The notes under the pieces: model-generated | What the model was told of the DNA's origin: nothing | The model's database searches: none | Seen by the model: only the letters and a program-made list of their open reading frames with translations | Shown: positions 1 to 64,000 of the stretch, piece after piece | Position numbering within the stretch: the first letter of the stretch is position 1 | Layout of the letters: each line of letters begins with the position of its first letter | Program-made: the position numbers and the translations under genes | Assembly: GCA_965213925.1 (NCBI GenBank) | Contig: OZ243927.1 | Span: forward strand, 384,001 to 448,000 | Source of the DNA: Trueperaceae bacterium | GTDB taxonomy: Bacteria > Deinococcota > Deinococci > Deinococcales > Trueperaceae | Length of the DNA stretch: 64,000 nt | Direction of reading: 5' to 3'

Positions 1-726
1 CACCATCTCCGCGTCGGCGGTCTCGTCCGCGACGACTAAGATTTCGGTGGGTCCCGCCAAGAGGTCGATACCCACTTTACCGAAAAGCTGCCGCTTCGCC
101 TCGGCGACGAAGGCGTTGCCGGGTCCGACCAAGAAGTCTACGGGCTCGATGGCTTCCGTGCCGAGTGCCATCGCCGCCATCGCTTGGACACCACCGAGGA
201 CGTAGATTTCGTCCGCGCCCGCTAAGGTCATCGTCGCGACGGTTGCGGGGTAAGGCTTGCCGTCTTTCGGCGGCGTACACGCCACCACGCGCTTCACGCC
301 CGCCGCTTTCGCCGTAGCGATGCTCATGATGGCGGAGGCGATCATTGGGTAGCGTCCGCCAGGGACATAGCAACCGACCGCGTTCATCGGGATGTTCTTG
401 TGACCGAGTGTGACGCCGGGTCGCGTTTCGACTTCGATGTCCTTGATGGAGTCTCGCTGGGCTTGGGCGAAGGTGCGGACCTGTTCTAAGGAGAACTTGA
501 TGGCGTTCAGCTCCTCCTCTGAAACCTGCGACATCGCCTCGTCGATCTCCTCTTGCGACAAGAGGAAGCTCTCGGGCGTGTAGTTGTCGAACTTGTCTGA
601 GAGTTCGCGTACCGCCTCGTCGCCGCGCTCCTTAACGTCTTTGAGGAGACCCTTGACCTTCTCCTGCACGTCGTCACTGATCGTCTCGCGCTCTTCGACG
701 CTCATGCCTTCTTTGATGTAACGCAT
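1..726 (-). CDS. Histidinol dehydrogenase-like oxidoreductase (HpsN/HisD-paralog subfamily), 3' end beyond window
   Basis: Manual translation from ATG at 726 (RBS AGGAG): MRYIKEG...[18 protein letters not shown]...[28 protein letters not shown]. These are HisD-fold motifs, and the gene is in a catabolic rather than his-operon context. Confidence 0.8.
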
Positions 727-777
727 ACCTTCTCCTTTGATACTAGAAACGTTATGCCGATTCGCTTACGGAAATAG

Positions 778-1566
778 TTAGTAAGGTGCTTGCGTGGTCT
801 CTTGCTTCACGCCTTTAACCTCTTCTGTCACCTTCTTTGCCGCGCCCGATAGGAGCCGAATGTCCGTCTCCACCGTGACGAACTGATAGCCCAGGTCGAT
901 CATCTTTTTCGCGTACTGAGTCGAATTATTGTGAAGCCCTGCGACGACGTTATGCTCACGCGCCACCTTGACGATGCGTTCCAACGCCTCCACGACCGGA
1001 CCCTCTTCAAAGTCCGCGCCGGGTTTACCGCCCAAGCTCTGACTCAAGTCCGCCGGACCCACGTAAACGGCGTCTAAACCGGGGGTTTGGACGATTTCCT
1101 CGAGGTTCTCCAACCCCGCCGCCGTCTCGATCATCGCGAAGGTCAAGACCTCTTCATTTGCGTTCGCAGCATAGTCCGACCCTGCGTAAAGTGCTGCCCG
1201 CGTCGGTCCATAACTCCGATACCCGTGCGGCGGATAGCGGCACGCACCTACGAACGCTTCCGCTTCCTTTGCGCTGTTGATCATCGGGCAGATGATGCCG
1301 TAACAGCCCGCGTCTAAGAGTTTCATGATGATGCCGGGCTCGTTCCAGGGGACGCGAGCGAGCGGGACGGTATCCGTCGTCGAAATCGCTTGAAACATCG
1401 GCACGGCGCTCTCGAAGTGGCTGAGCCCGTGCTGCATGTCCACCGTGAGGCTACCGAAGCCTGCGTGCGCCATGACTTCTGCGCTGATAGATGATGGGAT
1501 GTGGAGCCAGCCGTTAAGGACGCTGTCGCCACGTTCGAACGCTTCTTTTAAGAGGTTGCGTCTCAT
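778..1566 (-). CDS. HpcH/HpaI aldolase family protein
   Basis: VDMQHG, LARVPWN, MIET and VGPADLS motifs. Confidence 0.9.
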   Translation of the reverse strand: MRRNLLKEAFERGDSVLNGWLHIPSSISAEVMAHAGFGSLTVDMQHGLSHFESAVPMFQAISTTDTVPLARVPWNEPGIIMKLLDAGCYGIICPMINSAKEAEAFVGACRYPPHGYRSYGPTRAALYAGSDYAANANEEVLTFAMIETAAGLENLEEIVQTPGLDAVYVGPADLSQSLGGKPGADFEEGPVVEALERIVKVAREHNVVAGLHNNSTQYAKKMIDLGYQFVTVETDIRLLSGAAKKVTEEVKGVKQETTQAPY

Positions 1567-1592
1567 CTAACCACCCGCATCAGTTCACCAAC

Positions 1593-2282
1593 TCAATTCT
1601 CTAGCCAAGCGCGAAGCGCGGCGGTGACGGCGACGGGCTGCTCGAGCGTGCTGTAATGCCCACACTCTTCAACCACGACGAGCGCGGCTTGGAGCATCCT
1701 CTCTTTGATCTCTTCGTGGAGTTCTATGGGCGTCGCCGGGTCACTCCGTCCCGCAATCAGCAAAGTAGGACAGGTGATCTCCCCGAGCATCTCGCGGCGG
1801 TCTTCGCGGCTCCGTAAGGTATCTAACTGCTTCAAAAACGCCTCCTCCCCGACGCGCTGTCCCATGAGCTTGATGACGGCGTGGAGAAGTGAATTGTCCC
1901 GGTGCGTCCAGCCCGCAAGCGCGTTTAGTACTTCTCCGAATTTGCCTGAGCGCGTCATTTCCTCCCACTTGTCCCACGCTTCGAAATTCGCAGGCGTCGA
2001 ACCTCTTGCGTTACCACTCAAAATGGCGAGCTTAGTCACACGCTCCGGGGCTTGCCTCATGATTTCAAAGGCGATGATTGCGCCCATCGAGTGACCTGCC
2101 AAAGCAAATTTATCCGGTGCGTTTTGGAGAACGTCCCTTGCCACGTCCTCAACGGACGAACTCTCGGAGAGGTCGCCAAAGTGCACCTCCGCTACGTCCG
2201 CCAAGTGCTTCACCTGATGCGCCCACAGATGCTCATCACAGAGGGTTCCGGGCAGCAACACGAGTTGTTTCGTCTCGCTCAA
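1593..2282 (-). CDS. Alpha/beta fold hydrolase
   Basis: GHSMG nucleophile elbow; D and GH catalytic residues near C-terminus. Confidence 0.9.
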   Translation of the reverse strand: MSETKQLVLLPGTLCDEHLWAHQVKHLADVAEVHFGDLSESSSVEDVARDVLQNAPDKFALAGHSMGAIIAFEIMRQAPERVTKLAILSGNARGSTPANFEAWDKWEEMTRSGKFGEVLNALAGWTHRDNSLLHAVIKLMGQRVGEEAFLKQLDTLRSREDRREMLGEITCPTLLIAGRSDPATPIELHEEIKERMLQAALVVVEECGHYSTLEQPVAVTAALRAWLEN

Positions 2283-2902
2283 GCGTTCTCCTGTTCTTCA
2301 CTGTCCAGCTTTTCGCGCATCTGACGCTCGAGTTCCTCATAATGGTCCGGCTTGATCATCTTACCCGAGTCATCCGCGTCGAAGCCCTTTTCGGCGGCTT
2401 GCCGGATGACCTGCGGAGCCCAGTAGGGGTCTTTGCCTGAAAAGACCTTGTGCTCTTCTAAGATGCCCAAAATCCAACCCTCTTCACCGTTGTTATCTAG
2501 CACCTCGAAGCCGCGCCAGAGTTTCGGCGGCAGCGAGATGAGGTCCCACTCCTCGATGATGGTGTCGTCGTCCACCTTGTCGGGCTCTTCGCCCCAATAG
2601 AAACGCCACCTGCCTTTGAGCGGCATAAAGGCTTCGACGTAGTCGTGTGTATGGTACGCCGGACCGTTGCCCGGTTTCGCCTTGACGATGCCGACTTGGA
2701 AGCTGTGCGGTGCAGTAATGAGGGGATCGTAGTGGTCGTTCTCGCTGGCGGTGTCGCCAATCAAGGCGTAGTTCATCCGCTGATGCCCTTCTAAGATGCT
2801 GTCGATAAACATGAGCGGTGTGCCGCGCTTTTTGAGGTCGTTAAAACGGGCAATGCGCCCCTCCATCGGGCTGGTTGCTGGGTCTGTTTTTGTGCTGTCC
2901 AC
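2279..2902 (-). CDS. Cupin domain protein
   Basis: GPAYHTHDYVEAF cupin motif; GTG at 2902 preceded by AAGGAG. Confidence 0.75.
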   Translation of the reverse strand: MDSTKTDPATSPMEGRIARFNDLKKRGTPLMFIDSILEGHQRMNYALIGDTASENDHYDPLITAPHSFQVGIVKAKPGNGPAYHTHDYVEAFMPLKGRWRFYWGEEPDKVDDDTIIEEWDLISLPPKLWRGFEVLDNNGEEGWILGILEEHKVFSGKDPYWAPQVIRQAAEKGFDADDSGKMIKPDHYEELERQMREKLDSEEQENA

Positions 2903-3357
2903 GTGCGCTCCTTTCGAGCTAGAATACGTATGCAAAGAGGTCTTGACCTTACCTGAATTTCTCGCCGATGTAAAGATGTGGTGGCGTCAGGGCGTAAACA
3001 CCGCAGCGACGACTCTACGGTTATTCCGCAGCAGTTTTATCTCTTTTTTATCTCTTTGCGTCCACACATCAGACCATGTATCTGAGGTATGTACTTGCGC
3101 ACCAAATTTTAAGGTATCTCGGGGTGATATAAACGCTTTAGTTTTTCGCTCACGGATAACGTTTAGCACGTCTCTCGCGCGAAAAGAGGTCTGTGAGACA
3201 ATTGACATAGCAGGCGGCACCGGGGTACTTTAGTGAATGAGATACTTCACAGTCTGCTGCAGTTATTACGAGTCTCGGCGGCGTCATATAGAACTCGAGC
3301 GAATCGGCGTAGAGGTCTAACCCGCCCTTCAGACTGTGACCTTTAGGAGGTCTCCGC

Positions 3358-4746
3358 ATGGCACGTTACGCAAGTCGACTCTCTCTAACTGTATTCATGG
3401 TGCTTGTCGCTTTGGGGCTAGTCTTTGGACTGGTCGCCGCGCAAGACACGGGCGGCGAGAGCGCCCCCAGCGGACCCGCAACCGCGGCGACCTATGGACT
3501 CCAAGAGGGCAAGCCCTTCGAGGGCACCGAGCTGCGCATCCTGAGCTGCTGCCCGACCGCGCCTCAACTCGCCAATATAATCGAGCGCACCGACACTGAA
3601 TTTCAGGAGTTGACAGGCATCACCGTCGAGTGGGACAGCACGCCTTTCGGCAACTTCCAAGACGAGCTTTTGCTCCAGGGCTCCTCGGGCACGGGTACCT
3701 ACGACCTCGCCTTTTGGGTGGACTCGTGGGGCGTCGGCTTACAGAACTTCCTCGAGCCCTTAGATGAGTACATGGCGGAGTCGGGTAAGACGATGGAGGA
3801 CTACCCGCAAGCCTATATCGACTCGAGCCGTATGGGGACCGACACCACCTACGGCTTCCCGCTGCGCGGTCACGCTCAGATGCTCTACTACCGCGCCGAC
3901 GTGTTTGAAGAGCTGGGGCTAGAGGTGCCGCAGACTTGGCAGCAGATTGTCGAAGCGGGACAGGTCATTCGCGAACAAACCGACCTAGAGCCTATCGCGA
4001 TGTATTACGGCATCAACGCGGGTCAAAACCTCTTCAACTATTTCTCGATGCTCTGGGGCAACGGCGGCGACATCTTCGACGAGAACTTGCGTCCCACGTT
4101 TAATAGCGAAGCGGGCGTCGCGGCGGCGAACTACTACGCGAACTTGGTGCAGGACTTCAACGTGACCAACGACGCTTCGCTCGCTTTTAACGAGCAGGAG
4201 GCGAACCAGGAGATGGTGCAGGGTCGCGCCGCGATGTTCGTAGGCTGGTCATGGATGTTCACCCGCTTCAGCTCGGATTCTGCGACGCCCGAAGTGCAAG
4301 AGAACGCTGCGTTCGCGGCTGCGCCTGGCTGGGAAGGCGGCGACCGGACCTCGTACGGCTACCTCTGGCCGGTGGGGATGTTTAGCGCGTCGGATAACAA
4401 AGAGGCTGCTTACGAGTACCTCCAGTGGATTTCGAGCGCCGAACTCGACCGCGCGGTCGTAACCGACAACGACGAACCGGACCTCAATACGGTGGTCGCG
4501 GTGCACCTCTCGGTGCTGCAAGACCCAAACGTTTACGAAGCTGATAACGGTTTGCAGCAGACGATGGCGGAGACGCTCACCGAAGCCCGCTCGACGCCGC
4601 TGATTTCAAACTGGCTCGAGGTGCAAAGCATCTTAGAGGTCGCCATCAACGAAATCGCCAACGGCGCGGACGCTCAGGCAACTTTAGACGACGCAGCGGC
4701 GAACGTCGAAGAGGCGATGGACCGCGCGGGGTACTACAACGATTGA
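3358..4746 (+). CDS. Carbohydrate ABC transporter substrate-binding protein
   Basis: Signal peptide; LYYRADVFEELGLEVPQTW SBP_bac_1 motif; RBS AGGAGG. Confidence 0.9.
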   Translation: MARYASRLSLTVFMVLVALGLVFGLVAAQDTGGESAPSGPATAATYGLQEGKPFEGTELRILSCCPTAPQLANIIERTDTEFQELTGITVEWDSTPFGNFQDELLLQGSSGTGTYDLAFWVDSWGVGLQNFLEPLDEYMAESGKTMEDYPQAYIDSSRMGTDTTYGFPLRGHAQMLYYRADVFEELGLEVPQTWQQIVEAGQVIREQTDLEPIAMYYGINAGQNLFNYFSMLWGNGGDIFDENLRPTFNSEAGVAAANYYANLVQDFNVTNDASLAFNEQEANQEMVQGRAAMFVGWSWMFTRFSSDSATPEVQENAAFAAAPGWEGGDRTSYGYLWPVGMFSASDNKEAAYEYLQWISSAELDRAVVTDNDEPDLNTVVAVHLSVLQDPNVYEADNGLQQTMAETLTEARSTPLISNWLEVQSILEVAINEIANGADAQATLDDAAANVEEAMDRAGYYND

Positions 4747-4885
4747 GGTTGGCGCGTAGCAGATTGCGTGCGTAAGGAAGCTGATTCTTAGCAATGAGTT
4801 AAAAGCAATGAGCAACGAGTCTAAAGCCCTTGAATTTCACTCATTGCTCGGTACTCATTGCTAAGTAACAAGATTGGTGGGAGCC

Positions 4886-5789
4886 ATGACACAAGTAAGC
4901 CTTGGTGCCGTCCATGCGGCGTAACCCTCTCTCGATTGCAGCGCTGGTCGTCCCAGCGCTGCTCGTCGTTGCGCTAACGACGACCTATCCTCTCATCTCC
5001 GCCTTTCTAACGAGCTTCCGCTTCTGGCGGCTCAACCGCTCGACCGAGCCCGGCGAGTGGGTTGGCTTCGAGAATTACCTCCGCGCATTTGAGGATGGGG
5101 CGTTCTTAAACAGCATGAGTGTGACCCTCATCTACACGCTCATCTCGGTGGGCTTCTCGCTCGGGTTAGGCTTAGCGTTCGCGCTCCTCTTACAGCGCGA
5201 AAACCGCATCAACACTGCGATTCGCGTGCTCCTCATCTTCCCCTACGCGGTGAGCCCCGCCCTCAAAGGCTTCTCCTGGCGCTTCATGCTCAACCCGAAC
5301 TACGGCGTGTATGACTGGGCGGTAGGCACACTTTTTCCCTTCTTGGACGGTATCATCTGGCTCGCCCAGCCCTTCTGGGCGCTCTTTTGGATGGCGATGT
5401 CGGAGGTGTGGGGTTGGGCTCCTCTTATCGCGCTTATGTTCATCGGCGCACTCGGCTCGATCTCTGAAAACCTCTACGAGGCGGCTCGCATCGACGGCGC
5501 GAACCGTTTGCAAATCTTTCGCTCGATCACCTTGCCGCTGCTCTTGCCCGTTATCTTGATCGTCGCGCTGCTAAAAACGATCTTCTCCCTAAAGCTCTTT
5601 GCTCAGGTCGTCACCATGACGGGCGGCGGTCCGGGTCGCGCCACGCAGACACTCAACTATTATGTCTATCAGAACGCCTTTCGCAACCTCGATATGGGCT
5701 ACGCCTCGGCGCTCGCCTGGATTCTAGTGGTTGTCATGTCTATTTTCGCGTTCGCCTACGTCTATCTCGTCTTACAGCGGCAGAACTGA
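4886..5789 (+). CDS. Carbohydrate ABC transporter permease (likely start 4886 with apparent +1 artefact at 4901-4904)
   Basis: EAARIDGA EAA loop and TM helices. The RBS-preceded ATG at 4886 joins the ORF only if CTTG is read as one Leu codon. Confidence 0.85.
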
Positions 5790-5799
5790 GAGGGGCATC

Positions 5800-6606
5800 A
5801 TGTCTAAACTTCTCGAGAACGTCGGGCGCGTCCTTATCTTGCTCTATATCATCGTGCCTATCTTCTGGATTACGATAACCGCATTTAAGAGGGAGCAAGA
5901 CGTCTTCTCGCTCAGGGTCTTTTTCCAGCCCACCTTGCAAAACTTCGTCGAAATCTTCTCCGACCCCTTCAACTTCGGGCCGCTTCTGCGCAACAGCTTT
6001 ATCATCTCGCTTGGGACGATCATCATCGCCATCCCCTTGGCGGTGGCGGCTTCCTACGTCTTCTCGCGCTACAGCTTTCGCTTCAGCACCTTTTTACTCG
6101 TTTGGGTGCTCGCCACGCAGTTCGTGCCGCCCGTGGTCGTAGGGATTCCCTTTTTCACCCTCTTTCGCAACGTCAACTTGCTCGACACGCCCTGGGCGCT
6201 CATCATCGTCAACCTCTCACTGGTGCTTCCCTACGCGATCTGGCTTATCAAAGGCTTCGTGGACGCGCAACCTGTGGAGATCGAGGAGGCGGCGACGGTG
6301 GACGGGTGCAACATCTTCCAGATTTTGCAGTACGTGACCTTTCCGCTCATCGCGCCTGGCGTCATCGTGGCGGCAGCGTTCTCCTTCATCCTTGCCTGGA
6401 ACGAGTTTTTGTTCGCGCTCATCATGACGAACAGCGACAACGCCGAAACGCTGCAAGTCGGGCTCTTGGCGACGCAGACGTCGCAAGGCGTCGAGTGGGA
6501 GCTGATGTCGGCGACAGGGCTGCTGATCATGGTGCCGATTTTCGTCCTGTCGCTCTTCATCCGGCGGCACTTTATCAGCGGGATTACGATGGGCGCGGTG
6601 AAGTAG
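5800..6606 (+). CDS. Carbohydrate ABC transporter permease
   Basis: EEAATVDG EAA loop; ends GITMGAVK. Confidence 0.9.
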   Translation: MSKLLENVGRVLILLYIIVPIFWITITAFKREQDVFSLRVFFQPTLQNFVEIFSDPFNFGPLLRNSFIISLGTIIIAIPLAVAASYVFSRYSFRFSTFLLVWVLATQFVPPVVVGIPFFTLFRNVNLLDTPWALIIVNLSLVLPYAIWLIKGFVDAQPVEIEEAATVDGCNIFQILQYVTFPLIAPGVIVAAAFSFILAWNEFLFALIMTNSDNAETLQVGLLATQTSQGVEWELMSATGLLIMVPIFVLSLFIRRHFISGITMGAVK

Positions 6607-6661
6607 GGCTCGAGCTAGACCGCATTCAGTGCGGTCGACCTTTCTAACGGCAGGGTAACTT

Positions 6662-7972
6662 ATGCGAAATAGTGTTGCGAAAATTCTAGCTTTCCTCTTC
6701 CTCGCTACGTCGGGTCTCGCCTCCGCTCAGCCCGGAGAAGGCGCTGAGCCCCCTGCCGAACTCCTTACCTGGCTGCGCGAACACGCGCGACCTCTTCAGT
6801 CTGCGGTTCCTACAGATAGCAACGAAGACCTTCTACCGCTTAAAGAGATGATTGGCGACGCCCGCATCGTCGCGCTAGGTGAAGCGACGCACGGCACAAG
6901 CGAGTTTTTCACCATCAAGCACCGCATCGTCCAGTTCTTAGCCGAAGAGATGGACTTCACGGTCTTTTCCATCGAGGCGAACATGCCCGAGGCGTACCGG
7001 CTAAACGAGTATATACTGACGGGCGAGGGCAACCCGAGAGACCTCCTTAAAGGCATGTACTTCTGGACGTGGAACACGCAAGAGGTCTTGGACATGATTT
7101 TGTGGATGCGTGAGTTCAACGCTTCGGGGCAGGGGGTGATGCAATTTACGGGATTTGACATGCAATTCCCCACTGTTCCAGCGGAAGAGGTGAGGACGTT
7201 TGTGGCTCAGCACGACCCCGGCTACTTGGCTACCCTCGATGAAGCCTACGGCACTGTTATGAAAGCTCGTGAAGACAGTCGAGAGGTGCGCCCGAAAAGC
7301 ATAGAAGAGATAGAGACCACACGTAGTGTGTGGCGGAGTGAGGCTGAGCGTGTTTTAAGCGATCTAACAGAGCGGCAGAACACCTACAAAGATGCCACAG
7401 CTAGTGAGGTTGCCTGGGCAATTCAGAATGCGCGTATTATCGTTCAAGGGATGAACAAGGAGCTATCTGGGGAACGCGGCATTCGTGACTCAAGTATGGC
7501 TGCTAACGTCGAGTGGATTGTAGAGCAGAATCCGGGCGCTAAGGTTATTCTGTGGGCACATAACGCGCATGTTGCAGAAGCGTTGCTTCCTTACAACTAC
7601 ACTGTCGCAATGGGCGACGCGCTCGTTAGCCGTTATGGAGAGGACTACCTGTCTATCGGATTCAATTTCTACTCGGGTCAATACACGGCTGTCCGTCCTG
7701 GTGAAGGTCTTGGTATTCAGGTGACTGAACCTGCTCGCGCCGGGAGTATAGGTAGTGTCTTTCACGCTCTGAATTTACCTTTGTTTATGCTCGACCTGCG
7801 CACAGCCAAGGAGGACGCGCGGGCATCGTGGCTCGTTCGACCTCATGATGTGCGGGAGCTTGGTGCATTGGCGATAGAAGAGAGCCAAGCTTATCATTCG
7901 ACAGTTCTTACAGATAAGTACGACGCCGTCATCTTCGTTGACCAGATGACGCCTACAGACCTCTTCGAGTGA
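6662..7972 (+). CDS. Secreted erythromycin esterase family protein
   Basis: ALGEATHGTSEF, FTGFDMQ, RDSSMAANV and WAHNAHV motifs; N-terminal signal peptide. Confidence 0.85.
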   Translation: MRNSVAKILAFLFLATSGLASAQPGEGAEPPAELLTWLREHARPLQSAVPTDSNEDLLPLKEMIGDARIVALGEATHGTSEFFTIKHRIVQFLAEEMDFTVFSIEANMPEAYRLNEYILTGEGNPRDLLKGMYFWTWNTQEVLDMILWMREFNASGQGVMQFTGFDMQFPTVPAEEVRTFVAQHDPGYLATLDEAYGTVMKAREDSREVRPKSIEEIETTRSVWRSEAERVLSDLTERQNTYKDATASEVAWAIQNARIIVQGMNKELSGERGIRDSSMAANVEWIVEQNPGAKVILWAHNAHVAEALLPYNYTVAMGDALVSRYGEDYLSIGFNFYSGQYTAVRPGEGLGIQVTEPARAGSIGSVFHALNLPLFMLDLRTAKEDARASWLVRPHDVRELGALAIEESQAYHSTVLTDKYDAVIFVDQMTPTDLFE

Positions 7973-7984
7973 GTGGCTTCGGCG

Positions 7985-8317
7985 TCAAAAGAGAGTAATG
8001 ACGCCGCCACTCGGGTTCTCGAGCAGCGCTTGAATATCTCCGTAGTGCTTCCTCAACATTGCCTCGACATCCGCTACTTTGCAGTTGCCACGCCTTATCC
8101 AGATGACGTAAGGCGGGAAGCCGAGCAGCAAACAGAGGTCGCTGAAGTCGGCGTCTTTGGTGACAATGAGGTAGTCCTCTCGCTGAGCATAATCCCGCAC
8201 CTCTTCGTCGTCAGCTCTATCCAAACCTACTAGGTAGACGTGGTTCGAGCCGGGATAGAGGTCGGCTAGACGGTCGACTAAGCGCGGTGATAAATTCTGG
8301 TCGAAAAGCAGATTCAC
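7985..8317 (-). CDS. DUF5615 PIN-like toxin (VapC45 type)
   Basis: LLFDQNLS...DEEV...IVTKDADF; overlaps DUF433 gene. Confidence 0.85.
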   Translation of the reverse strand: MNLLFDQNLSPRLVDRLADLYPGSNHVYLVGLDRADDEEVRDYAQREDYLIVTKDADFSDLCLLLGFPPYVIWIRRGNCKVADVEAMLRKHYGDIQALLENPSGGVITLF

Positions 8318-8538
8318 GGCTGTACGAGCATGAGGTGCTTCTCTCTATCTGCGGCAAAGCTCAAGCACGCCAAAATATCCTCTTCGGTGAGGTAGGGGAA
8401 GTCTTCTAAAATTTCTTCGTGGGTCATGCCTGAGGCGAGGTATTCAAGCACATCATAGACTGTGATGCGCATCCCCCTGATGCAGGGCTTCCCGCTGCGC
8501 TTGCCCGGTTCGATGGTGATAATGTTGCGATAGTCCAT
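8314..8538 (-). CDS. DUF433 antitoxin
   Basis: GKPCIRGMRITVYDVL...EILEDFPYLTEEDILACL. Confidence 0.9.
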   Translation of the reverse strand: MDYRNIITIEPGKRSGKPCIRGMRITVYDVLEYLASGMTHEEILEDFPYLTEEDILACLSFAADREKHLMLVQP

Positions 8539-8733
8539 AAGACTTATGTTACCTCAACCTATCTATACCAATTCTCGTGTGACCTCCTTCACTCGTCAGC
8601 CAAACTAACGGATAACTTAATCTCCCGTGCTAAATTAGAGTGTTTATGCAGGAGTTGTCTGCGCTATGTTTTCCTATTTCTTCCCTTAGACAACTCTGCT
8701 TCTTTACTTAGAGTCATAAGGAAGGTCACATAC

Positions 8734-11572
8734 ATGCTGTCTTTTTTCCAAAAGATGTTCGACAACAACGAACGCGACGTCAAGCGGATTGAGCGGAGCG
8801 TGGTGGAGGCGGTCAACGCGCTCGAGCCCACCGCTAAGGATATAGAGCACCTCCCCACCGAGTACGCCAAACTCCGCGAGCGTTACCAGGAAGGCGAAAA
8901 TCTAGACGACCTCTTACCTGAGTGCTTCGCGCTGGTGCGCGAGTCGGCGCGGCGCAACTTAGGCTTGCGCCACTACGACGTGCAGCTTATCGGCGGCGCA
9001 GCCTTGCACCAGGGCAAGATGGCGGAGATGAAAACGGGTGAAGGTAAAACGCTCGTCGCGACGCTTGCACTTGCCCTTAACGCCATTCCCGGCAAGGGCA
9101 CGCACCTCGTCACCACGAACGACTACTTGGTGCAGACGGGTGCGGAGTGGATGGGTCCCATCTATCGCGGGCTAGGGCTTACCGTAGGCGCGATTCAGCA
9201 CAGCCTCAAACCCGAACAGCGCCGCGCCGCCTACGGCTGCGACGTGACCTACATGACGAACTCTGAGCTGGGCTTCGACTATTTGCGCGACAACATGGCG
9301 TTTCGCCCCGAACAGCTTGTGTTGCGCGAGCAAACCCCGCTGCACTACGCTATCATCGACGAGGTGGACTCGATTCTCATCGACGAGGCGCGGACGCCTT
9401 TAATCATCTCCGGTCCGGCTGAGGTTGCCACCGATAAATACTACACGATGGCGAAGCTCGTGAAGGGCATGGAGCGCGGCGAACCTGCCGAGGGTGAGGA
9501 AAAACCCGCTACGGGCGACTACTCCGCCGACGAAAAGACCAAAGACATTCACTTAACCGAGCAGGGCATCGAAAAAGCGGAGAAGATGCTAGGTATTGAA
9601 GACATCTTCAGCGCCAAAAACATGGAACTCGGTCACATGGTCCGCCAGGCGTTACGCGCCAAAGAGCACTACCACCGCGACAAGCAGTACGTGAAAGACG
9701 ACAACGGACAAATTCTCATCGTTGACGAGTTCACAGGTCGCCTCATGCCGGGGCGTCGCTTCGGCGAAGGCTTGCACCAAGCCATTGAAGCGAAAGAGGG
9801 CGTCAAGATCGAGCGCGAGAACCAGACGCTCGCCACGGTCACGTACCAGAACTTCTTCAAGCTCTACGACAAGATCGCGGGGATGACGGGTACGGCGAAA
9901 ACCGAAGAGAAGGAATTTCAGGAGATTTACTCCACCGACGTGCTCATTATCCCCACCAACAAGCCCGTCATCCGCGCCGACCACGACGACATCGTCTACC
10001 GCACCGAGCAGGGCAAGTTCGACGCCGTCGTCGCCGAAATCGAAGAGATTCACAAGACGGGGCAGCCGATTTTGGTCGGTAGCGTGACCATCGACGCCTC
10101 GGAGCGCTTATCCTCGATGCTCAAGAAGAAGGGCGTCAAGCACCAGGTCCTGAACGCGAAGTATCACGAGAAGGAGGCGGAGATCGTCGCGCAGGCCGGG
10201 CGCAGCGGAGCCGTCACCATCTCGACAAACATGGCAGGTCGCGGTACGGACATCGTCTTGGGGGGCAACCCCGAAGCGTTAGCGGGACAGCTTTTAGAGC
10301 GCGAAGGCTTCAGCCGCTACGAGCGCAAAACCGAGCTATTTATCAAAGCCGTGATGCTCCGCAAAGAGGACGAAATCCGCAAACTTGCCTCTGAGATTGA
10401 GGACTTACCGCACGACATCATCCCACGCCTGGAGACGATTCGCGACCAAGCCCAAGCGGACCACGAAAAGGTTGTAGAGTTGGGCGGACTCCACATCATC
10501 GGCACAGAGCGCCACGAGTCGCGCCGCATTGACAACCAGTTGCGCGGACGTGCGGGGCGTCAAGGGGACCCAGGCTCGAGCCGCTTCTACGTCTCCTTCG
10601 ACGACGACCTCATGCGGCTCTTTGCGTCTGAGCGCGTCTTAGGCATGATGGACCGCTTAGGCATGGACGACGAGCAGCCCATCGAAGCGGGCATGGTCAC
10701 GGGCGCGATCGAGCGGGCGCAAAAGCGCGTCGAGGACCGCAACTTCGGCATCCGCAAGCAGCTTTTAGAGTTCGATAACGTGATGAGCAAGCAGCGCGAG
10801 GTCATCTACGCGCAGCGCCGCGACATTCTCTTGGGTAACGACATCTCCGACGACGTGCAGGACATGATCGCGGAGTACGTGGACGCGCAGGTGCAGAACT
10901 ACCTGAATATGGAGTTGGAGCCCGAAGAGCAGGAGATCGACCAACTTCGCACTGCCGTCATTGATGCGGTGCCTGCTTTAGAGGATTTCGACTTCGAAGC
11001 CTTGCGCGGTCAAGAGCCGGACGAGGCGACGGACAAGCTCGTCCCGGAAATCGAAGCGACGTATAAAGCCCGCGAAGAGGAACTCGGCGAGAGCCTCATG
11101 CGCGAGTTGGAGCGCTTTATCGTCCTGCAAGTTGTAGACAATCACTGGAAAGAGCAGCTTCACAACATGGACGTGCTGCGCCAGGGCATCGGCCTTGCGC
11201 GGTTACGGTCAGCGCAACCCCTTGCAGGAATACGCTTTCGAAGGCTTCAATCTGTTCGAAGAGATGAAGCAGGGCATCCGCTTGCAGGTCGCGAGACTTC
11301 TCTTTCGCGTGCAGGTGCAGACCGAGCAGCCCTTACAGCGTGAGGAAAAGCAACCTGCTGCTAAAAAGATGGACTACCTCACCGACCAGCCGCAGATTGG
11401 CAACAACGTCGGGCAGCGGGCGGCGCAAGGTGGACCGACCCGCCCGATTCAGAATGACGAAAAGGTCGGGCGTAACGACCCCTGCCCTTGCGGAAGCGGC
11501 AAGAAGTACAAGCACTGCCACGGTCGCGGCGGCGGCACCGGGGTGAGTGCGCCGAGTCAACCGTCGGCATAG
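8734..11572 (+). CDS. secA: Preprotein translocase SecA (apparent +1 frameshift at 11194-11197)
   Basis: [37 protein letters not shown]. The C-terminal RGYGQRNPL and SEC-C ([18 protein letters not shown]) lie in the next frame. Confidence 0.95.
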
Positions 11573-11586
11573 ATAAACGCATCCAA

Positions 11587-11620
11587 GAAAGAGCCGCGAA
11601 GCTAACTTCGCGGCTCTTTC
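11587..11620. terminator. Bidirectional intrinsic terminator
   Basis: GAAAGAGCCGCGAAG-ctaa-CTTCGCGGCTCTTTC perfect 15-bp stem between convergent genes. Confidence 0.85.
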
Positions 11621-11635
11621 CGTTTTGAGACACGC

Positions 11636-11998
11636 CTATTCGTTGACGACAAGGATGTTGGTTTGGGCGGTGTCGGCGCGCATGGCGGGTGGGGGCTCGA
11701 GCGGGCGCACCGTCACGCGGCCGTAGACCTCTTCGTCGCCCCATTCGGTGTCGACGGTACTCGTGCGCAGGCGGCGGTTCAGCTGTACCCTCTCGGTAGC
11801 GCTGTTTACACGAAAGTTTCGAGCCACGGGGGAGCTAAGGCTATCGTCCCACACGTTGTCGTCTTCTCTCATCTGAAGTCTAAGCTGCCACAGTGAGCCG
11901 ACCTCGTGCGGCGCAAAACGAATGGTTGTGTCCGTAAAGAACGTGATGACGCTACCATTTTTGGTGCTCGTGAGCGTTGAGCGGGTGATTTCTGCCAT
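11636..11998 (-). CDS. Hypothetical protein
   Basis: ATG at 11998 with purine-rich upstream region; protein-like composition; ends at the shared terminator. Confidence 0.6.
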   Translation of the reverse strand: MAEITRSTLTSTKNGSVITFFTDTTIRFAPHEVGSLWQLRLQMREDDNVWDDSLSSPVARNFRVNSATERVQLNRRLRTSTVDTEWGDEEVYGRVTVRPLEPPPAMRADTAQTNILVVNE

Positions 11999-12100
11999 TG
12001 TTTTCTTCCTTTCTCGTTGCTTGTGGGCTCGAGCCATCGTTACCGTAGCTTAGGAGGGCTGAACGCAGCCTGACCGCCTAGACTTGCTACACTTGGCGTT

Positions 12101-12976
12101 ATGAATCCTTTCGCTGTCCGCCTCTTTGAGCGCATCCGCAAGGTGAATTCGAGGGTCTGTCTCGGCATCGACCCCCGCCCCGAGGCGCACCCTTTATCCC
12201 ATCCGAACAGATTCAAAAACGACCCTGCCCAGGTTGCCAAAGCCGCCCTTTACTACTTCCAAGCTATCGTCCAAGCGACGGAGCACGCAGTGGCGTGTTA
12301 CAAGCTCCAATCTGCCTTTTTCGAAGTGCTAGGGATTCCTGGTCTCATCAGCATGGCGCAGCTTACCGCAGACATCAAGTCGAGAGGTATTCCGGTCATC
12401 TTAGACGCCAAGCGCGGCGATATCGGTCCGACGGCGGAGGCGTACGCGAGCGCGTATCTGGGTGACGGCGTCTTCTCCGCCGACGCGCTCACGGTCAATC
12501 CGTACTTAGGCGTCGAAAGCTTAGCGCCCTTTCTCGCTCAGGCGGTGAGCGAAGCGCGCGGCGTGTTCGTTTTGGTCAAAACTTCGAACCTCGGCAGCGC
12601 GGATTTTCAAGACGTCCATACCGAGGGCGGACGCAAGCTCTACGAGCGCGTCGCCGACAGCCTGACGGAACTGGCGAAGGAGCACCTCGTCGGGCAGTAT
12701 TCACCGGTTGGGGCAGTCGTGGGTGCGACCTATCCGGGAGAACTCAAAGCACTCCGTCAGCGACTACCTCACAGCGTGTTGCTCGTCCCCGGTTACGGCG
12801 CGCAAGGCGCGGCGGCGGCGGATGTGGTGGGGGCGTTCGACGAGGATGGGTTCGGGGCGGTGGTCAGCTCGAGCCGCGCGCTGACCTACATTACCCAAGA
12901 GGACGACTTTTCGGTGCGGGCGCAAGGTGCCGCCGAAGCGATGAGAGACGAGATTAACGCGGCACTTCGAGGCTAG
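12101..12976 (+). CDS. pyrF: Orotidine-5'-phosphate decarboxylase
   Basis: CLGIDP, ILDAKRGDIG, VPGYGAQG and SSR motifs. Confidence 0.95.
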   Translation: MNPFAVRLFERIRKVNSRVCLGIDPRPEAHPLSHPNRFKNDPAQVAKAALYYFQAIVQATEHAVACYKLQSAFFEVLGIPGLISMAQLTADIKSRGIPVILDAKRGDIGPTAEAYASAYLGDGVFSADALTVNPYLGVESLAPFLAQAVSEARGVFVLVKTSNLGSADFQDVHTEGGRKLYERVADSLTELAKEHLVGQYSPVGAVVGATYPGELKALRQRLPHSVLLVPGYGAQGAAAADVVGAFDEDGFGAVVSSSRALTYITQEDDFSVRAQGAAEAMRDEINAALRG

Positions 12977-12980
12977 ATGT

Positions 12981-13699
12981 TTAGAGAAAAGCTTCTAGCG
13001 CTCTGTACACGTCGCTCGGCGAGTTGACGTGTACCGCTTTCATTCCGGTTGCTCTAGCGGCTGAAACGTTCGGCTCAGTATCGTCGAAGAACATGATCTC
13101 TCCAGGGTGAAGTCCTATAGCAGGTATCATCTGGTTTGAGCCAGTCTCACGAGATAAAACATCGTTCAGCACGCACTTTAGGGGATGATACCTGCGTGAT
13201 TCAAACTCAGTACTTCTGATAACCACTATATTTCCGAGATGACGTAAAGGAAAGCGTCCGGCTCGGGTTTCCGCTTACCCATGTCGGAGGAGACAAAGAT
13301 TCGCTCGAACGGCGTGAGCGCGTCCGCGTAACGCTGAGACCAGAACGATTGATGGGTCGCGTTAGTGTTGCTAAAGGCGTAGAGAGGTAGCCTACCCTCC
13401 AACTGACGGATAAGTTGCACCGTCGGCGCAATTTCACCCAAGAAAATAGCGTTCCAGCCCTCTTCGAACTGCGCGTTTGATATCGCTATCCCTAGCGTCG
13501 TGCGGAGCGAAGTGTAGTATGTCTCCGCGTCTATCTCCCCGCGCTCATGCTGTTCGTACGCCTCGTCTAGCGTGAAGCGCGACCGGAGCGTCTCGAGGTT
13601 CGCGCTTGCATGAGCGCTCCACCGCTCGAGCACCTTATCGAAACTGACGTCGATAATGACACCACCCAGGTCGAACAACAAAGCCTTAATTTGGGTCAA
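12981..13699 (-). pseudogene. HAD family phosphatase interrupted by a 111-bp MITE
   Basis: N-part FDLGGV...KRKPEPDAF...SEI stops at the insert. C-part GLHPGEIMFFDDTEPNV resumes after it. Removing 13118-13230 restores EIGLHP. Confidence 0.85.
13118..13228. mobile_element. 111-bp MITE with TA target-site duplication (IS630/Tc1-mariner-like ends)
   Basis: Ends TAGCAGGTATCA / TGATAACCACTA (9 of 12 inverted match); TA at 13116-17 and 13229-30; related copies elsewhere in the window. Confidence 0.75.
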
Positions 13700-13762
13700 A
13701 CCAACACCTCTTCCGCTCGAGGCTCTCTCAATTCAGTACCCTATTCCCCCCGAGGAGCGTCT

Positions 13763-15793
13763 TCACAATTCGCCTTTAGTAACTGCGCCAAAAGCACGTT
13801 CCAACCGTCCCGAAAGCGAGCGCACATAACTCGCCGTGAGATGGTTATAGTCTCTGAACAAAATGCGCTCCTCGGTTTGGACGACACACACGCCTTCGGG
13901 ACAGATAACGTCCGTCAAGTCGAGCAGGTGGACGTTGCGAAACTCCCTCGCCGCTTCCTGCTGCGCCTCGAACACCTCTACGCTTTTCCAATTGCGCGCA
14001 GGGAAGTCGCACGAGCGTTCCCCTACGTCAAGCCCGAGGGTGCGTCGCCACGTCTTTCGCGAGAGGCACGCCGGGACGTCGCCCTCGGGTAGAGGCGAGT
14101 CTCGTAGGACCACCACGCTTTCAGCAATAGCTGCTAGGTCCGCAAAAATCGCCTCGCTGCCCACACGCCAGTCCTGCGAGTCGAGCACCCCGTAGTGGCT
14201 GAACGACGACATCACGACTAGGTCGGGGCGGACCTCTTTCATTCTCTCGAGGGCCGCCTCGCGCCACACGTCGCACTCGGTGTAGTCGCGCCCTAAGCTC
14301 TGCGCGAAGAGCATAATGTCGATACCCGGACACCCGACCTTCAAAAAGTATAGCAGCCGCCAACCCCGCCTCGAGGCAGCTTCTTGAAGTGCTGGTGCCC
14401 ACTGCGCGGCGTGGCTGTCGCCGTAGAGCGCCACGGTGAAGGTCGCGTCCGCTGGACCTTCGTTGCAGTCTGCTAAGCGGGTCTCGAGCCGCTGAACGGT
14501 GCAGCGCCAGTTGGACACGGTGGGTTTGTCCTCCTGCGCCGCGATATACCGTCGTTGCTCGGGGCTGCGCGACTGCGCCGCCGCCACGCCCCACCACGAC
14601 GCGCTCAGGCTGATAGACAAGAGGGCGAGCGCGCCTAGAAGTGTCGCGCCGTACACCGTGCGCCCTAGCGTGCGGCTGCGGCGCGCAGGATTCTCCACGA
14701 AGCGGTACGACAGCGCCGCCAAGCCAAGGGAAAGGGTAAGGACAGCGAGTGTTTGTAAGGGCGTGAGGTCGCCGTACTCCCTCGCAAAGACCAGCGCGGG
14801 CCAGTGCCAGAGGTACCACGAGTACGAGAGGCGTCCGAAAAAGCGTAAGGGAGACCAGGAGAGGACTAGGGCCAACCCCCTATCAGCCCCCTTTTTAACC
14901 TCAGCGGTACCCGCGCGCAAGACAAAAACCGTGCCGAGTACGGGTAGCAGCGCGGTCCAGCCCGGAAACGGCGTGCGGGCGGTGTAGAGGCTACCCGCAA
15001 GGATAACCGCGGCGAGCCCGAGCCAGCCTAAGACGTGTGCGAAGCTGCGCCTTCCTAGCTCGAGACTCGGAACGAGCGCGGCGAGCCCGCCGAGCGCAAA
15101 CTCCCACACGCGCGTTGGCGACGAGAAGAACGCCCAGTGCGTCCACCCCACCCCATTGAGAAGGAGCGTGAGCGCGAACGACGCCGTCGCCACCGCTACG
15201 ATTCCCCAGACGAGGCGTCGGCGGTTTAAGGTTGGCGTACGTCGAGGTTTGCGAAAGCTGAGCCCTACCAGCAACCCTAGAACGAGCGCGGGCCAAAAGA
15301 GGTAAAACTGCTCCTCGACCGAGAGCGACCACATGTGGAGCAGGGGGTTCGTCTCCGCGTCCACCGCCAGATAATCCGTCGCCCTCAATCCGAAAAAGAG
15401 GTTCGATACATAAGCCGCCGACGCGAGCGCCGTTTTCGCTAGGTCGATCTGCGCCAGCGGCGCATAATAGACGAACGCGAACGCGCCCACGCACGCGAGG
15501 AGCAGCGCCGCCGCGGGCAGCAAGCGGCGGGCGCGGCGGGCGTAAAACCGCAAGAGGTCGACCCTACCTGTCTCCTCGACCTCTTTAACCAAGATGCCCG
15601 TGATGAGATAGCCCGACAGGACGAAAAACACGTCCACCCCGACGTAGCCCCCGGAGAAGCCCGGCACCTCGGCGTGGTAGAGCACGACCAAGAGAACGGC
15701 GATTCCGCGCAACCCTTCGATGTCGGTGCGCCAAGCGAGTGTGGACGGTGGGGGTGAAGTGAGGTCTTTCAGAAAGTAAATTTTACACGACAA
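13763..15793 (-). CDS. Acyltransferase family 3 protein with C-terminal SGNH domain (OafA/OatA-like); start uncertain
   Basis: DIEGLRGIAV, GVDVFFVLSGYLIT, HMWSLSVEEQFY, GDSHA, DYNH. Confidence 0.9.
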   Translation of the reverse strand: MSCKIYFLKDLTSPPPSTLAWRTDIEGLRGIAVLLVVLYHAEVPGFSGGYVGVDVFFVLSGYLITGILVKEVEETGRVDLLRFYARRARRLLPAAALLLACVGAFAFVYYAPLAQIDLAKTALASAAYVSNLFFGLRATDYLAVDAETNPLLHMWSLSVEEQFYLFWPALVLGLLVGLSFRKPRRTPTLNRRRLVWGIVAVATASFALTLLLNGVGWTHWAFFSSPTRVWEFALGGLAALVPSLELGRRSFAHVLGWLGLAAVILAGSLYTARTPFPGWTALLPVLGTVFVLRAGTAEVKKGADRGLALVLSWSPLRFFGRLSYSWYLWHWPALVFAREYGDLTPLQTLAVLTLSLGLAALSYRFVENPARRSRTLGRTVYGATLLGALALLSISLSASWWGVAAAQSRSPEQRRYIAAQEDKPTVSNWRCTVQRLETRLADCNEGPADATFTVALYGDSHAAQWAPALQEAASRRGWRLLYFLKVGCPGIDIMLFAQSLGRDYTECDVWREAALERMKEVRPDLVVMSSFSHYGVLDSQDWRVGSEAIFADLAAIAESVVVLRDSPLPEGDVPACLSRKTWRRTLGLDVGERSCDFPARNWKSVEVFEAQQEAAREFRNVHLLDLTDVICPEGVCVVQTEERILFRDYNHLTASYVRSLSGRLERAFGAVTKGEL

Positions 15794-16028
15794 CGCTCTA
15801 AGAAGTGGTGGGAGCTTGACTTAGTGGTCGACACACGTAGTTTGGAGGGGAAGAGCCTAATGGTTGAGGAACCCGAAGCGCGCTCCCACCTGTACCACCC
15901 AAGAGGATGACCTTTTACCAAACCTCTTTGCCGACAGTGTATTCGGTCTATCGCTTCATGAATATGCCCGTCGTTGAGTTCGTACTTTTCCTCCATAGAG
16001 ACCTCATCTCATGTCACCAGACTACGCA

Positions 16029-16119
16029 CTACCAAATCTCATTCCCGACAGGTTCGCTTGTATCCACTTCGGCGTGGCGGTTTTCGTCAGTGATGCCTGC
16101 TACAAGCTGCTCGAGCGAA
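16029..16119 (-). pseudogene. Truncated mazE antitoxin 3' remnant
   Basis: Reads SLEQLVAGITDENRHAEVDTSEPVGNEIW*, nearly identical to the intact MazE C-terminus at 17776-17870. Confidence 0.75.
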
Positions 16120-16141
16120 CGCTACTGTTTCAGCGCTATTT

Positions 16142-16750
16142 TTACCTTGACCAAGGCTGTATTAGGAAGCCTGCTTGAGAAAAGTGTCTGTCAAACGCTA
16201 GTGCTATTTGAATGGTTTGCTTTTCCGTAACGACAAAAGAAATACAGTCGGTAAGCGAGTACGCTTTATCCTCATGTTCTTGGAAATATCGCCAGCCCTT
16301 CTGAAAAAGTGCGTCATCTACAAAAACTACCTGAAGGGATGAACTAAGCAAGAGGCGATTTCCCACCTCGACAGCTTTAGCATGAAATCCGCGACTGTTG
16401 AAGAATGTGACGACCTCATCAAACACGTAAGAGGTCGTAACAATAGTAGGCAAATCGGTTTTTAGATCGTTCCAGTGAGCGAGTGCGGCTCGGTGGTTCT
16501 GGTCGTTTGCCAGCTCCAAAGCCAACACCCGTATCCATAAAGACGGTGGGCATTGGTACAAGTGGCTGTCGTGTTTCTGTGAAGCGTCGCTGACCTCGTC
16601 CTCAAGAGGTTGACTGCCGAGACCTAAGATAGGGTCAGCTAGAGGCACAACGAGAATCGTGTCGCCCTCCTTGCGAATTTCTACGGCGTCAATGCCCTCG
16701 AGCAAAGCCTTAGGGATGAGCACGCCATCGTTCGTAACTTGAGCTTTCAT
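16142..16750 (-). CDS. AbrB-like antitoxin read in frame into a PIN/VapC toxin (toxin start MPTVFMDTG at 16553 is out of frame)
   Basis: N-half is AbrB-like. C-half has TTSYVFDEVVT, YSLTDCISF and FDRHF PIN motifs. Confidence 0.7.
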   Translation of the reverse strand: MKAQVTNDGVLIPKALLEGIDAVEIRKEGDTILVVPLADPILGLGSQPLEDEVSDASQKHDSHLYQCPPSLWIRVLALELANDQNHRAALAHWNDLKTDLPTIVTTSYVFDEVVTFFNSRGFHAKAVEVGNRLLLSSSLQVVFVDDALFQKGWRYFQEHEDKAYSLTDCISFVVTEKQTIQIALAFDRHFSQAGFLIQPWSR

Positions 16751-16809
16751 AGCAGTATTATACTCGAGGTGAGTGAGCAGGCTCGAGCGACCTCTTGAGG
16801 ATGAGAATG

Positions 16810-17253
16810 CTACTTCTCGAGACCCTCCAAATCGAGCAAGTCCTGTGGTCTCCCTGATGCCCGCTTCGCCTTTATAAGATCAACTTTGGAGATGAAGTGC
16901 ATCTCTTCTCCGGCGAGAAGCACAGTTTCTCGGTTTCGCCACGCTTCTGCGAAGTCAACGCCTGGGATGGACATAAGCACGTCAACTCGTAGTGGCGGAG
17001 CGCCCATCTGGTAGAAGTAACCTTCTTCAGCAAAATCTTGCGGTGTGAGGTTTTCAAGAGGTGCGCCGAACTCGGTAAGCGCGGCGTAAATCGCCCTAGC
17101 GTTTTTGTCATCAACTGCAATGAGTAAGTCTAAATCCTTTGTAAACCTCGGCTCGCTGTAGCGCATCACTGCGTAGCCGCCGACGATCAGATAGCGAACC
17201 TCATAGCTTCCCAAAAGTCTCAAGAGTTCTCTGAAGTCGGGGCTCGTCAGCAT
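16810..17253 (-). CDS. Nucleotidyltransferase family protein (MNT-like)
   Basis: LIVGGYAV...RFTKDLD, KRASGRPQDLLDL. Confidence 0.8.
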   Translation of the reverse strand: MLTSPDFRELLRLLGSYEVRYLIVGGYAVMRYSEPRFTKDLDLLIAVDDKNARAIYAALTEFGAPLENLTPQDFAEEGYFYQMGAPPLRVDVLMSIPGVDFAEAWRNRETVLLAGEEMHFISKVDLIKAKRASGRPQDLLDLEGLEK

Positions 17254-17392
17254 AGCCTTCCTTTAGAAGAAGATAGTCTTTGATGAGTTGCGTGGCGGCC
17301 TCGAAGAGAACTTCGGGGGGTTGGCTCTGCCAAAAGGCGATGTCAAAGTCATCCTCTTCGCCTAGTTTGCCGTAGTTTTCTCTGATGGGCAT
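17201..17392 (-). CDS. Small protein paired with the nucleotidyltransferase
   Basis: FDIAFWQSQPPE...PRLQRT; overlaps NTase start. Confidence 0.6.
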   Translation of the reverse strand: MPIRENYGKLGEEDDFDIAFWQSQPPEVLFEAATQLIKDYLLLKEGYADEPRLQRTLETFGKL

Positions 17393-17436
17393 AGTGATAG
17401 TTTACTTCAGAAGAGGGGAGTGTGGGGCTCGAGTGA

Positions 17437-17772
17437 TTAAGAAAATAGCAGAGGCTCGAGCCTGTCCAAGACCTCTTCAACAACTTCCGTTGGCAAACTT
17501 GCAATGAAGTCAACTTGACGAACACGCCAGTCCAAACTTTTGATTTGGTTGACGAGAACTACGCCTGAAACCGCTTCGCCTTTCGGAATTAAGACTTCAA
17601 ACGGATAGCCCTTGATCTGGCTGGTGATTGGACAAAAAAGGGCTAAGCCGCTTCTGCGATTATATAAAGAGGGTGATAGAACTAGAGCAGGACGCCTACC
17701 TGCTTGCTCGTGTCCTCTCTGCGGATTGAAGTCGAGCCACACAGCGTCGCCGCGTTCAGGCACGTAAACCAC
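17437..17772 (-). CDS. mazF: MazF endoribonuclease toxin
   Basis: YVPERGDAVWLDFNPQRGHEQAGRRPALVLSP, CPITSQIKGYPFEV. Confidence 0.92.
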   Translation of the reverse strand: MVYVPERGDAVWLDFNPQRGHEQAGRRPALVLSPSLYNRRSGLALFCPITSQIKGYPFEVLIPKGEAVSGVVLVNQIKSLDWRVRQVDFIASLPTEVVEEVLDRLEPLLFS

Positions 17773-17775
17773 TTG

Positions 17776-18027
17776 TTACCAAACCTCATTCCCTACAGGT
17801 TCGCCTGTGTCTATTTCAGCGTGCGTGTTTTCCTCGGTGATGCCCTCTACAAGCTGCTCGAGCGAATACTTCGACCTTTTCCTCTTAGTAACAGGCGTGA
17901 CGACAAGCTTGCCCTCGACTAAGCTCAGATCAACTTCTGTGTCGGGCTCGAGCTGTGTCTCTGCGGCAAATGATTTAGGGATGCGTAAGGCTAGACTGTT
18001 GCCCCACTTTTGAACTTTGGTTTTCAT
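17776..18027 (-). CDS. mazE: MazE/AbrB antitoxin
   Basis: MKTKVQKWGNSLALRIPK; RBS GGAGG. Confidence 0.92.
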   Translation of the reverse strand: MKTKVQKWGNSLALRIPKSFAAETQLEPDTEVDLSLVEGKLVVTPVTKRKRSKYSLEQLVEGITEENTHAEIDTGEPVGNEVW

Positions 18028-18101
18028 AAAACCTCCAAGTAGATACAAAGAGTATACAATATTTTGGAGGTGAGTTTGGGGCTCGAGATTTCGCAGTAGA
18101 A

Positions 18102-18764
18102 TCAATCTTCATGCGTTGAGTTCCAGCCTGGAGAAAGCGTAGGTAAGGACCAGTTATCAGAAGGTCGCCAAGCTAGCAAACTTCCGTCAAAGGGTGCAAC
18201 TTTCCTCTTGATAAGGTCGAAGATTTCTTGTTTAGCCTCTTCGATTCCTGAAATTTGGTTGGATGTGATAATGCCGCGTCTAATACCCTCGTAGTATTCA
18301 CCAGCGTCTTTCCAGTGGAGAGATAAGTCTGGTTTGATGATGAGGTCAAGTTCTAGGTCGAGCGTGTCGAAACCTACATGGCTGCGTGTGAAGGGTAATT
18401 CGAAGTTGACGTACCAGCCGAGAAACTTTCCGGTATCGTGCTGCCAACAGAGTTGGATAGAGTAGTATTGACCGGGTTGCAGAAGGATTAGAAAGCGCTT
18501 CTCTCGCCAAATTCGGTCTACAAGTTGCCAGTCTACAGTTTCTTGTTCGTCCCAGCGGCTTTGCATCATGTCTTTAGACTCGCTACTGTATCTCCGAGCC
18601 ACAAGCCCAGCCGAGAATTTACAGAGCGTTCCAGGTACAAGAAGGAGTTTGGTGCATATTAGCGTATCCTCAACGACTCTTACGGGACGAGCAATCCAAA
18701 CTTTGCCTCTGTAGATGCCTCGGTGAACGACAGCGTCGCCACTCTTGAAATAGTCAATGCTCAT
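18102..18764 (-). CDS. DUF402 domain protein
   Basis: GWYVNFELP...DTLDLELDL...WKD; lower GC than flanks. Confidence 0.8.
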   Translation of the reverse strand: MSIDYFKSGDAVVHRGIYRGKVWIARPVRVVEDTLICTKLLLVPGTLCKFSAGLVARRYSSESKDMMQSRWDEQETVDWQLVDRIWREKRFLILLQPGQYYSIQLCWQHDTGKFLGWYVNFELPFTRSHVGFDTLDLELDLIIKPDLSLHWKDAGEYYEGIRRGIITSNQISGIEEAKQEIFDLIKRKVAPFDGSLLAWRPSDNWSLPTLSPGWNSTHED

Positions 18765-18854
18765 ACGCTGTTCCGATTATGAATGCAATCTCATTGCAAA
18801 ATGCAAGAGGGCAGAGACGCAACGCTTCTCGCCCCTGCCACTCCTCTCAAGCTC

Positions 18855-20422
18855 CTAAAACCGCTCAATCACCGTCTTCATCTCCAAAAACAGCCGCAAA
18901 TAATCCGGTCCCCCCGCCTTCGAGTTCGTCCCCGAAAGCTTATAGCCACCGAAGGGCTGAACGCCAACGAGTGCCCCGGTAATCCCCCGGTTAAAGTAGA
19001 GGTTGCCGACCTGAAACTCGCGCCGCGCCCGCTCTAAGCCGTGCTCTATTCTTGCTGTGAACGCCGCCCGTGAGCCCGAAAACCGTCGCGTTGGCAATCT
19101 CTAGGGCGTGGTCGAAGTCGCGCGCTTTCATCACCGAGACGACGGGACCAAAAATCTCTTCGCAGGCAATCGTCGCGCTTTGGGGCACGTCGGCGAAGAC
19201 GGTGGGCTGGATGAAGTGTCCTTCGTCGCCCGCGCGTTCGCCGCCCGCTACGAGCTTCGCTTCGGTTTTGCCGTTGTCGATATAGCCCATGATCTTATCG
19301 ACCGCTTTTTGGTTGATGACCGCCGCAACGTCGGGGTTCTCTTCGGCGGGACCGACTTTGAGGGCTTTGACGCGCTCAGTGAACTTCTCCACCATCTCGT
19401 CGTAGACCTCCTCAACGACGATAAGGCGGCTCATCGCGGAGCACTTTTGACCCTGGAAGCCGTAGCCGCTCGCCGCCGCCATCTCTGCAGCGTAGTCCAA
19501 GTCGGCGGTTTCGTCCACGATGAGGGCGTCTTTGCCGCCCATCTCCAGGTAGACCTTTTTGATCCACTTCTGACCGGGCTGCACCTTCGCGGCGCGTTCG
19601 TTGATGCGTAAGCCCGTCGCCATCGAGCCAGTGAAGTTGATGAAGCGCGTGCGCGGGTGGTCTACGAGCGCGTCGCCGAGTTCGGCGTCGTCGCCCGTCA
19701 AGAGGTTGATGACGCCGGGCGGAAAGCCCGCCTCTTCGACGCACTCCATGAATTTCTGCGCGATGATGACGGTATCGGGTGAGGGCTTTAAGATGACCGT
19801 GTTGCCAACCGCGACGGGTCCGATGGTCGTGCCCGTTAGAGATGGCGAGCAAGAAGTTCCAGGGCGGGATGACGACGCCGACGCCCATCGGGATGTAGAA
19901 CGAGGTGTTCTCTTCGCCGGGGTAGTCGTAGGTGGGCAGAGGTCCCTCGAGCTTCAGTGATTCGCGCGCGTAGTACTCGACGAAGTCGATGGCTTCGGCC
20001 ACGTCCGCTTCGGCTTCCCGGTAGTTCTTCGCCGCTTCGAACGTTTCCCAAGCGGAGAGTTCGAACTTGCGGCGGCGCATGATGGCGGCGAGTTTCATCA
20101 AGGTTCTAGCGCGGTGCGCCATCGGTAGCCCTGACCAACTCTCAAACGCTTCCCACGCGGTGTCCATCGCCTTCTCGAGCTGCTTTTTCGTGCCCTTGGC
20201 GGTGCGCCCGACGACCTCTTCTTTGCTGCTCGGGTTGGTCGAGGCGAGCCACTCGCCTGTGTCTATTTTCTCGCCGCCGATCACGAGCGGATAGTCCTGC
20301 CCAAGCTGGTTGCGCACCTCGGCGAGCGCCTTGTGGTAGCTCTCGATCACCTCGGGCTGACTGAAGTCCGAGTAGGGCTCGTTGCTGTACGGCTCGAAAA
20401 GCTCGTTCGACTGTTTCTCCAT
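18855..20422 (-). CDS. pruA: 1-pyrroline-5-carboxylate dehydrogenase (two apparent +1 frameshifts at ~19838 and ~19036)
   Basis: [36 protein letters not shown] spread over three frames; adjacent to proline dehydrogenase. Confidence 0.9.
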
Positions 20423-20837
20423 CGTCGCTCCTCCATAGAATCAATAGAATGAATCAGCAGTTCCGCAATATATTGAGACAAAGTGTCGCTTACGAAGTTT
20501 TGCCGACGCTTCGCGCTTTGATAGAGCCGGCAAGGGTCTCATCACTGAACGCGCGTGCTAGTTACAAAGTTTTCGCGAAGCGAAACGTTACTTTACATAG
20601 TGAGAGTGTTGCTTCGCAGAACTTCGTACACTCAAACCAGATGATACCTGCTAAATCATGCAAAAAGGTGTCAATTGCGGCTTGCAACGACACCTTAACA
20701 GGGATAAGAGGTTAGGCGCTAGGGGATAGAAGCTGTAAAAAAGCAGTAGTCAGAATTCAGTAGTCAGCTTGAAACCCATGCTGAACTTTGACTCCTGATC
20801 CCTGACTACTGCTTTTGATACCTGACCACTGCCTTTC

Positions 20838-21767
20838 TTACCCTAATAGTCCCCTCGCAATAAAAAGCATATTCGCCGGACGTTCCGCCAGGCGGCGGCT
20901 AAAGTAGCCGTACCAGTCTTCGCCGTAAGGGATGTAGATTCGGACCACGTGACCACGCTCGACCAAAGCTTTTTGTAAGTTTGGTTTGACGCCATAGAGA
21001 AACTGATACTCGTAGCTTTCCGGTCCCAACCCCGCGCCGCGAACGTACGCTTCGCTCTCGCGGACGATCGCCTCGTCGTGGGTAGCGATGCCGATTTTTG
21101 CGCCGCCTTCAAGCCCCACGTAGATCATCTCGCGGAGCTGGTCGTCGACGTCGGCTTTGTCCTGGTAGGCGACGTCGTCGCCCTCTAAGTATGCGCCCTT
21201 GACCACGCGGATGGTGGGCTTGGGGTCTAGCTCGAGCAAGGACTTGAGGTCGTCCAACGTCCTATAGAGGTAGCTCTGCAGCACGGTCGAGACGTGATGA
21301 TAGCCCTCACTATGGAGCGCGCGGTAGAGGTCCAAGGTGCCATCTACAAAGGGCACGTTCTCCATGTCTAAACAGATGTCGGCGTCGATTTCGCGCGCGC
21401 GTTCGGCAACGCGGCGAGCGTTTTCAATGGCTAAGTCCAAGCTCACGCCCAGTCCGAGTTGGGTCGGCTTGACGCTCATGTAGCGCTCGACCTCCCGCTC
21501 GGCGAGCCCGTCTAACGTGGAGAGAATCTCTTTTGTCATCGCCTCCGCGCCCTCTTCGGTATCGACGAACTCGCCCAAGAGGTCGAGGATGGCGGCTAGG
21601 TCTCTCTGCTCTAGCTCCTGTACGGATTTCATCACTTCGGGCAGCGATTCCCCGGCGACGAAGCGCCCCACGCCGAGTCGCCAGCCCTGTTTTTTGATAA
21701 AGTTCGATATAGGCGGCGCGTCAGCGACGCCTAGCACGCTGCTTTTATACAGTGAGGCGAAACTCAC
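20838..21767 (-). CDS. Proline dehydrogenase (monofunctional); start approximate
   Basis: RFVAGE, DLLGE, VVKGAY, IATHD, YFSRRLAERPAN. Confidence 0.9.
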   Translation of the reverse strand: MSFASLYKSSVLGVADAPPISNFIKKQGWRLGVGRFVAGESLPEVMKSVQELEQRDLAAILDLLGEFVDTEEGAEAMTKEILSTLDGLAEREVERYMSVKPTQLGLGVSLDLAIENARRVAERAREIDADICLDMENVPFVDGTLDLYRALHSEGYHHVSTVLQSYLYRTLDDLKSLLELDPKPTIRVVKGAYLEGDDVAYQDKADVDDQLREMIYVGLEGGAKIGIATHDEAIVRESEAYVRGAGLGPESYEYQFLYGVKPNLQKALVERGHVVRIYIPYGEDWYGYFSRRLAERPANMLFIARGLLG

Positions 21768-22036
21768 AGTGAGCCCCGGTCGCCCTGAGGGTTGCATAAA
21801 CGGCGCATATCTGTTAAACCTATAAGAATCATGCACTATTGTAGCGGATACGAGACCCTTTAACAAGCTTAACTCGTGGTGCGTTTCGAGTACGCGCGTA
21901 CCCAGCAAAGTTAAACTTCGCATAGTCCCGTCCGAAAAGTGTTGATAAGCTCAGGTATGATTGGAACGCCAACCCATGTCTATACGTTCTCTAAAGCGGG
22001 TGCCCTACTGAGCCCCCTACACTCCGGAGAGGTCGT

Positions 22037-22699
22037 GTGAAACTCTTTTTTATTCGTCACGGCGAGACAGACTGGCACGCCCTAGAAGCGCGGGGTATCC
22101 GCGGCTGGGCGCGCTCGTTTGCGCCGCTGACACAGCTCGGGCGGATGCAGATCAGCGTGATCGCCAACGACTACCGCTTAGAGGAAGCCGAGGGCATTCT
22201 CTGCTCGTCCTACGCGCGCGCGCTAGAGTCCGCGGGTATCTTGAGCCGCTCGCTCAACCAGCCCTTTTACGTCGAATACGACCTGCACGAATGGCTGCCG
22301 CAAAAAGACCCTTTAGGCGACGTCGACGAGCAGATTCAGCAAGAGGCGAACAAGCAGCTCAGCTACTACACGGGCTTTATCCCCTTCGCGGACAGGCGCA
22401 TGAATAGAGATTCGGGCAGCGCGCCCGCTGTGGACCGCCGCACGCCCGTGCGCGAGCGCGAAGTGCCGCCCCCCGACGCCCGCAGTTGGGAGAGCGTCGA
22501 AGAGGTGCGCGAGCGCGTCCTAGGCGTACTGAGCCGCTATCAACACATGGAGACCTTGATCGTCGTGTCGCACGCGGTGGTGATCACCAGCATGTTAGGT
22601 CAGCAGCGCCAGATCGAGCACGCCGAAATCGTACCCATGCACGTGGACTTCAGCGCGCCGACGCCCGTGATTACCGAGCCGCGGGAGCGGGTAGGGTAA
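22037..22699 (+). CDS. Histidine phosphatase family protein
   Basis: FIRHGET and VVSH motifs. Confidence 0.85.
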   Translation: MKLFFIRHGETDWHALEARGIRGWARSFAPLTQLGRMQISVIANDYRLEEAEGILCSSYARALESAGILSRSLNQPFYVEYDLHEWLPQKDPLGDVDEQIQQEANKQLSYYTGFIPFADRRMNRDSGSAPAVDRRTPVREREVPPPDARSWESVEEVRERVLGVLSRYQHMETLIVVSHAVVITSMLGQQRQIEHAEIVPMHVDFSAPTPVITEPRERVG

Positions 22700-22788
22700 A
22701 GCAGAGAAAAGGTGAAAGGACTGAGGACTGAGTAGAAAAACCACTCAGTCCTCAGTCCTTTTCTCTTTAACCTGTTTTAGACTAGCCC

Positions 22789-23394
22789 ATGATCTCACAT
22801 CCGCTCGTTTTAGAAGGTCGCGTCGTCCGCTTAGAGCCCCTAGCCGAAGCGCACATTCCCGCGCTCATGGATATCGCCAAAGCGACGCCCGAGCTTTTCA
22901 AATACACCTCCACGCCTGTCACTGACGAGCAAGCTGAAGACTACTTCGCTAGGGCCTTTGAGGAGCGGGGCGAGGGGCGGGCGTATCCCTTCACTCTCTT
23001 TCATAAACTGGGGGACAACTCGGAGGGCAAGATCGTTGGGACGAGCCGCTTCGCGGATATCGTGCCGCGTCACCGCAACGCCGAACTCGGCTTTACCTGG
23101 CTGACGCCTAAAGTGCAGGGCACGAGCGTCAACGTAGAGAGCAAATACCTGATGCTTAGGCACGCCTTCGAGGTGCTCGACCTCTTGCGCGTTCACATCA
23201 TCACCGACACGCGCAACGCGCGCTCGCAGCGGGCGATCCGCGCCCTCGGTGCACAGTACGAAGGAACCCTGCGGGCGCACCACGTCGCCAAAGGGGACTA
23301 CGTCCGCGACACGATGGTCTTTTCGATCATCTATAGCGACTGGCCGAGCGTCAAGGCGCACTTAGAGGCGCGAATGGAGGCGAAGCGCGCCTGA
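22789..23394 (+). CDS. GNAT N-acetyltransferase (RimJ/RimL-like)
   Basis: NAELGFTW, NARSQRAI...GAQYEG. Confidence 0.85.
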   Translation: MISHPLVLEGRVVRLEPLAEAHIPALMDIAKATPELFKYTSTPVTDEQAEDYFARAFEERGEGRAYPFTLFHKLGDNSEGKIVGTSRFADIVPRHRNAELGFTWLTPKVQGTSVNVESKYLMLRHAFEVLDLLRVHIITDTRNARSQRAIRALGAQYEGTLRAHHVAKGDYVRDTMVFSIIYSDWPSVKAHLEARMEAKRA

Positions 23395-23408
23395 AAGGTC
23401 GGGGCGCG

Positions 23409-24674
23409 TTAGAGAGGGTCGAGCTGTACCCACAAGCCGTTTTTAGGGTGGACGGTGTTGCCGGTTTCTTCTACGGGCGAGGTCCAAGCGGCCCGGACGT
23501 CGTAGCGCTGCAGCAGCCTGATAAGGCTCACTTTGAGGATCATAGAAGCGAGCGACGCGCCGATGCAGTAGCGCGAGCCGCCGCCGAAAGGGAGATAGGC
23601 GAAAGGTGGCGGCTTGTCGACCTCTTCGCTCTCGGCGTTCCAGCGTTCGGGATTGAAGCGCAAGGGGTCGCGGTAGGGCACCAGGCGGTGGGTGAGGTGG
23701 GGCGAAAATGCCACTAGGCTTCCCTTTTTGAGCCTGTAGCCGCCGTATTCCAACTCCCTGTCCGCTTGCCGCAAGCCCGCCGGGGCGGGCGGGTAGAGCC
23801 GCAACGTCTCCTTGACGACGCGCTCCAAGTAGGGGAGCGCGAGGGAGGTGAGCGTCAGTTCTCCTAGCGCGCCGACCTCTTCGCGTAGGCGGACCAGAGT
23901 CGCTGGGTTCGCGAGCAGCGCGTACACCGCCCAACAGAGCGCGGCGCTCGTGGTGTCGAAGCCCGCCGAGACGAGGCTCACGGCTTGGTCGCGCACCTCT
24001 CTATCAGAAAGACCCTCGCCCGTTTCGTCCTTCGCCTCTAGCAGCATTCCGATAACGTCGTCTGCGGGCTCACCCTTGCGCCGCCGCGCGATCTCGCCGA
24101 AGAGCAGGGCGTCCGTTTGACGCCTCGAGCTGAGAAAGCGCTGCCAGGGCGTTCCCGGCAGCGGGACCTTGAGCTGCTGCGCCAAAAAGGGCAGGTTCGC
24201 GAAGCGCATCATCGCGCCGACGTGCGTCACAAGCTCGGGCGTACGCGAGAGCGTCTCGCGCCCTAAGAGCGTCTCGCAGATGATGCTCAAGATGCTCGGG
24301 CGGACCGCGCTGTAGAGGTCGAAGGGTCGCCCTAGAGGAAGCGCCGTGAAGAGGTCGTTTAAGCGTCTGTCTATCGCCCGGACCAGCCCCGTGAGGCGCT
24401 GGCGGTGGAAGGCGGGTTGCACCAACCGGCGGCGGCGCAGGTGCGCGGGCTCGTCGCTGGTGATAAGCGCGTAGTCGCCTGTGATGGGACGCAAAAAGCG
24501 GTACGCGCGGCGCAGGGTGAAGTGCGCCGCTTCGTCTTGCAACACGAAGCGGTTAGCGTCCGCGCCGATGAGCCAAGTGAAGCGCAGCGCGCCGAAGCCG
24601 AAGGCGAACACGGGGCCGTAACGTTCGAAGAGCGTCGTCACGGCGGCGTTGGGATACGACGCGGCGCGTTCCAT
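23409..24674 (-). CDS. Cytochrome P450
   Basis: AGFDTT, KETLRLYPP, FNPERW, FGGGSRYCIG heme motif. Confidence 0.95.
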   Translation of the reverse strand: MERAASYPNAAVTTLFERYGPVFAFGFGALRFTWLIGADANRFVLQDEAAHFTLRRAYRFLRPITGDYALITSDEPAHLRRRRLVQPAFHRQRLTGLVRAIDRRLNDLFTALPLGRPFDLYSAVRPSILSIICETLLGRETLSRTPELVTHVGAMMRFANLPFLAQQLKVPLPGTPWQRFLSSRRQTDALLFGEIARRRKGEPADDVIGMLLEAKDETGEGLSDREVRDQAVSLVSAGFDTTSAALCWAVYALLANPATLVRLREEVGALGELTLTSLALPYLERVVKETLRLYPPAPAGLRQADRELEYGGYRLKKGSLVAFSPHLTHRLVPYRDPLRFNPERWNAESEEVDKPPPFAYLPFGGGSRYCIGASLASMILKVSLIRLLQRYDVRAAWTSPVEETGNTVHPKNGLWVQLDPL

Positions 24675-24711
24675 GACGCGCAGGTGGTCTAAGCCTGCTG
24701 GTGCGGGGGGG

Positions 24712-25407
24712 TTAGCGGACGCCGTGCAAAATCTCCTCGAGCCCCTCTGGATCGTCGATGAACACTTCGCGCGGCTTCGTGCTGATGACCGACTCGCCCT
24801 CCAGCGCTTTAAGCGCCCGCGTCACCGTCTCGCGGCTCGTCCCCGCTAGGCTCGCCAGCTCCTGGTGGGTGAGCCGCAAAAGGGCGGTCCCTTCGTCGGC
24901 GAAGTCGATGAGGCCGCCCCTGTAGAGCCGCAGCAGCACGTAAGCCACGCGCCCTTGCGCGTCCTTATAGGACAAGACCTGCGCCTCGTCGCCCATGCCG
25001 CGCAGCCTTTGCGCTAGCGTGTAGGTGACGTTCAGGTTGATGCTCGGGTACTCGCTGATGAGCTTGTTGAAGTCGTCTTTGAAGAGCATGTAGACGAGCG
25101 TCTCGCGGATGGAGATGGCGGCGGCGCTGCGCCCCTGCTCGCCCAAAAGCGCCATCTCGCCGAAGAACTCGGGCGGTTTCAACACCGCTAAGGTCTTTTC
25201 GTGACCTTCTAGGTCGATCTTGTAGAGCTTGACCATGCCTTCAGCGAGGATGTAGAGCACCTCGCCCAGGTCGCCCTCGCGGAACAAGATGTCGTCTTTG
25301 CCGACGCGCTTAGGTTGCAAAGACTCGGCGGCGATATCCAGAGCGCGCTCAGGCGCGCCCCTAAAGAGCGGAACCCGCGAAAGAAAGTGGGTGAATTGAG
25401 ACGCCAT
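24712..25407 (-). CDS. Crp/Fnr family transcriptional regulator
   Basis: FFGEMALL...RSA cNMP domain; GTSRETVTR HTH. Confidence 0.92.
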   Translation of the reverse strand: MASQFTHFLSRVPLFRGAPERALDIAAESLQPKRVGKDDILFREGDLGEVLYILAEGMVKLYKIDLEGHEKTLAVLKPPEFFGEMALLGEQGRSAAAISIRETLVYMLFKDDFNKLISEYPSINLNVTYTLAQRLRGMGDEAQVLSYKDAQGRVAYVLLRLYRGGLIDFADEGTALLRLTHQELASLAGTSRETVTRALKALEGESVISTKPREVFIDDPEGLEEILHGVR

Positions 25408-25618
25408 CAACCGTTCACTTTCGCGAGGTGCTGCGCGTCTACACGCCGCGCCATGTTTTCCTTTAAGGGATTGGTGAAGAGAACAGACGCGACTATCCCG
25501 CTCCGCCCTGTACACCCCGATTGATCACTTCTAGAACTCGTCATTAGCACCTAGCCTAGCATAGCGCTGTGCGCGGTTACAGGGGTTTGGGGCTACTGTG
25601 GTTATATTAACGTCCGTG

Positions 25619-26332
25619 ATGCCAAGCCGAGCCCGAGACGCCGACCGCCCCCCCCTACGCTGCGCCGAGGTAAGCCGCACGTTCGACACGCCGGAGGCGC
25701 GCTTAGAGATTCTTAAAGAGGTCAACCTGACCCTGCACCCTGCCCAAGTCGTCGCTATCTTAGGACCCTCGGGCTCGGGCAAGAGCACGCTCTTGCACCT
25801 CTTGGGCGGTTTGGATAGACCCACGTCAGGTGAAATCTACTGGGGCGAGCGCTCCGTCCACGACCTGGACCAGCGCGTGCTCGCACGCTTACGCACCCGT
25901 GAGATAGGGCTCATCTTTCAGCAGCACTACCTCTTGGAAGACTTGAGCGTGCTCGAGAACGTGACGCTGCCGGGGCGCATCGGCGGCGAGGTAGACGCGG
26001 CGAGAGGTCGGGACTTGCTCCGCCGGGTGGGGCTCTCGGAGCGCACGAGCTTCTTGCCCAAAAAGCTCTCGGGCGGCGAGCGGCAGCGCGTGGCGGTGGC
26101 GCGGGCGCTCTACAACCGCCCCGGCGTCGTCTTGGCGGACGAGCCGACCGGGAGTTTAGACCGTAAAAGCGCCAAAGCGGTGTATGAACTCCTCGTCGAG
26201 CTGGCGCGCGACGAGGGGAGCGCGGTCCTGATGGTCACGCACGACGAAGGCTTGGTGGAGCAGGTGGACGCCCGCTACCACTTGGATGAGGGCGTGCTCG
26301 TGCCGGAGGTTGGAGCTGTGCGTGAGGGTTGA
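25619..26332 (+). CDS. ABC transporter ATP-binding protein (LolD-like)
   Basis: GPSGSGKST, LSGGERQRVAVARAL, DEPTG. Confidence 0.9.
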   Translation: MPSRARDADRPPLRCAEVSRTFDTPEARLEILKEVNLTLHPAQVVAILGPSGSGKSTLLHLLGGLDRPTSGEIYWGERSVHDLDQRVLARLRTREIGLIFQQHYLLEDLSVLENVTLPGRIGGEVDAARGRDLLRRVGLSERTSFLPKKLSGGERQRVAVARALYNRPGVVLADEPTGSLDRKSAKAVYELLVELARDEGSAVLMVTHDEGLVEQVDARYHLDEGVLVPEVGAVREG

Positions 26333-26501
26333 GGTCTATAGGCTGATGGATGCTAGATGTTTTTGCTCGAGTCTTCTCCAACGGTAAACGGTTTAGCGTA
26401 GTAGCTTTCTCTGGAATGACACCGATATCAAAGCCAGGGATTGAAACCCCTTGTTCATCACATATTGTTTGTTCATCACATAGAGACGGCAGAAGGAGTA
26501 C

Positions 26502-27395
26502 ATGGCGGCATTCAACCTAGAACCACGACCCGGTTTAGATACAAAGAGGCGTCTAGGCGTCGCGCTCGGCGGCGGTACGGCTAGAGCCTACGCGCACGTG
26601 GGAGCCCTCCAGGTTTTAGAGGTCCACACTCCCGGTGTGCTCGCGGGGACGAGCTACGGGGCGCTCATCGCAGCGCTCTACGCGCTAGAGCCGGACGCGA
26701 AGAGAATCGCGCGGTGGGCGAGTGGACAGGACATGCTCACGTGGTGGTCGCGCAACCTGGACGCGGGCTTTTCCAGGGCGAGTTTGGTCGCTGGGGAGAA
26801 GATCGAGCGCTGGTTAGACGAGCTTTTCGGCGGCGCGACCTTCGCGGATACGCGCCTCCCGCTCCTCATCGCCTGCACGGACGTGGACACGGGCGAGCTG
26901 GTCCTCTTGCGAGAGGGCTCCCTCGCGCGGGCGGTGCGAGCGAGTTGCGCCCTACCAGGGCTCTACGCCGTGCCCGAGGTGGCGGGGCGGCGGCTCGTCG
27001 ACGGCGGCTTCGTGATGCCCGTGCCCGCCGCGCCTCTTTTGGACTTGAGCGAGGTCGTCGTCGGGCTACACGCCGGTGTCGAGGTCGAACGCGCCGCGTC
27101 CATCCGCCTACTGAAGAGGTGGCAGGGCTCGAACCTCGGTCAAGCCTTCTACGCCCGCGTCACGCATTCAAAACGCCGAAACGCTTGGAGCGCCCTCGGT
27201 AAAGGACTCGCCCACGCCGCCGCCTCGTACAGCCGCGCCGCCCCCGTCCCGAGCGACTGTCTGCTCGTCAAGACCGCGCCGCCGGTAGCCTGGTGGGACT
27301 TTCACAAGTCGGATATGGCAGTGGCGGCGGGCGAGCGGGCGATGCGCGCGGCGCTGCCGGAGTTAGAACGGCGTTTAGGCGGTAAGCTAGCCTGA
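26502..27395 (+). CDS. Patatin-like phospholipase
   Basis: LGGGTAR, GTSYG, DGG motifs. Confidence 0.85.
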   Translation: MAAFNLEPRPGLDTKRRLGVALGGGTARAYAHVGALQVLEVHTPGVLAGTSYGALIAALYALEPDAKRIARWASGQDMLTWWSRNLDAGFSRASLVAGEKIERWLDELFGGATFADTRLPLLIACTDVDTGELVLLREGSLARAVRASCALPGLYAVPEVAGRRLVDGGFVMPVPAAPLLDLSEVVVGLHAGVEVERAASIRLLKRWQGSNLGQAFYARVTHSKRRNAWSALGKGLAHAAASYSRAAPVPSDCLLVKTAPPVAWWDFHKSDMAVAAGERAMRAALPELERRLGGKLA

Positions 27396-27396
27396 T

Positions 27397-28617
27397 ATGC
27401 CAGACATGTACGTGTTTCGCGACCTCGCCCAGACCTCTTGGTTCATTGCCTTGCAACGCCTCCAGAGCGCCCTCGAGACGAAAGACACTGAAGCGGTTAA
27501 GGGCGCTTACGCCTCGCTCTACGCGGCGCTGACGGACGCCAACGCACCCGATTTGACGAGCGCGGCGGTTCAAGATTTGCTCTATTTGGACTCGAGCCTC
27601 GCCCGCACGGTGATGTCTTTAGGCGTAGCGTCTTCAGAAGTTATTGAGGAGATTTCCGTTGGATTGCTGCATGGTAGTTATCACGACCTTCGCACCCTTC
27701 TCGCCTTGCTAAAACGCGACTGGTACCAAGAGGTCTGTGAGCGAGTAGGGGAGAGTCTGCCGCCCCTGGTCGAGCTTGCGCCCGACGAGAAGCCTCGAGC
27801 GCTGCCCGACCTGAGCCGACGAGACGCCGAAGAGGTCCTGGCTGAACTCACCGCGCACTATCAGCAGCACGGCTCGGGGCTGCTCGCCCGCTACCACGCT
27901 TTTCGCTGGACGGGAGGGCGCTTAGAGGGTGTCGCGCATCCCGCTCGCCCTGCGCTGTCGCGGCTCGTCGGTTTAGAGAGACCGCTCGCCCAACTAGTCC
28001 AAAACACCGAAGCTTTTTTAGCGCGTAAGCCCGCCCAGCACACGCTCCTCTACGGACCGCGCGGCAGCGGCAAGTCCAGCGCTGTGAAGAGCCTGCTGCC
28101 GCGCTACGCCGAACGCGGCTTGCGCCTCGTCGAGCTGCCCGCCGCGCACGTCGACCTGCTCAGCGTCACCGAGCGCTTACGCGGACGCCCGCACCGCTAC
28201 CTCCTCTTCGTGGATGACCTCAGCTTCGGCGAGGGTGACACGGGCTACGCACCTCTTAAAACGCTCCTGGAGGGCTCGCTGACGGAGCGCCCCGACAACG
28301 TCCTCGTCTACGCGACGAGCAACCGCCGCCACCTCGTCACGGAGCGTTTCTCGGACCGACCCGACCTCTTGAACGACGACGTTCACGCCTGGGACACGCA
28401 GCACGAGCGCCTCGCCTTGGCGGACCGCTTCGGCTTGACGCTGACTTTTCCCAACGCCACGCAGTCGCGCTATTTAGAAATCATGCGAGGTCTCGCGGCG
28501 CGAGAGGGTTTGGTTACAGACGACTTAGACGCCAGGGCGATCCGCTTTGCCGAGTGGGGCAACGGCTATTCGGGGCGCACGGCGCAGCAGTTTGTAGATC
28601 AACAGCTCGCGGAGTGA
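27397..28617 (+). CDS. DUF815 family AAA+ ATPase
   Basis: GPRGSGKSS, FVDDLSF, YATSNRRHL, SGRTAQQF. Confidence 0.88.
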   Translation: MPDMYVFRDLAQTSWFIALQRLQSALETKDTEAVKGAYASLYAALTDANAPDLTSAAVQDLLYLDSSLARTVMSLGVASSEVIEEISVGLLHGSYHDLRTLLALLKRDWYQEVCERVGESLPPLVELAPDEKPRALPDLSRRDAEEVLAELTAHYQQHGSGLLARYHAFRWTGGRLEGVAHPARPALSRLVGLERPLAQLVQNTEAFLARKPAQHTLLYGPRGSGKSSAVKSLLPRYAERGLRLVELPAAHVDLLSVTERLRGRPHRYLLFVDDLSFGEGDTGYAPLKTLLEGSLTERPDNVLVYATSNRRHLVTERFSDRPDLLNDDVHAWDTQHERLALADRFGLTLTFPNATQSRYLEIMRGLAAREGLVTDDLDARAIRFAEWGNGYSGRTAQQFVDQQLAE

Positions 28618-28618
28618 G

Positions 28619-28846
28619 TACAGCGTTAATTTAATTAAGTTTCGCAACGCTGTTGTCACCCCGAGCGGAGCCCTTGACAGGATAGACTCCGCCCTACGGT
28701 GAACGTAGGATAGACTCCGTCGAGGGGTCTCGCCTCGCACTCTCTCGCTAAGGAGAAGGCAAATGCAGAGATTCTTTCGCGGAGTCTATCCTATAGCTTG
28801 CTGTAGGGCTCAGAATGACATGGTTCATTATTTGGTTGACAGAGTA
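28619..28846. repeat. REP/REPIN-like intergenic element, copy 1
   Basis: GTCACCCCGAG...GGGTCTCG...GAGATTCTTT...CAGAATGACA core shared with 37928-38110 and 58749-58898. Confidence 0.75.
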
Positions 28847-29048
28847 GTGAGTGGGCATTTCGCTTAAAAAGCGTTCACTAAACCTCAATGAAGGTCACAT
28901 AGGTCCCTTGAGGTACGTTCAAAAAGTCAAGAGGTAGTTAGGCTGGACCCACACTGCTCATACGGCGCTCTAATAGACTCGAGTCCACGACCACGCCGGG
29001 TAGTCATACGTACGGGTGGTTGCACGTAATACACATAAAGGTGACAAG

Positions 29049-30083
29049 ATGGCTAGAATACCCCTCGCACTCCTCCTCTTACTCTTAGCCGCGTGCAGCT
29101 TCGCACCGCTCCGCTATACGGTCAACTTGCTCGACCAGCTACCCAACCAGACCTCGGGCAGCTTCACGCTGGACACTTCGGCTTCGGCGCTCGACCTCTT
29201 GCCGCTTTTAGCGAGCCGAACGGGGCGTTTTAGCCAGAGCTTGCCCGCGGGGAGCGTGGACGTTCCGCTCAACGTTACGCTGCCGAGTGCGGCGGGGCAG
29301 CCTATCGATTTGAGTAATGAGCCGCTGCCGGTGACGCTCAAGGGCGCAACCGTACGCTACACCCTAGACCTAACCAGCGAAAACCTGTCGGGCACCTTGG
29401 AGGTGCAGCCTTATTTAGCTCCGGCTGGAAGCGACGCGGTGAACCGTTCTGCGTACGCGCTCGGCGACGCGCAGCGCGTGACCTTGGGGGAGACGACCAC
29501 GCTGCAAGCGGACGTGACCTTAAACGAGGCGCAACTCGCGGGCATCAACGACAGGAGCCTGCGCTTGGCGCTCGGCGTGTCGGGTGAGGCGGGCGTGGCG
29601 TCGGCGGGCGAGGTCGTGTTGGGTTACGAGTTTTCGGAGTTGTCCGTGGACGTAGGTGCGGTGGGCGCGGCGACCAACGCGCGACTGCCGGACGCGGACG
29701 GTCAGTTTCTCGACTTCACCGGGGTGGACGTGCCGGGTCCGGGTCGGCTCATCGGCGCGAAGCTCAACTACGATTTGACGCTCAGCCATGACGCCGACTC
29801 GAGCGGCACCCTGAGCGCCCAGGTCTACGTCGCCCCGCCAGGCGACGACCTCTTGTGGCAGGCAAAGTACCTCTTCGACGAGCGCAGCGTCATGACCTCT
29901 CAGCAGCAGATTAACGTAGCGGGGCAGGCGAGCCTAGGCGACGCGCAACGCCCCATTTTGAGCGAGCAACAGCTCCGCATCGGTGTTCGCATCTTCGGTG
30001 ACGCCACTGCGGAGGTCGGCGAAGCGATTACGGTGACGTACGAAATGGACCGGCTCGACTTGAGGGTGAGCTACGCGCTTTAA
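29049..30083 (+). CDS. Hypothetical lipoprotein with two internally repeated domains
   Basis: LLLAAC lipobox; SGTLEVQPYLAP / SGTLSAQVYVAP duplication. Confidence 0.7.
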   Translation: MARIPLALLLLLLAACSFAPLRYTVNLLDQLPNQTSGSFTLDTSASALDLLPLLASRTGRFSQSLPAGSVDVPLNVTLPSAAGQPIDLSNEPLPVTLKGATVRYTLDLTSENLSGTLEVQPYLAPAGSDAVNRSAYALGDAQRVTLGETTTLQADVTLNEAQLAGINDRSLRLALGVSGEAGVASAGEVVLGYEFSELSVDVGAVGAATNARLPDADGQFLDFTGVDVPGPGRLIGAKLNYDLTLSHDADSSGTLSAQVYVAPPGDDLLWQAKYLFDERSVMTSQQQINVAGQASLGDAQRPILSEQQLRIGVRIFGDATAEVGEAITVTYEMDRLDLRVSYAL

Positions 30084-30826
30084 CTCTCTTTCGCCGCGTT
30101 CAGCCAGCCCTCCAGCCACGTCTCGGCGTGCGGCATCCCGCTCTCCCGCGCAGCCTGAAGCAGCGGCGTCACGTCGTAGGGGACGCGCCGGAAAGTGAGG
30201 CTCGGCTGACCCTGAACGGCGTCAAGGAGCGCGTACTCCGCCCAATGCGGGTTCACCGCGCCCTCGGCTCCCCTGAAGTAAGCGAAGGGCAAACCGACGC
30301 TGCCGGGGTTGACGAGAAAGCCCTCCTTGTAGCGGCGCAAGAGCTGCGTGTGCGTGTGACCGCCCGCCATGACTTGCGCGTGTTCGCCCGCAAAGAGGTC
30401 GTCTAACGTTTCCTCCGGCGTCGTCGCAATGATGACGTCGTCGAAGGACTTGGGCGAGCCGTGAAAGCAGAGGAGAGAGGTTCCGTCCACGTCCACATTC
30501 AGCGTCGGCTCGAACGTGCGCACGAACGCGGCGTCCTCCTCCGTCATCTGCTCGGCGCACCAGCTTTCGATGTCGAAAATGAGCTGGGCGTCGTCGCCTG
30601 TGACCTCTTCGCGTTGACGTGGCTCGAGCAGTGACGCATCGGTGTTGCCCATGACGACCGGGCACCCCAACGCCTTCACGCCCGCTAGCGCCTCGCGCAG
30701 CTGCGGACCGAAGTTCGCCACGTCTCCCAAGCAGACGATTCTCTCCGTACCCGTCTGCTCGATATCTCTAAGAACTGCCTCCAAACCGGGCAAATTCCCG
30801 TGAATGTCGGCGATGAGCGCGATCAT
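30080..30826 (-). CDS. Metallophosphoesterase
   Basis: DIHGN, LGD, GNTD, HGSP, GHTH. Confidence 0.9.
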   Translation of the reverse strand: MIALIADIHGNLPGLEAVLRDIEQTGTERIVCLGDVANFGPQLREALAGVKALGCPVVMGNTDASLLEPRQREEVTGDDAQLIFDIESWCAEQMTEEDAAFVRTFEPTLNVDVDGTSLLCFHGSPKSFDDVIIATTPEETLDDLFAGEHAQVMAGGHTHTQLLRRYKEGFLVNPGSVGLPFAYFRGAEGAVNPHWAEYALLDAVQGQPSLTFRRVPYDVTPLLQAARESGMPHAETWLEGWLNAAKES

Positions 30827-32694
30827 TCGTCACCTCCCACGCTGCCAAGTTCATCTTCAGGCTGATTCGAACGCAACTGCGCCACCCACGCGGCGAGCGC
30901 GTACGCCTCACCTCTTGTTAGCGTGTCTTGGTCTGAAAACCTCTCCGCTGAGAACCCGTAGCGGCTCCAACTCGGCTCGGCGCAGAGCCCGACCTCACAC
31001 GCGGCACGGGCGGTCATCTCGAGCGCCAGTCCAGGCGTCAGCGCACCCGAGGCGTCGCCGAACGTCGCGATGAGCGTCTGCCCTAACGCCCGATTCCCCA
31101 AAAAACGCTGCCCCACGTTCGAGAGCAGGTAGAGGTAGCCCCGCGCCGACATCTCCGCGCTCAAGTTGGGCTCGTTCTCGTAACCGCCTAGCGCGAGCCC
31201 GCGACCTCTCAAGAGGCGGTAAGCGCCGAAAAACTCGTGTGAGGTCGGACCGGAAGGGGCGCGCGCTTTGACCTCAGCTAAGTATGCGCCGCGCGCCTCT
31301 AAGCGTTCGCGGAGCGCTTGAACCGCGCCCTCGTCGTCGGCGAATGCAGCGGGCGAAACACCCCGCTCAGCCGCCCGCGCCGCCGCTACGCCTACCGCCT
31401 CGCCGAGCGCCATGCCGAAGGGGACGACCCGCGCCGAGGACGCCGCCAAGGGGTCGTAGCCCGCTGCCTTGCCGACGACCCACAGGTTGTCAGGACCGAG
31501 GGGCACCGCCACGCAGAGCCGCGCTCCGTAGACTTCGGGCGTGCCGTAGACGTAACCGCTGTCAAAGGGCGTCAGCGTCTGCACGTCTAACGGGTAGCCG
31601 CCCGCCACCACGTCCTCGTCGGTGACGACGTTGCCGAGCACGTCGTCCACGGAGAGCGTGCAGCGCGTTTCAACGTGCCGCGTCTCGCGGATGTAGAGCC
31701 TCTCCGCCACGCCGCCGAAGCGCGCGTTTTCGAACCCCGGCAGCTCCGCTTTGAGGTAGTCGATGATGCGCGGAGCCTCGAGCCGCGCCCGCTCGTAGCC
31801 GTCCGCTACGCTCGCGGGGTCGAAGGGGTCTACATCGTAAATGAGGAGCGCGTTGACCAAAACGGAGCCGTCCGCCTGCTTGCCCAAGTTGAGCCCGCGC
31901 AGCCTGAGTCCCGCTCCCTGCGGCGCGTAAGCGGCCGGGTACCCGCCGAAGTGACCCCAGGCGACGCTGTCGTCCACCACGGCGTAGGCTTTGCCCCTCG
32001 AGCGAACCCCCCGCTTGAGCGCTTCCCAATCCACTCCGTCGATGCGAAAGACCAGCGTGTCCGCCATGCGCTCGTCCAGACCGAGCGACGAAAAGCCGAG
32101 CGAGTAGGGTGCGCCCGCTCGAGCGGCTAAGTCCGCCTCGGCGGTGGCGTCGATCACTTGAGGCGCGCCGAGCGTGTCGCCGTCAGCGGTGACGCCCGTG
32201 ACGCGCCCCGCCGCCAGCACAGGCTCCACGTCGGCGTCGAGCCTCAAGGAGACACCCGCTTCGCCCAGCATCGCCACGAACGCGCTTTCCGCCTCTCGTA
32301 CGTCGAACGACGCGCCCCGCCCCACGCGCGCCCACCAGTCCAGAAAGAGCCCCTGCTGATAGAGCGTGGGCTGCGTGCGCAGGTCGAGCGAGTTCATCTG
32401 ACCCAACACGAAGAGCCCGCCCACCTTGGTGTCCTCAGTGACCAGCAGCGTGCGCGCGCCCTCTTGCGCAGCCGCCACCGCCGCCGTGACCCCTTCGGGC
32501 TCGCTGCCGACGACGATCACGTCATAATCGGCACTTGCCGCGCCGTTCTCACCCTGCACGTCAGCCTCACTCTGGGCGTGTCCTAAAGCGAGGCTGGCGC
32601 AAAGAAGGATAAGTAGAGAGAGGCGCGAGGCGCGAAGCGGACGAAGGCGGAGCCAGGCGTGGGGCTGGAACGAAGCGCGTAGCATCACCGTCAA
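30823..32694 (-). CDS. Secreted FAD-dependent oxidoreductase; start uncertain
   Basis: YDVIVVGSEPEGVTAAVAAAQEG, IDAT, LYIRETRH. Confidence 0.8.
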   Translation of the reverse strand: MTVMLRASFQPHAWLRLRPLRASRLSLLILLCASLALGHAQSEADVQGENGAASADYDVIVVGSEPEGVTAAVAAAQEGARTLLVTEDTKVGGLFVLGQMNSLDLRTQPTLYQQGLFLDWWARVGRGASFDVREAESAFVAMLGEAGVSLRLDADVEPVLAAGRVTGVTADGDTLGAPQVIDATAEADLAARAGAPYSLGFSSLGLDERMADTLVFRIDGVDWEALKRGVRSRGKAYAVVDDSVAWGHFGGYPAAYAPQGAGLRLRGLNLGKQADGSVLVNALLIYDVDPFDPASVADGYERARLEAPRIIDYLKAELPGFENARFGGVAERLYIRETRHVETRCTLSVDDVLGNVVTDEDVVAGGYPLDVQTLTPFDSGYVYGTPEVYGARLCVAVPLGPDNLWVVGKAAGYDPLAASSARVVPFGMALGEAVGVAAARAAERGVSPAAFADDEGAVQALRERLEARGAYLAEVKARAPSGPTSHEFFGAYRLLRGRGLALGGYENEPNLSAEMSARGYLYLLSNVGQRFLGNRALGQTLIATFGDASGALTPGLALEMTARAACEVGLCAEPSWSRYGFSAERFSDQDTLTRGEAYALAAWVAQLRSNQPEDELGSVGGDE

Positions 32695-32901
32695 TCTACC
32701 AAGCCGACCTTTCGGCGATATGTGAGGTTCTTCCCTGATGTTTCGACCTCTTTCGTGCGTTTAGGGCCGTCCCTTTAAGGGGATGTTTACCTGAGGCTCA
32801 TAGCCTCCTCTTACGAGGGTGATAGCATACCGCATGAAAGAAACGTCAACGACCATCCTCTACACCCTCATTGACGAGACTGATGAAACTAAGGAGACCT
32901 C

Positions 32902-33993
32902 ATGCGTTATCTAGCTCTACTACTCGCGCTGCTACTTTCCAGTTGCCTGCCCGAAACCGAAGAGGGGCTCAGCTTGCACGACGTGTCGCTCTACGGCGAC
33001 GCGAGCCCCGCGACGCTCTACGGCTACTTCTACGGTCAGCCCGTCCAAGTCAACGCGGGCGGGCGCACCCTGACCCTGAGCGAAGGGCGCGCGGACGACC
33101 CACTCGCGGTGCCGAACGCGCTCCTGGTCAACGGCGAGCCAACCCTGAGCCAGCGTATCGCGCCCTTGGACGGCGTTCCCCTAACGGTAGCGCGCACGCC
33201 CCTCTCCACCGACCTCGTCCTGCAGACGAACGAGGACGTAGGGACCGTCGCATACTACGACGGCGACCTGTGGTTCACGCTCGCCGAAGACGTCGAGGCG
33301 AACGAAACGCGCCGCGTCGTGCCGCGCGAACGTGTGAGCGGCTTGTTCGGCTTGGGCGAACTGACCAGAGAGGAAGCGAGAGCCTTCGAGCGGCTGCTCA
33401 CGGAGCGCGGTCCCGTCGTGGTCGCCACGCTCCCCGAGCGCAGAACGCAGCCGCGCAACGTCGGCGGGCTCAGCGAGTACCGCCGCACCGCGCTCGTGGT
33501 GCAAGAGGGACTGGAGACCGAGATGAGCAGCGCAGACGCGGAGGACACGGCAGCTTCAGAGACGCAAGGGGAAACCGGGCTCACCTGGGAAGAACTCGCT
33601 AAGGGCAGCCAAGCCAGCGGCGGCGAGAGCCCGCGCTTTTTCGTGGCGACCAGCCAAGCGGAGCTAGAAAACGTGTGGGGCTTAGCCTACGGCAACCTCC
33701 TCACCCCGCCCGACTTGCCCGAAGTCGATTTCAGCCGCGAGAGCGTCGCCGGAATGTTTCTAGGTCAGCAGCCCACAGGCGGTTACAGCGTGAGCGTGCA
33801 AGACGTGACCCTAGAAGACGGCGAAGTCTACTTGCAAGTGAACGTCACCGAGCCCGCCCAAGGCGCAATCACCACCCAAGCGCTTACGAATCCTTGGGTC
33901 ATGGTACGCGTCAGCCAACCCAACCTCAGCAACGCTTGGTTTAGAGAGGTGGGTTCGGGGGAGCTGCTTGGGGTGGCGAGAGCGGGGAAGTAG
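32902..33993 (+). CDS. Lipoprotein with PrcB C-terminal domain
   Basis: LLSSC lipobox; PEVDFS...GQQPTGGYSV...TQALTNP. Confidence 0.8.
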   Translation: MRYLALLLALLLSSCLPETEEGLSLHDVSLYGDASPATLYGYFYGQPVQVNAGGRTLTLSEGRADDPLAVPNALLVNGEPTLSQRIAPLDGVPLTVARTPLSTDLVLQTNEDVGTVAYYDGDLWFTLAEDVEANETRRVVPRERVSGLFGLGELTREEARAFERLLTERGPVVVATLPERRTQPRNVGGLSEYRRTALVVQEGLETEMSSADAEDTAASETQGETGLTWEELAKGSQASGGESPRFFVATSQAELENVWGLAYGNLLTPPDLPEVDFSRESVAGMFLGQQPTGGYSVSVQDVTLEDGEVYLQVNVTEPAQGAITTQALTNPWVMVRVSQPNLSNAWFREVGSGELLGVARAGK

Positions 33994-34002
33994 TAGCGTT
34001 TG

Positions 34003-34035
34003 CAAAAAAGGTTGAAACGTTTTCAACCTTTTTTG
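34003..34035. terminator. Bidirectional intrinsic terminator
   Basis: CAAAAAAGGTTGAAA-cgt-TTTCAACCTTTTTTG. Confidence 0.75.
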
Positions 34036-34143
34036 AGCGGAAGAGCTTTCAGCCAGAGGTAGCATCTTTGAATCTACGCACGTAGATAATGGCATGATAC
34101 GCCCAGGCTAAAAGCTTCTTAGCGGTTACCAATCGACGCTGTG

Positions 34144-34300
34144 ATACGGATTCCGATTGATTACTGCATAAACTCCGTTACGAATTGCCTTTCGCATTCG
34201 CGAAAACGCTGTAACCGGCAAACGCTTCGCGCTTCTACGGTGTCGGAGTTTTTTCCGGTTTCTGCGGAAGTACTGACGTGAAGCTCATCGGAATCCGTAT
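34144..34300. repeat. 157-bp element with perfect 14-bp terminal inverted repeats
   Basis: ATACGGATTCCGAT ... ATCGGAATCCGTAT. Confidence 0.7.
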
Positions 34301-34440
34301 TTTTTCTCGCACCCGCTCGGGTTAAATACGAAATAAACATTTCGTATTTAACCCGAAATGGTATGAGATGTTGCAATAAATTCTGCAAACGCTGACAGAA
34401 ACTGACGGTGTACTGACGCCCTGACCTGCTGGAACGCGGC

Positions 34441-35274
34441 TTAAACCGCCACCGCGTCAGGCGCGAGCACGAAACGCCGAATCGCGGCGGCAACGACGCC
34501 GTCGTCGCAGTGCGGACCGACCCAAGTAGCGGCGGCTCTGACCCTTGCTGAGGCGTTAGCGGGCGCGACGCCGATGCCTAAAGGAAACATCGTCGCGTCC
34601 GCAGGTGAGTCGCCGAGCGCGAGCACGGGCGCGCCGTCTAACCCTAAGTAGTGCTGGACCCAGCGCGCCGCCTCGCCTTTGCTGGTGCGTTCAGAAATCA
34701 AGCTCATCGCCTCGCGCGGGTCGTACGAACTCGGCGCGTAGAACGAGGGGGCGAGCCCCAGCGCCGTCCAGTCGTGCGCGGCGTAGAAAGGGGCGACCTC
34801 TTCACCGAAGAGGCTGAGCGAGGCGATGTCGGTGAAGTCACCGAAGTGCGAGTGGTCATCGACGGGTCTATAGTAGCGCCGGTTATCGAAAGGGGAGCGG
34901 CTCGTGTCGAAAGCGGGGTGCAAGTAGGCGGTCGCGCCGCGCCGCACGGACCAGTGGTGCGTCGTCTCAGCGAAGAGGTGGAAGATGTCTCTCGCCGTCG
35001 CGCGCTCGATGCTTTCGGTGTGGAGCACGCGCCCGTCCGGGTCTTGTACCAAGGTGCCGTTAGAGACGATGAGCGGCGTATCCAAGCCTAGCGCCTCATG
35101 AATGGGCAGCGCCCCGATGTAGCTCCTGGCGGTGGCGAGCACGACCGTCGCGCCTCTCTCCTGGGCTTCCGCTAGCGCCGCGACGTTCTCGGGCAGAAGC
35201 TGCCCTGCGTCATTCAGGAGCGTGTGGTCGATGTCGGAGATGATGAGGTAAGGGGCAAACGCAAAGTGGGACAT
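34441..35274 (-). CDS. Cof-type HAD hydrolase
   Basis: DIDHTL, ATAR, SKG, GDSPAD. Confidence 0.88.
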   Translation of the reverse strand: MSHFAFAPYLIISDIDHTLLNDAGQLLPENVAALAEAQERGATVVLATARSYIGALPIHEALGLDTPLIVSNGTLVQDPDGRVLHTESIERATARDIFHLFAETTHHWSVRRGATAYLHPAFDTSRSPFDNRRYYRPVDDHSHFGDFTDIASLSLFGEEVAPFYAAHDWTALGLAPSFYAPSSYDPREAMSLISERTSKGEAARWVQHYLGLDGAPVLALGDSPADATMFPLGIGVAPANASARVRAAATWVGPHCDDGVVAAAIRRFVLAPDAVAV

Positions 35275-35293
35275 AGGAAAACCTTTTTTTGGA

Positions 35294-35989
35294 TTAGGAG
35301 GCGCGCGCTAACCCCTCTAAGAGTGAGCGAAAGAGCGGCAGGCCGTCCTCGGAGCCTAAGAGCGCGTTGGCGGCGCGTTCGGGGTGGGGCATCATGCCTA
35401 AGACGTTGCCGCGCCCGTTCACGATACCGGCGATGTTGTTAAGGCTCCCGTTCGGGCTCGCCGCTTCGTCTATCTCTCCGCTGGGGGTGCAGTACCGAAA
35501 GACGACGCGGTTTTGCCCCTCGAGTTCCTCGAGTGTGCGCATATCCGCATAGTATCGCCCCTCATTATGTGCCACGGGTACGTTCAGCACTTGAGAATCT
35601 TCATACTTCCCTGTGAAGAGCGTGTCGGTGCGTTCAACGCGCAAAAGGACGCTTTTGCAGACGAAGTGCAGCGCAGGGTTGCGCGTCAGCGCGCCGGGCA
35701 AAAGCCTCGCCTCGGTCAAAATCTGAAAGCCGTTGCAGATGCCCAAAACTGGACCGCCGCGCGCCGCAAATGCCCTCACCGCATCCATGATCGGGCTCTT
35801 CGCCGCCACCGCTCCGCTCCTCAAGTAGTCGCCGTACGAGAAGCCGCCGGGGATAACCACAGCGTCCGTGTTCTCCAAACGGTCTTCTAAATGCCAAACC
35901 ATGCGCACGTCTGCGCCTAGTCGCGCCAAAGCGTAGCGCGTGTCGTCGTCGCAGTTCGAGCCGGGAAAGCGGATGACGGAGAGGTTCAT
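35294..35989 (-). CDS. purQ: FGAM synthase glutaminase subunit
   Basis: FPGSNCD, PGGFSYGDYLR, GICNGFQ, MMPHPER. Confidence 0.95.
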   Translation of the reverse strand: MNLSVIRFPGSNCDDDTRYALARLGADVRMVWHLEDRLENTDAVVIPGGFSYGDYLRSGAVAAKSPIMDAVRAFAARGGPVLGICNGFQILTEARLLPGALTRNPALHFVCKSVLLRVERTDTLFTGKYEDSQVLNVPVAHNEGRYYADMRTLEELEGQNRVVFRYCTPSGEIDEAASPNGSLNNIAGIVNGRGNVLGMMPHPERAANALLGSEDGLPLFRSLLEGLARAS

Positions 35990-36634
35990 AGCGTTACTTT
36001 AGCAGGTATACCCGCTGACGCCGGGCTTACGTAGTTTTGACCTTTCGCGTTTGCGAAAACTTCGTAACCGTCAAACAGGTCATCTAGTCAGAAACACTCT
36101 CACTGAAAAGAACATCGCCTAGCACGCACGTTCAGGGATGAAGTTCCATTAGCTCTGCGAGCTGAAATCTGCGGAGAAGTGTTGCTTCGCCCAGCGGGAG
36201 CGCGCCACGCGACTTGGCTTCGCCCAAGCAACGATAAGTGGAACTGTTACTTATAACGTCTGCGACCTCGCTTTGTACAGTTCGCGCGGCGTTCGTCTAA
36301 GCGCTAGGTCGAGGCGAGACGCCCGGACCTGTCTACTGAGCTAAGATCACGTTCCTTAGGTTAGCGTCCGACCTGGGCGCATAAAATGCACGTGTTGCCT
36401 AAACGTCTCTCCCCAGTAGGATAAAGGGTACGATAGGCAACTATGATGCGCACGAACGGCTGCAACCGTTGCGCTGACCTAATTTTTATGCATGAGTTAG
36501 TCACTCGGTGCGCACGTCTGCTCTAACATCACGGTGCAAGGCGCAATAGCACCTTAGCGCTGTCTTTGGAGTGTGGCGCGTATGTTAGAGTGACGCACTT
36601 GTAGTGTGGGGCAGGATGTGAGTTGGAGGGTCCT

Positions 36635-37927
36635 TTGTCAGACGCTGTGGATAACATACTGAATACGAGTGCGAAGCGCTCGGCGCGCAGCAGTGTTTTA
36701 GAGCCGCGCGCGGCGCAAGCCGAGGCGAAACCGCAGACCGCCGATATTTTCAGCAAAGCGTATAACTTTACCCGCGCTGACGAGGCCGCCGAGATGGGGA
36801 TGCACCCCTACTTCAAGGCGATCGCGTCGCAGCGTGGTGGCATGGTCGTCGTGAACGGGCGCGAGATGGTCATCACCGGCTCAAACGACTACCTGGGGCT
36901 AACGCAAGACGCGCGGCTTAAAGAGGCGGCGAAAGAGGCGCTCGGCGACTTCGGCACGAGCTGTACGGGCTCACGCTTTCTCACCGGCACCCTGACGCTG
37001 CACGAGGAGTTAGAGCGCCAGCTCGCCGACTTCTTCAAGGTGGACGCCGCCCTGACTTTTAGCGCCGGCTATTTGGGCTCGCTCGCCGTGCTGAGCGCAG
37101 TGACCGGTCGCCAAGACATCCTCTACTTCGACCGCGAAAACCACGCCTGCTTGTACGACGGGGCGCGGCTCTCCTTCGGCACGCTGCGCAAATACGAGCA
37201 CAACAACTTAGAAGACTTAGAGCGCCTCCTCAAGAAAGACGCCGACAAACCGGGCGGCCGCATGATCGTCACCGACGGCGTCTTCTCGATGAGCGGTCAC
37301 ATCGCCGACTTGCCGGGTCTCGTCAAGCTAGCCAAAAAGTACGGGGCGCGCATCGTCGTGGACGACGCCCACGCGACGGGCGTGCTGGGCGCGAACGGGC
37401 GCGGCACGGCGGAGCACTTCGGCTTGGAAGACGAAGTCGACCTCATCATCGGCACGTTCTCGAAGTCGTTCGCCTCGGTAGGCGGCTTCATGACAGGACC
37501 GCGCGAGGTCGTCAACTGGGTCAAGCACAAGGCGCGCCCCTTTATCTTCACGGCGGCGCTGCCCGCCATGCAGATGGCCGCGGCGCTGCAAGCGCTACAC
37601 ATCATGCGCGACGAGCCGCAGCACCGCGACAAACTCTGGCATAATGTCGAGCGTTTGCGGCGCGGCATGGACACGCTCGGCTTCGACACGATGGGCTCGC
37701 AGACGCCCATCGTGCCCGTTCTCATCGGCGAAGATGACCTGACGATGATGTTCTGGAAAGGGCTGTGGGAAGAGGGCGTCTACACGACGCCCGCACTCCC
37801 GCCCGGCGTCCCCGCCGGGCAGAGCATCATCCGCACCTCGGTCAACGCGAACCACACCGAGGAACAGCTGGACAAGCTTTTAGAGGCGTTCTCAGTTGTT
37901 GGCAAACGCTTAGGCGTCATCGTTTAG
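36635..37927 (+). CDS. Serine palmitoyltransferase-like alpha-oxoamine synthase
   Basis: SNDYLGL, GSRFLTGT, DGVFSM, DDAH, GTFSKS PLP-lysine motif; TTG after GGAGG; clustered with bCerS- and CerR-like genes. Confidence 0.8.
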   Translation: MSDAVDNILNTSAKRSARSSVLEPRAAQAEAKPQTADIFSKAYNFTRADEAAEMGMHPYFKAIASQRGGMVVVNGREMVITGSNDYLGLTQDARLKEAAKEALGDFGTSCTGSRFLTGTLTLHEELERQLADFFKVDAALTFSAGYLGSLAVLSAVTGRQDILYFDRENHACLYDGARLSFGTLRKYEHNNLEDLERLLKKDADKPGGRMIVTDGVFSMSGHIADLPGLVKLAKKYGARIVVDDAHATGVLGANGRGTAEHFGLEDEVDLIIGTFSKSFASVGGFMTGPREVVNWVKHKARPFIFTAALPAMQMAAALQALHIMRDEPQHRDKLWHNVERLRRGMDTLGFDTMGSQTPIVPVLIGEDDLTMMFWKGLWEEGVYTTPALPPGVPAGQSIIRTSVNANHTEEQLDKLLEAFSVVGKRLGVIV

Positions 37928-38110
37928 TACTCTGTCAACTAAATTCTGCGATACTGTTGTCACCCTGAGCCGAAGGCGTGAGGGTCTCGTTTTTCAATCT
38001 CTGCGAGAGGAGTCAGCAAGGTCAGAGATTCTTTCACTCCACTTCGTTGCAGCGGCTACGCCCAACTTCGTGAACAGAATGACATAACTCATTTTTCACT
38101 TAACGCTGTA
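37928..38110. repeat. REP/REPIN-like intergenic element, copy 2
   Basis: Same core as 28619 and 58749 copies. Confidence 0.75.
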
Positions 38111-38229
38111 TTTAGATCGATCTTGACATAAAATACAAACGTGCAGGGAGGAAGCTCGAGCCTCCTCCCTATTTTCGCGCCTAGCACAGCGTGTAACGCG
38201 CCCGACCTCATGCGGTATGCTACGCCAAC

Positions 38230-39336
38230 ATGACCCACATCGTTCACGTTAGCTCGAGGCGCGATCTGCGCCGCTTCATCGACTATCCCTATCAAAAATA
38301 TAAAGACGACCCCCACTGGGTTCCCCCGCTGCGCATGAGCGAGGCGGAGAGGCTCAACCCTAAAAAGAACCCCTTCTTCGAGCACGCCCACATCGACCTC
38401 TTTCTAGCGGAGCGTGGCGGCGAAGTCGTCGGGCGCATCGCGGCGATTGACGACGACTTGCATAACCAAACGCACGGCGATAACGTGGCGTTTTTCGGCT
38501 TTTTCGAGGCGGCGGACGAAGCGGTCGCGCGTGCCCTCTTAGAACGGGTTGAAACTTGGGCGCAGGAGCGCGGCAGGGCGGCGCTGCGCGGCCCGATGAA
38601 CCCCTCCATGAACGAGACGTTCGGCTTGCAAGTCGATGCGTTCGATCAGCCGCCCTACACTATGATGCCCTATAATCCGCCCGAATACCTGGCGTATTTA
38701 GAAGGCGCAGGCTACACAAAGGTGAAAGACGTCTATGCGTGGCTTTTCGAGAGCGGCAAGGGGATGGGCGAGCGCTTGGCGCGTCTCGCGGCGCGCGTCG
38801 AAAAGCGCTACCAGCCCGACATCCGCTCCCTCGACATGAAGCGTTTGGACGACGAGGTCACGCTGCTTAAAGACCTCTATGACCGCACCTGGGAGCAGAA
38901 TTGGGGCTTCGTCAAGTACACCGACGCCGAGATTCGCCACCTCATCAGCGAACTCAAACCCATCGCCGACCCCAATCTCATCCTCTTTATCTACGTGGGG
39001 GGCGAGGTCGCGGGCATGACGATTTCGCTGCCGAACGTCAACCAGGTCTTTGCGCGGATGAACGGGCGACTCTTTCCCTTCGGGTTTATCCAGCTCTTGC
39101 GGCGCAAACAGATCATCGACCAGGCGCGGGTCTGGGCGCTCGGGCTGGTGCCGGAGTACCGCTATAAGGGACTCGAGCTGGTCCTCATCAACGAACTTTA
39201 CCAGCGCAACCACCAGACGTACAGGAACACCGAACTTTCTTGGGTTTTAGAGGACAACGACGCGATGAACCGGGGCATCGAAGCGGCGGGCGCGACGCGC
39301 TCGAAGACGTACCGGCTCCTCCAAAAAAGCCTCTGA
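38230..39336 (+). CDS. GNAT-fold protein resembling bacterial ceramide synthase (bCerS/YghO family)
   Basis: WVPPL, NPFFEHA, VGRIAA, FFGFFE, PYNPPEY, NWGF, ELSWVLEDN, KTYR. Confidence 0.75.
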   Translation: MTHIVHVSSRRDLRRFIDYPYQKYKDDPHWVPPLRMSEAERLNPKKNPFFEHAHIDLFLAERGGEVVGRIAAIDDDLHNQTHGDNVAFFGFFEAADEAVARALLERVETWAQERGRAALRGPMNPSMNETFGLQVDAFDQPPYTMMPYNPPEYLAYLEGAGYTKVKDVYAWLFESGKGMGERLARLAARVEKRYQPDIRSLDMKRLDDEVTLLKDLYDRTWEQNWGFVKYTDAEIRHLISELKPIADPNLILFIYVGGEVAGMTISLPNVNQVFARMNGRLFPFGFIQLLRRKQIIDQARVWALGLVPEYRYKGLELVLINELYQRNHQTYRNTELSWVLEDNDAMNRGIEAAGATRSKTYRLLQKSL

Positions 39337-40049
39337 TGGGGAGCTTGCGGCTTCTCTTCGCCGACCTCGCCGCGCTTTTTAGGAGCAAGCTCGCGCTCTA
39401 CTTGTTGATGGCGGCGCTTTTGCAGATCGCTTACTGGTACCTCGGCAGCCCCGGTCCGCAGCTCCTCAGAGATACGCCGCGCGTCCTGAGCGCCGCGCTT
39501 TTCAACATCAGCACGGCGCTCGTCTTTTTGCTCCTGTTACCCGCCGGGCTGATGCTCGCTCTGGGCGACTCGCTCAGGAGCGTCGGTTGGGGGCTCGGCG
39601 ACTGGCGCTTCGGCGTGAGCGTGACGCTCACCGCGTCGCTCGTTGCGGTCGTCGTGATGGCGCTCGGCAGCGCCGACCCGTCGCTGCAACTGACCTACCC
39701 CTGGGCGGGCGAGTGGGTCGGCGCGTCGCCTCTCAACCTCCTCCTCTGGGTATTTCTTTACGGGCTCTACTACGTGTCGTTCGAGTTCTTCTACCGGGGC
39801 TTCATGCTCCGCGTGGTCGAGCCCGCGTGGGGGCTCTCCGCCGCCATCTGGACGCAGGCGCTCGCCTCCACACTCCTTCACCTAGGTAAACCGCCCGCCG
39901 AGACCTTCGCCGCACTACCCGCCGGACTGCTCTTCGCCGTTTTAGCCGTGAGAGGTCGCTCGCTCCTCTACCCTGTCGTCCTCCACCTCGTCATCGGGCT
40001 CAGCACCGACGTGTTCATCCTCGCCCGGCAGGGGGTGCTCTTTCCGTGA
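39336..40049 (+). CDS. CPBP/Abi family intramembrane protease-like protein
   Basis: EFFYRG, HLGKP, H near C-terminus; multiple TM helices; ATG at 39336 overlaps upstream stop. Confidence 0.75.
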   Translation: MGSLRLLFADLAALFRSKLALYLLMAALLQIAYWYLGSPGPQLLRDTPRVLSAALFNISTALVFLLLLPAGLMLALGDSLRSVGWGLGDWRFGVSVTLTASLVAVVVMALGSADPSLQLTYPWAGEWVGASPLNLLLWVFLYGLYYVSFEFFYRGFMLRVVEPAWGLSAAIWTQALASTLLHLGKPPAETFAALPAGLLFAVLAVRGRSLLYPVVLHLVIGLSTDVFILARQGVLFP

Positions 40050-41017
40050 GGGCGCTCGTCACGGGGGCGCACGGGTTTATCGGCAGCCATCTCACCGAGC
40101 GGCTGCTGCGGGAGGGCTGGACTGTACGCGCACTAGTGAGCCCGTGGGGAAGGCTGGACAACTTAGCGGCAGTAGTAGCACATCCTCAGCTCCAGGTGAC
40201 CAGGGCCGACCTCACCCAACGCGACACGCTCGAAGCGGTCTGCAAAGAGGTCGAGGTCGTGTTCCACGCCGCCGCCAGAGTCGCGGATTGGGGCGCGTGG
40301 GAGGGGTTTTACGGGACGAACGTTTTAGGAACAGCGCACCTAATGAGGGAGGCGGAACGCGCCGGGGTCAGGCGGGTGGTGTTGGTCTCGAGCGTCGCCG
40401 TCCACCCCTACACCGGCTTTCGCGACGCGGACACGCGCGCCTTGCCGAGAGACGGACGCATAAACGCCTACGCCCGCTCAAAAGTTTTAGCGGAAGACGC
40501 CGTTATGAAGGCGGCTTTAGAAACGGTCATCGTGCGCCCCGGACTCATGCCTTTTGGGACGAGAGACCCAAATTTTTTGAGGGTCGTTCGGGAGGTCAAG
40601 CGCGGTACACTACCGCTCGTAGACGGCGGAACGTCGGTTTTCAATACCGCGTATATCGAGAATCTGGTGCAAGGACTTTTTCTAGCGGGAACCATTTCCG
40701 AAGCCGCCGGGCGAGCCTACCTCATCGCGGACGAAGGAGCCCCGAGTTGGCGCGCGCTGTTCGCTGAACTAGCCGACCTCTTGAATGCGCCCAAGCCGCG
40801 CCTCAACTTGCCGGGGAGCGTAGTCGAGCCTCTTTCTAGCGCGGTCGAAAGGCTCTACGCGAAGATAGCGCCACAAACGGAGCCGCCGCTCACGCGCTAC
40901 CGGGCGCGGCTCATGCGGCAAGATATTCATTTTTCTATCGGGGACGCGAAGCGAGAACTCGGGTACAGCCCAAAAGTGTCGTGGCAAGAAGGTCTAAGGC
41001 GGACGCTCGGCGTTTAG
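40046..41017 (+). CDS. NAD-dependent epimerase/dehydratase (candidate ceramide reductase)
   Basis: TGAHGFIG, HAAA, YARSK. Confidence 0.8.
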   Translation: MRALVTGAHGFIGSHLTERLLREGWTVRALVSPWGRLDNLAAVVAHPQLQVTRADLTQRDTLEAVCKEVEVVFHAAARVADWGAWEGFYGTNVLGTAHLMREAERAGVRRVVLVSSVAVHPYTGFRDADTRALPRDGRINAYARSKVLAEDAVMKAALETVIVRPGLMPFGTRDPNFLRVVREVKRGTLPLVDGGTSVFNTAYIENLVQGLFLAGTISEAAGRAYLIADEGAPSWRALFAELADLLNAPKPRLNLPGSVVEPLSSAVERLYAKIAPQTEPPLTRYRARLMRQDIHFSIGDAKRELGYSPKVSWQEGLRRTLGV

Positions 41018-41087
41018 GGACCGCGCGCCTTCTTGCCACCGCCGCGCCAACTCGAGCCCGAGCTTCCTTCGGCGATTCCCCTGAAGC

Positions 41088-42143
41088 TTAATGAACGATA
41101 AGAGGCTCTTCCCCCTGCTCCGTCACCTCTCCAATCACCGCGGCTTTTGGGAAGTTCGGACGGATAGTCTCTAAGACCTCATCCACCTTCTCGCGGTCTA
41201 CGCTCAGCAGTAACCCGCCGCTCGTCTGCGGGTCCACGAGCGTCCACCACTGCGTCTGGGTTAGAGCGCCGCGTCCTCGCACGTGAGGTTCGACATATGC
41301 TGTGTTGCTCTTGTGTGCTTTGGTAAGGATGTTTTTCCCTAACGTTTCTTCGGCGTGTTCTAAAAGAGGTACCGCGTCCGCGTCTATGTTGAGGGTGAGG
41401 CTCGAGCCCTGTGCGATATGTAAAGCGTGACCGAGCACGCCGAAGCCCGTCACGTCGGTAGCGGCGTGAACCGCGGCGTGCAAGTCGTCCGAGAGGTTCA
41501 ACTTATTAAGTGCTTTCATAGACGTAATCGCCTCGCCGATTTGCTCATAAGAAAGCTCATCGTTTTTCAGTGCGCCCGTAAGCGTGCCCGTGCCGACAGC
41601 TTTGGTAAGAATGAGTGCGTCACCCACCTGAGCACGGCGGTTCGCCCAGAGCTTCGCGGGTTGCGTCAAACCTGTGACGCTAAAGCCGAGTTTCAAAGTA
41701 TCATCGTCAATAGAGTGTCCGCCGACCAACAGCGCACCCGACTCGTTGATCTTTTCGGTCGCACCTGCCATCAGCTCGCGCAAGACCTCTTGCGGCAATA
41801 CGTCTAAAGGATACGCCAAAATGGTCAGCGCCGTCGTCGGCGTCGCGCCCATTGCGAACACGTCACTGAGTGCATTCGCCGCCGCCACCGCGCCGAAGTC
41901 ATAAGGGTCGTCTAAAATCGGCGTGAAGAAGTCCAGCGTTTGCACCATCACCTGGTTGTGATTGACCTGCCAGACAGCAGCGTCGTCTAAAAAGTCCGTA
42001 CCGACAAGCAGACTCGGGTGCTCCTGCCGCGGGAGCGACTTGAGCAAATTCGAGAGCGTTCCCGCTGCAATCTTAGCAGCGCAGCCTCCCTTTTTGACAG
42101 TCTGTGTAAGCCTTATCGGTTGGTCAGTGACTGGATTATCCAC
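41088..42143 (-). CDS. selD: Selenide, water dikinase (Cys form)
   Basis: GGCAAKI, DFFTPI, NALSDVFAMG, TDVTGFG, DPQTSGGLL. Confidence 0.95.
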   Translation of the reverse strand: MDNPVTDQPIRLTQTVKKGGCAAKIAAGTLSNLLKSLPRQEHPSLLVGTDFLDDAAVWQVNHNQVMVQTLDFFTPILDDPYDFGAVAAANALSDVFAMGATPTTALTILAYPLDVLPQEVLRELMAGATEKINESGALLVGGHSIDDDTLKLGFSVTGLTQPAKLWANRRAQVGDALILTKAVGTGTLTGALKNDELSYEQIGEAITSMKALNKLNLSDDLHAAVHAATDVTGFGVLGHALHIAQGSSLTLNIDADAVPLLEHAEETLGKNILTKAHKSNTAYVEPHVRGRGALTQTQWWTLVDPQTSGGLLLSVDREKVDEVLETIRPNFPKAAVIGEVTEQGEEPLIVH

Positions 42144-43183
42144 GCTTTACACTCCTCACGGCTACCTTGAAAGATGACGGGTCGGTTCATGGCGCTAAGA
42201 CTCTTGCGGTACAAGGGGTCGTAATACTCGGTTAAAAGCGGGGCGATCCAAGTGTGCGCGGCGGGGTCGCACCACGCGCCACACGCAGAAGCCTCCTCTA
42301 AATTTTTCGCGCCGCGCTCCACCACGTCATTGCTGAGGCGCTTTCTAAGTTTGAGCAGACTTTCTTGTAAGTACGCTTTCGTCGCCTCTACGCCGTGAGT
42401 ATCACTTAGGGAGAGAACGTAGTCGCGGTGGATTTGCACCGCGCGGCTCGCTACAGACTCTTCAACAAGGATAAGAGGCCCCTTCTCGATCTCCCTATAG
42501 ATAGGCTCGGGCAGTTGCCGCTTGCCGATATTACGCGACTCGTCCTCTAAAAGCAGCACGTTTGCCGAACTGAGCAGCAACTTCGTCGCCAGATTGTTCT
42601 CGAAGGTCGCTTGGGCGCTCTGCGGTTCTAAAAGACTCCCGAACGCGCTGCCCCGGTGTTTCGCTTCGCCCTCCAAGTCGAGGGCGAGCAGGTCTGGGTG
42701 CTCGTCAAGCTCGTGCAAGAGCGCCGTCTTCCCCGAGCCCGTCATGCCGCCGATGACATAGGTTTCTCTTTTCGCTAAAGAGGTCCCCAATTCGCTCATA
42801 ACGTAATTGCGGAGCGCCTTGTAGCCGCCGCGCACCCTCGGCACGTCTTCACGCCCGATAAACTGAGCCGCCAGCTTGCTGCGCATCCCGCCGCGCCAGC
42901 ACATCACCGCGGTTGGTCCTGCGTTACATACCTCCCGCCACGCGGCAACGCGCTTAGGCATCACCGCGTCCGTGAGATCATAACCCAGCGCTACCGCTGC
43001 CTCTTGCCCAACTCGCTTGTAACAAATCCCGACCTGATGGCGCTCCTCATCGGTGAGAATCGGCGCGTGTACTGAAAAAGGCATCGCGCCCCGCGCCACC
43101 TCGACGCTCGCACGCACGTCTAAAAGACGAAACGCAGGCACGCCAGCGCCTGCGGGGTAAAGAGTATGAGGTTCGATAAGCAC
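42113..43183 (-). CDS. mnmH: tRNA 2-selenouridine synthase
   Basis: Rhodanese CWRGGMRS, GGYK, GMTGSGKT, HRGSAFG; adjacent to selD. Confidence 0.92.
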   Translation of the reverse strand: MLIEPHTLYPAGAGVPAFRLLDVRASVEVARGAMPFSVHAPILTDEERHQVGICYKRVGQEAAVALGYDLTDAVMPKRVAAWREVCNAGPTAVMCWRGGMRSKLAAQFIGREDVPRVRGGYKALRNYVMSELGTSLAKRETYVIGGMTGSGKTALLHELDEHPDLLALDLEGEAKHRGSAFGSLLEPQSAQATFENNLATKLLLSSANVLLLEDESRNIGKRQLPEPIYREIEKGPLILVEESVASRAVQIHRDYVLSLSDTHGVEATKAYLQESLLKLRKRLSNDVVERGAKNLEEASACGAWCDPAAHTWIAPLLTEYYDPLYRKSLSAMNRPVIFQGSREECKAWIIQSLTNR

Positions 43184-43320
43184 GTTTATAGCTTACCAAG
43201 TCTGTCATCGGGGATAAGCGGTGGGGTTACTTACAAGAAGCAACGAGCAATGAGTGAAAGGCTTTAGACTCATTGCTCGTTGCTTCTTGAAGATGGTTTG
43301 CCACCCTGCAACTCTAAACG

Positions 43321-43959
43321 CTAGTTCGCCTGGCTCGAGACCTCCTCCAGCTGATACACCATCTCGTCACCCTTCCAATTCCGGTTGATGAACCGGTCGC
43401 GCCCGGAGTTCTGGCGGTAGAAGGAGTAGCTGAGCGAGTTCTTCTTGTAGTAGTCCTGGTGGTACTCCTCAGCAGGGTAGAACGTGCCGCCATCCGCAAT
43501 CACAGTGGCGATATCTTTTCTGAACTTATCCGAGTTTTCTAGCGCCTCTTTCGAGCCCTCCGCTAAACGCTTTTGCTCCTCGTTCGCGTAGTAGATCGCG
43601 GAGGTGTAGGACTCGCCTCTGTCCACAAAGGAGCCACCTGCATCGGTGGGGTCGTGCATCCGCCAGAAGGCGTCTAGGAGTTCTTGGTAAGAGATGACGG
43701 AGGGGTCGTAGTTCACCTCGACGGTCTCGCGGTGTCCGGTGTTGTTTCTCGAGACCTCTTTGTAGGTCGGGTTCTCCGTCTCGCCACCCATATAGCCCGA
43801 AATCGCCTCGGAGACGCCCTCCAACTTCTCAAAGTCCGCCTCGGTGCACCAGAAGCAGCCGCCCGCGAAGTAGGCAACCGCCCCCTCTTGCGTGTCGTTT
43901 TGTGCAAAGGTGATGAAGCTGGCTAAGAACAGCGCTAAAAACAGCAGTCTTTTTGTCAT
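43321..43959 (-). CDS. msrA: Peptide-methionine (S)-S-oxide reductase with signal peptide
   Basis: FAGGCFWC, AEEYHQDY. Confidence 0.93.
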   Translation of the reverse strand: MTKRLLFLALFLASFITFAQNDTQEGAVAYFAGGCFWCTEADFEKLEGVSEAISGYMGGETENPTYKEVSRNNTGHRETVEVNYDPSVISYQELLDAFWRMHDPTDAGGSFVDRGESYTSAIYYANEEQKRLAEGSKEALENSDKFRKDIATVIADGGTFYPAEEYHQDYYKKNSLSYSFYRQNSGRDRFINRNWKGDEMVYQLEEVSSQAN

Positions 43960-44185
43960 GAAGGTCTTCCTTTCTTACCCTCCATCATGACGTAAAAGTC
44001 GCCTTACTCCCGTATAACAGTTACTATTTTTAGCGAGTTTAGCCTTCACATATCGAGACGCAGAGGGGCTAAAGAGGTAGCGATGTGCGTAGTGTGCACG
44101 TCGAAATCAACTGTGGGCTAGGTGTCTCGCAGCAAAGCGAAGAAGACGATAAGGTACTGAAAGACACACAACTTTCGGAGACCCT

Positions 44186-45463
44186 ATGGAACGCCTTAAC
44201 TTCTTCAATCCGTTCAAGCATAAAGAGATGGGACAAGAAGACCCACTCACCCGCGCCCTGCTCATCCTCTTGCGCTATGAGCCCATCACACAAGCGCTCT
44301 TTCTCGACCTTATCAGCGAGGCGCTTCCCGCTCACGATGTACCATCTCTTTCACGCATGAATGCGCCTTTGGAAGTTCGCACGCAGGTCAGAAACTTGAG
44401 ATACGCAAGCGGCACGCTCCTCTCTGTGCTGATAACTGACCAACCTATCAGCTTGCCGGAGGTGCGTTGGTCAGACCGGACAGCAGTCTATGACGGCGTT
44501 CTCAACTTTGGCGATTGGACGTTCATCATCGAATCAAAGCCGGACGCGGCGGACGTGTGGACGGAGCAACTGAGTCCGGCGCGGACGTCCGTGCCAGAGG
44601 AGCACGAGTTGACGCTGCTGCCGCACGCCGCTTGCCTGACCTGGCAAGACCTCTTCAAACGGCTTATCGAACTCGAGGCGAAAGACCTCATCTCTGCAAC
44701 GGGTAAGCTTTTGGTGCAAGACTTTCTAGCGTTAGTCGATGAGTTCTATCCGAAGCTAGCACCCTACCGCGAATTCGCGCTGTGCGGCGACCATCCGCTG
44801 CGCCTAACGAAGCGTTGCCAGATGCTCTTAGAACAGCTTGCGGCAGGAACGAGTGTCCAGGTCGGCAACCGACCCGGACGCCCCCCTTACCTCGCGTTAG
44901 ACGGCGACATTGCAACTGAAGCGCATCTTCTCATTGAGGACCCAAAAAGAGGTGGAGCGTGGGAGGTACGCCTCGACCTCTGGCCCGCCGACTCCGTAAC
45001 GCAAGCAAGAACGTTCTTTAGCACAGTCGATAAAGCGACCCTCTTTGGGCTCCGAGACCGAGGCTGGGAGGTGCGTCCAAACCTTCACTTCTCCTTTTTC
45101 AGCACCCACCTCGTTTGGGCGACGACCTCTTTGGAGGCGGAAGCGTACTTCGACCTGTGTATGCAAGGGCGCTTGAAAGCAGGACAAGTATCTGCTGAAG
45201 GAGGTGCGTTTAAGCGTGTTGTGAGCGAACTTTATGAACTCGAGCTAATAAGCGACCGAGACTGGCACCTGCTCGAGGAGAAGTTTTTGAACACAGCGAG
45301 GAGCAAGGTGAACGTGATTCCTGGCTTTAATGTACTTTACTGCTGGTCTCGTGAAGAGGCTATAACACTCGACGCGCAGGGTCAATTCAGCGAGCAGCTT
45401 CTCACGAGAATTCAGGAGGCGTTGCAGTCTTGGAAGCAGCCTTTTCTCAGCTTCACCCTCTGA
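44186..45463 (+). CDS. Hypothetical protein, possible PD-(D/E)XK nuclease fold
   Basis: EDPLTRAL...YDGVLNFGDWTFIIESK fits an E..D..ExK arrangement. Confidence 0.55.
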   Translation: MERLNFFNPFKHKEMGQEDPLTRALLILLRYEPITQALFLDLISEALPAHDVPSLSRMNAPLEVRTQVRNLRYASGTLLSVLITDQPISLPEVRWSDRTAVYDGVLNFGDWTFIIESKPDAADVWTEQLSPARTSVPEEHELTLLPHAACLTWQDLFKRLIELEAKDLISATGKLLVQDFLALVDEFYPKLAPYREFALCGDHPLRLTKRCQMLLEQLAAGTSVQVGNRPGRPPYLALDGDIATEAHLLIEDPKRGGAWEVRLDLWPADSVTQARTFFSTVDKATLFGLRDRGWEVRPNLHFSFFSTHLVWATTSLEAEAYFDLCMQGRLKAGQVSAEGGAFKRVVSELYELELISDRDWHLLEEKFLNTARSKVNVIPGFNVLYCWSREEAITLDAQGQFSEQLLTRIQEALQSWKQPFLSFTL

Positions 45464-45481
45464 CATGGAAGCAGAGACCTC

Positions 45482-47377
45482 TTACAGCGCTCCCAAAAAC
45501 CTCTCCGCCTGCGGCTTCAAAAGCGGCTTCGCGAACAAAAACCCCTGCGCCTGCGGACAGCCGAGTTCGCGGAGCGCCGTGAGTTGCCCCTCGGTCTCCA
45601 CCCCTTCCGCCACGACTTGCAACCCCAAATTCTGCGCCATGCTGATAATGGTGCGCACGAGTTCGGCGCTCGAGGCGTTCTGCATCATGTTCTCGACGAA
45701 GGAGCGGTCGATTTTAAGCGCGTCTACGGGGAAGCGTTGCAAATAGGCTAGAGACGAGTAGCCCGTGCCGAAGTCGTCCAAGTAGAGCTTCACGCCCAGC
45801 GCTTTAAGGTCAGCGACGGTAGTTTTCACGAAATCAGACGAGTCGATGAGGACGCCCTCGGTGATTTCTAAGATGAGGTGCGCAGGGTCGAAACCCGTCT
45901 CTTGCAAGAGGTTGCCTAGGTCCTCGGCTAAGTCAGCGTGGAGAAACTGCTGGTGCGAGAGGTTCAAAGAGAGCGTGAGAGGTCGGGCAGTCTCCTCTTG
46001 CCAACGCTTCACCTGAGCACACGCGCTGCGCCAGACCCAGAAGTCAAGCTCGCGAATCAGCCCGGCTTCTTCGGCTAAACCTAAGAAGTGGCTGGGCTCT
46101 AAAAGTCCCCGCTCCGGGTGCTGCCAGCGCACGAGAGCCTCGAAGCCTAAAAGCTCGCCCGAAACCGCGAGAATGGGGTGATAAGCGACGCGGAGTTCGT
46201 CATCATATAAAGCGGCGCGGAATTCGCGCTCGAGTTGCAAAGCCGCCACCGCGTGCGCGTGCATCGCGCTACTAAAGACCTTGTAGCCACCGCGCCCTTG
46301 CGCCTTGGCGCGGTACATGGCGATGTCGGCGTCGCGCACGACCTCTTCAGCGTGGGCGTAGGGCGTCGTCGAGGTGACGATGCCAATCGACGCCGAGGTG
46401 TGCAACTCGTGACCCTCAACCATCAACGGGCTTAAAAAGGCGTCTTGGATGCGCTTGGCAACTCTGATAACCTCCGAGGCCTTAGCGACGGTTTCCAACA
46501 AAACCACAAACTCGTCACCGCCGAGCCGCGCCACCGAATCTGAGGGGCGGACGCAACTTTTAAGGCGCTCCGCAATCGCTCTTAGCATCGCGTCGCCTAG
46601 CGCGTGACCGAGCGAGTCGTTGACGACCTTGAAGCGGTCAAAGTCCATGTAGAGGAGCGCGGCGGTGTGCTCTTGATGGCGCACTTGCCGCTTCAAGACC
46701 CTCTCTAGGCGCTCGTGTAAGAGGAGCCGGTTGGGAAGTCCAGTCAGCGAATCGTGGAAGGCGTCGTAGTAGAGCCGCGCGTTAGCCCGCTCCAACTCAG
46801 CGACCTGACCTCGCACCTGGTACTGCCGCGCCCGCGCCCTGAGCGCCATCTTGAGGGTACTGATGAGGGTGTTCATGCGCACGGGGCGCTCGAGCAAAAT
46901 CACGTTGCCTAGAAGCTCCAACGCGCGGAGCGCCAGCATAGAGTCCGAGCCGCTCTTCGTGAGGAGCAAAACGGGCAAGTCCGACCAGTTGGGCTGCGCG
47001 TGGAGCGCGTCGATGAGCTTTTGAGTGTCTTGGAGTAAAAGGGCTTCTTCGGTTAAGACGAGCGCACCCGCGCTCTCCTCCAACTTCGCCAGCAAGTCCG
47101 CAAAGGTCGTCACGCTCTCGGCGTGAAGCTCAGCGCGAGCTAAGACCTCTTGGCTGAGAGCAGCGTCGAATCCGGTGGGGGCTAAGATGAGGACGCGGTA
47201 CTCGAGGGTTGGGTCGGCGTCCGCAGATTCCTCTTTGTCGTCTTCTGCTTGCATGTTGGCCGTTTGGGGAGTCGCACTCGAGGCGTTCTCCCTCTGAGCG
47301 TCCCTCTCTTCACGGCTCACTTCGTCCCCATCTGCTTTACATTCTACCCTATCGCCTGCCACCTTCGTCCCGTCCAT
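45482..47377 (-). CDS. REC-like/GGDEF/EAL c-di-GMP enzyme
   Basis: DSLTGLPNR, GGDEF, EALVRW, DDFGTGYSSL; N-terminal RVLILAP..DA REC-like region. Confidence 0.92.
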   Translation of the reverse strand: MDGTKVAGDRVECKADGDEVSREERDAQRENASSATPQTANMQAEDDKEESADADPTLEYRVLILAPTGFDAALSQEVLARAELHAESVTTFADLLAKLEESAGALVLTEEALLLQDTQKLIDALHAQPNWSDLPVLLLTKSGSDSMLALRALELLGNVILLERPVRMNTLISTLKMALRARARQYQVRGQVAELERANARLYYDAFHDSLTGLPNRLLLHERLERVLKRQVRHQEHTAALLYMDFDRFKVVNDSLGHALGDAMLRAIAERLKSCVRPSDSVARLGGDEFVVLLETVAKASEVIRVAKRIQDAFLSPLMVEGHELHTSASIGIVTSTTPYAHAEEVVRDADIAMYRAKAQGRGGYKVFSSAMHAHAVAALQLEREFRAALYDDELRVAYHPILAVSGELLGFEALVRWQHPERGLLEPSHFLGLAEEAGLIRELDFWVWRSACAQVKRWQEETARPLTLSLNLSHQQFLHADLAEDLGNLLQETGFDPAHLILEITEGVLIDSSDFVKTTVADLKALGVKLYLDDFGTGYSSLAYLQRFPVDALKIDRSFVENMMQNASSAELVRTIISMAQNLGLQVVAEGVETEGQLTALRELGCPQAQGFLFAKPLLKPQAERFLGAL

Positions 47378-47382
47378 CCGCG

Positions 47383-48879
47383 CTAAACTTCGCCTATCTC
47401 TCCAGGCTCAGACAGCACCGGCGTGCCGCGCAAGATGCCTTCAAGCCCCTCTAACACCTCGCCGATACGCAGCCGCTCGGACGCCTCGCCTAGATGAAGC
47501 TCGCGAATGTCGCGCTGATGCGGTCCGTTGCGCTTTTTAAGCACGCTAATCGCTTTGCGGATGCACCCGCTTCGCTCGAAGTAGCGCAGCATAATCACCG
47601 AGTCCACCAAGTAGCTCGCGTTCACGGGCGTGGTGATGCTCTCGCCAATAAGCCCAGGCTGCGTCACGATTAGGAGCGTCGTCACCCCTTTGCGCCCTAA
47701 AAAGGTGAATAACTCATGGAACTGGATGAGCAGCGACGCTTCGCTCGGCATGGCGTGGAGGTAGCCGTTCAAACTGTCGATGACGAGGACGCGCACGCCC
47801 TCCTCGACCATCGTGCGAACCGTGTGCTCGAAACCGCCAGGCGAGAGTTGCGCCGGGTCTACTTGCTGAATGGTGAGCGTCCCCTTCTCTACAAGCGACG
47901 CCAAGTCTAAACCTATCCCCTTCGCCCGGTTGAGATACGTGCCGCGCCGCTCATCAAAGGTGAAGACGACGGTTTTGTCACCCCGCTTGGCAGCGGCGGC
48001 GGCAAAGTGCGCACTGATGGTGGATTTGCCCGCGCCCGTGGGTCCTATCAGCATCGTGCCCGTGCCGCGCTCCAAGCCGCCCCCCAACATCTCGTCTAAG
48101 GTCTCGACGCCGCTCGTAACCGCGCCACCAGAGTGCGTGTCGCTATGCTCAGCCGCGACGAGGCGCGGAAAGACCGCTAAGCCACCCGGTTCGATGTTGA
48201 AGTCGTGATAGCCCGGACGGTAGGTGCGCCCGCGCATCTTGATGACGCGCAAGCGCCGGTGGTCCACGCCGTATTCGCGCGACAGGTGCTCCAAGTAGAT
48301 GACGCCGTGCGCCGCGCTGTGCAGGCTGCGGTGCTCGCTGTCCACCACAGAATCGTCTAAGAGGAGCGCCGTACAGTTGTGTTTGGAAAAAAAGTGCTTG
48401 AGCGCTAAGACCTGCCGCCGGTAGCGCAGCGGGTCTTGCGCCAACATGCGGATTTCGGCGAGCGAGTCGAACACGACGCGCTTAGGTTTGAGCCTTTCGA
48501 CCTCCGCTAAAACGGTCTGCGTCGTCTTGCTCAGCTCGACCTCGGAGGGGTGGAACATGGTGTACTGCACGTCCACGCCCAAGTTCTCCTCGGAGACGTT
48601 GAGTTCGGAGACTTTGAGCTTGTCGTCGTCTAGTGACCAACCGTGCGAAGCGGCGACGCCGCGCAGTTCCTCTGCGGTTTCGGATAAGGTGATGTAGAGC
48701 CCTCTCTCGCCTTGCGCGACGCCCGTGAGCAAAAATTGGAGCGCCAGCGTCGTCTTACCTGCGCCCGGCGTGCCCTGGACAAGATAGAGCCGCTCCGCCG
48801 TGAGCCCGCCGTGGAGGACGTTGTCCAAGCCGGTGATGCCCGTAACAGCTAATTCACCTGTATAGACTGCGTCAAGCAT
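47383..48879 (-). CDS. KaiC-like double-domain ATPase
   Basis: Two Walker A motifs (GTPGAGKT, GPTGAGKS); KMRG and KKR arginine-finger motifs. Confidence 0.9.
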   Translation of the reverse strand: MLDAVYTGELAVTGITGLDNVLHGGLTAERLYLVQGTPGAGKTTLALQFLLTGVAQGERGLYITLSETAEELRGVAASHGWSLDDDKLKVSELNVSEENLGVDVQYTMFHPSEVELSKTTQTVLAEVERLKPKRVVFDSLAEIRMLAQDPLRYRRQVLALKHFFSKHNCTALLLDDSVVDSEHRSLHSAAHGVIYLEHLSREYGVDHRRLRVIKMRGRTYRPGYHDFNIEPGGLAVFPRLVAAEHSDTHSGGAVTSGVETLDEMLGGGLERGTGTMLIGPTGAGKSTISAHFAAAAAKRGDKTVVFTFDERRGTYLNRAKGIGLDLASLVEKGTLTIQQVDPAQLSPGGFEHTVRTMVEEGVRVLVIDSLNGYLHAMPSEASLLIQFHELFTFLGRKGVTTLLIVTQPGLIGESITTPVNASYLVDSVIMLRYFERSGCIRKAISVLKKRNGPHQRDIRELHLGEASERLRIGEVLEGLEGILRGTPVLSEPGEIGEV

Positions 48880-49078
48880 AAACTGAGGTGAGCCTGAGCG
48901 TCGCTCGTTCAATTGTCTGTTCTTGAAATGTTCTCTGAAAAAAAGCCAAATTCTGCTCCCTAAGACCGTGTTTTAGCTCGTCTTATAGTGGGAGTCTAAC
49001 AGGCTGCGTATGGGTGAGGCTCGAGGTGTAAGAAAGTTCACCGACTTAGCCAACACTCAGCTTTTACACCGCCGAGCT

Positions 49079-49576
49079 TTACGTTGACTCGGCAACTTGA
49101 AGCTTCTCAGCTAACTCGGTATGACCGTGACTTTGAGCAAGTTGAGACGCCGTGAGACCTCTTGCATCTACCACATCCAGTTCAGCGCCCCTAGCCATCA
49201 ACAGTTCGGCAATCTCCCGTTGATTGAACATCGCCGTAAACATGAGCGCCGTCGCGCCTGCGCCGTTACAAACGTTGGGGTCTGCACCTCTCTCCAAAAG
49301 CTGCTCGGCGACGTCCGCGTAGCCCTTAAAACACGTCCCCATAAGCGGTGTATTGCCCATCGGGTCGGGTCGGTTAGGGTCTGCACCGCGTTCCAAAAGT
49401 AGGTCAACCATCTCCTTTTGCTGGTTATACGCCGCAATCATCAAGAGGCTGTAGCCTTGTTCATTCAAGAGGTCGGGCTCTAAACCCGCCTGTAAAAATG
49501 CCGCCAGCACCTCCGTGTCCCCACGACGAACGATTTCGTGGAAGTCTACGTTGCTGATATCTATGGGGTCGGACAT
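49079..49576 (-). CDS. Ankyrin repeat protein (catalase-associated)
   Basis: GYSLLMIAAY, GNTPLM, GATALM repeats. Confidence 0.88.
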   Translation of the reverse strand: MSDPIDISNVDFHEIVRRGDTEVLAAFLQAGLEPDLLNEQGYSLLMIAAYNQQKEMVDLLLERGADPNRPDPMGNTPLMGTCFKGYADVAEQLLERGADPNVCNGAGATALMFTAMFNQREIAELLMARGAELDVVDARGLTASQLAQSHGHTELAEKLQVAEST

Positions 49577-49743
49577 GGGGTTCCTTTGGGGCTCGAGGTT
49601 CTGATAGCGAGTCAGCATTTCAGCAGTTTAGGAAAACCTCGAGACTGACTTATGAGTTCATTTGGGAGATAAACGCTTGACAAATAGAAACATCCACCGC
49701 ATCTCATTCACGCGGCGGATGTCAAGACCGAACTTAGAACCTC

Positions 49744-51246
49744 TTAGCTGAGGACTGCTTCGCCATCAGGAACGTCGTCGTTGACGCCGAGTTCGCTGTG
49801 ACTGGGGGACTGCTTCAAAAACGCCCGCACGCGGCGACCGTAGTCCTCGTCCGCACGGTCGAAGTGCGGCAGTTGACGGTCGATAATCTCCTGCTTGCAG
49901 CCGCCCAAGGTCGAGGCGATCGCTTGCGCGAGTCGGTCCTTTTGCCCCTCGTCGAACATCCGATATAAGTTGCCCGCTTGGGTGTAGTCGTCGTGGTCCT
50001 CGCGCGAGTTAAAGCGGTCCACGGTCACGTCGCCCAAGTGCCACGCGGGTTCGGCGTAAGCAGGGTCAGGGCGCGGCGCACCCTCCACGCTGTTCGGGTA
50101 GTAGTTCGGGTGCCCGGTGCCCGCGCCCATGTACATGCCGCCGTCGCGCTGGTAGTACGAGACTTCCGCCTTGGGCTGATTGACCGGGAGCTGGCGGTAG
50201 TTCGTGCCGATGCGGTAGAGGTGCGTGTCCTGGTAGCTCATGAGCCGCGCCTGGAGCATCTTGTCGGGGCTCGGACCGATGCCGGGGACGAGCGAGCTGG
50301 GGTTAAAGGCGGACTGCTCAATATCCCGGTGATAGTTCTCGGGGTTGCGGTTGAGTTCCATCACGCCGACTTCGATTAAGGGGTAGTCCGCATGCGGCCA
50401 CACCTTCGTTAAATCGAAGGGGTTCCACTCGAACTGTTCCGCTTGTTCCTGCGTCATCACTTGGATATAGACCTTCCACTGCGGGAAGTCGCCCTGCTCG
50501 ATAGAACGGAAGAGGTCGCGCTGGTGGCTCTCGCGGTCCTGCGCGATGAGAGTCGCGGCTTCGTCGTTCGTCAGCGTTTCGTGCCCCTGCTCCGTCTTGA
50601 AGTGGAACTTGCACCAGACGCGCTCGCCCTCATCATTGATGAGCGAGAAGGTGTGCGAGCCGTAGCCGTTCATGTGGCGGTACGTTTTGGGAATCCCTCT
50701 ATCTGAGAAGAGGATGGTCACTTGGTGCAAGCTCTCCGGGCAGAGGCTCCAGAAGTCCCACTGCATGTTGCCGTCGCGCAGGTTGGTTTGCGGATGGCGC
50801 TTTTGCGAGTGGATGAACATCTGAAACTTGTAGGGGTCGCGCACGAAGAAGATGGGCGTGTTGTTGCCGACCATGTCCCAGTTGCCCTCTTCGGTGTAGA
50901 ACTTCACCGCGAAGCCGCGCGGGTCGCGCTCGGCGTCGGCTGCGCCGCGCTCACCCGCGACGGTGGAGAAGCGTGCAACGAGTTCGGTCTTCTTGCCGAC
51001 TTCGGAGAAGAGCGCGGCGCGGGTGTATTTCGTGATGTCGTTCGTAACGGTAAAGGTACCGAACGCGCCCGAACCTTTTGCGTGCACGACGCGCTCGGGG
51101 ATGCGCTCGCGGTTAAAGCGCTGCATCTGCTCTTGCAGTTGCACGTCCTGCATTAAGAGGGGTCCGCGTGGACCTGCCGAGAGCGCGTTTTCAGTGTCCG
51201 CGATGGGCGCGCCGTCCGCCGTAGTAAGAAGTTTTTTGTCCGCCAT
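49744..51246 (-). CDS. katA: Monofunctional heme catalase
   Basis: RERIPERVVHAKG, VGNNTPIFF, RLMSYQDT. Confidence 0.95.
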   Translation of the reverse strand: MADKKLLTTADGAPIADTENALSAGPRGPLLMQDVQLQEQMQRFNRERIPERVVHAKGSGAFGTFTVTNDITKYTRAALFSEVGKKTELVARFSTVAGERGAADAERDPRGFAVKFYTEEGNWDMVGNNTPIFFVRDPYKFQMFIHSQKRHPQTNLRDGNMQWDFWSLCPESLHQVTILFSDRGIPKTYRHMNGYGSHTFSLINDEGERVWCKFHFKTEQGHETLTNDEAATLIAQDRESHQRDLFRSIEQGDFPQWKVYIQVMTQEQAEQFEWNPFDLTKVWPHADYPLIEVGVMELNRNPENYHRDIEQSAFNPSSLVPGIGPSPDKMLQARLMSYQDTHLYRIGTNYRQLPVNQPKAEVSYYQRDGGMYMGAGTGHPNYYPNSVEGAPRPDPAYAEPAWHLGDVTVDRFNSREDHDDYTQAGNLYRMFDEGQKDRLAQAIASTLGGCKQEIIDRQLPHFDRADEDYGRRVRAFLKQSPSHSELGVNDDVPDGEAVLS

Positions 51247-51511
51247 AATTCCTCCCTAAAACTTGTTTCAGTAAGGTTGCGCCGTAAGATTGTAGTGGTG
51301 TTGTAAGAACATTGGACCGACGTCCTACTCTACCCAACCGAGATGAGGATAGACAGTTTTTCAAGAGACGTTTTGGCACTCATGTTAGGTAGGGGTTGAG
51401 CGATCACAGTTCAGACATTTCGAACGCCTCGGAGATGAGGTTGACAAAGGCTACCTGCGACATTTCAACGAGTAACCTCGAGTCCTTGCAGCGTGGGTCA
51501 AACCCTCAGCA

Positions 51512-51952
51512 TCAAAATCGGCGTATTAGATAAACACCTACCAAGAGCAGCGCCGCACCTAAAAGACGTTGCCAGCTAAGCGTATGCTGCGCGAAGTTGA
51601 GCCAGCCGAAGTGGTCAATAAGCAGAGCGAGTAAAAGTTGACCTGCAATGATAAGCCCTATCAACGTTGCCGCGCCGAGCCTAGGCGCGGCGATGATAGT
51701 GCCTACTTGATACAAAATTGCCAAGCCCGCTGCTGACCACGCCCACCACGGGACAGAGGGGAAAATAGACATACTCGGTGCGGGCGCACGGATGGCAAGA
51801 GCAAGAATAATAGAAAGCACCAACCCCTGCGCGAAGATAACGACAGAGACCCAGAACGGATGCCCTAGAAAGTTGCGAAGCTCCGTGTTCGCGGCGATCT
51901 GTAAAGGAATTGAGGCTCCGATGGAGAGCGCTAAAACGACAAATATCCACAT
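51512..51952 (-). CDS. DMT family (YdcZ-like) membrane protein
   Basis: PWWAW, PRLGA, GQL...IDHFG. Confidence 0.85.
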   Translation of the reverse strand: MWIFVVLALSIGASIPLQIAANTELRNFLGHPFWVSVVIFAQGLVLSIILALAIRAPAPSMSIFPSVPWWAWSAAGLAILYQVGTIIAAPRLGAATLIGLIIAGQLLLALLIDHFGWLNFAQHTLSWQRLLGAALLLVGVYLIRRF

Positions 51953-51961
51953 ACCGCTATC

Positions 51962-52921
51962 CTAGCGGATGATGTCGCTGTGGGCTTGGTCCAAAAGCCG
52001 GTCTAGCTCGAGCCGACTCACCACCGGCTGGTCGCCATATTGACTCAGCGAGAGCGCCGCGCAGAGCACGCCGTAGTGCAGACCCGTCTTGAAGTCATCC
52101 TGCAAAATTCCGTGCAGCACGCCCGCTACCATCGAATCGCCTGCGCCGATGCGGTCTAGGATGACGACATGCCGGGCGGGTACATGGGTGTAGCGTTCGC
52201 CATCCCAACCCATCAAACCCTCACTCGACATGGACATGATAATTTTGCGAGCACGAGTATGCTCCGCGAGCTGCGCGATCATCTCCTCAGTCTTACCTCG
52301 GCAACCGAATACGGTTTGCGCGTCGCCGCGTCCGCAAAAGAGGATGTCGAGGTCGCGCAGGAGCGGCAGCACGGCTTTTTTCGCCGCTTCGGGCGTCCAC
52401 AGGCGGCTACGGTAATTCATATCGAAACTCACGGGTATACCCGCCGCCTTCGCCCGCGACGCCGCTTCTTTCAAGACCGCTTCGCTGTTGCCGCACAGCC
52501 CAACGGTTATCCCTGAGAGGTGCAGGAGGCGCGTATCTAAAACATAATCCCAGTCGATGTCGTCGGGCGTGAGCTGCGTAAAACACGTTCCCCTACGGTC
52601 ATAGTAGACCTGCGTGGAGCGCGGCGGCACGGCGTACTCGACGTAGTAGGTGGCGAGGCGGTGGTCTTGGGACCAGATGACGGCGGAGAGGTCGAGCCCA
52701 GAGAAGCGGTAGTCGCCTGCGACGCGGCGACCCAAAGGCGTATCGGGCAAGGCGCTCACCCAACCGCAGGACCAGCCCAAACGCGAGAGCGTACACGCAA
52801 CGTTACCCTCTGTGCCCGAAACGTGCACGTCGAACTGTTTGGCTTGCTCGAGCATCATCCCCGCAGGCACGCACAAGCGGAGTTGCCCCTCCCCTATCGT
52901 CGTCACGTCGAAGCGCGGCAT
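51962..52921 (-). CDS. PfkB family sugar kinase (KdgK-like)
   Basis: FDMNYRSRLW, DRIGAGDS. Confidence 0.9.
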   Translation of the reverse strand: MPRFDVTTIGEGQLRLCVPAGMMLEQAKQFDVHVSGTEGNVACTLSRLGWSCGWVSALPDTPLGRRVAGDYRFSGLDLSAVIWSQDHRLATYYVEYAVPPRSTQVYYDRRGTCFTQLTPDDIDWDYVLDTRLLHLSGITVGLCGNSEAVLKEAASRAKAAGIPVSFDMNYRSRLWTPEAAKKAVLPLLRDLDILFCGRGDAQTVFGCRGKTEEMIAQLAEHTRARKIIMSMSSEGLMGWDGERYTHVPARHVVILDRIGAGDSMVAGVLHGILQDDFKTGLHYGVLCAALSLSQYGDQPVVSRLELDRLLDQAHSDIIR

Positions 52922-53035
52922 CGCCCTGCCCTCCTCAAGATTTAGCTCATCCGTTAGCCCTCACTCTACTAAAATGTAGTCGAGACTGCAATAGCATCTA
53001 CTCGCCTCTTGAACACATGTGCAAACTAAAGGCTT

Positions 53036-53686
53036 TTACAGAGACCGCAAGAGGTCGAGCGAAAACTCGTTTAGTGACCCCAACACTGCGTCGGCTCGAG
53101 CCAACACCTCTTCGTCCACCGGAAACCTCTCGTCGGGAATAGCGATGACTTTCATGCCCGCATTCAAACCGGAGAGGATGCCGTTTTTAGAGTCCTCCAA
53201 GCACACGCATCTCTCCGGGTCAACGCCTAAACGCTTCGCTGTTTCTAAATAAACGTCAGGGTACGGCTTACCTCTTTCCACTTGGTCAGCGGACAAGATG
53301 ACTTCTAGCTTACCGCCCAATTCGGGTGATGCGGTCACAAGGTCGATCAAGCTGCGCTCCGAACCCGAAGCGAGCGCGGTTCGGTAGTGCGCCGCTGCCA
53401 AATCCACCGCCTCGACTGCACCTTCGCGAAAGGGGATTTGCTCGTTGTAGATGCCCCGCATCCGCTCAACAACCTCTTGGATGATGTCGTTTAGTGAGGA
53501 CTCGAGCCCCCACCTGTCGCGCATATACCGCGCCCACTCCTCCGTCGAAACCCCCATCACGGCGGCGTGGTCGTCCTCGTTCCAAGGTTTACCTAAGCGA
53601 GCCGCCATATCCGCCCGCGCCTGGTCCCACTTGGGCTCCGAGTCGATGAGAAGCCCGTCCATGTCGAAAATGACTGCGCTGAGCAA
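53036..53686 (-). CDS. HAD family phosphatase
   Basis: FDMDGLLIDSE, KPYPD, EDSKNG. Confidence 0.9.
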   Translation of the reverse strand: MLSAVIFDMDGLLIDSEPKWDQARADMAARLGKPWNEDDHAAVMGVSTEEWARYMRDRWGLESSLNDIIQEVVERMRGIYNEQIPFREGAVEAVDLAAAHYRTALASGSERSLIDLVTASPELGGKLEVILSADQVERGKPYPDVYLETAKRLGVDPERCVCLEDSKNGILSGLNAGMKVIAIPDERFPVDEEVLARADAVLGSLNEFSLDLLRSL

Positions 53687-53876
53687 AATGCTACCTCCAA
53701 GTAGAGAGAATGCGGTGCGTATTCCTTAGCGACTCAGCACTTCAGCTTGTCAGGTTTTTGGGTTTCCCTGACTCGCTGACATAGGTTAGAGCGAAGCTCA
53801 AAGGCTTTTACAGGTTACGGCGTAAAGCCGGTCGCTTTCAGCGATCACCTGTGCCTTCACCTATGCTGACTAGCTT

Positions 53877-54815
53877 CTAGCCTTTTACCGCCCCCGCCGT
53901 CATCCCCTGAATAATCTGCTTCGCGGCGAAAAAGGTGATGATGAGGGGTGGAATCGCGATGAGGCTCCCCACCGCCATCATCTCGCCCCACAGCACGCCG
54001 CTGTCGCGGATGAATTCGGAGGCGAAGACGGGCAGCGTTTTGGTGTAGCGACTCGTCAGAAAGAGCGCCAAGATAAACTCGTTCCAGGCGATGCGAAAGG
54101 TGAAAATGGCGGAGACCGCGAAGCCGCCGCCCATGAGCGGGAAAATGACGCGGAATAAAACTTGCAAGAGGTTCGCGCCGTCTACGATGGCGGCTTCCTC
54201 GAGTTCCACCGGAATCTGCTGGATAAAGCCGAACAGGAGCCATACGGAGAAAGGTAGATTGAGCGCAGTATAAAAGAGCATCAAGCCGAGTTGCGAACCG
54301 TCCAAGAGGTCGCCGCGTCCGAGACCGTTCGGCAGATTAAAGCGCACCCCCTCCACCGCGTCCCCGATGCCCCACGAAATCCAAAAGCCGATGACCGCCA
54401 CCGCGATGACCGCAGGCGGAATCATGCGAATCACGAGCGTCGTCTGCGCGATGATGCCGCGCCCCGGAAAGCGCATTCGAGCGAGCGCGAACGCCGCCAT
54501 GCCCGCCGTGAGGAGCGTAAAAAAGGTCGAGCCGAGCGCGATAACCAGCGACGAGATGAGGTAGGGGATCATGCGGTAGGTCGTGATGACTTCCGTATAG
54601 TTGCTGACCGTCGGCATGAAAATCCAGCGGGGAACCCTGGACTGAATCTCCACGGGGAGCTTCAAAGAGGTCGCGAACATGACGAAAATCGGCGCGAGCG
54701 TGACGAGCGCGAGTGTCACGAGTGCGATGTAGCGCCACACGTCGCCACTTTTGGGGCTCGAGCGTTTCGCCCTGCGCTCCCGCTGTTCCAGACCTCTTTC
54801 TACCGTCCGCTGCAC
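53877..54815 (-). CDS. Carbohydrate ABC transporter permease
   Basis: ELEEAAIVDGA; ends GMTAGAVKG. Confidence 0.9.
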   Translation of the reverse strand: MQRTVERGLEQRERRAKRSSPKSGDVWRYIALVTLALVTLAPIFVMFATSLKLPVEIQSRVPRWIFMPTVSNYTEVITTYRMIPYLISSLVIALGSTFFTLLTAGMAAFALARMRFPGRGIIAQTTLVIRMIPPAVIAVAVIGFWISWGIGDAVEGVRFNLPNGLGRGDLLDGSQLGLMLFYTALNLPFSVWLLFGFIQQIPVELEEAAIVDGANLLQVLFRVIFPLMGGGFAVSAIFTFRIAWNEFILALFLTSRYTKTLPVFASEFIRDSGVLWGEMMAVGSLIAIPPLIITFFAAKQIIQGMTAGAVKG

Positions 54816-54816
54816 C

Positions 54817-55725
54817 TTAAATCTCCCTGTCCTTGAGAGGATTGTTGTAGAGCATCAGCAAGATACTGAGGACGATTAAAATCACGCTGAGGAGTACCGC
54901 AATTGTCGCGGCGTAGCCCAAGTCTTGAGAGGTAAAGGCAGTTTGAAAGAGGAGGAGCGACAAAACCCGTGTCGAACTCCCCGGTCCGCCGTTCGTCATA
55001 ATGTAGATGACCTCTAAAGCCCTAAATACATCAATAATCCGCATCAGCAACGCGATCAACAAGATATTGCGCATCATCGGCAGCTTGATACGCCAGGTCA
55101 TCTGGAGCCAGTTCGCGCCGTCGATTTTGGAGGCTTCAATGATGTTCGAAGGTAAGCCTTGTAAACCCGCCAGCGCAATCATGAAGATGAAGGGCGTCCA
55201 CTGCCACACGTCGCTAATGACGATGGAGAACATCGCCAGCGCGGGGTCGGCGAGCCATTCTTGGCGGTCAAAGCCTAAGGTTTGTAAAAAGGGCAGGACG
55301 TCGCCGATGGACTCGAGGTAATAGTTAATCACGCCGTTACGGGCGTCGAGTAGATAACGCCAGATGAGTCCGACAACGATAGGCGCAATCATAAGCGGCA
55401 AGACAAAAATCGTGCGGAAGAACGACGCACCTCTTACGGGTTGCTCTAAGAGCAGCGCCAAGCCGACGCCGATGATCATCTCGAGCAACACCACCCAGAA
55501 CCCAAAGATAAACGTCACCCTGACCGCGCCCCATACGGTGGGGTCCGTCAAGAGGCGGCGGAAGTTCTGCCAGCCTAGATAGTCCTTCGCCGCCCACGCC
55601 TCACCGAAGTTCCAGTCGTAAAAGCTCAGCACGAGCGAGTTGTATAAGGGAACCATCAACCCAAGCGCCAGGATGGTCACAGCGGGGAGGAGAAACAAAT
55701 AGGGGACGAAGCGGTTTGTTCTCAT
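54817..55725 (-). CDS. Carbohydrate ABC transporter permease
   Basis: DVWQWTPF, EASKIDGA, TNGGPG. Confidence 0.9.
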   Translation of the reverse strand: MRTNRFVPYLFLLPAVTILALGLMVPLYNSLVLSFYDWNFGEAWAAKDYLGWQNFRRLLTDPTVWGAVRVTFIFGFWVVLLEMIIGVGLALLLEQPVRGASFFRTIFVLPLMIAPIVVGLIWRYLLDARNGVINYYLESIGDVLPFLQTLGFDRQEWLADPALAMFSIVISDVWQWTPFIFMIALAGLQGLPSNIIEASKIDGANWLQMTWRIKLPMMRNILLIALLMRIIDVFRALEVIYIMTNGGPGSSTRVLSLLLFQTAFTSQDLGYAATIAVLLSVILIVLSILLMLYNNPLKDREI

Positions 55726-55953
55726 AAAGTTTTCTCGTGGGTTCTTCCATTAGCAGGTATCATCTGGTTTGAGACACTCTCACTATGCAAAGCGGTGTCT
55801 AGTACGCACATTCGGAGATGATATCTGCGCTCATCCGTCTCAGTATGTCTTGGAACTGCTACGTGTGAAATTCTGTGTTTATGGAGCATTGGGAACCTTA
55901 AATATTTGGGGAATTTCTTTTGGTGTAGGCTCGAGGGACGAGGCGGGCAGCGC

Positions 55954-56063
55954 GTAGGGGCACGCCTATAGATAACTGTATGAATCGCCCCTACGGAGCG
56001 GTGCGTTTCCATCAGTATGAGAATTGTTGGCGATGTAGGGGCGGGTTTGAAACCCGCCCCTAC
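55954..56063. repeat. GTAG-type REP palindromes
   Basis: GTAGGGGC...GCCCCTAC (55954-55994) and GTAGGGGCGGGTTTGAAACCCGCCCCTAC (56035-56063). Confidence 0.75.
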
Positions 56064-56099
56064 GAAGCGAGGCATTATAAGTCAGTATGCACCGTGCCG

Positions 56100-57440
56100 C
56101 TACTGGTCCGTCCAGCTATAGTAACCCTCACGCGCTAACAGCTCACGGATACGCTCGTTCGCGCTGGTCATCGCTTCGGCAATGGACTTCTGTCCGGTCA
56201 ACGCAGCCGAAATCTCCTCGCCTAAAATCGGCGCGTTCATGGCGGGCCACTCGGGGATGAGGGGACGCCAGTCGGGGTCGGCGCACTCGAGCTGCTCCAA
56301 GACAACCGGAAACTCGGGGCGCATCGCTTGAAGCTCTTCGTTGGCGAGCGTAGACATCCGCATCGGGTTGCCGCCCGCTTCGACCACCATTTGGTCGCCC
56401 ATCTTGCTCGTGAACCACTGGATGAAGAGCCACGCGGCTTCTTTGTTCTGCGAATTCGAGGGAATCCCCATTGCGAAGCCGCCCGTTTCCGAGCCGCACT
56501 CGGCGGCGGTGGGGTGGAGCGCGTAGCCGACGTTGCCGACGATCGTAGAGGTCTCGGGGTTGTCCGCCATCGGCGCAATCGCCATGCGGTCTAGGTAAAT
56601 CGCGGCGTCACCTTGCAAAAAGGCGGCGTCTTGTTCGCCTGCACCGTTAGCCTCTGCGCCTGGGGGGGCGTTCTCGAGGATCGTCTTGAGCACCTGCGCC
56701 GCCTCAATCGCCTCGGGGCTATTCACTACGGGGTTGAAGTTGTCGTCCAAGACCGTCCCACCCAAAGGCGAGAGGTGGAGGAGCCAAGCGTGCACCACCT
56801 GGTGTCCCGCCGAGCCGCGCGTCGTTATGCCGTAGACATCGGGGACGTTTTCGGTGATGAACGCAGCCGTTTCTAACAGCTCATCGTAAGTCGTGGGTAC
56901 CTCTAGGTCGTACTCCTCGAAGATGTCCGTACGGTACGCTAAGATGCTCGTCTCGGGGCTAAAGGGGATGCCGTAAAGCGATGCGCCGGGTCCGTCCAAG
57001 TACCCTTTACGCCCACCCACCTTGCCGCCGTTCGTGAGGTACGCTGGGACGATATCCTCGATGTCGTAGTCGGGCATGGAAAGACGTGGATCGTTCAAAA
57101 AGGGCGCGAGCGGCGTGAGCCAGCCGTTGTCCACGTACTCGTTTTTGGTGAAGACCACCCAAGAGACGACATCTAAATCGCCCGAGTTGGGCTTGGAAAT
57201 CTCGGTGATTTGGCGGTCTTTCATGTTGAGGTACTGAGTCAAATCGAGTTCGACTTCGATGCCCGTCTCCTCGGTGAACTGCGGAATGAGGGTCGCGGCG
57301 TTTTCGAAGTGTGCCAGCGCGGGCCAGCTCACCACGATGGTCGTGCCGTCAAACTCCTCGTAAGGTTGGGCGAAGCTAAAGCCCGATAAAGAGATCAGTC
57401 CCGCCACTAACAAGAGAACGAATTTGCGGACGTGCGTCAT
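56100..57440 (-). CDS. Carbohydrate ABC transporter substrate-binding protein
   Basis: Signal peptide; LAYRTDIFEEYDLEVPTTYDEL. Confidence 0.9.
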   Translation of the reverse strand: MTHVRKFVLLLVAGLISLSGFSFAQPYEEFDGTTIVVSWPALAHFENAATLIPQFTEETGIEVELDLTQYLNMKDRQITEISKPNSGDLDVVSWVVFTKNEYVDNGWLTPLAPFLNDPRLSMPDYDIEDIVPAYLTNGGKVGGRKGYLDGPGASLYGIPFSPETSILAYRTDIFEEYDLEVPTTYDELLETAAFITENVPDVYGITTRGSAGHQVVHAWLLHLSPLGGTVLDDNFNPVVNSPEAIEAAQVLKTILENAPPGAEANGAGEQDAAFLQGDAAIYLDRMAIAPMADNPETSTIVGNVGYALHPTAAECGSETGGFAMGIPSNSQNKEAAWLFIQWFTSKMGDQMVVEAGGNPMRMSTLANEELQAMRPEFPVVLEQLECADPDWRPLIPEWPAMNAPILGEEISAALTGQKSIAEAMTSANERIRELLAREGYYSWTDQ

Positions 57441-57579
57441 CTTTTCTCCTTTACTGCCGTGCAGCTATTCGCGCACCGCATGTACTACCTAATTTTTGTG
57501 TGCCCAACGTAGTATAAGTTATCTTTTTCACTACCAACGTAGTCCCTGTCTACGATTAGCCTGACCGCTTCCCATCTCT

Positions 57580-58644
57580 CTACAAAAGCGCCTTAAAGGG
57601 CAGATCGGGCTCTTCACTAAACGCATCCTCGAAGCCGCGCCGGTAGTTGAACACGAGCCGGTCTTTGTCCAGTGGATGCGTATATCTGCCGCCGACTTGC
57701 CATATAAAGGGCTTGAAACCGTACTGATGACGCTCGCGGCGCATCTTCCAGAGCGTCAAAATCTCGTCTGTGTCCGCCTGAAAGTTCGTCCAGATGTCGT
57801 GATGTACTGGGATAACGACCTCTGCGTCCAGCCCTTCCGCCATCTTCAAGAGGTCGATGGCGGTCATCTTGTCGGTCATGCCGCGCGGATTATCGCCAAA
57901 AGAACCGAGCGCCACGTCAATATGGTGGTCGTTGCCGTGCTTCGTGTAGTAGTTCGAATAGTGCGAGTCGCCACTGTGATAGAGGTTGCCGCCCGGCGTT
58001 TTAACGAGATAGTTGACCGCACGCTCGTCCATCTCCAAAACGGGCTGGTCTTTGAGAGTCACGTCAGCGGTTGTCGTGACGAGTTCGGTGCGGTCAAAAG
58101 ATTCGAGCACAACAAGTTCCAAATCTTTAACCTGCAACGTATCGCCCGGCTTCACCACCACACACCGCGCTTCGGGCACGCCCCAATCTAGCCACTTGTC
58201 TACGCAGGTGTGCGGTCCGATGAACTGCACGGAAGGGTCACAGTTTTGCATTACGGCGGCGGCGACGTTTGGGTCGATGTGGTCGCTGTGGTCGTGGGTG
58301 GCTATCACGGCATCAATCTCGCGGATGGCGAAGGGGTCTAAGACGCAAACTGAGTTGCGTAAGTTCGGCTGGATGAGCTTCGCGCCGATGGCGCGGCGGT
58401 GCTGATGCCCTTCGCGCATCGTCTTGACCTTTTGCGTGCGCTTACCGCTGCCTACCCAGAGGTCGAAACAGAGGTTCGCGTTTCCCTCAGTTTTCAGCCA
58501 AATCCCCGTGCAACCGAGCCACCACATCGCGAAGGTACCGGGGTCAACCTCAGTTTGCTCGATCTCTTCATTGAGCCACGTGCCCCACTCGGGGAAGGTG
58601 TCTAAAATCCAAGACTCTCTGGTGATTTCGTCTACTTTGCTCAA
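57580..58644 (-). CDS. ulaG: L-ascorbate 6-phosphate lactonase-like metallo-beta-lactamase
   Basis: [45 protein letters not shown], as in UlaG. Confidence 0.88.
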
Positions 58645-58748
58645 ACTTCACCTCTTGCTGTCTGCGTCTATAAATCTGCCGCTAGAGAAGGCGTTTCTCT
58701 TGAATAGGACGCTCGAGTTTGTTCTTTAATTAATTAAAAAATGAATGA

Positions 58749-58898
58749 TGTCATTCTGTTCACGAAGTTGGGCGTAGCCGCTGTAACGAAGTGAAGTGTA
58801 AGAATCTCTGACCTTGCTGACACCTCTTGCTGAGAGTGCGAGTTACAAAGTTTTGGCATAGCCAAACGAGACCCTTACGCCTTCGGCTCAGGGTGACA
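58749..58898. repeat. REP/REPIN-like intergenic element, copy 3 (inverted)
   Basis: Reverse complement of most of the 37957-38084 core. Confidence 0.8.
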
Positions 58899-59102
58899 TG
58901 CTAATAAGTATCAACACTTAGTCTACGGCGTATTTATATATTCACAAATAGAATAGCGGCTCGAAATCAGCACGTCAACACATCTACCTACATTTTTGCA
59001 CATATGCTCAATCGTTCAACAGCTCAGCGTGAGATACACCTCTTGGGTCTCGAGACAATTTTCATCTTGATATTTCGGCTAGACTTCTATGCTGGGGCAA
59101 CT

Positions 59103-59438
59103 ATGAATAGACCTATCGACAATCCTCCCAACTTAAACCACTTTCGGGGCACTCGGCGCAGCATCCTGACGCTCGTCTGCGGCGTCGCAATCGGCTTCGC
59201 GGCGAGTTCCGACACCCCTCTTCTCTTAGGCGTCGCCTGGCTCTTCGCCGCGTTCGCCTATGCTGAAAAAAGCTACCTCGATGAGCAGTACTCGAGGGCT
59301 ATCATGCTGTGGACGTTCGGCGTGGCTGGCTTAGCAGGGACGCTCCTTGTGCAGCAGCAATATCTGGCGGGAGCCGTACTTGGCGCGTTAGCAGCGGGCT
59401 ACGCGGTGCAGGCGTGGTGGGCTAGGGCACGGGCTTAG
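59103..59438 (+). CDS. Small membrane protein
   Basis: About four hydrophobic segments; ATG at 59103. Confidence 0.55.
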   Translation: MNRPIDNPPNLNHFRGTRRSILTLVCGVAIGFAASSDTPLLLGVAWLFAAFAYAEKSYLDEQYSRAIMLWTFGVAGLAGTLLVQQQYLAGAVLGALAAGYAVQAWWARARA

Positions 59439-59485
59439 CTCGAGCTTCACAATACGACGCTCAATCTTAATGAAGATTGTGGTGC

Positions 59486-59514
59486 TTGACACCTTATGTG
59501 AGGTTTGCTACACT
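59486..59514 (+). promoter_or_regulatory. Sigma70 promoter of the Y RNA/tRNA-rsr-rtcB transcript
   Basis: TTGACA-17 nt-TACACT with extended -10 TG. The expected start near 59521 is 2 nt before the first Y RNA. Confidence 0.85.
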
Positions 59515-59522
59515 TCTAATTC

Positions 59523-59590
59523 GCGGACCGAAGAGACTTCGTTACCTGACTTTCCCTCAGACCTAACCCGAAGTCTCACCACTCGTCCGC
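59523..59590 (+). ncRNA. Y RNA 1 (minimal, no tRNA domain)
   Basis: GCGGAC-C-GA pairs with UC-GUCCGC (bulged C); AGACUUCG/CGAAGUCU upper stem; GUUACC motif; pyrimidine-rich loop. Confidence 0.75.
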
Positions 59591-59640
59591 TAATTTCCAA
59601 GAAAGGGAGACACTCACCGCTTTGTGAGGTCGTGGACGCT

Positions 59641-59772
59641 ATGAATAAACATTTTATACAACCCGAACACGGCTCCATCCTGAGCGCCGAGCCCACCTGG
59701 TTTTTCCAGCGTGCCACCTGGTTTTTCCAGCGTGCCACCTGGTTTTTCCAGCGTGATAGTCGGCGAGCGTAA
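59641..59772 (+). CDS. Candidate 43-aa leader peptide with (TWFFQR)x3
   Basis: ATG with GAGGT ~10 nt upstream; contains three 21-bp in-frame repeats. Confidence 0.35.
   Translation: MNKHFIQPEHGSILSAEPTWFFQRATWFFQRATWFFQRDSRRA
59693..59755 (+). repeat. Three perfect tandem 21-bp repeats
   Basis: CCACCTGGTTTTTCCAGCGTG at 59693, 59714 and 59735. Confidence 0.95.
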
Positions 59773-59851
59773 GGATATTAAGGTGAGTTGGACCCCTCGA
59801 ATATTTTTAACCCCCAAAAACTGAATAGTACTCACCTTAATTTGGAGCTAT

Positions 59852-59988
59852 AGACGGGCCGAAGACGTTTCGTTATCTGGATCATCGTGTTGCGGGTTCG
59901 AATCCCGTCTAGCGTCAGCTAGTAGCTCAAACGGTTAGAGCATATGATGGAGCCTAGCTCCTACCGAAATGTCGTCTCTTGCCCGTTT
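59852..59988 (+). ncRNA. Y RNA 2, classical YrlA topology
   Basis: Ro stem ACGGGC-C-GA/UUGCCCGU; GUUAUC; T arm GCGGG-UUCGAAU-CCCGU; closed acceptor CUAGC/GCUAG; D arm GCUC/GAGC; AUCAU/AUGAU connector. Confidence 0.85.
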
Positions 59989-60054
59989 TCAAAGAAGAGT
60001 TGTCCGCAAGGGCTAACTCACAGGTCTTTATACCCCTCTGAGGCTATTCGCTCT

Positions 60055-60144
60055 GATGGACTGACGCAGTTTGGTTATCTGGATTCACAAGTTCGACTCT
60101 TGACCTAGCGCAAGCTAGCATCCAAACTACGTTCCTTGTCCATC
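60055..60144 (+). ncRNA. Y RNA 3 (T arm plus closed acceptor, no D arm; bulged U)
   Basis: GAUGGAC-U-GA/UUGUCCAUC; GUUAUC; CAAG-UUCGACU-CUUG; CUAGC-GCAA-GCUAG. Confidence 0.75.
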
Positions 60145-60156
60145 TCTACTAGACCT

Positions 60157-60232
60157 GGTGCCATCGTCTAGCGGTCTAGGACTCGAGCCTTTCACGTTCG
60201 CAACAGGGGTTCAAATCCCCTTGGCATCACCA
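60157..60232 (+). tRNA. tRNA-Glu (UUC)
   Basis: Full cloverleaf GGTGCCA/TGGCATC, anticodon loop CT-TTC-AC, T loop TTCAAAT, encoded ACCA. Confidence 0.92.
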
Positions 60233-60243
60233 ACCTAATTTAC

Positions 60244-60414
60244 GATGTGGGCCGAAGCGTGTCCGTTATCGACTTCTAATCGGCAGGTCGCGGGTTCGAC
60301 TCCCGCCCAGCACCCCCAACATGGTGCTGGTAGCTCAGTGGCAGAGCAGCTCGAGCACCACTTGGTTTGGTAGAACCCCAGTGCTCGTTCGGACATTCAC
60401 CCCTTGCCTACATC
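60244..60414 (+). ncRNA. Y RNA 4, permuted tRNA domain with Arg (UCU) anticodon loop
   Basis: GAUGUGGGC-C-GA/UUGCCUACAUC; UCGA-CUUCUAA-UCGG; T arm; CCAGCACC/GGUGCUGG acceptor; D arm. Confidence 0.85.
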
Positions 60415-60419
60415 TTTTC

Positions 60420-60493
60420 AGCGCCATCGTCTAACGGCAAGATTCCTGGTTCTTACCCAGGGGATGAAGGTTCAAATCCTTCTGGCGCTACCA
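60420..60493 (+). tRNA. tRNA with CUU (Lys) anticodon and Glu-like body
   Basis: AGCGCCA/TGGCGCT acceptor, CCTGG-TTCTTAC-CCAGG anticodon arm, 4-nt variable region, encoded ACCA. Confidence 0.88.
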
Positions 60494-60494
60494 C

Positions 60495-60622
60495 AACTAA
60501 GCCGAAGGGCGTTCGTTATCGGTCAGAGCCCCTGAAAAGGGAGGACGCTGGTTCAACTCCAGCCTAGCCGCAAGGCTCAGTAGCTCAGGGAAACAACGCG
60601 AATGTCCACCCCTTGCCTAGTT
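60495..60622 (+). ncRNA. Y RNA 5, permuted tRNA domain with Phe (GAA) anticodon loop
   Basis: AACUAAGC-C-GA/UUGCCUAGUU; GUUAUC; CCC-CUGAAAA-GGG; GCUGG-UUCAACU-CCAGC; AGCC-GCAA-GGCU; UAGCUCAG. Confidence 0.8.
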
Positions 60623-60635
60623 TTATCTCTATCAT

Positions 60636-60783
60636 AGGCGAGCCGATTGGGTTCCGTTATCAGCCTGTCACGCTGGCGGTGCAGGTTCGATTCCTGCCTA
60701 GCCCTCGGGTCAGTCGTCTAAACGGTTAGGACACCAAGTCGGAAGCGATTCCGACATACCGAAGCCCGCCCACTTGCTCGCTT
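60636..60783 (+). ncRNA. Y RNA 6, permuted tRNA domain with Asp (GUC) anticodon loop
   Basis: AGGCGAGC-C-GA/UUGCUCGCUU; GUUAUC; CAGC-CUGUCAC-GCUG; GCAGG-UUCGAUU-CCUGC; D arm GUCU...GGAC; extra GCGA-tetraloop hairpin. Confidence 0.85.
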
Positions 60784-60970
60784 TATCTTACGCGGATAGG
60801 TCGCTGAGTTCTTCTCAAATCCTTTCACCTGTCTGCTTTATCGACGCAAGCTCCAGCTCTTCTGAGCTTGTATCACGCAGATATCATCCCTGAACGTGCG
60901 TGCTAGAGATTGCTTCTTCGGCTGAGCGCGTTTGTGACCAGATGCTACCTGCTTGAAGGAGGTGCTCGAA

Positions 60971-62563
60971 ATGCAAAAGTTCCACAAGCTCTTCTCACCC
61001 ACTAAAACGGCGCAAAACCGCCCGCTGGATAAATCGCAAATCAAGAACAGTGCGGGCGGATACGTCTGGGCGCTGGACCCGTGGAAGAGACTCGAGCGCT
61101 TCCTCATCTTGGGGACGGAGGGCGGCACGTTTTACGTCCGCGAAGCGCCCCTTACAGTGGAGAACGCCGAAAACGTCGTTAAGCTCCTCACAGAAGACGG
61201 CGTCCGTGTCGTCAACCGAGTTGCGGAGGTCAGCATGCAAGGTCGCGCTCACAAGAATGACCCAGCGCTCTTCGTCCTGGCGCTCGCATTCACGGTAGGT
61301 GACGTGGACACAAAGCGTGCAGCGGAAGCGGCGCTGCCTAAGGTCGCGCGTACTGGCACGCACCTCTTCACCTTCATGACCTACGTGAGCGAGATGCGCG
61401 GCTGGGGTCGTGTGCTGCGCCGTGCGGTAGCGGGTTGGTACGCGAGCAAAGATGTATCGGCGCTCGCTTATGGAGTCACTAAGTACGCCCAGCGCGGCGG
61501 CTGGACGCACCGCGACGCCCTACGTTTGGCGCACCCTAAGACGAATGACGCCGAGCGCGACGCGCTGTACCGTTACGTTACGGGGCATAGCGACAAGTTG
61601 AAGGAGGTGAGCGGCGAATGGGTTGACTACTTAAAGGCAGTCGAAGCGGTAAAGGTCGAAACGAACGTGCAAGCGGTCGTGGACGCCATCACGCGCTATA
61701 ACCTGCCGAGAGAGGTCATCCCTACCGAAATGCTTCGCAACAGTCAAGTCTGGGCGGCACTCCTAGCGCGTATGCCTATGACCGCGACGATTCGCAACCT
61801 CGCGACGATGACGCGCGTCGGCTTGCTGACACCTATGAGTGAAGCGTCAGAGGTCATCGCGGAACGCATCAAGAACGAAAAGGCGCTCCGCAAGGCTCGC
61901 GTCCACCCCATCGCCATCCTCGCCGCGCTGATGACCTACAGCGCAGGGCGCGGCGCAAGAGGTAAGGGTGTGTGGGAACCCGTGCAAGAGGTCGTGAACG
62001 CACTCGACACTGCGTTTTACCGCGCGTTCGAGAACGTCGTGCCGACGAACAAGCGCATCCTCATGGGGCTGGACGTATCCGGCTCGATGACCTGGGGTGA
62101 GGTGGGCGGCGTCCCTGGACTCACGCCCCGCGTCGCAAGTGCGGCACTCGCACTCGTCACGGCTTGGGCGGAGCCCAAGCACACGTTCATGGCGTTCTCG
62201 CACGAACTCGTGCCGGTCAAGATTTCGCCGCGTCAACGGCTGGACGACGTGGTGAAGCGCCTGGACGCTCTACCCTTCGGCGGGACGGACACCTCGCTGC
62301 CGATGCGTTACGCGGCGCAAAAGGGACTCGAGGTTGACGCCTTCGTCGTCCTGACCGACAACGAGACTTGGTACGGCAAGCAGCACCCCGCCGAAGCGTT
62401 GCGCGAGTACCGCCGCAAGACGGGTATCCCCGCCAAGCTCATCGTGGTCGGGATGCTCGGCAACCGCTTCACGATTGCGGACCCAAACGACGCTGGCATG
62501 TTAGATGTGGTCGGGTTCAGCACGGATACGCCGACGGTTATCGCGGATTTCATTCGCGAGTGA
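60971..62563 (+). CDS. rsr: Ro60-related TROVE domain RNA-binding protein
   Basis: NSAGGY, RFLILGTEGGTFY, VARTGTHLF, KY.QR.GWTHRD, vWA MIDAS DVSGSM, TDNETW; RBS AAGGAGG. Confidence 0.95.
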   Translation: MQKFHKLFSPTKTAQNRPLDKSQIKNSAGGYVWALDPWKRLERFLILGTEGGTFYVREAPLTVENAENVVKLLTEDGVRVVNRVAEVSMQGRAHKNDPALFVLALAFTVGDVDTKRAAEAALPKVARTGTHLFTFMTYVSEMRGWGRVLRRAVAGWYASKDVSALAYGVTKYAQRGGWTHRDALRLAHPKTNDAERDALYRYVTGHSDKLKEVSGEWVDYLKAVEAVKVETNVQAVVDAITRYNLPREVIPTEMLRNSQVWAALLARMPMTATIRNLATMTRVGLLTPMSEASEVIAERIKNEKALRKARVHPIAILAALMTYSAGRGARGKGVWEPVQEVVNALDTAFYRAFENVVPTNKRILMGLDVSGSMTWGEVGGVPGLTPRVASAALALVTAWAEPKHTFMAFSHELVPVKISPRQRLDDVVKRLDALPFGGTDTSLPMRYAAQKGLEVDAFVVLTDNETWYGKQHPAEALREYRRKTGIPAKLIVVGMLGNRFTIADPNDAGMLDVVGFSTDTPTVIADFIRE

Positions 62564-62620
62564 AACTCTAAGTTCTACACTGAGGCGCATAGGTTCAATG
62601 CCCCTCACTTCTGGAGAATC

Positions 62621-63838
62621 ATGGAATTGACGAAAAACATTTTCGGTCAACACGATGAAAAGACCTTGAAGCAGCTCGAGGACGTAGCGACGAGGGCTGA
62701 TAGAGTCGCCCTCATGTCAGACGGACACTTGGGCTACGTGATGCCCATCGGCGGCGTTGCTGCTTATGACAATAAAGTATCTGTCGCAGGCGTCGGCTTC
62801 GATATTGCGTGCGGGAACGCAGCCATCAAGACGAACTTGACCTTGGAACAACTCGAGCCCAACCTCACCACCCTCGCTGACGAAATCGCCGAGATCATCT
62901 CGTTTGGCGTTGGACGCAAAAACACCTCGGACGACGCGCCTGTGAATGACCCGCTCTTTGAGGACGCCGCTTGGGAAGTTGTCCCCACCAAAAAGGGCGT
63001 GCGCCAGCGTCTTTTAGACAAAGCGCGTAACCAGCTTGGCACGGTGGGCTCGGGCAATCACTACGTGGACGTCTTCGCGGACGAGAAGGGCGTGATTTGG
63101 GTCGGGGTGCATTTTGGCTCTCGCGGTTTCGGTCACACCGTCGCCTCCACCTTCATGGCGCTCCATCAGGGCGGCAAGTGGGGCGATAAGGGTAAGGAGA
63201 GCGAGGCACTTCTCAGCTTAGACGACGAGTTGGGCAAGGACTACTGGGCACTCATGACGCTCGCGGGGCGCTACGCCTACGTCGGGCGCGAGTGGGTCGC
63301 GCGTAAAGTCGTGGAGATTTTTGGGGGGACAGAGCAGGAACTCGTCCACAACCACCACAACTACGCCTGGAAAGAGGTGCATGACGGGCGTGAACTCGTC
63401 GTCGTGCGTAAAGGGGCGACGCCCGCTTTCCCTAGTCAAAAAGGCTTCGTCGGCGGCAGCATGGGCGACAACGCCGTCATTTTACAAGGTCGTGCGGATG
63501 CGGACGACGCAACCAAAGAACAACAAGCGTCAGCGCTCTACTCCACCGTTCACGGCGCAGGTCGCGTGATGAGCCGCACGCAGGCGGCGGGTAAGTGGGA
63601 CTATAAGCGCAAAGTCCGCAAGACTGAGGGGCTAATTTCAACAGAGATGATGCACGATTGGCTCGCCGAGAAAGGGGTCATCTTGCGCGGCGGCGGCTTG
63701 GACGAAGCGCCGCAGGCGTACCGCAGGTTGCCGGGCGTGTTGGCGTCGCAAGGCGCAACGGTTGAGGTCTTGCATACGCTCACGCCGCTTATCGTGGTGA
63801 TGGCAGGGGCGAACGAGTTTGATCCGTATAAGGATTGA
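62621..63838 (+). CDS. rtcB: RtcB family RNA ligase
   Basis: DGHLGY, GFDIACGN, GSGNHY, HFGSRG, HNHHN, HGAGR. Confidence 0.95.
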   Translation: MELTKNIFGQHDEKTLKQLEDVATRADRVALMSDGHLGYVMPIGGVAAYDNKVSVAGVGFDIACGNAAIKTNLTLEQLEPNLTTLADEIAEIISFGVGRKNTSDDAPVNDPLFEDAAWEVVPTKKGVRQRLLDKARNQLGTVGSGNHYVDVFADEKGVIWVGVHFGSRGFGHTVASTFMALHQGGKWGDKGKESEALLSLDDELGKDYWALMTLAGRYAYVGREWVARKVVEIFGGTEQELVHNHHNYAWKEVHDGRELVVVRKGATPAFPSQKGFVGGSMGDNAVILQGRADADDATKEQQASALYSTVHGAGRVMSRTQAAGKWDYKRKVRKTEGLISTEMMHDWLAEKGVILRGGGLDEAPQAYRRLPGVLASQGATVEVLHTLTPLIVVMAGANEFDPYKD

Positions 63839-64000
63839 TTTGCCGCGTCTCCCTTCCTCTTCTGAAGCCTTGGATTTTCAGCGAACAGAGTTTGTCAGCT
63901 TGTCAAGTTCCTGACAAGCTGATCCGCTCGAGCCCACCCCAAAGCGCCCAAGCTGTGACGACGGTGGCGTGAAACGCCACCGCGGTCCACAAGGAGCCGC

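Follow-up and report, generated by a model that had tools for sequence, protein, structure and literature searches.

What occupies the 1.4 kb of seemingly empty DNA that precedes rsr, the gene for the Ro60 orthologue, in this Trueperaceae genome? Within the window, the 64,000-nucleotide stretch of contig OZ243927.1 analysed here, six small Y RNA genes, no two alike, share this region with two tRNA genes (Table 1). We estimate a probability of roughly 80% for the full reading, namely an array of six Y RNAs interleaved with two tRNA genes, directly upstream of the sole rsr and of rtcB, in which the inner domains of the RNAs would serve as effector tethers for Rsr.

Table 1. Features of the Y RNA array and the adjoining genes (window coordinates; the fourth column gives the match to the covariance model of the docking stem)
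Feature	Position	Strand	Model match	Description
Sigma-70-type promoter-like site	59486..59514	+		TTGACA-17-TACACT, TG before -10; 10/12 matches
U1	59522..59591	+	59522-59591; 73.6 bits	Predicted plain hairpin Y RNA, Yrn2/YrlB type
Conserved spacer	59592..59852	+		261 nt; folds well
U2	59853..59987	+	59853-59987; 54.1 bits	Predicted YrlA-type Y RNA
U3	60055..60144	+	60055-60144; 47 bits	Predicted short Y RNA
tRNA-Glu(UUC)	60157..60232	+		ARAGORN; Rfam tRNA 56.4 bits; CCA encoded
U4	60244..60414	+	60246-60412; 38.8 bits	Y RNA with a predicted complete circularly permuted tRNA inside
tRNA-Lys(CUU)	60420..60493	+		ARAGORN; Rfam tRNA 61.2 bits; CCA encoded
U5	60496..60621	+	60496-60621; 38.8 bits	Predicted partial mimic Y RNA
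U6	60637..60782	+	60637-60782; 33 bits	Predicted permuted-tRNA Y RNA
Leader, array to rsr	60783..60970	+		188 nt; Shine-Dalgarno AGGAGG 8 nt before ATG
rsr	60971..62563	+		Ro60 orthologue, 530 aa; Pfam TROVE 2.1e-44, vWA_Ro60 4.3e-63
rtcB	62621..63838	+		RNA 3'-phosphate/2',3'-cyclic-phosphate ligase, 405 aa; Pfam RtcB 1e-67

The pattern RRCYGA-N9-GTTAYC occurs without mismatch at positions 59526, 59857, 60059, 60250, 60500 and 60641 of the window, always on the + strand, and six of its nine exact matches in the whole genome (4.75 Mb) fall within the 1.14 kb of the array; the reversed-pattern control gave two. When one mismatch was allowed, six matches in the window compared with a shuffle mean of 2.85, and six or more were reached in 9 of 100 shuffles, so that the motif evidence lies in the clustering, since this count in the window is not significant by itself. 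A covariance model of the Ro60-docking stem, extending from the terminal stem through the bulged C and the GA/UU pairs to the second helix, returned six matches, all of them on the + strand, downstream of a promoter-like site and upstream of rsr, and no further unit in the window at E <= 10, nor any unit besides the six at E <= 1 with filters off over 58026-64060. U4, U5 and U6, which had been left out of the training set, still matched at E 6e-7 to 2e-5. In the whole-genome search matches were confined to the array, where five of the six units were returned because the prefilter lost U4. The six Y-type units proposed in the initial annotation were thus recovered, with starts correct to within 1-2 nt, and ARAGORN, Rfam and Pfam agree with its placing of two tRNAs between the units, followed by rsr and rtcB. 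The neighbouring rsr is the single TROVE gene of the genome.

Common to all units is a docking module made up of a terminal stem of 6-9 bp, a bulged C (U in U3) and two pairs of GA with UU or UC, followed by an internal loop and a second helix of 8-9 bp ending in GUUAYC. Judged from its sequence and predicted pairing, the module is the bacterial counterpart of the bulged helix to which Ro60 binds. Standard pairs fill 98 of the 102 stem cells in the six window units, each of which retains 16-17 of 17 stem pairs. Across 54 related units, in an alignment that was fitted to the structure of the model and favours pairing, 93.6% of the cells pair, compared with 67.7% after shuffling (0 of 500 reached the observed value) and 39-44% with slid partners, and changes on both sides occur in 13 of the 17 pairs. 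The stems thus covary among the related units. Compensatory changes between this genome and its sister species (G001) appeared in T stems, acceptor hairpins and the second helix. By alignment, the GGC-GA of the conserved GGCCGA corresponds to Rsr-protected positions of Yrn1 from D. radiodurans, in which Rsr protects G7, G8, C9, G11 and A12 (available text of PMC4201824). Binding of Rsr by the six units is predicted from this docking module.

The inner 'effector' domains differ from unit to unit, a claim of the initial annotation that both the folds and the comparison with tRNAs bear out: U1 is a plain hairpin, U2, U4 and U6 permuted tRNA mimics, and U3 and U5 partial ones. In U1 a 6-bp terminal stem, the bulged C and GA/UC pairs lead through a second helix of 8-9 bp to an apical hairpin loop rich in pyrimidines (CUUUCCC); the RNA folds at -24.9 kcal/mol (z -4.7) and is 93% identical to its G001 orthologue. 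In all three mimics the arms are permuted, with the closed acceptor hairpin between a preceding T arm and a following D arm, and U4 and U6 add an anticodon arm. Inside the Y stem of U2, a 7-bp connecting stem encloses a T arm (GCGGG-UUCGAAU-CCCGU) and a D arm (GCUC...GAGC) with a closed acceptor-like hairpin between them; an additional hairpin comes after this domain, and compensatory changes are seen relative to G001. In U4 an anticodon-like arm with the loop CUUCUAA, the same as in the genome's tRNA-Arg(UCU), is followed by a T arm, then by a closed acceptor hairpin of 8 bp and finally by a D arm; this unit also bears a 37-nt hairpin at 60352-60388. In U6 a tRNA-Asp-like anticodon arm (loop CUGUCAC) precedes the T arm, a closed acceptor-like stem, a Glu-type D arm and an extra hairpin; at 30 of 38 positions U6 agrees with the tRNA-Asp(GUC) of this genome, the loop being identical throughout and one stem pair compensated. 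U3 combines a T-loop-like hairpin (GUUCGACUC) with a CUAGC-GCAA-GCUAG hairpin and is devoid of a D arm, and U5 has a hairpin capped by a GAAA tetraloop, together with a T arm (GCUGG-UUCAACU-CCAGC), a hairpin resembling the acceptor and a D arm missing its 3' half. In the suggested comparison with Rfam, YrlA matches U2 (38.9 bits, model positions 1-114), U4 (39 bits, positions 24-84) and U6 (23.9 bits) at E 1e-6 to 0.02, but all of these fall below the gathering score of 69; the tRNA model also meets U6 below its cut-off (25.3 bits), and no Rfam family matched U1, U3 or U5.

Not all six units need be functional, since U3, with 90 nt, is much shorter than its G001 counterpart, a unit of 176 nt that has this terminal stem together with a full T arm, and since U5 combines the incomplete D arm with one A.C mismatch in its terminal stem (A-U in G001). 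Only some units might work, the others, for instance U3 and U5, being decaying duplicates that kept the stem and lost the effector function, in which case the size of the array would reflect turnover and not a programmed repertoire. Variation of unit content between genomes would fit such turnover, as would the seventh unit of G001 that is without counterpart here, the 96-nt insertion in its U6 orthologue and its lack of the 37-nt hairpin of U4. However, the near-complete retention of stem pairs in all six units, their preservation by compensatory change, and the 97% identity of U5 between the two species, compared with 85% for the tRNA-Lys(CUU) of the array and its orthologue, make this explanation unlikely, and we favour the reading as a set of Y RNAs with differing inner domains.

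As for the expression of the array, the start expected some 7-9 nt downstream of the promoter-like site coincides with the first base of U1. G001 and the Trueperaceae MAG L014 (TTGACA-18-TAGACT) carry the same hexamers 8-9 nt ahead of their first Y unit, and the spacing between site and first unit is conserved across the three genomes. On the + strand no terminator-like site was predicted before rtcB, including after U6, and no sigma-54-type site was found beyond chance. The spacer behind U1 contains three exact 21-nt repeats at 59693-59755 (TRF) and has the same architecture in G001 (fold z -4.66 here, -2.30 there); it matches no Rfam family, and a possible ORF at 59641-59772 (43 codons here, 29 aa in G001) found no homologue in our search. 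The tRNAs are separated from the adjacent units by 2-13 nt. The genome encodes another tRNA-Glu(UUC), to which the divergent second copy in the array is 72% identical, and the tRNA-Lys(CUU), which has a Glu/Gln-type D arm, is the sole tRNA with a CUU anticodon among the genome's 46. The fold of the leader is not significant (z -1.59). From the single conserved promoter-like site, the lack of predicted + strand terminators before rtcB and precedent, we infer that the array, rsr and rtcB are probably co-transcribed; precursors have been seen on Northern blots in two species, Yrn2-tRNAAsp-Yrn1 in D. radiodurans and YrlA-YrlB in M. smegmatis (PMC4201824, available text).

The site at 59486 could instead drive the RNA genes only, with rsr and rtcB expressed from an unrecognised promoter of their own, possibly stress-induced, in the 188-nt leader. 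Our promoter scan covered sigma-70-like sites only, and its single match in 59000-64000 lies within chance by count (shuffle mean 1.6); the leader is conserved, being about 88% identical to G001 and continuous into rsr; and constitutive expression of the array is suggested because it holds the only tRNA-Lys(CUU), as opposed to the UV-induced rsr and Y RNAs of D. radiodurans (PMC4201824, in part). Nevertheless, neither promoter-like nor terminator-like sites were found in 60783-60970 and the latter were likewise absent after U6, and polycistronic Y RNA-tRNA precursors are documented in the two species just mentioned, so that we hold separate transcription to be doubtful and retain a common transcript as the preferred reading. 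Regarding rtcB, it starts 57 nt after rsr and adjoins it in G001 too (91% identity). The assertion that rsr often neighbours rtcB fared poorly among relatives: the two are adjacent in only 1 of the 23 related rsr loci fetched, and the functional link to RtcB therefore appears weak in this lineage.

Under the preferred reading, transcription would start from the sigma-70-type promoter at the first base of U1 and yield a single precursor that spans the array and probably continues into rsr-rtcB. RNase P and tRNA 3'-end processing enzymes would excise both tRNAs, freeing the neighbouring Y RNAs, each of which exonucleases could then trim down to the Rsr-protected stem. The conserved 5' strand of each Y RNA would bind the outer rim of the Rsr ring, and its inner domain might tether Rsr to a partner, which for the tRNA-like units could be PNPase (present in this genome), as in the RYPER complex of D. 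radiodurans, or a tRNA-elbow-binding protein. One Rsr might thereby serve several RNA-decay or repair tasks alongside RtcB. Such interchangeable programming of a single Rsr is the standard published model and not a new inference.

The repertoire had been called unusually expanded, which stands in comparison with three published species, each with at least two Y RNAs (PMC4201824, available text), but not in comparison with the order, where the range is 0-7. Among 15 Rsr-bearing genomes, counted at E <= 1e-3 (E <= 1e-5 for rows with filters off), seven units were found in the sister species, six here, five in each of two genomes of another family, and 4, 3, 3, 3, 3, 2, 2 and 2 in eight further genomes; three had no unit at threshold. 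These belong to a sample of 101 genomes of the order, in which the docking-stem model matched in 12, 11 of them with Rsr. The module also adjoins rsr in MAGs labelled Armatimonadota, Planctomycetota-related, Gammaproteobacteria and Actinobacteria. Another alternative would make the units repeats derived from tRNAs, or processing structures belonging to a tRNA operon, with no binding to Rsr. The tRNA-like pieces in several inner domains could suggest this, as could the presence of the same modules within arrays of 23-27 tRNA genes in a sister family. It is highly improbable in view of a conserved part that is the non-tRNA stem and not the tRNA-like interior, occurs, among the sampled genomes, almost only where rsr is present, always on its strand and beside it in other phyla too, and includes nucleotides that Rsr protects in Yrn1 (PMC4201824).

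In metazoan Y RNAs (RF00019), as in these units, the 5' and 3' ends form a helix whose 5' strand is conserved and which contains a bulged C, and the bacterial motif has been likened to the GGUCCGA contacted by Xenopus Ro60 (PMC4201824). A difference lies in the tRNA-like domains, none of which are reported for metazoan Y RNAs in the available text of that source, and RF00019 matched nothing at E <= 10, whether the genome or just the 1.3 kb array was searched. The Salmonella rsr-yrlBA-rtcBA RNA repair operon, under RtcR and sigma-54 (PMC7790460; PMC9879122; 10.1101/312249, in their available parts), likewise clusters rsr, Y RNAs and rtcB on one strand; there, two Y RNAs lie between rsr and rtcB, whereas six precede rsr here, without a sigma-54-type site beyond chance and with neither RtcR nor RtcA found in this genome (96.9% complete). 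The YrlA family (Rfam RF02553) unites Y RNAs of tRNA-like form, found in Salmonella Typhimurium, in M. smegmatis and in more than 250 species (available text of PMC4201824 and 10.1101/312249). Its permuted T arm, closed acceptor-like hairpin and D arm recur in U2, U4 and U6, the units that match its model, as do the proximity to rsr and a GNCGAAN0-1G motif close to the 5' end, which U2, U4 and U5 carry in exact form. Unlike YrlA, which is devoid of an anticodon loop, U4 and U6 have one; the subthreshold scores and the unmatched U1, U3 and U5 further set the array apart.

The rsr locus of D. radiodurans, a member of the same phylum, was reportedly treated by Chen et al. 2000. It gives rise to the Yrn2-tRNAAsp-Yrn1 precursor and to the small RNAs a, b and d (Chen et al. 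2014, PMC4201824, in part). In both loci several small RNAs lie upstream of rsr and on its strand, a real tRNA gene separates Y RNAs and RtcR is absent; compared by description, a plain hairpin with a pyrimidine-rich loop (Yrn2, U1) and a tRNA-like RNA that has a T arm and possibly an anticodon arm (Yrn1; U4 and U6) also have counterparts. In contrast, the canonical docking stem is found in six of six units here and only in Yrn1 and Yrn2 there, the tRNAs are Glu and Lys instead of Asp, the 7-nt anticodon loops of U4 and U6 are identical to those of cellular tRNAs whereas that of Yrn1 has 6 nt, and rtcB follows rsr here. The array in the window is a genuine Y RNA array of an already known kind of cluster and, with six Y RNAs, stands at the large end of its usual size.

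The six Y RNA-type units upstream of rsr (U1–U6) share one docking module: its terminal stem is followed by a bulged C (a U in the case of U3), by a GA that pairs with UU or UC, by an internal loop and by an 8–9 bp helix ending in GUUAYC. The 3′ side of the module ends in CUUG or CUCG, after which comes the complement of the 5′ end. Across U1–U6, 98 of the 102 stem cells pair. The Ro60-contact type sequence GNCGAAN0-1G is present on the 5′ strand exactly in U2, U4 and U5, with one base off in U1 and U6, and in divergent form in U3. Paired ends, a long stem and a Ro60-contact sequence on the 5′ strand define bacterial Y RNAs structurally, and all six units display these features, as well as the location of such RNAs, no more than a few kb from rsr and on the same strand (189–1449 nt upstream of the gene, + strand).

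Coordinates of the array and its features (positions in the window; R2, covariance model of the Ro60-docking stem built in this analysis)
Feature	Positions	Strand	Support
Promoter-like site, then six units with two tRNAs, then rsr and rtcB	59486-63838	+	order as given
U1	59522-59591	+	R2 73.6 bits
U2	59853-59987	+	R2 54.1 bits
U3	60055-60144	+	R2 47.0 bits
tRNA-Glu(UUC)	60157-60232	+	ARAGORN and Rfam concordant
U4	60246-60412	+	R2 38.8 bits
tRNA-Lys(CUU)	60420-60493	+	ARAGORN and Rfam concordant
U5	60496-60621	+	R2 38.8 bits
U6	60637-60782	+	R2 33.0 bits
rsr, Ro60 orthologue	60971-62563	+	Pfam TROVE 2e-44, vWA_Ro60 4e-63
rtcB	62621-63838	+	Pfam RtcB 1e-67

The motif singled out in the initial annotation, which can be expressed as RRCYGA-N9-GTTAYC, indeed has six exact matches in the window, all on a single strand. 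Allowing up to one mismatch, the six matches observed in the window compare with a shuffle mean of 2.85, and 9 of 100 shuffles reach six, a result not significant alone; genome-wide, six of the nine exact matches fall inside 1.14 kb at the array (reversed-pattern control, 2). Loose regular-expression detectors, which joined the 5′ motif to a 3′ partner complementary at six of seven positions, were dropped because of their many chance matches, and a covariance model was used instead. Its first version, R1, was seeded from two sequences, U1 and the orthologous unit, and given a structure written by hand, since MAFFT alignments of the short units misplaced the second helix; R2 was then rebuilt from 12 matches of R1. 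Although U4–U6 were absent from its training sequences, R2 recovered all six units and had no further match in the 64 kb window, where a filters-off search agreed, nor any outside the array in the whole genome, a search whose prefilter missed U4.

Standard annotation would show here, as foreseen, 1.4 kb with two tRNAs, overlooking six RNA genes, and the Rfam gathering thresholds overlook all six as well. Of the two family models suggested initially as a check, YrlA (RF02553) gave only matches below its gathering score of 69, namely to U2 (38.9 bits, aligned end to end), U4 (39.0) and U6 (23.9), and none to U1, U3 or U5; the D. radiodurans control genome also stays under this score. The metazoan Y_RNA model (RF00019) had no match at E ≤ 10, either in the whole genome or in the array alone, and membership of that family was rejected on this ground.

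Conservation in relatives supports the module. The stems, for which covariation of the terminal part had been set as a test, covary across 54 related units from 24 sources aligned to the model: 93.6% of cells pair, against 67.7% after shuffling (0 of 500 shuffles reach 93.6%), and both sides have changed in 13 of 17 stem pairs. Fitting the alignment to the model favours pairing, yet the control with slid partners, which has the same bias, gave only 39–44% of cells. Between this genome and that of the sister species (G001; Rsr 92% identical), compensatory changes preserve the T stems, the acceptor-like hairpins and the second helix. Among the 101 genomes of the order sample, 15 encode Rsr and 12 have R2 matches, 11 of these 12 also having Rsr. 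Judged by Rsr, the closest named relative is a Trueperaceae MAG (68% identity). MAGs bearing the labels Armatimonadota, Gammaproteobacteria and delta-proteobacterium contain the module beside rsr, and it is also present in a Saltatorellus genome and an actinobacterium.

The same survey tempers the proposal that this repertoire is unusually expanded, since six units stand at the upper end of the range of its relatives, not beyond it. At E ≤ 1e-3, or E ≤ 1e-5 for filters-off searches, the 15 sampled genomes with Rsr contain seven confident units (G001), six (this genome), five (G005, G015), four (G025), three (G100, G077, G047, G020), two (G002, G067, G030) or none at threshold (G065, G060, G095); the Trueperaceae MAG, outside the order sample, has three. 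In the rsr locus of the sister species (L038), about 400 nt between the second and third units (1815–2234) have no counterpart in the window and include T-arm-like sequence. In the printed cases of PMC4201824 each species has two Y RNAs or more, and supplementary table S1 of that paper appears to give one YrlA per species; our literature search found no description of Y RNA arrays this large. Publications already cover this kind of system, where it is placed and how it probably acts: bacterial Y RNAs beside rsr, tRNA-like domains, a tRNA inside the cluster and rtcB beside rsr are all known from PMC4201824 and 10.1101/312249. New, in a modest way, are the authentic cellular anticodon loops of two units, U4 and U6.

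The diversity of inner domains proposed in the initial annotation is borne out by the anatomy of the units, which combine one docking module with six different interiors. U1 is a plain hairpin with the loop CUUUCCC, the Yrn2/YrlB type described in PMC4201824. U2 has a 7-bp connecting stem, inside which lie a T arm, a D arm and, between them, a closed hairpin. U3 retains only a T-loop-like hairpin and a second hairpin, without a D arm. U5 has, besides its T arm and closed hairpin, a GAAA hairpin and only half of a D arm; both U3 and U5 look partly eroded. The interior of U4 is a complete permuted tRNA, in which an anticodon-like arm is followed by the variable loop AGGUC and then by a T arm, an acceptor hairpin (closed, 8 bp) and a D arm; its anticodon-like arm has a 4-bp stem and the loop CUUCUAA, which is that of tRNA-Arg(UCU) of the same genome. 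U6 matches the genome's own tRNA-Asp(GUC) at 30 of 38 positions over tRNA positions 24–62; the loop CUGUCAC matches throughout, one stem pair is compensated, and the anticodon stem has 5 bp. 3′ of this Asp-like part, a closed acceptor-like stem precedes a D arm resembling that of the array tRNA-Glu. The sequence of U6 can be read as a fusion in which the 3′ two-thirds come from a tRNA-Asp and the D arm, a 5′ element, from a tRNA of the Glu type. Its orthologue in the sister species (L038 2950–3191) has an insertion of about 96 nt in the T-loop/acceptor region. Insertions and deletions remodel the array even inside one genus, and U4 contains a 37-nt hairpin absent from G001.

As nearly complete permuted tRNAs with a cellular anticodon loop, U4 and U6 inform the origin of Y RNAs from tRNAs. 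The model in which Y RNAs originate from a 'dimeric tRNA transcript' (Sim and Wolin 2018, cited in 10.1101/312249) predicts an arrangement like that of U6. Gaps of 2–13 nt separate the two array tRNAs from adjacent units. tRNA-Lys(CUU) is the sole CUU-anticodon tRNA among the 46 of the genome, has a D arm of the Glu/Gln type that differs from that of tRNA-Lys(UUU), and is 85% identical to its orthologue in the sister species, its nearest paralogue being the array tRNA-Gln of that species (76%), where the array tRNAs are Glu, Gln and Lys. Between the array tRNA-Glu and the genome's other tRNA-Glu(UUC), identity is 72%. Compared with tRNA arrays of the sister family, the array tRNAs showed no close similarity (≤72%). 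In four genomes of that family (loci L051 in G005, L052 in G025, L053 in G030 and L056 in G020), 23–27 tRNA genes interleaved with Y modules, of which two to five per genome are confident and others weaker, lie immediately upstream of rsr and on its strand. Genome-wide, the tRNA model matches 71 times in G030, compared with 46 and 42 times in two genomes of Trueperaceae, and the G030 array therefore looks like an extra, near-complete tRNA set. These arrays are flanked by ordinary genes (acetamidase, DUF4127) and enclose a HEAT-repeat ORF on the opposite strand. Our literature search found no paper connecting tRNA arrays with rsr. An unlikely reading is that, in this lineage, the region upstream of rsr is a workshop that keeps assembling Y RNA effector domains out of nearby tRNA genes; the authentic Asp GUC and Arg UCU loops on an Rsr handle, beside spare Glu/Gln/Lys-type tRNAs and RtcB, could then bait or sense nucleases that cut anticodons or enzymes that modify tRNAs. 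If this were true, the locus would be a tRNA-damage response module.

Concerning expression, the lone sigma-70-like site in 59000–64000, TTGACA-17-TACACT with an extended −10, ends 8 nt before U1; such a count is within chance (one against a shuffle mean of 1.6). The same hexamers lie 8–9 nt ahead of the first unit in the sister species and in the Trueperaceae MAG as well, which makes the 5′ end of U1 the probable transcription start. No terminator-like site was detected on the + strand from the promoter to rtcB, the sole one on that strand being a weak site within rtcB. An 11-bp inverted repeat (TCAGCTTGTCA ... TGACAAGCTGA) lies 3′ of rtcB at 63880–63915, without a T run, and the terminator scan made no call there. 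Northern blots in PMC4201824 revealed precursors with processing for Yrn2-tRNAAsp-Yrn1 of D. radiodurans and in M. smegmatis; the present array fits that route and is predicted to be co-transcribed. The fold of the rsr leader was not significant (z −1.59), and rtcB adjoins rsr in only one of 23 related loci, whose downstream flanks are of unequal length.

Rsr protects G7, G8, C9, G11 and A12 in Yrn1 (PMC4201824), nucleotides that correspond to the conserved GGC-GA of the window units. The genome holds one TROVE gene and one PNPase. By analogy with published systems, the likeliest mode of action is that each Y RNA would dock on Rsr via its conserved 5′ strand, while the inner domain would tether a partner, for instance PNPase. 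The docking module and the diversity of inner domains are shown here, and Rsr binding, partners and processing are inferred. The locus offers a compact natural series, with one Rsr handle and six inner domains, in which the partners recruited by each domain could be explored.

The spacer between U1 and U2 (59592–59852, 261 nt) is also conserved, with a fold z-score of −4.66 here and −2.30 in the sister species and the same long-range helices in both. It contains three exact 21-nt hairpin-forming repeats, of which the sister species has one copy. An ORF within it (59641–59772; 43 codons, 29 in the sister species) encodes a threefold ATWFFQR repeat and has no homologue among proteins of 23–76 residues. 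Its substitution pattern is unfavourable, four amino-acid changes standing against two silent codon changes relative to G001, and a coding role was consequently rejected as unsupported.

In the Rtc RNA repair operon, the RtcR activator and a sigma-54 promoter govern rsr and rtcB(A); in the present genome, which is 96.9% complete, neither RtcR (PF06956) nor RtcA (PF01137) was matched. At up to two mismatches, the window contains 13 sigma-54 −24/−12 motifs (shuffle mean 25.4) and 42 RDRM-like radiation-response palindromes (shuffle mean 61.9), none of either at the array promoter. The YrlA order of T arm, closed acceptor-like hairpin and D arm is present in U2, U4 and U6, partial in U5 and U3, and absent from U1. 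U2 fits the YrlA layout, whereas U4 and U6 carry an anticodon loop that YrlA, with its Y stem in place of the anticodon stem, does not have. The gene order and the single conserved promoter-like site of the array fit the polycistronic Y RNA/tRNA unit of D. radiodurans.

Follow-up and report, generated by a model that had tools for sequence, protein, structure and literature searches.

What the tRNA-like module of Y RNAs in bacteria is for, and which partner reads it, has been an open question since 2014. A locus of a Trueperaceae bacterium (contig OZ243927.1) raises it in a particular form, as some of the Y RNA-like sequences encoded next to rsr, the gene of the Ro60 ortholog, seem to carry within this module a stem-loop that resembles the anticodon arm of a tRNA. 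Is this resemblance genuine, is it found elsewhere, and what could it tell about the role of these RNAs? We examined the anatomy of the sequence, its conservation, the enrichment of hairpins and the composition of their loops for a window of 64,000 nucleotides (positions 384,001 to 448,000 of the contig; all coordinates below are those of the window, and all features lie on its forward strand) and for 81 rsr loci.

A cluster of Y RNA-like units ahead of rsr and rtcB

The rsr gene (60972..62563) encodes a protein with TROVE and Ro60 vWA domains (152.8 and 212.6 bits), whose closest named homologs belong to Trueperaceae and Deinococcota (among its closest homologs overall, one is 85% identical), and is followed by the gene of the RNA ligase RtcB (62621..63838; PF01139, 229.7 bits). 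Upstream of both, a cluster of co-oriented Y RNA-like units and tRNA genes spans 59.5-60.8 kb of the window. The tRNA genes specify tRNA-Glu (UUC; 60157..60232; 56.4 bits with the Rfam tRNA model) and tRNA-Lys (CUU; 60420..60493; 61.2 bits), and both are called by ARAGORN. The Y RNA-like units, U0 to U5, end 190-1450 nt upstream of rsr, all within the distance of about 4 kb used to define proximity. A sigma-70-like promoter (TTGACA-17-TACACT; 59486..59514) can be proposed ahead of the cluster from a consensus match only, for which one site was observed versus about 1.1 in shuffles. Real tRNA genes and large tRNA arrays were found to adjoin rsr in the survey as well. An insert seen in the tRNAs of two loci (L001 and L003) has no copy near the cluster of the window, no match in Rfam, and yields nothing in the intron mode of ARAGORN.

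The 5' motif of YrlA-type RNAs, GNCGAAN0-1G and YUAY ahead of a tRNA-like module (motifs as defined in section 6 of Chen et al., 2014, PMC4201824), is found in this cluster: G-N-CGAAG is present in U0, U1, U3 and U4 and missing in U2, U5 carries the version GCCGAUUG with one mismatch, and UUAUC or UUACC occurs in all units. None of them reaches the gathering score of 69 bits of the Rfam YrlA model (RF02553), the scores being 39.0 for U3 (local match), 38.9 for U1 and 23.9 for U5, and an Rfam scan at gathering thresholds returned the two real tRNAs only and no Y RNA unit. Searched as tRNAs in native order (at least 29 bits with RF00005, or a call by ARAGORN), U1-U5 gave no ARAGORN call, and the region of U5 scored 25.3 bits. 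The units have no free 5' and 3' acceptor ends with a CCA end, their acceptor strands being joined by loops of 4-10 nt. The order T arm, loop-closed acceptor stem, D arm was recovered in U1, U3 and U5.

U1 (59855..59985; 59.6 bits with model R1) matches the YrlA model end to end, and is the only unit whose anticodon stem is loopless and continuous with the putative Rsr-binding stem: in its minimum free energy (MFE) fold, this stem is formed by the 5' and 3' strands and is accompanied by T, acceptor and D arms and an extra 3' hairpin. U0 (59523..59590) is a short Y RNA-like stem without tRNA module, reminiscent of YrlB (fold of -24.9 kcal/mol, z = -4.81), whose 5' strand reads GACCGAAG followed by GUUACC. 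U2 (60055..60144; z = -3.82), with orthologs in L001 and L003, is a minimal Y RNA-like unit: it has a T arm and an acceptor hairpin capped by GCAA, and lacks a D arm. Taken jointly with the whole of the interpretation developed below, we consider it probable that the region consists of Rsr-associated Y RNA paralogs, U0-U5, interspersed with genuine tRNA-Glu and tRNA-Lys genes ahead of rsr-rtcB, the paralogs being presumably bound by Rsr.

Hairpins of U3, U4 and U5

An earlier note on this stretch of DNA had proposed that U3, U4 and U5 display intact anticodon loops, of the Arg UCU, Phe GAA and Asp GUC types. The positions and sequences that it gave for the three loops are correct, as are the GUUAUC before each of them and the T arm, loop-closed acceptor stem and D-arm sequence after it, and its description of these RNAs as rsr-linked and YrlA-like with loop-closed acceptor stems is supported. 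The anticodon loops themselves hold for U3 and U5, by position, orthologs and enrichment, and had to be abandoned for U4.

U3 (60246..60408; local YrlA match, 111 bits with R1) is a Y RNA with a complete tRNA-like cloverleaf. Its hairpin CGA / CUUCUAA / UCG (60270..60282), which we assign to tRNA positions 29-41 from its sequence, its orthologs and the survey, exposes the loop CUUCUAA (60273-60279) above the pairs C60270-G60282, G60271-C60281 and A60272-U60280, with U60269-G60283 as a possible fourth pair. The loop ends 10 nt before the T stem, the place expected for the anticodon loop of a tRNA, and the hairpin was found with an unchanged stem in 4/4 orthologs (L001, L002, L003 and L005). The triplet is UCU in the window and L001, and UUU in the other three. 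Downstream, as delineated by the YrlA match and the cloverleaf fold (60290..60347), follow the T arm (60290-60306), a loop-closed acceptor stem of 7-8 bp (60307-60330) and U8-A9 with the D arm (60331-60347). Folding predicts an extra hairpin (60352..60387) that separates position 28 from the 3' strand of the Y stem; it is also present in orthologs, with a different sequence.

The three closing pairs of U3 may be completed by two pairs in trans, as positions 42-43 (GC, 60283..60284) could pair with positions 27-28 (GC, 60349-60350). Across units, pair 27:43 is formed in 9/10 distinct rows (G:C in four, C:G in five) and pair 28:42 in 8/10 (C:G in four, U:A in three, U:G in one), with changes on both sides for each, in a test of 10 rows from about 5 lineages where one slid control equals the count observed for 28:42. 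MAFFT and CM alignments shift U5 and the unit of L045 by one column, owing to their 4-nt variable loops, and U5 is therefore scored as a miss in this test. Single-sequence folding does not favor the arm: the ensemble probability is about 0.005 for the U3 hairpin and 0.000 for the trans pairs, the MFE prefers an alternative hairpin GACUU/AGGUC, and the enforced cloverleaf costs +5.4 kcal/mol over the MFE. We count this against the hairpin but do not take it to refute the arm, since stems of 3 bp are modelled poorly within multiloops. The GAC/GUC pairing favored by the MFE is impossible in the CCA, UCG, CGG and CGC stem variants found in other lineages.

U5 (60637..60782; 77 bits with R1) also has a complete tRNA-like cloverleaf, and it is its anticodon and T arms that attract the Rfam tRNA model. 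Its anticodon arm UCAGC / CUGUCAC / GCUGG (60660..60676), identified from the sequence and the survey, holds the loop CUGUCAC (60665-60671) on five closing pairs (60660-64 with 60672-76), the outermost being U-G; the loop ends 9 nt before the T stem, again where a tRNA would have its anticodon loop. The same loop occurs in L004 on the stem UCUGC / GCAGA, with compensatory changes, and a U5-like unit of L005 has the loop CUUUCCC (triplet UUC, C37) versus GUC in the window. The ensemble probability of this hairpin is about 0.25 by single-sequence folding, the two outer G of the arm can alternatively pair with C60734-C60735, and enforcing the cloverleaf costs +6.1 kcal/mol over the MFE. In the cloverleaf fold (60681..60755), the T arm (60681-97) is followed by a CUCG-closed acceptor stem (60698-60713) of 6 pairs only with one mismatch, the D arm (60716-32) and a GCGA-capped extra hairpin (60738-55). 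The D arm resembles those of the neighboring Glu and Lys tRNAs.

Both units thus present a tRNA-type 7-nt loop (Y32, U33, R37) on a 5-bp stem, of three cis and two trans pairs in U3 and five cis pairs in U5, placed 4-5 nt before the T stem, albeit with an unfavorable folding energy. A class II variable arm is a hairpin inside the variable region, only 1-3 nt before the T stem. This is not the spacing observed, and the last five nucleotides resemble a class I variable loop; a 3-bp stem followed by 7 nt, or a 5-bp stem followed by 4-5 nt, with C48 or U48 as the last nucleotide, fits tRNA positions 42-48 instead.

U4 (60498..60619; 30.5 bits with R1), with orthologs in L001, L002, L003 and L005, is a Y RNA of a different build, in which the Y stem apparently enters via the D loop: its 5' GG-UCA-GAGC pairs with a 3' GCUC (P = 0.98 for G60526-C60586), so that the D stem is formed in trans, and its pairs are invariant across orthologs and hence give zero covariation. 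The short hairpin CCCU-GAAA-AGGG (60530..60541) is Watson-Crick closed, conserved in orthologs and capped by a GNRA tetraloop (P = 0.98 for C60532-G60539), which is GCAA in L001, L003 and L005 and GUAA in L002. CUGAAAA (60532-60538) as a "Phe" anticodon loop is ruled out by this fold and by the tetraloops of the orthologs.

Recurrence of the hairpin beside rsr

The survey of 81 rsr loci provided 128 T arms with a Y RNA 5' motif near rsr, from 62 sources. As an automatic "best hairpin" picker gave noisy output, the position of hairpins was tested on a grid of loop length by offset (88 cells). The highest of the 88 is the cell of 7-nt loops at an offset of 10 nt from the T stem, with 34/128 units versus a mean of 9.0 in shuffles (sd 2.8, max 20); the maximum over every cell of 300 shuffles was 21. 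An earlier, stricter unit set gave 27/114 in the same cell (8.2 +/- 3.1 shuffled). The canonical hairpin was found in 42 units from 36 of the 81 sources and in five phyla (Gemmatimonadota 15, Chloroflexota 14, Deinococcota 7, Cyanobacteria-related 3, Armatimonadota 1, unnamed 2), and 86 of the 128 units are without it. Surveyed units are related paralogs and orthologs, and neither these counts nor the Fisher test are independent.

Y32, U33 and R37 are kept together in 35 of the 41 distinct loops, versus 6.2% of hairpins from shuffled sequence, and G37 accompanies G36 in 6/8 loops but occurs in only 2/33 otherwise. The stem varies across lineages (CGA:UCG, CCA:UGG, UCG:CGA, CGG:CCG, CGC:GCG, CCG:CGG, AGC:GCU, UGC:GCA). 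The distinct loops hold 23 different triplets on largely constant scaffolds, which indicates that the triplet changes under a maintained loop shape. The earlier note had asked whether such 7-nt loops are conserved and enriched; the answer is positive for the enrichment and the Y32-U33...R37 signature, and negative for the triplet. The anticodon identities it had read from the window are not kept between orthologs, either in U3 (UCU versus UUU) or in the U5-like unit of L005, which speaks against decoys made for tRNA-Arg or tRNA-Asp in particular. Its link to RtcB did not find support either, as rtcB is not enriched beside hairpin-bearing units (14/31 such loci versus 30/68 overall).

Some of these units are ambiguous, as tRNA finders call them as tRNAs: 11/42 hairpin units fall inside ARAGORN calls, and a related unit in L060, outside the 42, is called a "stop" tRNA. 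Such calls inflate the counts of tRNAs and suppressor tRNAs in genomes of Gemmatimonadota and Chloroflexota. The Gemmatimonadota units may alternatively adopt an unpermuted fold, in which the 5' strand of the Y stem would serve as acceptor and D arm. When units were computationally un-permuted, ARAGORN called 10/16 as tRNA, U3 becoming a tRNA-Arg(tct) and U5 a tRNA-Asp(gtc). With positions 29-41 shuffled, a tRNA was still called in 192/200 (U3), 107/200 (U5) and 171/200 (L011) cases; the calls barely depend on the anticodon arm, and we demoted them accordingly.

Interpretation and comparison with known systems

We propose that U3 and U5 probably represent a widespread subclass of YrlA-type RNAs with a near-complete, circularly permuted tRNA module, in which an anticodon stem-loop, a variable loop of 4-5 nt, a T arm, a loop-closed acceptor stem and a D arm would follow each other. 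In U3, the 5' strand of the anticodon stem would be interrupted after position 28 by the Rsr-binding Y stem and the extra hairpin and resume at position 29; the cis and trans pairs would rebuild a 5-bp stem beneath the 7-nt loop. If folded so in vivo, Rsr would grip the Y stem, the closed acceptor end would block charging, and the L-shaped module, with a U-turn anticodon-like loop, would be shown to proteins that read full-length tRNA or the anticodon arm, with anticodon-loop nucleases, modification enzymes and possibly the ribosome as candidate partners. Such an RNA would be a tethered competitor or bait, and selection would act on the generic loop shape (Y32, U33, R37, 7 nt) and not on a fixed triplet. 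More tentatively, with at least 23 triplets in five phyla and several per locus, one may speculate that the Rsr-linked Y RNAs together display a varied set of anticodon arms on molecules that cannot be charged, with which they bait or sense the enzymes attacking or modifying anticodon loops. If true, damage to the translation apparatus would be coupled to Rsr/PNPase and RtcB responses, in an RNA-based decoy defense for tRNAs.

The same hairpins could also be remnants. YrlA-type RNAs might descend from tRNA genes, tandem or permuted, of arrays linked to rsr, the hairpin decaying or acting as a mere "V" strut, without any role that depends on mimicry. The tRNA genes and arrays adjoining rsr, the tRNA-like D arm of U5, the GNRA tetraloops that took the place of the loop in the U4 lineage, the varying triplets, the majority of Y-type units without canonical hairpin and the term "less conserved" used for this stem-loop by Chen et al. 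(2014, PMC4201824) all agree with such an origin. Yet neutral decay should erode loop signature and triplet equally fast, and the signature persists across the 23 triplets, with loop length and offset unchanged over five phyla; we regard a mere vestige as unlikely. Still less probable to us are specific decoys or sensors of ribotoxins, where each loop would copy one vulnerable tRNA, be cut in its stead or signal the cutting, and be resealed by the adjacent RtcB. The genes around do lend themselves to this idea, as rtcB adjoins rsr in the window and all 10 tRNA genes that ARAGORN calls in the window and in L001-L006 specify Asp, Glu, Gln or Lys; so do the loops, of which 18/41 have GUN (9) or UUU/CUU/UUC/CUG (9) triplets, counts that are not independent. 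The corresponding tRNA classes are targets of colicin E5-, PrrC- and zymocin-type nucleases. Hughes et al. (2020, PMC7790460) suggested that YrlA might inhibit an anticodon nuclease by competition. The triplet, however, varies between orthologs, rtcB shows no enrichment, the window yielded no nuclease gene, and the YrlA of Salmonella, a loopless RNA, was left uncut by its nuclease (Hughes et al., 2020, PMC7790460).

It is very improbable that the units give rise to two-piece chargeable tRNA-like RNAs, their acceptor loop being opened by RNase P and 3' processing, CCA added, and the arm read by a synthetase or the ribosome. Such an opening has been shown for the YrlA of M. smegmatis, whereas Salmonella YrlA and Yrn1 were not cleaved (Chen et al., 2014, PMC4201824). 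The 7-8 bp acceptor stem of U3 would suit charging, and that of U5, short and mismatched, would not; CCA is encoded right after the 3' acceptor strand in L001, L003 and L005, but not in the window or L002, and is thus inconsistent. Finally, dimeric tRNAs can score as YrlA, as cautioned by Chen et al. (2014, PMC4201824), and 82 of the best 150 R1 matches overlap ARAGORN tRNAs, while in Chloroflexota arrays a real tRNA-Ala directly follows the unit. That U3 and U5 would be degenerate tRNA genes or annotation artefacts, chance junctions of tandem tRNAs near rsr and not Y RNAs, is nevertheless hardly credible: their Rsr-motif 5' strand pairs with a distal 3' strand and there is no flanking half-tRNA, their acceptor strands are self-complementary and closed by short loops, and the layout is kept in orthologs.

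Returning to the permuted module that we favor, an anticodon-like design recurring beside rsr in several phyla offers a fresh handle on the role of Y RNAs. If many modules have a maintained arm mimic with interchangeable triplets, the search for partners narrows to ribotoxins, modification enzymes and the decoding site, and loop swaps on a constant scaffold would be simple reagents. The three sites of the tRNA body at which a Y stem appears to be grafted (the D loop, the anticodon stem, and the junction of positions 28 and 29) bear on the origin of Y RNAs from tRNA genes, and the results tie rsr to long tRNA arrays.

A parallel in gene order is offered by red algae and some archaea, in whose circularly permuted tRNA genes the 3' part is encoded before the 5' part, a short linker joins the acceptor ends and the outer ends pair. 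The transcripts of these genes are processed to normal tRNAs by BHB cleavage and ligation; we know of no splicing endonuclease in bacteria, and the outer helix bears the Rsr-binding motif here. The tRNA-like domain of tmRNA and the TLS of TYMV likewise use an L-shaped tRNA-like fold outside decoding, but have free CCA ends and are charged, and tmRNA lacks an anticodon arm, SmpB standing in its stead (10.1101/312249). The tRNA arrays described in 2021 (PMC8421152) are similarly clustered and linked to rtcB and stress, and their authors suggested that array tRNAs may be sponges for toxin RNases. These are ordinary chargeable tRNAs, and neither Ro60 nor Y RNA occurs in the text of that paper.

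Among Y RNAs, Yrn1 of Deinococcus radiodurans also adjoins rsr in a Deinococcota genome, and in the model of Chen et al. (2014, PMC4201824) it has a potential "anticodon arm" whose stem counts 5 bp. It differs by its 6-nt loop, by the lack of a full D arm, and by oppositely oriented T and D arms with a closed stem-loop between them in anticodon position, and it evolved independently in the judgement of the same authors. YrlA (RF02553; Salmonella Typhimurium YrlA, PDB 6CU1) shares with the units of the window the adjacency to rsr (and rtcB), GNCGAAG in the 5' strand, YUAY, and a tRNA-like module that runs from the T arm through a loop-closed acceptor stem to the D arm, in spite of their low scores with its model. 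In the solved YrlA, the anticodon stem runs into the Rsr-binding stem and there is no anticodon loop (10.1101/312249), whereas at that site U3 and U5 have a hairpin whose loop counts 7 nt, in addition to an extra 3' hairpin.

The earlier note did not know of a description of this architecture. The reading as an anticodon arm may be new, as in the text of the cited literature we found no such assignment and no mention of 7-nt YU-NNN-R loops (Supplemental Fig. S1 and Tables S1-S2 of Chen et al., 2014, may already show the hairpins). The stem-loop as such was known: Chen et al. (2014, PMC4201824) described in YrlA RNAs a fourth stem-loop, "V", upstream of the T arm and starting after the conserved YUAY, less conserved than the others and equated with the variable arm of tRNAs. 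The hairpin of U3 and U5 is almost certainly this "V" stem-loop. Set against a variable arm, its spacing of 2 + 4-5 nt, its 7-nt YU-NNN-R loop and the pairs 27-28:42-43 point to the lower anticodon arm of a tRNA.

The Y RNA cluster ahead of rsr

Small structured RNAs are densely packed at 59.5-60.8 kb on the + strand, ahead of the genes for a Ro60 ortholog of 530 aa (rsr, 60972-62563, +; TROVE 152.8 bits, Ro60 vWA 212.6 bits) and RtcB (62621-63838, +; 229.7 bits). The closest named relatives of this Rsr are found in metagenome-assembled genomes of Trueperaceae (72% identity) and Deinococcota (67%), and the cluster is flanked by ordinary chromosomal genes (ABC sugar transporter, HAD hydrolase, PfkB kinase). 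One promoter-like site precedes the cluster, and no terminator-like sites were found inside it. Rfam at gathering thresholds and ARAGORN agree on two true tRNAs in the window, and no other: tRNA-Glu(UUC) (60157-60232) and tRNA-Lys(CUU) (60420-60493).

By sequence reading and folding we count six Y RNA-like units, all on the + strand: U0 (59523-59590), a short Y-like stem with a CGAAG motif and no tRNA module (fold z = -4.81); U1 (59855-59985), with the classic YrlA layout; U2 (60055-60144), only a T arm and a closed acceptor hairpin; U3 (60246-60408) and U5 (60637-60782), each with a complete tRNA-like cloverleaf; and U4 (60498-60619), with Y stem entry apparently via the D loop. Matches to the YrlA model RF02553 (gathering score 69) were obtained at relaxed thresholds only, end to end for U1 (59865-59975, 38.9 bits) and over the T-acceptor-D core for U3 (60283-60350, 39.0 bits) and U5 (60680-60732, 23.9 bits); the anticodon-arm and T-arm part of U5 scores 25.3 bits with the tRNA model, under the cut-off of 29. 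A weak seventh candidate, a short Y RNA-like stem without tRNA module, lies at ~60790-60840 (z = -1.46), and four other loci (L001-L003 and L005) share this conserved block upstream of rsr. Between U0 and U1, a 21-nt unit in three perfect tandem copies (59693-59755) falls within a small ORF (59470-59772); if the reading frame is that set by an internal ATG at ~59644, the repeats would encode a heptapeptide three times, and they could equally be a regulator-binding repeat.

An earlier note had read anticodon loops in U3 (Arg UCU), U4 (Phe GAA) and U5 (Asp GUC), with exact coordinates and sequences. In U3, the hairpin CGA/CUUCUAA/UCG comes directly after GUUAU and is followed by GC, five nucleotides (AGGUC), a T arm, a loop-closed acceptor stem of 7-8 bp, U-A, a D arm, A and GC. 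If the GC at 60349-50 pairs with that at 60283-84, two trans and three cis pairs make a 5-bp anticodon stem, and the Y stem, together with an extra hairpin (60352-87), would be inserted between tRNA positions 28 and 29. The U5 hairpin (UCAGC/CUGUCAC/GCUGG) has five cis pairs, then a 4-nt variable loop, a T arm, a CUCG-closed acceptor stem, a D arm, A and CC; this terminal CC could be an alternative partner replacing the two outer cis pairs, and the Y stem is probably grafted between positions 28 and 29.

The Phe loop of U4 was rejected as a chance reading of a GNRA hairpin, because C60532-G60539 pairs with P = 0.98 in the ensemble, giving a CCCU/AGGG stem with a GAAA tetraloop, and four orthologs have GNRA tetraloops in the same place (GCAA in L001, L003 and L005, GUAA in L002). 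By the modelled fold, U4 seems to form its D stem in trans (G60526-C60586, P = 0.98), which would bring the Y stem in through the D loop; these trans pairs are invariant across orthologs, with no covariation in support. Three grafting points of the Y stem are seen within this one cluster: the anticodon stem (U1, classic), 28/29 (U3) and the D loop (U4).

Recurrence of the hairpin among rsr loci

A scan of genome contigs with an alignment of 27 Rsr proteins confirmed 375 of 403 candidate stretches, from which the best 80 loci (L handles) were kept. Six of these best 80 belong to Trueperaceae or Deinococcota, and the units lying upstream of rsr there are of the same kinds as in the window. In the U3 orthologs the CGA/UCG stem and the flanking GC...GC are unchanged, and the loop reads CUUCUAA (window, L001), CUUUUAU (L002) or CUUUUAC (L003, L005), with positions 32, 33, 34, 36 and 37 fixed and 35 and 38 variable; as position 35 varies, the "anticodon" is UCU or UUU. 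L004 has the U5 loop on a stem altered on both sides (UCUGC/CUGUCAC/GCAGA), and L005 a U5-type stem with the loop CUUUCCC. The triplet is not constant between orthologs.

For a wider survey, units were defined by a T arm near rsr (TTCRA loop, 4 or more of the 5 stem pairs formed, Y-RNA 5' motif 30-46 nt upstream), which yielded 128 T arms in 62 of the 81 rsr loci surveyed. Hairpins with at least three closing pairs were counted on a grid of loop length (3-10) by distance to the T stem (5-15 nt). The cell with a 7-nt loop 10 nt from the T stem was the highest of the 88 (34/128), versus 9.0 +/- 2.8 (maximum 20) when the 30 nt before the T stem were shuffled, and none of the cells rose above 21 in 300 shuffles. 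The runner-up cells, (8,15) with 25, (9,9) with 23 and (6,8) with 22, are partly echoes of the same hairpins. An earlier grid that excluded everything inside ARAGORN calls gave 27/114 versus 8.2 +/- 3.1 in shuffles. From 53 matches at distance 10 or 9 we dropped 11 in which neither GTTA nor GGTT directly precedes the hairpin (one in L036; the other ten are genuine tRNAs that have the motif by chance), retaining 42 hairpin-bearing units (41 distinct) from 36 loci: 15 from Gemmatimonadota, 14 from Chloroflexota, 7 from Deinococcota, 3 Cyanobacteria-related, 1 from Armatimonadota and 2 of unstated group. The canonical hairpin is missing in 86 of the 128 Y-type units. After GUC- or UCA-loop units of three Longimicrobium loci there is neither a D arm nor a recognisable Y 3' strand, and tandem GGGAAUA repeats take their place (L059 5190-5215, L054 5370-5400, L069 5150-5175).

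Loop letters played no part in selecting the 42 units. Of the 41 distinct loops, 34 have C32 and 6 have U32; U33 is present in 37, A37 in 29 and G37 in 8, A38 in 21 and C38 in 19. Y32, U33 and R37 occur jointly in 35, a combination shown by 6.2% of the 4832 hairpins obtained from shuffled sequence. The 7-nt loops are conserved and enriched near rsr, the pattern that the earlier note had proposed looking for, and its loops in U3 and U5 stand by position, enrichment and orthologs. As middle triplet, 23 different sequences occur. Six of the 8 loops with G36 also have G37, as against 2 of the 33 with another letter at position 36 (Fisher 1.6e-4, no true probability since the units are related). 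Many of the 42 units have a near-identical scaffold and differ mainly in the triplet (an example from Gemmatimonadota is GGUUAYC-GA-loop-UCG-AGAGGUC-GCGGGUUCGAAUCCCGC), and the three closing pairs co-vary between lineages (CGA:UCG, CCA:UGG, UCG:CGA, CGG:CCG, CGC:GCG, CCG:CGG, AGC:GCU, UGC:GCA).

Anticodon arm or variable arm

In passages of Chen et al. 2014 (PMC4201824), the YrlA hairpin is equated with the tRNA variable arm, its V loop beginning at a conserved YUAY. Three observations on the sequences, spacing, loop and trans pairs, argue for the anticodon-arm position. The T stem follows 7 nt after a 3-bp stem or 4-5 nt after a 5-bp stem, and the last five nucleotides before it look like a class I variable loop: they end in C48 or U48, with G15 or A15 as the matching letter in the D loop. 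The loop has 7 nt with a YU...R signature. For the trans pairs, a covariance model without anticodon-arm pairs (R1) was searched against all sources (255 matches, 150 aligned); we kept rows that combine a strict Y 5' motif with no gaps over 26-48, a full D stem and at least 5 of 7 acceptor pairs, excluding those where a downstream tRNA supplies the D arm, which left 11 (10 distinct). Position 27:43 is paired in 9 of the 10 distinct rows (G:C four times, C:G five times) and 28:42 in 8 (C:G four times, U:A three times, U:G once). The misses are L053 and U5, the latter one column out of register owing to its 4-nt variable loop. For 27:43 the slid controls give lower counts (1-6), for 28:42 one of them equals the observed count, and we regard this alignment-based test as suggestive, not strong.

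By nearest-neighbour folding, U3 prefers a GACUU/AGGUC helix, with P ~0.005 for its hairpin and 0.000 for the trans pairs, and the U5 hairpin has P ~0.25; forcing the cloverleaf costs 5.4 kcal/mol (U3) and 6.1 kcal/mol (U5). The GAC/GUC alternative is impossible in lineages with CCA, UCG, CGG or CGC stems, which favours the anticodon-type hairpin. When un-permuted, U3 and U5 are called Arg-tct and Asp-gtc by ARAGORN; un-permuting was feasible for 16 of 31 matches of the earlier grid set, and 10 of these 16 were called. With positions 29-41 shuffled, a tRNA is still called in 192, 107 and 171 of 200 trials (U3, U5, L011), so these calls support the rest of the cloverleaf and not the arm. ARAGORN tRNA calls enclose 11 of the 42 units, and D-arm-less Gemmatimonadota units could take up an unpermuted fold in which the Y 5' strand serves as acceptor and D arm.

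ARAGORN also takes Y-type units starting with the GGGCCG Rsr motif for tRNAs (12 units listed: L079 5209-5282 Trp, L028 5467-5544 Arg, L054 5099-5171 Ile, L012 3639-3715 Cys, L055 5530-5597 Gln, L062 3903-3969 Ser, L061 5155-5220 Lys, L060 5249-5319 'Stop(tta)', L014 3921-3991 Met, L077 3723-3794 Asn, L047 8447-8519 Asn and L030 5690-5754 Tyr). Y-type units may be listed as tRNAs or suppressor tRNAs in genome annotations.

Possible roles and relation to described YrlA RNAs

Judged from sequence comparison, the anticodon-arm architecture is real, conserved and widespread, and U3 and U5 are predicted to be Y RNAs whose effector module is a near-complete, non-chargeable tRNA mimic including the anticodon stem-loop. 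Neutral decay of the arm and mimicry of one particular tRNA both fit less well than selection for a generic anticodon-arm shape, because the scaffold is constant, the U-turn signature is maintained and the triplet is free. Such RNAs would most likely act as Rsr-tethered competitors or baits for proteins that read full-length tRNA or the anticodon arm.

All ten tRNA genes that ARAGORN calls beside the Y RNAs in the window and in the six Deinococcota loci belong to the Asp, Glu, Gln or Lys classes. Those of the window and L001-L005 share an unusual D-arm start, CCAUCGUCUA, and the D arm of U5 is of the same type, which suggests that U5 derived from this local tRNA family. GUN or Lys/Glu/Gln-type triplets occur in 18 of the 41 loops, counts that are not independent. 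The Asp/Glu/Gln/Lys and GUN classes are targets of colicin E5-, PrrC- and zymocin-type nucleases. These tRNA classes, the loop triplets and a proposal made in part of Hughes et al. 2020 (PMC7790460), YrlA as nuclease inhibitor, are leads to a ribotoxin version of the bait idea; no nuclease was identified. Of the 68 loci whose downstream sequence is long enough, 30 contain rtcB, and of the 31 among them with the hairpin, 14 do; rtcB thus shows no enrichment beside hairpin-bearing units.

At many rsr loci of Chloroflexota and Cyanobacteria-related genomes (L007, L009, L010, L013, L014, L017, L019, L038), long same-strand tRNA arrays of 11-29 ARAGORN calls lie directly beside rsr with Y-type units embedded (e.g. 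L009 2364-5572); a link between arrays of this kind and rtcB is made in the L-array paper (PMC8421152), which mentions neither Ro60 nor Y RNA. A tRNA-Asp-like sequence (L001 5132-5281) and a tRNA-Gln-like one (L003 5501-5651) have the T loop split by an insert of ~75-85 nt with conserved ends common to both and a long-hairpin fold, and their exons would join into normal T arms; the insert is matched by no Rfam family, ARAGORN calls no intron there, and its motif occurs in 2 of the best 80 loci only.

The earlier note knew of no description of the architecture. The anticodon-like loop may be undescribed, as no account of it was found in the main texts searched on YrlA and related phrases; in the part of Wang et al. 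2018 (10.1101/312249) that bears on it, YrlA is said to have no anticodon loop. The hairpin itself is not new, since the V stem-loop already figures in those passages of Chen et al. (2014), and the architecture reinterprets and extends a feature that was partly seen in 2014; it is not a wholly new object.

Follow-up and report, generated by a model that had tools for sequence, protein, structure and literature searches.

The window analysed in this study was the whole stretch of 64,000 nt of Trueperaceae DNA. On its plus strand, rsr (60971..62563) encodes a Ro60 orthologue of 530 aa (Pfam TROVE, E 2.1e-44; vWA_Ro60, E 4.3e-63), and rtcB (62621..63838) encodes an RNA ligase of 405 aa (Pfam RtcB, E 1e-67). 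The Rsr protein was 68% identical to a protein of a Trueperaceae MAG. Upstream of the two genes, on the same strand, lies an array in which two tRNA genes are interspersed among six Y RNA units. A sigma-70-like promoter (59486..59514, plus strand) lies just 5′ of the first Y RNA unit. It has the form TTGACA-17 nt-TACACT with TG before the −10 element, and gave 10/12 matches. Apart from this site, a scan of 59300–61100 returned no promoter-like and no terminator-like site. The promoter is likely the start of a polycistronic transcript comprising the Y RNAs, the tRNAs, rsr and rtcB. In the Rsr locus of the Trueperaceae MAG (L001), a comparable TTGACA...TAGACT pair before the first Y RNA was recognized by eye.

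Unit A (59523..59590) is a short stem-loop Y RNA that lacks a tRNA-like module; it has a motif match at 59528–59546 and a fold z-score of −4.9. Unit B (59855..59985) is a full YrlA-like unit (Rfam YrlA RF02553, 38.9 bits, E 1.3e-6, model positions 1–114). Unit C (60058..60141) is diverged, with a T-arm-like hairpin and no D arm in its sequence and fold, and its boundaries are approximate. The tRNA-Glu(UUC) gene (60157..60232; ARAGORN; Rfam tRNA 56.4 bits) lies 14 nt 5′ of unit D, which is Y RNA 4 (60246..60412). The tRNA-Lys(CUU) gene (60420..60493; ARAGORN, Rfam) starts 8 nt 3′ of Y RNA 4, and directly after its CCA begins the YrlA-like unit E (60495..60622), assigned by a motif match at 60502–60520 and its fold. 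Unit F (60637..60778) is YrlA-like as well (Rfam YrlA 23.9 bits at 60680–60732; motif match 60643–60661), and its 5′ part was also a weak tRNA match (Rfam tRNA 25.3 bits, 60636–60705). The scan with the array motif gave 5 matches within 1.2 kb; the expectation for the window as a whole was 0.54. Both tRNA genes of the array (2/2) encode CCA; therefore, the host matures CCA-encoding precursors.

An earlier note on this DNA had stated that the units other than Y RNA 4 close the acceptor with short loops, and this was confirmed for four of them. The fold showed a stem of 5 bp with a 4-nt loop in units B and C and of 6 bp with a bulge and a 4-nt loop in unit E, while 6/7 pairs and a 3-nt loop were counted by eye in unit F. 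Y RNA 4 is the sole unit of the array that combines a full-length acceptor helix with an enlarged loop.

Anatomy and class of Y RNA 4

The extent of Y RNA 4 was taken from the MFE fold and the helix coordinates, and the array motif matched at 60252–60270. In the MFE fold, its ends form a terminal helix (60246–60252 with 60406–60412) and a second helix (60259–60265 with 60390–60396). The sequence GCCGAAG (60251..60257) matches GNCGAAN0-1G, the Rsr/Ro60 contact proposed by Chen et al. (2014, PMC4201824). The paired ends of Y RNA 4 carry this motif, and on the sequence Rsr would be predicted to bind there.

The tRNA-like module has the order anticodon-like hairpin, variable loop, T arm, acceptor helix, and D arm. 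The "V" hairpin (60270..60282) has a 3-bp stem (60270–72 with 60280–82) and a 7-nt loop, CTTCTAA; it resembles an anticodon stem-loop, with U33, UCU, and A37. In the segment 60283..60289, GC at 60283–84 pairs with GC at 60349–50 according to the Rfam YrlA alignment, and this pairing is a remnant of the anticodon stem. The AGGTC that follows is variable-loop-like (tRNA numbering by inspection), and its C60289 can form the Levitt pair with G15 (60338). The T arm, GCGGG/TTCGACT/CCCGC (60290..60306), has a 5-bp stem and a 7-nt loop by sequence, Rfam, and fold. It is followed by CCAGCACC (60307..60314), the 8-nt 3′ strand of the acceptor-like helix; by a loop (60315..60322) made of a discriminator-like C (60315), CCA (60316–60318), and the trailer/leader ACAT (60319–60322); and by GGTGCTGG (60323..60330), the 5′ strand of the helix. 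The segment 60331..60348 comprises U8-A9 (TA, 60331–60332), the D arm GCTC/AGTGGCA/GAGC (60333–60347), and A26 (A60348). An extra hairpin in the fold (60352..60387) lies between the module and the 3′ strand of the Ro-binding stem.

On re-reading the sequence, the junction of T arm, C-CCA, spacer, and following strand had been described in the earlier note correctly to the base. The two strands CCAGCACC and GGTGCTGG form 8/8 Watson-Crick pairs and abut the T arm and U8-A9 exactly as in tRNA. The helix thus has at least the 7 bp of an M. smegmatis-type YrlA, and CCA is encoded one nt past the 8-bp helix. When the helix is read as 7 bp, the next three letters are CCC, not CCA, which is a point against a processing site. 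The MFE fold of 60244–60412 retains the T arm, the D stem, and, between them, the 8-bp helix closed by 8 nt; its z-score was −3.1, and 0/200 shuffles folded as well. As a separate observation, the acceptor of Y RNA 4 and that of tRNA-Glu match at 5/7 positions, and CCA-AC follows the discriminator in both. Gene conversion with this neighbouring gene was considered and rejected, the similarity being within chance for such short strings.

Y RNA 4 belongs to the YrlA class of bacterial Y RNAs. Its end lies 559 nt 5′ of the rsr start on the same strand, well within the 4 kb of a Ro60 orthologue that is one mark of the class. GNCGAAN0-1G is located near the 5′ end, inside the stem formed by the 5′ and 3′ ends, and a T-arm-like hairpin, an acceptor-like hairpin, and a D-arm-like hairpin follow in this order. 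The nucleotides of the tertiary contacts (U8, A14, G15, G18-G19, T-loop TTCGA, and C48) were identified by inspection. Rfam YrlA RF02553 matched the core locally with 39.0 bits (E 1.2e-6, model positions 24–84 of 114). At the gathering score (69 bits), no YrlA match was obtained in the whole window, where two tRNAs were found; YrlA matches came in E-value mode only. The score of Y RNA 4 is low because of its long acceptor loop and its different Ro-binding stem. Most YrlAs have a short acceptor-like stem with a tetraloop, whereas Y RNA 4 has a full-length helix (7 + 1 bp).

A 3-bp/7-nt hairpin at a fixed distance from the T arm was present in 25/36 Y RNA modules (offsets: 14 at 0, 11 at +1, and 0–5 at others). 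The V-loop sequence CTTCTAA of Y RNA 4 is common to the YrlAs of M. smegmatis and Streptosporangium and to Gordonia phage VanLee. The T and D arms are the canonical conserved arms of YrlA and are unlike those of the neighbouring tRNA-Glu and tRNA-Lys. Because of these arms and the shared V loop, Y RNA 4 was placed in an old, widespread lineage and not regarded as a recent capture.

A close published counterpart is M. smegmatis YrlA. It is encoded upstream of rsr, its tRNA-like module is permuted, its acceptor-like helix is of full length, and its V loop is identical. Its acceptor stem consists of 7 bp closed by a loop of 4 nt (Chen et al. 2014, Supplementary text 1, PMC4201824), whereas the helix of Y RNA 4 has 8 bp and its loop 8 nt. 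According to the available text of Chen et al. (2014, PMC4201824), M. smegmatis YrlA was cut in vitro by M1 RNA at the predicted site, and in vivo it occurred as halves of 82 and 65 nt that both co-precipitated with Rsr, the 5′ half ending in CCA; the cleavage was attributed to the 7-bp stem. A two-piece, Rsr-bound YrlA arising through RNase P and CCA is therefore already in print for this species. The CA of its CCA is added after transcription, whereas the whole N-CCA of Y RNA 4 is encoded. Association with Rsr, cleavage by RNase P, a CCA end, and halves that stay with Rsr are on record for M. smegmatis YrlA and would be predictions for Y RNA 4.

In the same text, no cleavage was detected for the YrlA of S. 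Typhimurium or for the Yrn1 of D. radiodurans (Chen et al. 2014, PMC4201824), and most YrlAs were expected to be poor RNase P substrates in the available text of Wang et al. (2018, bioRxiv 10.1101/312249). RNase P cleavage with a CCA tail has been reported for the M. smegmatis Y RNA only and is treated as an exception. The S. Typhimurium YrlA of Wang et al. (2018) resembles Y RNA 4 in the conserved T and D arms and the tertiary-contact nucleotides, and the Rfam YrlA match of Y RNA 4 is a further likeness. Unlike Y RNA 4, it has a closed acceptor stem of 6 bp, no CCA, and no anticodon-like loop.

Encoded N-CCA in long-stem Y RNAs

The helix of Y RNA 4 and its geometry exceed chance; its CCA alone does not. 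With the pooled loop composition, N-CCA at a given register had p ~0.03. When the loop, which is C-rich, was shuffled with its own letters (5000 shuffles, two registers), N-CCA appeared in 18% of the shuffles (p = 0.18). This result agrees with a different explanation, by which the loop remains closed and its CCA is incidental. In that case, Y RNA 4 would not be cut and, like S. Typhimurium YrlA, would serve as a permuted tRNA mimic through which Rsr is tethered to a partner.

The frequency of N-CCA was investigated in the Y RNA modules of 35 Rsr loci together with Y RNA 4. The count covered those with at least 7 contiguous pairs in the acceptor-like helix (n = 28), and a module was scored as a hit if N-CCA followed immediately, either past the seventh pair or past the end of the helix. 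N-CCA was found in 9/28 modules, with 1.0 expected from the pooled composition and 1.16 from own-loop shuffles. The nine modules were those of Y RNA 4, Gordonia phage Sixama, Mycobacterium phage Myrna, Nonomuraea, Shinella, and four Rhizobium plasmids. When kin were collapsed by merging the four Rhizobium rows into that of Shinella and adding VanLee as a miss, N-CCA was present in 5/25 modules against 1.10 expected (Poisson-binomial P(≥5) = 0.0014). Without Y RNA 4, the count was 4/24 (P = 0.006). P rose to 0.06 if two registers were allowed at background composition. The non-random N-CCA signal appears at the family level only. Table S1 of Chen et al. (2014, PMC4201824) gives coordinates for 355 published YrlAs.

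Several modules were left out of the count. Four had a helix partner with no D arm after it (L025 5754, L032 3268, L032 3397, and L033 3268). One with a T-rich loop and no CCA (L014 388) was excluded by the T-stem filter and would add one miss. Among cyanobacterial and myxobacterial rows, Stanieria, Calothrix, and Chondromyces have G/A-CCA after the T arm, and no convincing pairing partners were found in them; the Chondromyces row resembles real tRNAs. Nor were such partners found in the Picosynechococcus plasmid (L022), with G-CCA seven nt past the T arm. The Gloeocapsa row, with A-TCA after the T arm, was also left out.

Close sequence parallels were seen in Rhizobium and Shinella (plasmid loci L028 and L031–L034). 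Rhizobium has T-CCA with a 6-nt trailer and Shinella has C-CCA with a 5-nt trailer, after the same 7-bp helix. The R. etli row in the alignment of Chen et al. (2014) has the Rhizobium form. As in Y RNA 4, the T arm, helix, N-CCA, and short trailer ending in AT are followed by the 5′ strand, U8-A9, and the D arm. BLAST gave 77.5% identity to Y RNA 4 over 70 nt, and the loop of Shinella differs from that of Y RNA 4 by one inserted C. In the alignment, the loop of Y RNA 4 matched the N-CCA of Shinella, Rhizobium, Myrna, Sixama, and Nonomuraea as well as a real tandem-tRNA junction. In Y RNA 4, Shinella, and Rhizobium, the last trailer letter ahead of the 5′ strand is T. RNase P prefers U at −1. 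Unlike Y RNA 4, the Rhizobium and Shinella RNAs have a 7-bp helix and a Ro-binding 5′ motif of the CGAATGC type, and they lie 3′ of rsr in an RtcR-controlled operon. In the available text of the published YrlA accounts, no comment on their encoded CCA was found, and the survey result on encoded N-CCA with a short trailer after a 7–8 bp helix is new here. Since CCA is kept between Rhizobium and Shinella while discriminator and trailer differ, and recurs in distant YrlAs, selection is suggested rather than a relic.

Other relatives have no CCA. Among 9 loci from genome contigs searched with Rsr, no orthologue of Y RNA 4 was found, the best Rsr being 68% identical. In this closest locus, L001, the array comprises three Y RNA units and lacks tRNA genes, and its long acceptor hairpin contains no CCA. 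At the position of A-CCA-C in Sixama, the related Gordonia phage BlueNGold carries A-CTA-T. VanLee, the best phage match to Y RNA 4, combines a 7-bp helix with a 5-nt loop in which CCA is absent.

The two phages without CCA and the 19/28 long-stem modules without N-CCA are consistent with a closed loop. It is also in line with the lack of detected cleavage in 2/3 Y RNAs of Chen et al. (2014, PMC4201824) and, per the available text of Wang et al. (2018, bioRxiv 10.1101/312249), with the general state of these RNAs. However, incidental CCA does not agree with the N-CCA excess at the exact tRNA register (P ~0.001) or with the retention between Rhizobium and Shinella. The combination of helix and enlarged loop seen in no other array unit also speaks against it, and M. 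smegmatis YrlA was cut even with a 4-nt loop (PMC4201824). A permanently closed loop was therefore considered rather unlikely, at roughly one chance in four. That the loop of Y RNA 4 is a selected, maintained pre-tRNA-like processing junction, and not a neutral fossil, is held here with about even confidence. This reading is based on the M. smegmatis precedent, the family survey, the Rhizobium-Shinella retention, the CCA-encoding tRNA genes of the array, and the trailer ending in T.

Tandem tRNA genes and permuted tRNAs

The earlier note had seen in the junction a tRNA 3′ end joined to a tRNA 5′ end. The anatomy was right, and BLAST found a genuine counterpart, the tRNA-Ser/tRNA-Lys junction of an Acidiphilium multivorum plasmid (L037 2436–2611), with 80% identity to Y RNA 4 over 64 nt. 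Both have a T arm, an acceptor strand (7 nt in Acidiphilium), a discriminator, CCA, a spacer (5 nt in Acidiphilium), and a second acceptor strand followed by U8-A9 and a D arm. However, the acceptor strands of the Acidiphilium junction belong to different tRNAs and are non-complementary, with complete tRNAs on both sides, whereas those of Y RNA 4 pair 8/8. Dimeric tRNAs score as YrlA false positives (Chen et al. 2014, PMC4201824). For 60246–60318 and 60323–60412, ARAGORN and Rfam tRNA (E up to 10) gave no complete tRNA. Y RNA 4 as a pair of tandem tRNA genes was rejected, as there is no complete tRNA on either side of the junction.

As in Y RNA 4, the 3′ half precedes the 5′ half in two-piece tmRNA and in permuted tRNA genes, such as those of Cyanidioschyzon merolae and Thermofilum pendens. 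According to the available text of PMC3978253, the acceptor loop of permuted tRNA genes is opened by RNase P and 3′ processing, those of T. pendens encode CCA, one with a 1-nt intervening sequence, and their origin was proposed to be a tandem duplication whose outer parts were then lost. They mature into functional tRNAs via a bulge-helix-bulge cut and ligation, a route that is not known from bacteria, whereas the termini of Y RNA 4 form a Ro60-binding stem. A permuted join was made by script from 60319–60350 and 60270–60322. The 3′ half, acceptor loop, and 5′ half of Y RNA 4 gave a complete cloverleaf with anticodon UCU, which ARAGORN called tRNA-Arg(tct) with an 8-bp acceptor and C + CCA. 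This call is unspecific because 150/168 alternative joins were also called tRNA. The 5′ part of Y RNA 4, at the V-hairpin end, aligned with a real tRNA-Arg(CCT) gene (89.5% over 38 nt).

The Acidiphilium junction, the permuted join, and the tRNA-Arg(CCT) alignment are all compatible with a neutral origin, in which Y RNA 4 is a recent or frozen intermediate from captured tandem tRNA parts and its CCA and spacer are unselected leftovers. The part order is that of a tRNA 3′ two-thirds, a 4-nt spacer, and a tRNA 5′ third, and tRNA genes stand on both flanks. The idea that permuted tRNA domains came from adjacent tRNA genes is already in print as the Sim & Wolin (2018) model of YrlA origin from dimeric tRNA transcripts, as cited in the available text of Wang et al. 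(2018). The fossil or intermediate proposed in the earlier note was nevertheless not borne out, because the arms are canonical for YrlA, the V loop is shared, and N-CCA is recurrent and retained in Rhizobiaceae. The T and D arms and V loop tie Y RNA 4 to the old YrlA lineage, and not to the adjacent tRNA-Glu and tRNA-Lys. A neutral CCA would not be expected to outlast diverging stems and trailers, whether between Rhizobium and Shinella or across phyla. In Sixama, the tRNA genes are mostly without CCA (1/12 ARAGORN calls end in it), yet the Y RNA has A-CCA. A neutral fossil is thus improbable.

A true permuted pre-tRNA or chargeable two-piece tRNA, aminoacylated after opening or, with the Ro-binding stem taken off, joined by RtcB into a tRNA-Arg(UCU)-like molecule, would account for the four arms, discriminator, and CCA in permuted order and for the tRNA-splicing-type ligase RtcB encoded 2.2 kb downstream, and has precedents in the archaeal permuted genes with encoded CCA and a 1-nt intervening sequence (PMC3978253) and in the suggestion that some YrlAs are possibly processed to resemble canonical tRNAs (Wang et al. 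2018, bioRxiv 10.1101/312249); it is the least probable explanation of all. In the available text of Wang et al. (2018, bioRxiv 10.1101/312249), no bacterial splicing endonuclease is reported, and no enzyme of bacteria is known to excise the stem. The anticodon-like stem has 3 local pairs and 2 pairs in trans, the cloverleaf-like fold lies 5.4 kcal/mol above the MFE, and the ARAGORN call is as unspecific as described above. Two letters of the "anticodon" vary freely among YrlAs, and position 20 in the D loop is C. Arginine identity needs A20. The aminoacylation with ArgRS suggested in the earlier note is weak on these two counts.

Proposed processing and significance

The processing-junction reading of the Y RNA 4 loop, which corresponds to the RNase P alternative of the earlier note and is the preferred explanation here, leads to the following scheme. 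Y RNA 4 would probably be released by cutting from the long transcript that spans rsr, rtcB, the two tRNAs, and the other five Y RNAs. Its middle would act as a circularly permuted tRNA mimic. By analogy with M. smegmatis YrlA, RNase P may cut 5′ of G60323 (8-bp product) or G60324 (7-bp product). The 3′ exonucleases might then trim ACAT back to the encoded CCA, by the same route as for the adjoining CCA-encoding tRNA genes. The predicted product is an RNA in two pieces, bound by Rsr and exposing a tRNA-like CCA end; the acceptor helix, the terminal stem, and the D/T tertiary contacts would keep the pieces together. The CCA end may serve in exonuclease protection or in recognition by a tRNA-binding partner. 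This analysis contributed the anatomy of the sequence, its genomic setting, and the finding that N-CCA recurs and is partly conserved in other YrlAs; that Y RNA 4 is cleaved, trimmed, and bound by Rsr is what we infer.

There is a very slim chance that Y RNA 4, the Rhizobiaceae YrlA, and the Y RNAs of phages Myrna and Sixama are working split tRNAs, each matured through RNase P cleavage and trimming of the 3′ end into a molecule of two pieces bound by Rsr. If true, such split tRNAs, with their free CCA end and anticodon-like loop, could accept an amino acid or be rejoined by RtcB, which would link Ro60 RNPs directly to translation or tRNA damage sensing.

The full pre-tRNA junction, with a 7–8 bp helix, discriminator, encoded CCA, and short trailer, recurs in four distant groups: a Deinococcota relative (Y RNA 4), Rhizobiaceae, the actinomycete Nonomuraea, and the actinophages Sixama and Myrna. 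It would give a handle on the function of the tRNA-like domain, because the question becomes which factor recognizes the CCA end. The dimeric-tRNA origin model is sharpened as well, since the acceptor-like stem in N-CCA members looks like both acceptor strands and not like an inter-tRNA spacer. If the recurrence holds, two-piece CCA-ended Y RNAs may be a regular subclass and not an oddity.

Structure and setting of Y RNA 4

Y RNA 4 (unit D, a YrlA-class Y RNA) belongs to an array of six Y RNA-like units, A to F, on the plus strand upstream of rsr, the Ro60 orthologue gene (60971–62563, plus strand, with Pfam TROVE and vWA_Ro60 domains); rtcB lies at 62621–63838 on the same strand. Between 59300 and 61100, the sole promoter-like site was at 59486–59514 (plus strand), and no terminator-like site was found downstream of it in this range. 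The array contained five copies of the unit motif CCGA-N7-10-SGTTAYC and one more copy lay outside it, with 0.54 copies expected for the whole window. A perfect 21-nt tandem repeat of 3.0 copies (59693–59755) was present between units A and B, within the array transcript.

Y RNA 4 started 14 nt past the CCA of tRNA-Glu (60157–60232, plus strand) and ended 8 nt ahead of tRNA-Lys (60420–60493, plus strand). CCA was encoded in both tRNA genes. From these short distances we infer that ordinary tRNA processing would free Y RNA 4 from a long transcript. The acceptor stem of tRNA-Glu (60157–60163 and 60219–60236) resembled that of Y RNA 4 (60307–60330) at five of seven positions, and CCA-AC followed both; this likeness could reflect gene conversion inside the array, or chance.

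On the plus strand, the T arm (60290–60306) was followed by the first 8-nt strand of an acceptor-like helix (60307–60314), a loop of C (60315), CCA (60316–60318) and ACAT (60319–60322), a perfectly complementary second 8-nt strand (60323–60330), TA (U8-A9) and a canonical D arm (60333–60347). This is base for base the anatomy described in the earlier note. Besides the T arm and the D stem, the minimum free energy (MFE) fold of 60244–60412 contained the 8-bp helix with an 8-nt loop (z-score −3.1; none of 200 shuffles was as good). Sequence and folds of the other array units agreed with the earlier description, with helices of 5–6 bp closed by loops of 3–4 nt.

The anticodon-like V hairpin (60270–60282, plus strand) had 3 bp and the 7-nt loop CTTCTAA. 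According to the Rfam YrlA alignment, the GC on its 3′ side pairs with a GC past the D arm. The 5-nt, variable-loop-like AGGTC lay between the former GC and the T arm on the plus strand. An extra plus-strand hairpin was located 3′ of the D arm (60352–60387). The termini were paired (60246–60252 with 60406–60412; 60259–60265 with 60390–60396), and their GCCGAAG matched GNCGAAN0-1G, a proposed Rsr contact according to the available text of Chen et al. 2014 (PMC4201824). The Rfam YrlA model scored 60283–60350 at 39 bits (E = 1.2e-6), not reaching the curated 69 bits.

Within the species-level genome collection, the nearest Rsr belonged to a Trueperaceae MAG (68% identity), so the window probably stems from a relative of Deinococcota. 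At the locus of this Rsr (L001) there were three Y RNA units and a long acceptor hairpin that lacked CCA; tRNA genes were absent. The promoter-then-Y-RNA layout of L001 5537–5975 was the same as that of the window at 59486–60800. The full unit of L001 resembled unit B, the acceptor-like stem starting with CTAG in both, and was unlike unit D, of which no orthologue was found at this locus. The tRNA-Glu, Y RNA 4 and tRNA-Lys genes seem to form a block peculiar to the lineage of the window.

Encoded CCA in Y RNA modules

The occurrence of N-CCA (a discriminator-like nucleotide and CCA directly after the acceptor-like helix) was investigated by a fixed-rule scan of 35 Rsr loci, including 26 further loci from phage and plasmid records, and the window; the sample was small and partly hand-picked. 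A Y RNA 5′ motif preceded 58 T arms, and 32 of these were directly followed by an uninterrupted helix of 7 bp or more. Four were excluded for a helix partner with no D arm after it, leaving 28 long-stem modules. N-CCA directly after 7 bp or the full helix was found in 9/28, with 1.02 expected on pooled loop composition and 1.16 when letters were shuffled within each loop. The forms were C-CCA-ACAT after 8 bp in the window, A-CCA-C in Gordonia phage Sixama, A-CCA-CAA in Mycobacterium phage Myrna, G-CCA-CCA-C in Nonomuraea gerenzanensis, C-CCA-ACCAT in Shinella, and T-CCA with a 6-nt trailer in four Rhizobium plasmids. Since the Rhizobium loci were fetched after Shinella had been seen, they were collapsed to one row, and phage VanLee was added as a miss. 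The count was then 5/25 against 1.10 expected (P(≥5) = 0.0014), or 4/24 with the window left out (P = 0.006). Two registers at background composition gave P = 0.06; the loop statistics depend on the assumptions chosen.

Within Rhizobiaceae, the 7-bp helix and CCA did not vary, unlike the discriminator (T or C) and the trailer. The Rhizobium form was also present in the R. etli row of the alignment of Chen et al., as far as it was available (PMC4201824).

The acceptor loop of the Nonomuraea gerenzanensis module (L021, 2749) contained CCACCA. Tandem CCACCA is a degradation tag added by the CCA-adding enzyme to unstable tRNA-like RNAs. Three long-stem acceptor loops of Streptomyces phages were T-rich, 6–7 nt long and started with TTT or CTTT (L014 388 and 1481; L017 997). 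In the Streptomyces phage loci L014, L017, L018 and L026, CCA was encoded in 0 of 21 ARAGORN tRNA calls, and TT often came first after the tRNA 3′ ends. The loops of these Y RNAs may copy the trailer style of local pre-tRNAs.

The T and D arms of Y RNA 4 are conserved YrlA arms; in distant lineages N-CCA is found again at exactly the tRNA register, and it is retained where relatives are comparable. On these grounds, the loop of Y RNA 4 is read, at an even level of confidence, as a selected pre-tRNA-like processing junction, cut by RNase P and trimmed to CCA. RNase P would cut 5′ of G60323, giving an 8-bp product with U at −1, or 5′ of G60324. ACAT would be trimmed by 3′ exonucleases to the encoded CCA, as in the adjoining CCA-encoding tRNA genes, and the product would be a two-piece, CCA-ended, Rsr-bound RNA. 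An unopened loop whose CCA is incidental is rather unlikely given this recurrence, but several results count in its favor. BlueNGold, a Gordonia phage related to Sixama, had A-CTA-T. The best match to unit D among phages, VanLee, shared CTTCTAA with it and had a 5-nt loop without CCA. Tetraloops or T-rich loops ended 19 of the 28 modules, and the window loop alone had an own-shuffle probability of 0.18.

Likeness to tRNAs and tRNA junctions

In BLAST searches against plasmids, whole unit D matched a Shinella YrlA (77.5% over 70 nt). Another match (80% over 64 nt) was a genuine junction of tRNA-Ser and tRNA-Lys, part of a cluster of 18 tRNAs on an Acidiphilium plasmid, so the claimed likeness of the loop to a tRNA–tRNA junction holds. 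The Acidiphilium order was a 7-nt strand, G, CCA, a 5-nt spacer, a 7-nt strand, TA and a D arm. Unlike in this junction, the acceptor strands of unit D pair mutually (8/8), and no complete tRNA is present on either side. A neutral fossil of tandem-tRNA capture would share the junction order but is improbable beside the recurrence and retention of N-CCA. The V hairpin, variable loop and T arm were 89.5% identical over 38 nt to a bona fide tRNA-Arg(CCT) of a P. mendocina plasmid. A circular permutation made by script (60319–60350 plus 60270–60322) was called a complete cloverleaf by ARAGORN (anticodon UCU, 8-bp acceptor, discriminator C, CCA), but that the RNA is truly a permuted or chargeable tRNA, possibly with RtcB involved, is very improbable: the call proves little because the program also gave a tRNA for 150 of the 168 alternative joins, and the cloverleaf-like pairing lies 5.4 kcal/mol over the MFE.

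The V stem-loop resembled an anticodon stem-loop in 25 of 36 modules, with a 3-bp (often longer) stem, a 7-nt loop and a fixed distance from the T arm; examples are window 60270–60282, L011 ~805–817, L021 ~2560–2572 and L016 ~2690–2702. Offsets to the T arm were 0 in 14 and +1 in 11, with 0–5 at others. T was at loop position 2 in 22/25 and a purine at position 6 in 21/25, and the stems varied between species yet stayed paired. Phage records and ARAGORN annotated 5′ parts of Y RNAs beside Ro60 genes as tRNAs (L011 772–850; L016 2665–2731; L036 2475–2546; L025 5690–5778; and, by ARAGORN, L012 5497–5585), namely tRNA-Thr(tgt), tRNA-Asn, tRNA-Arg(tct), and a tRNA-Leu(gag) that overlaps tRNA-Gln. 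Misannotated Y RNAs are the probable explanation, with the "anticodon" taken from the V loop. Weak Rfam tRNA scores of 25.3, 20.4 and 21.8 bits (E 0.016–0.47) were obtained in unpermuted order for the 5′ portions of unit F (60636–60705) and of the L001 units at 5562–5636 and 5853–5923, which fits a Ro-binding strand derived from the acceptor and D arm of a first tRNA. In BlueNGold (L025 4953–5354), a phage-encoded tmRNA was annotated between the Ro60 gene and the tRNA/Y RNA array.

Relation to published models

Both readings of the earlier note, a tandem-tRNA origin and a two-piece RNA opened by RNase P, have published antecedents. In the available text of Chen et al. 2014 (PMC4201824), YrlA RNAs are tRNA mimics with T, acceptor-like, D and V stem-loops, and dimeric tRNAs give false YrlA hits. 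In vitro, M1 RNA cleaved Mycobacterium smegmatis YrlA at the predicted site; the halves present in vivo, of 82 and 65 nt, co-precipitated with Rsr, and the 5′ half gained CA to form a CCA end. Halves or cleavage were undetected for YrlA of S. Typhimurium and Yrn1 of D. radiodurans, a difference credited by the authors to the 7-bp stem of M. smegmatis (PMC4201824). The accessible part of Wang et al. 2018 (bioRxiv 10.1101/312249) likens YrlAs to circularly permuted tRNAs, raises possible processing of some into canonical-tRNA-like forms, and relates the Sim & Wolin 2018 model of a dimeric-tRNA origin, in which the acceptor-like stem derives from the inter-tRNA spacer. As excerpted, the review of Soma 2014 (PMC3978253) describes permuted tRNA genes in Thermofilum pendens that encode CCA, with a 1-nt intervening sequence, and a model in which the genes for permuted tRNAs and for two-piece tmRNA arose when a tandem duplication lost its outer parts.

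Already known are the YrlA kind and its tRNA mimicry, a dimeric-tRNA origin as a possibility and, for one species, RNase P cleavage together with a CCA tail. A full-text literature search on YrlA and CCA gave, among the papers listed, no mention of genomically encoded CCA in YrlA acceptor loops in the text available, including PMC4201824, the Wang preprint, PMC10424219 and PMC7790460. A fully encoded discriminator-CCA-trailer junction on a 7–8 bp helix, in at least five lineages, appears undescribed in that literature as far as its text was available. The published dimeric-tRNA origin fits these data and is refined by them: the acceptor-like stem of the CCA-bearing members looks like two acceptor strands with CCA and spacer as the loop, rather than the spacer itself.
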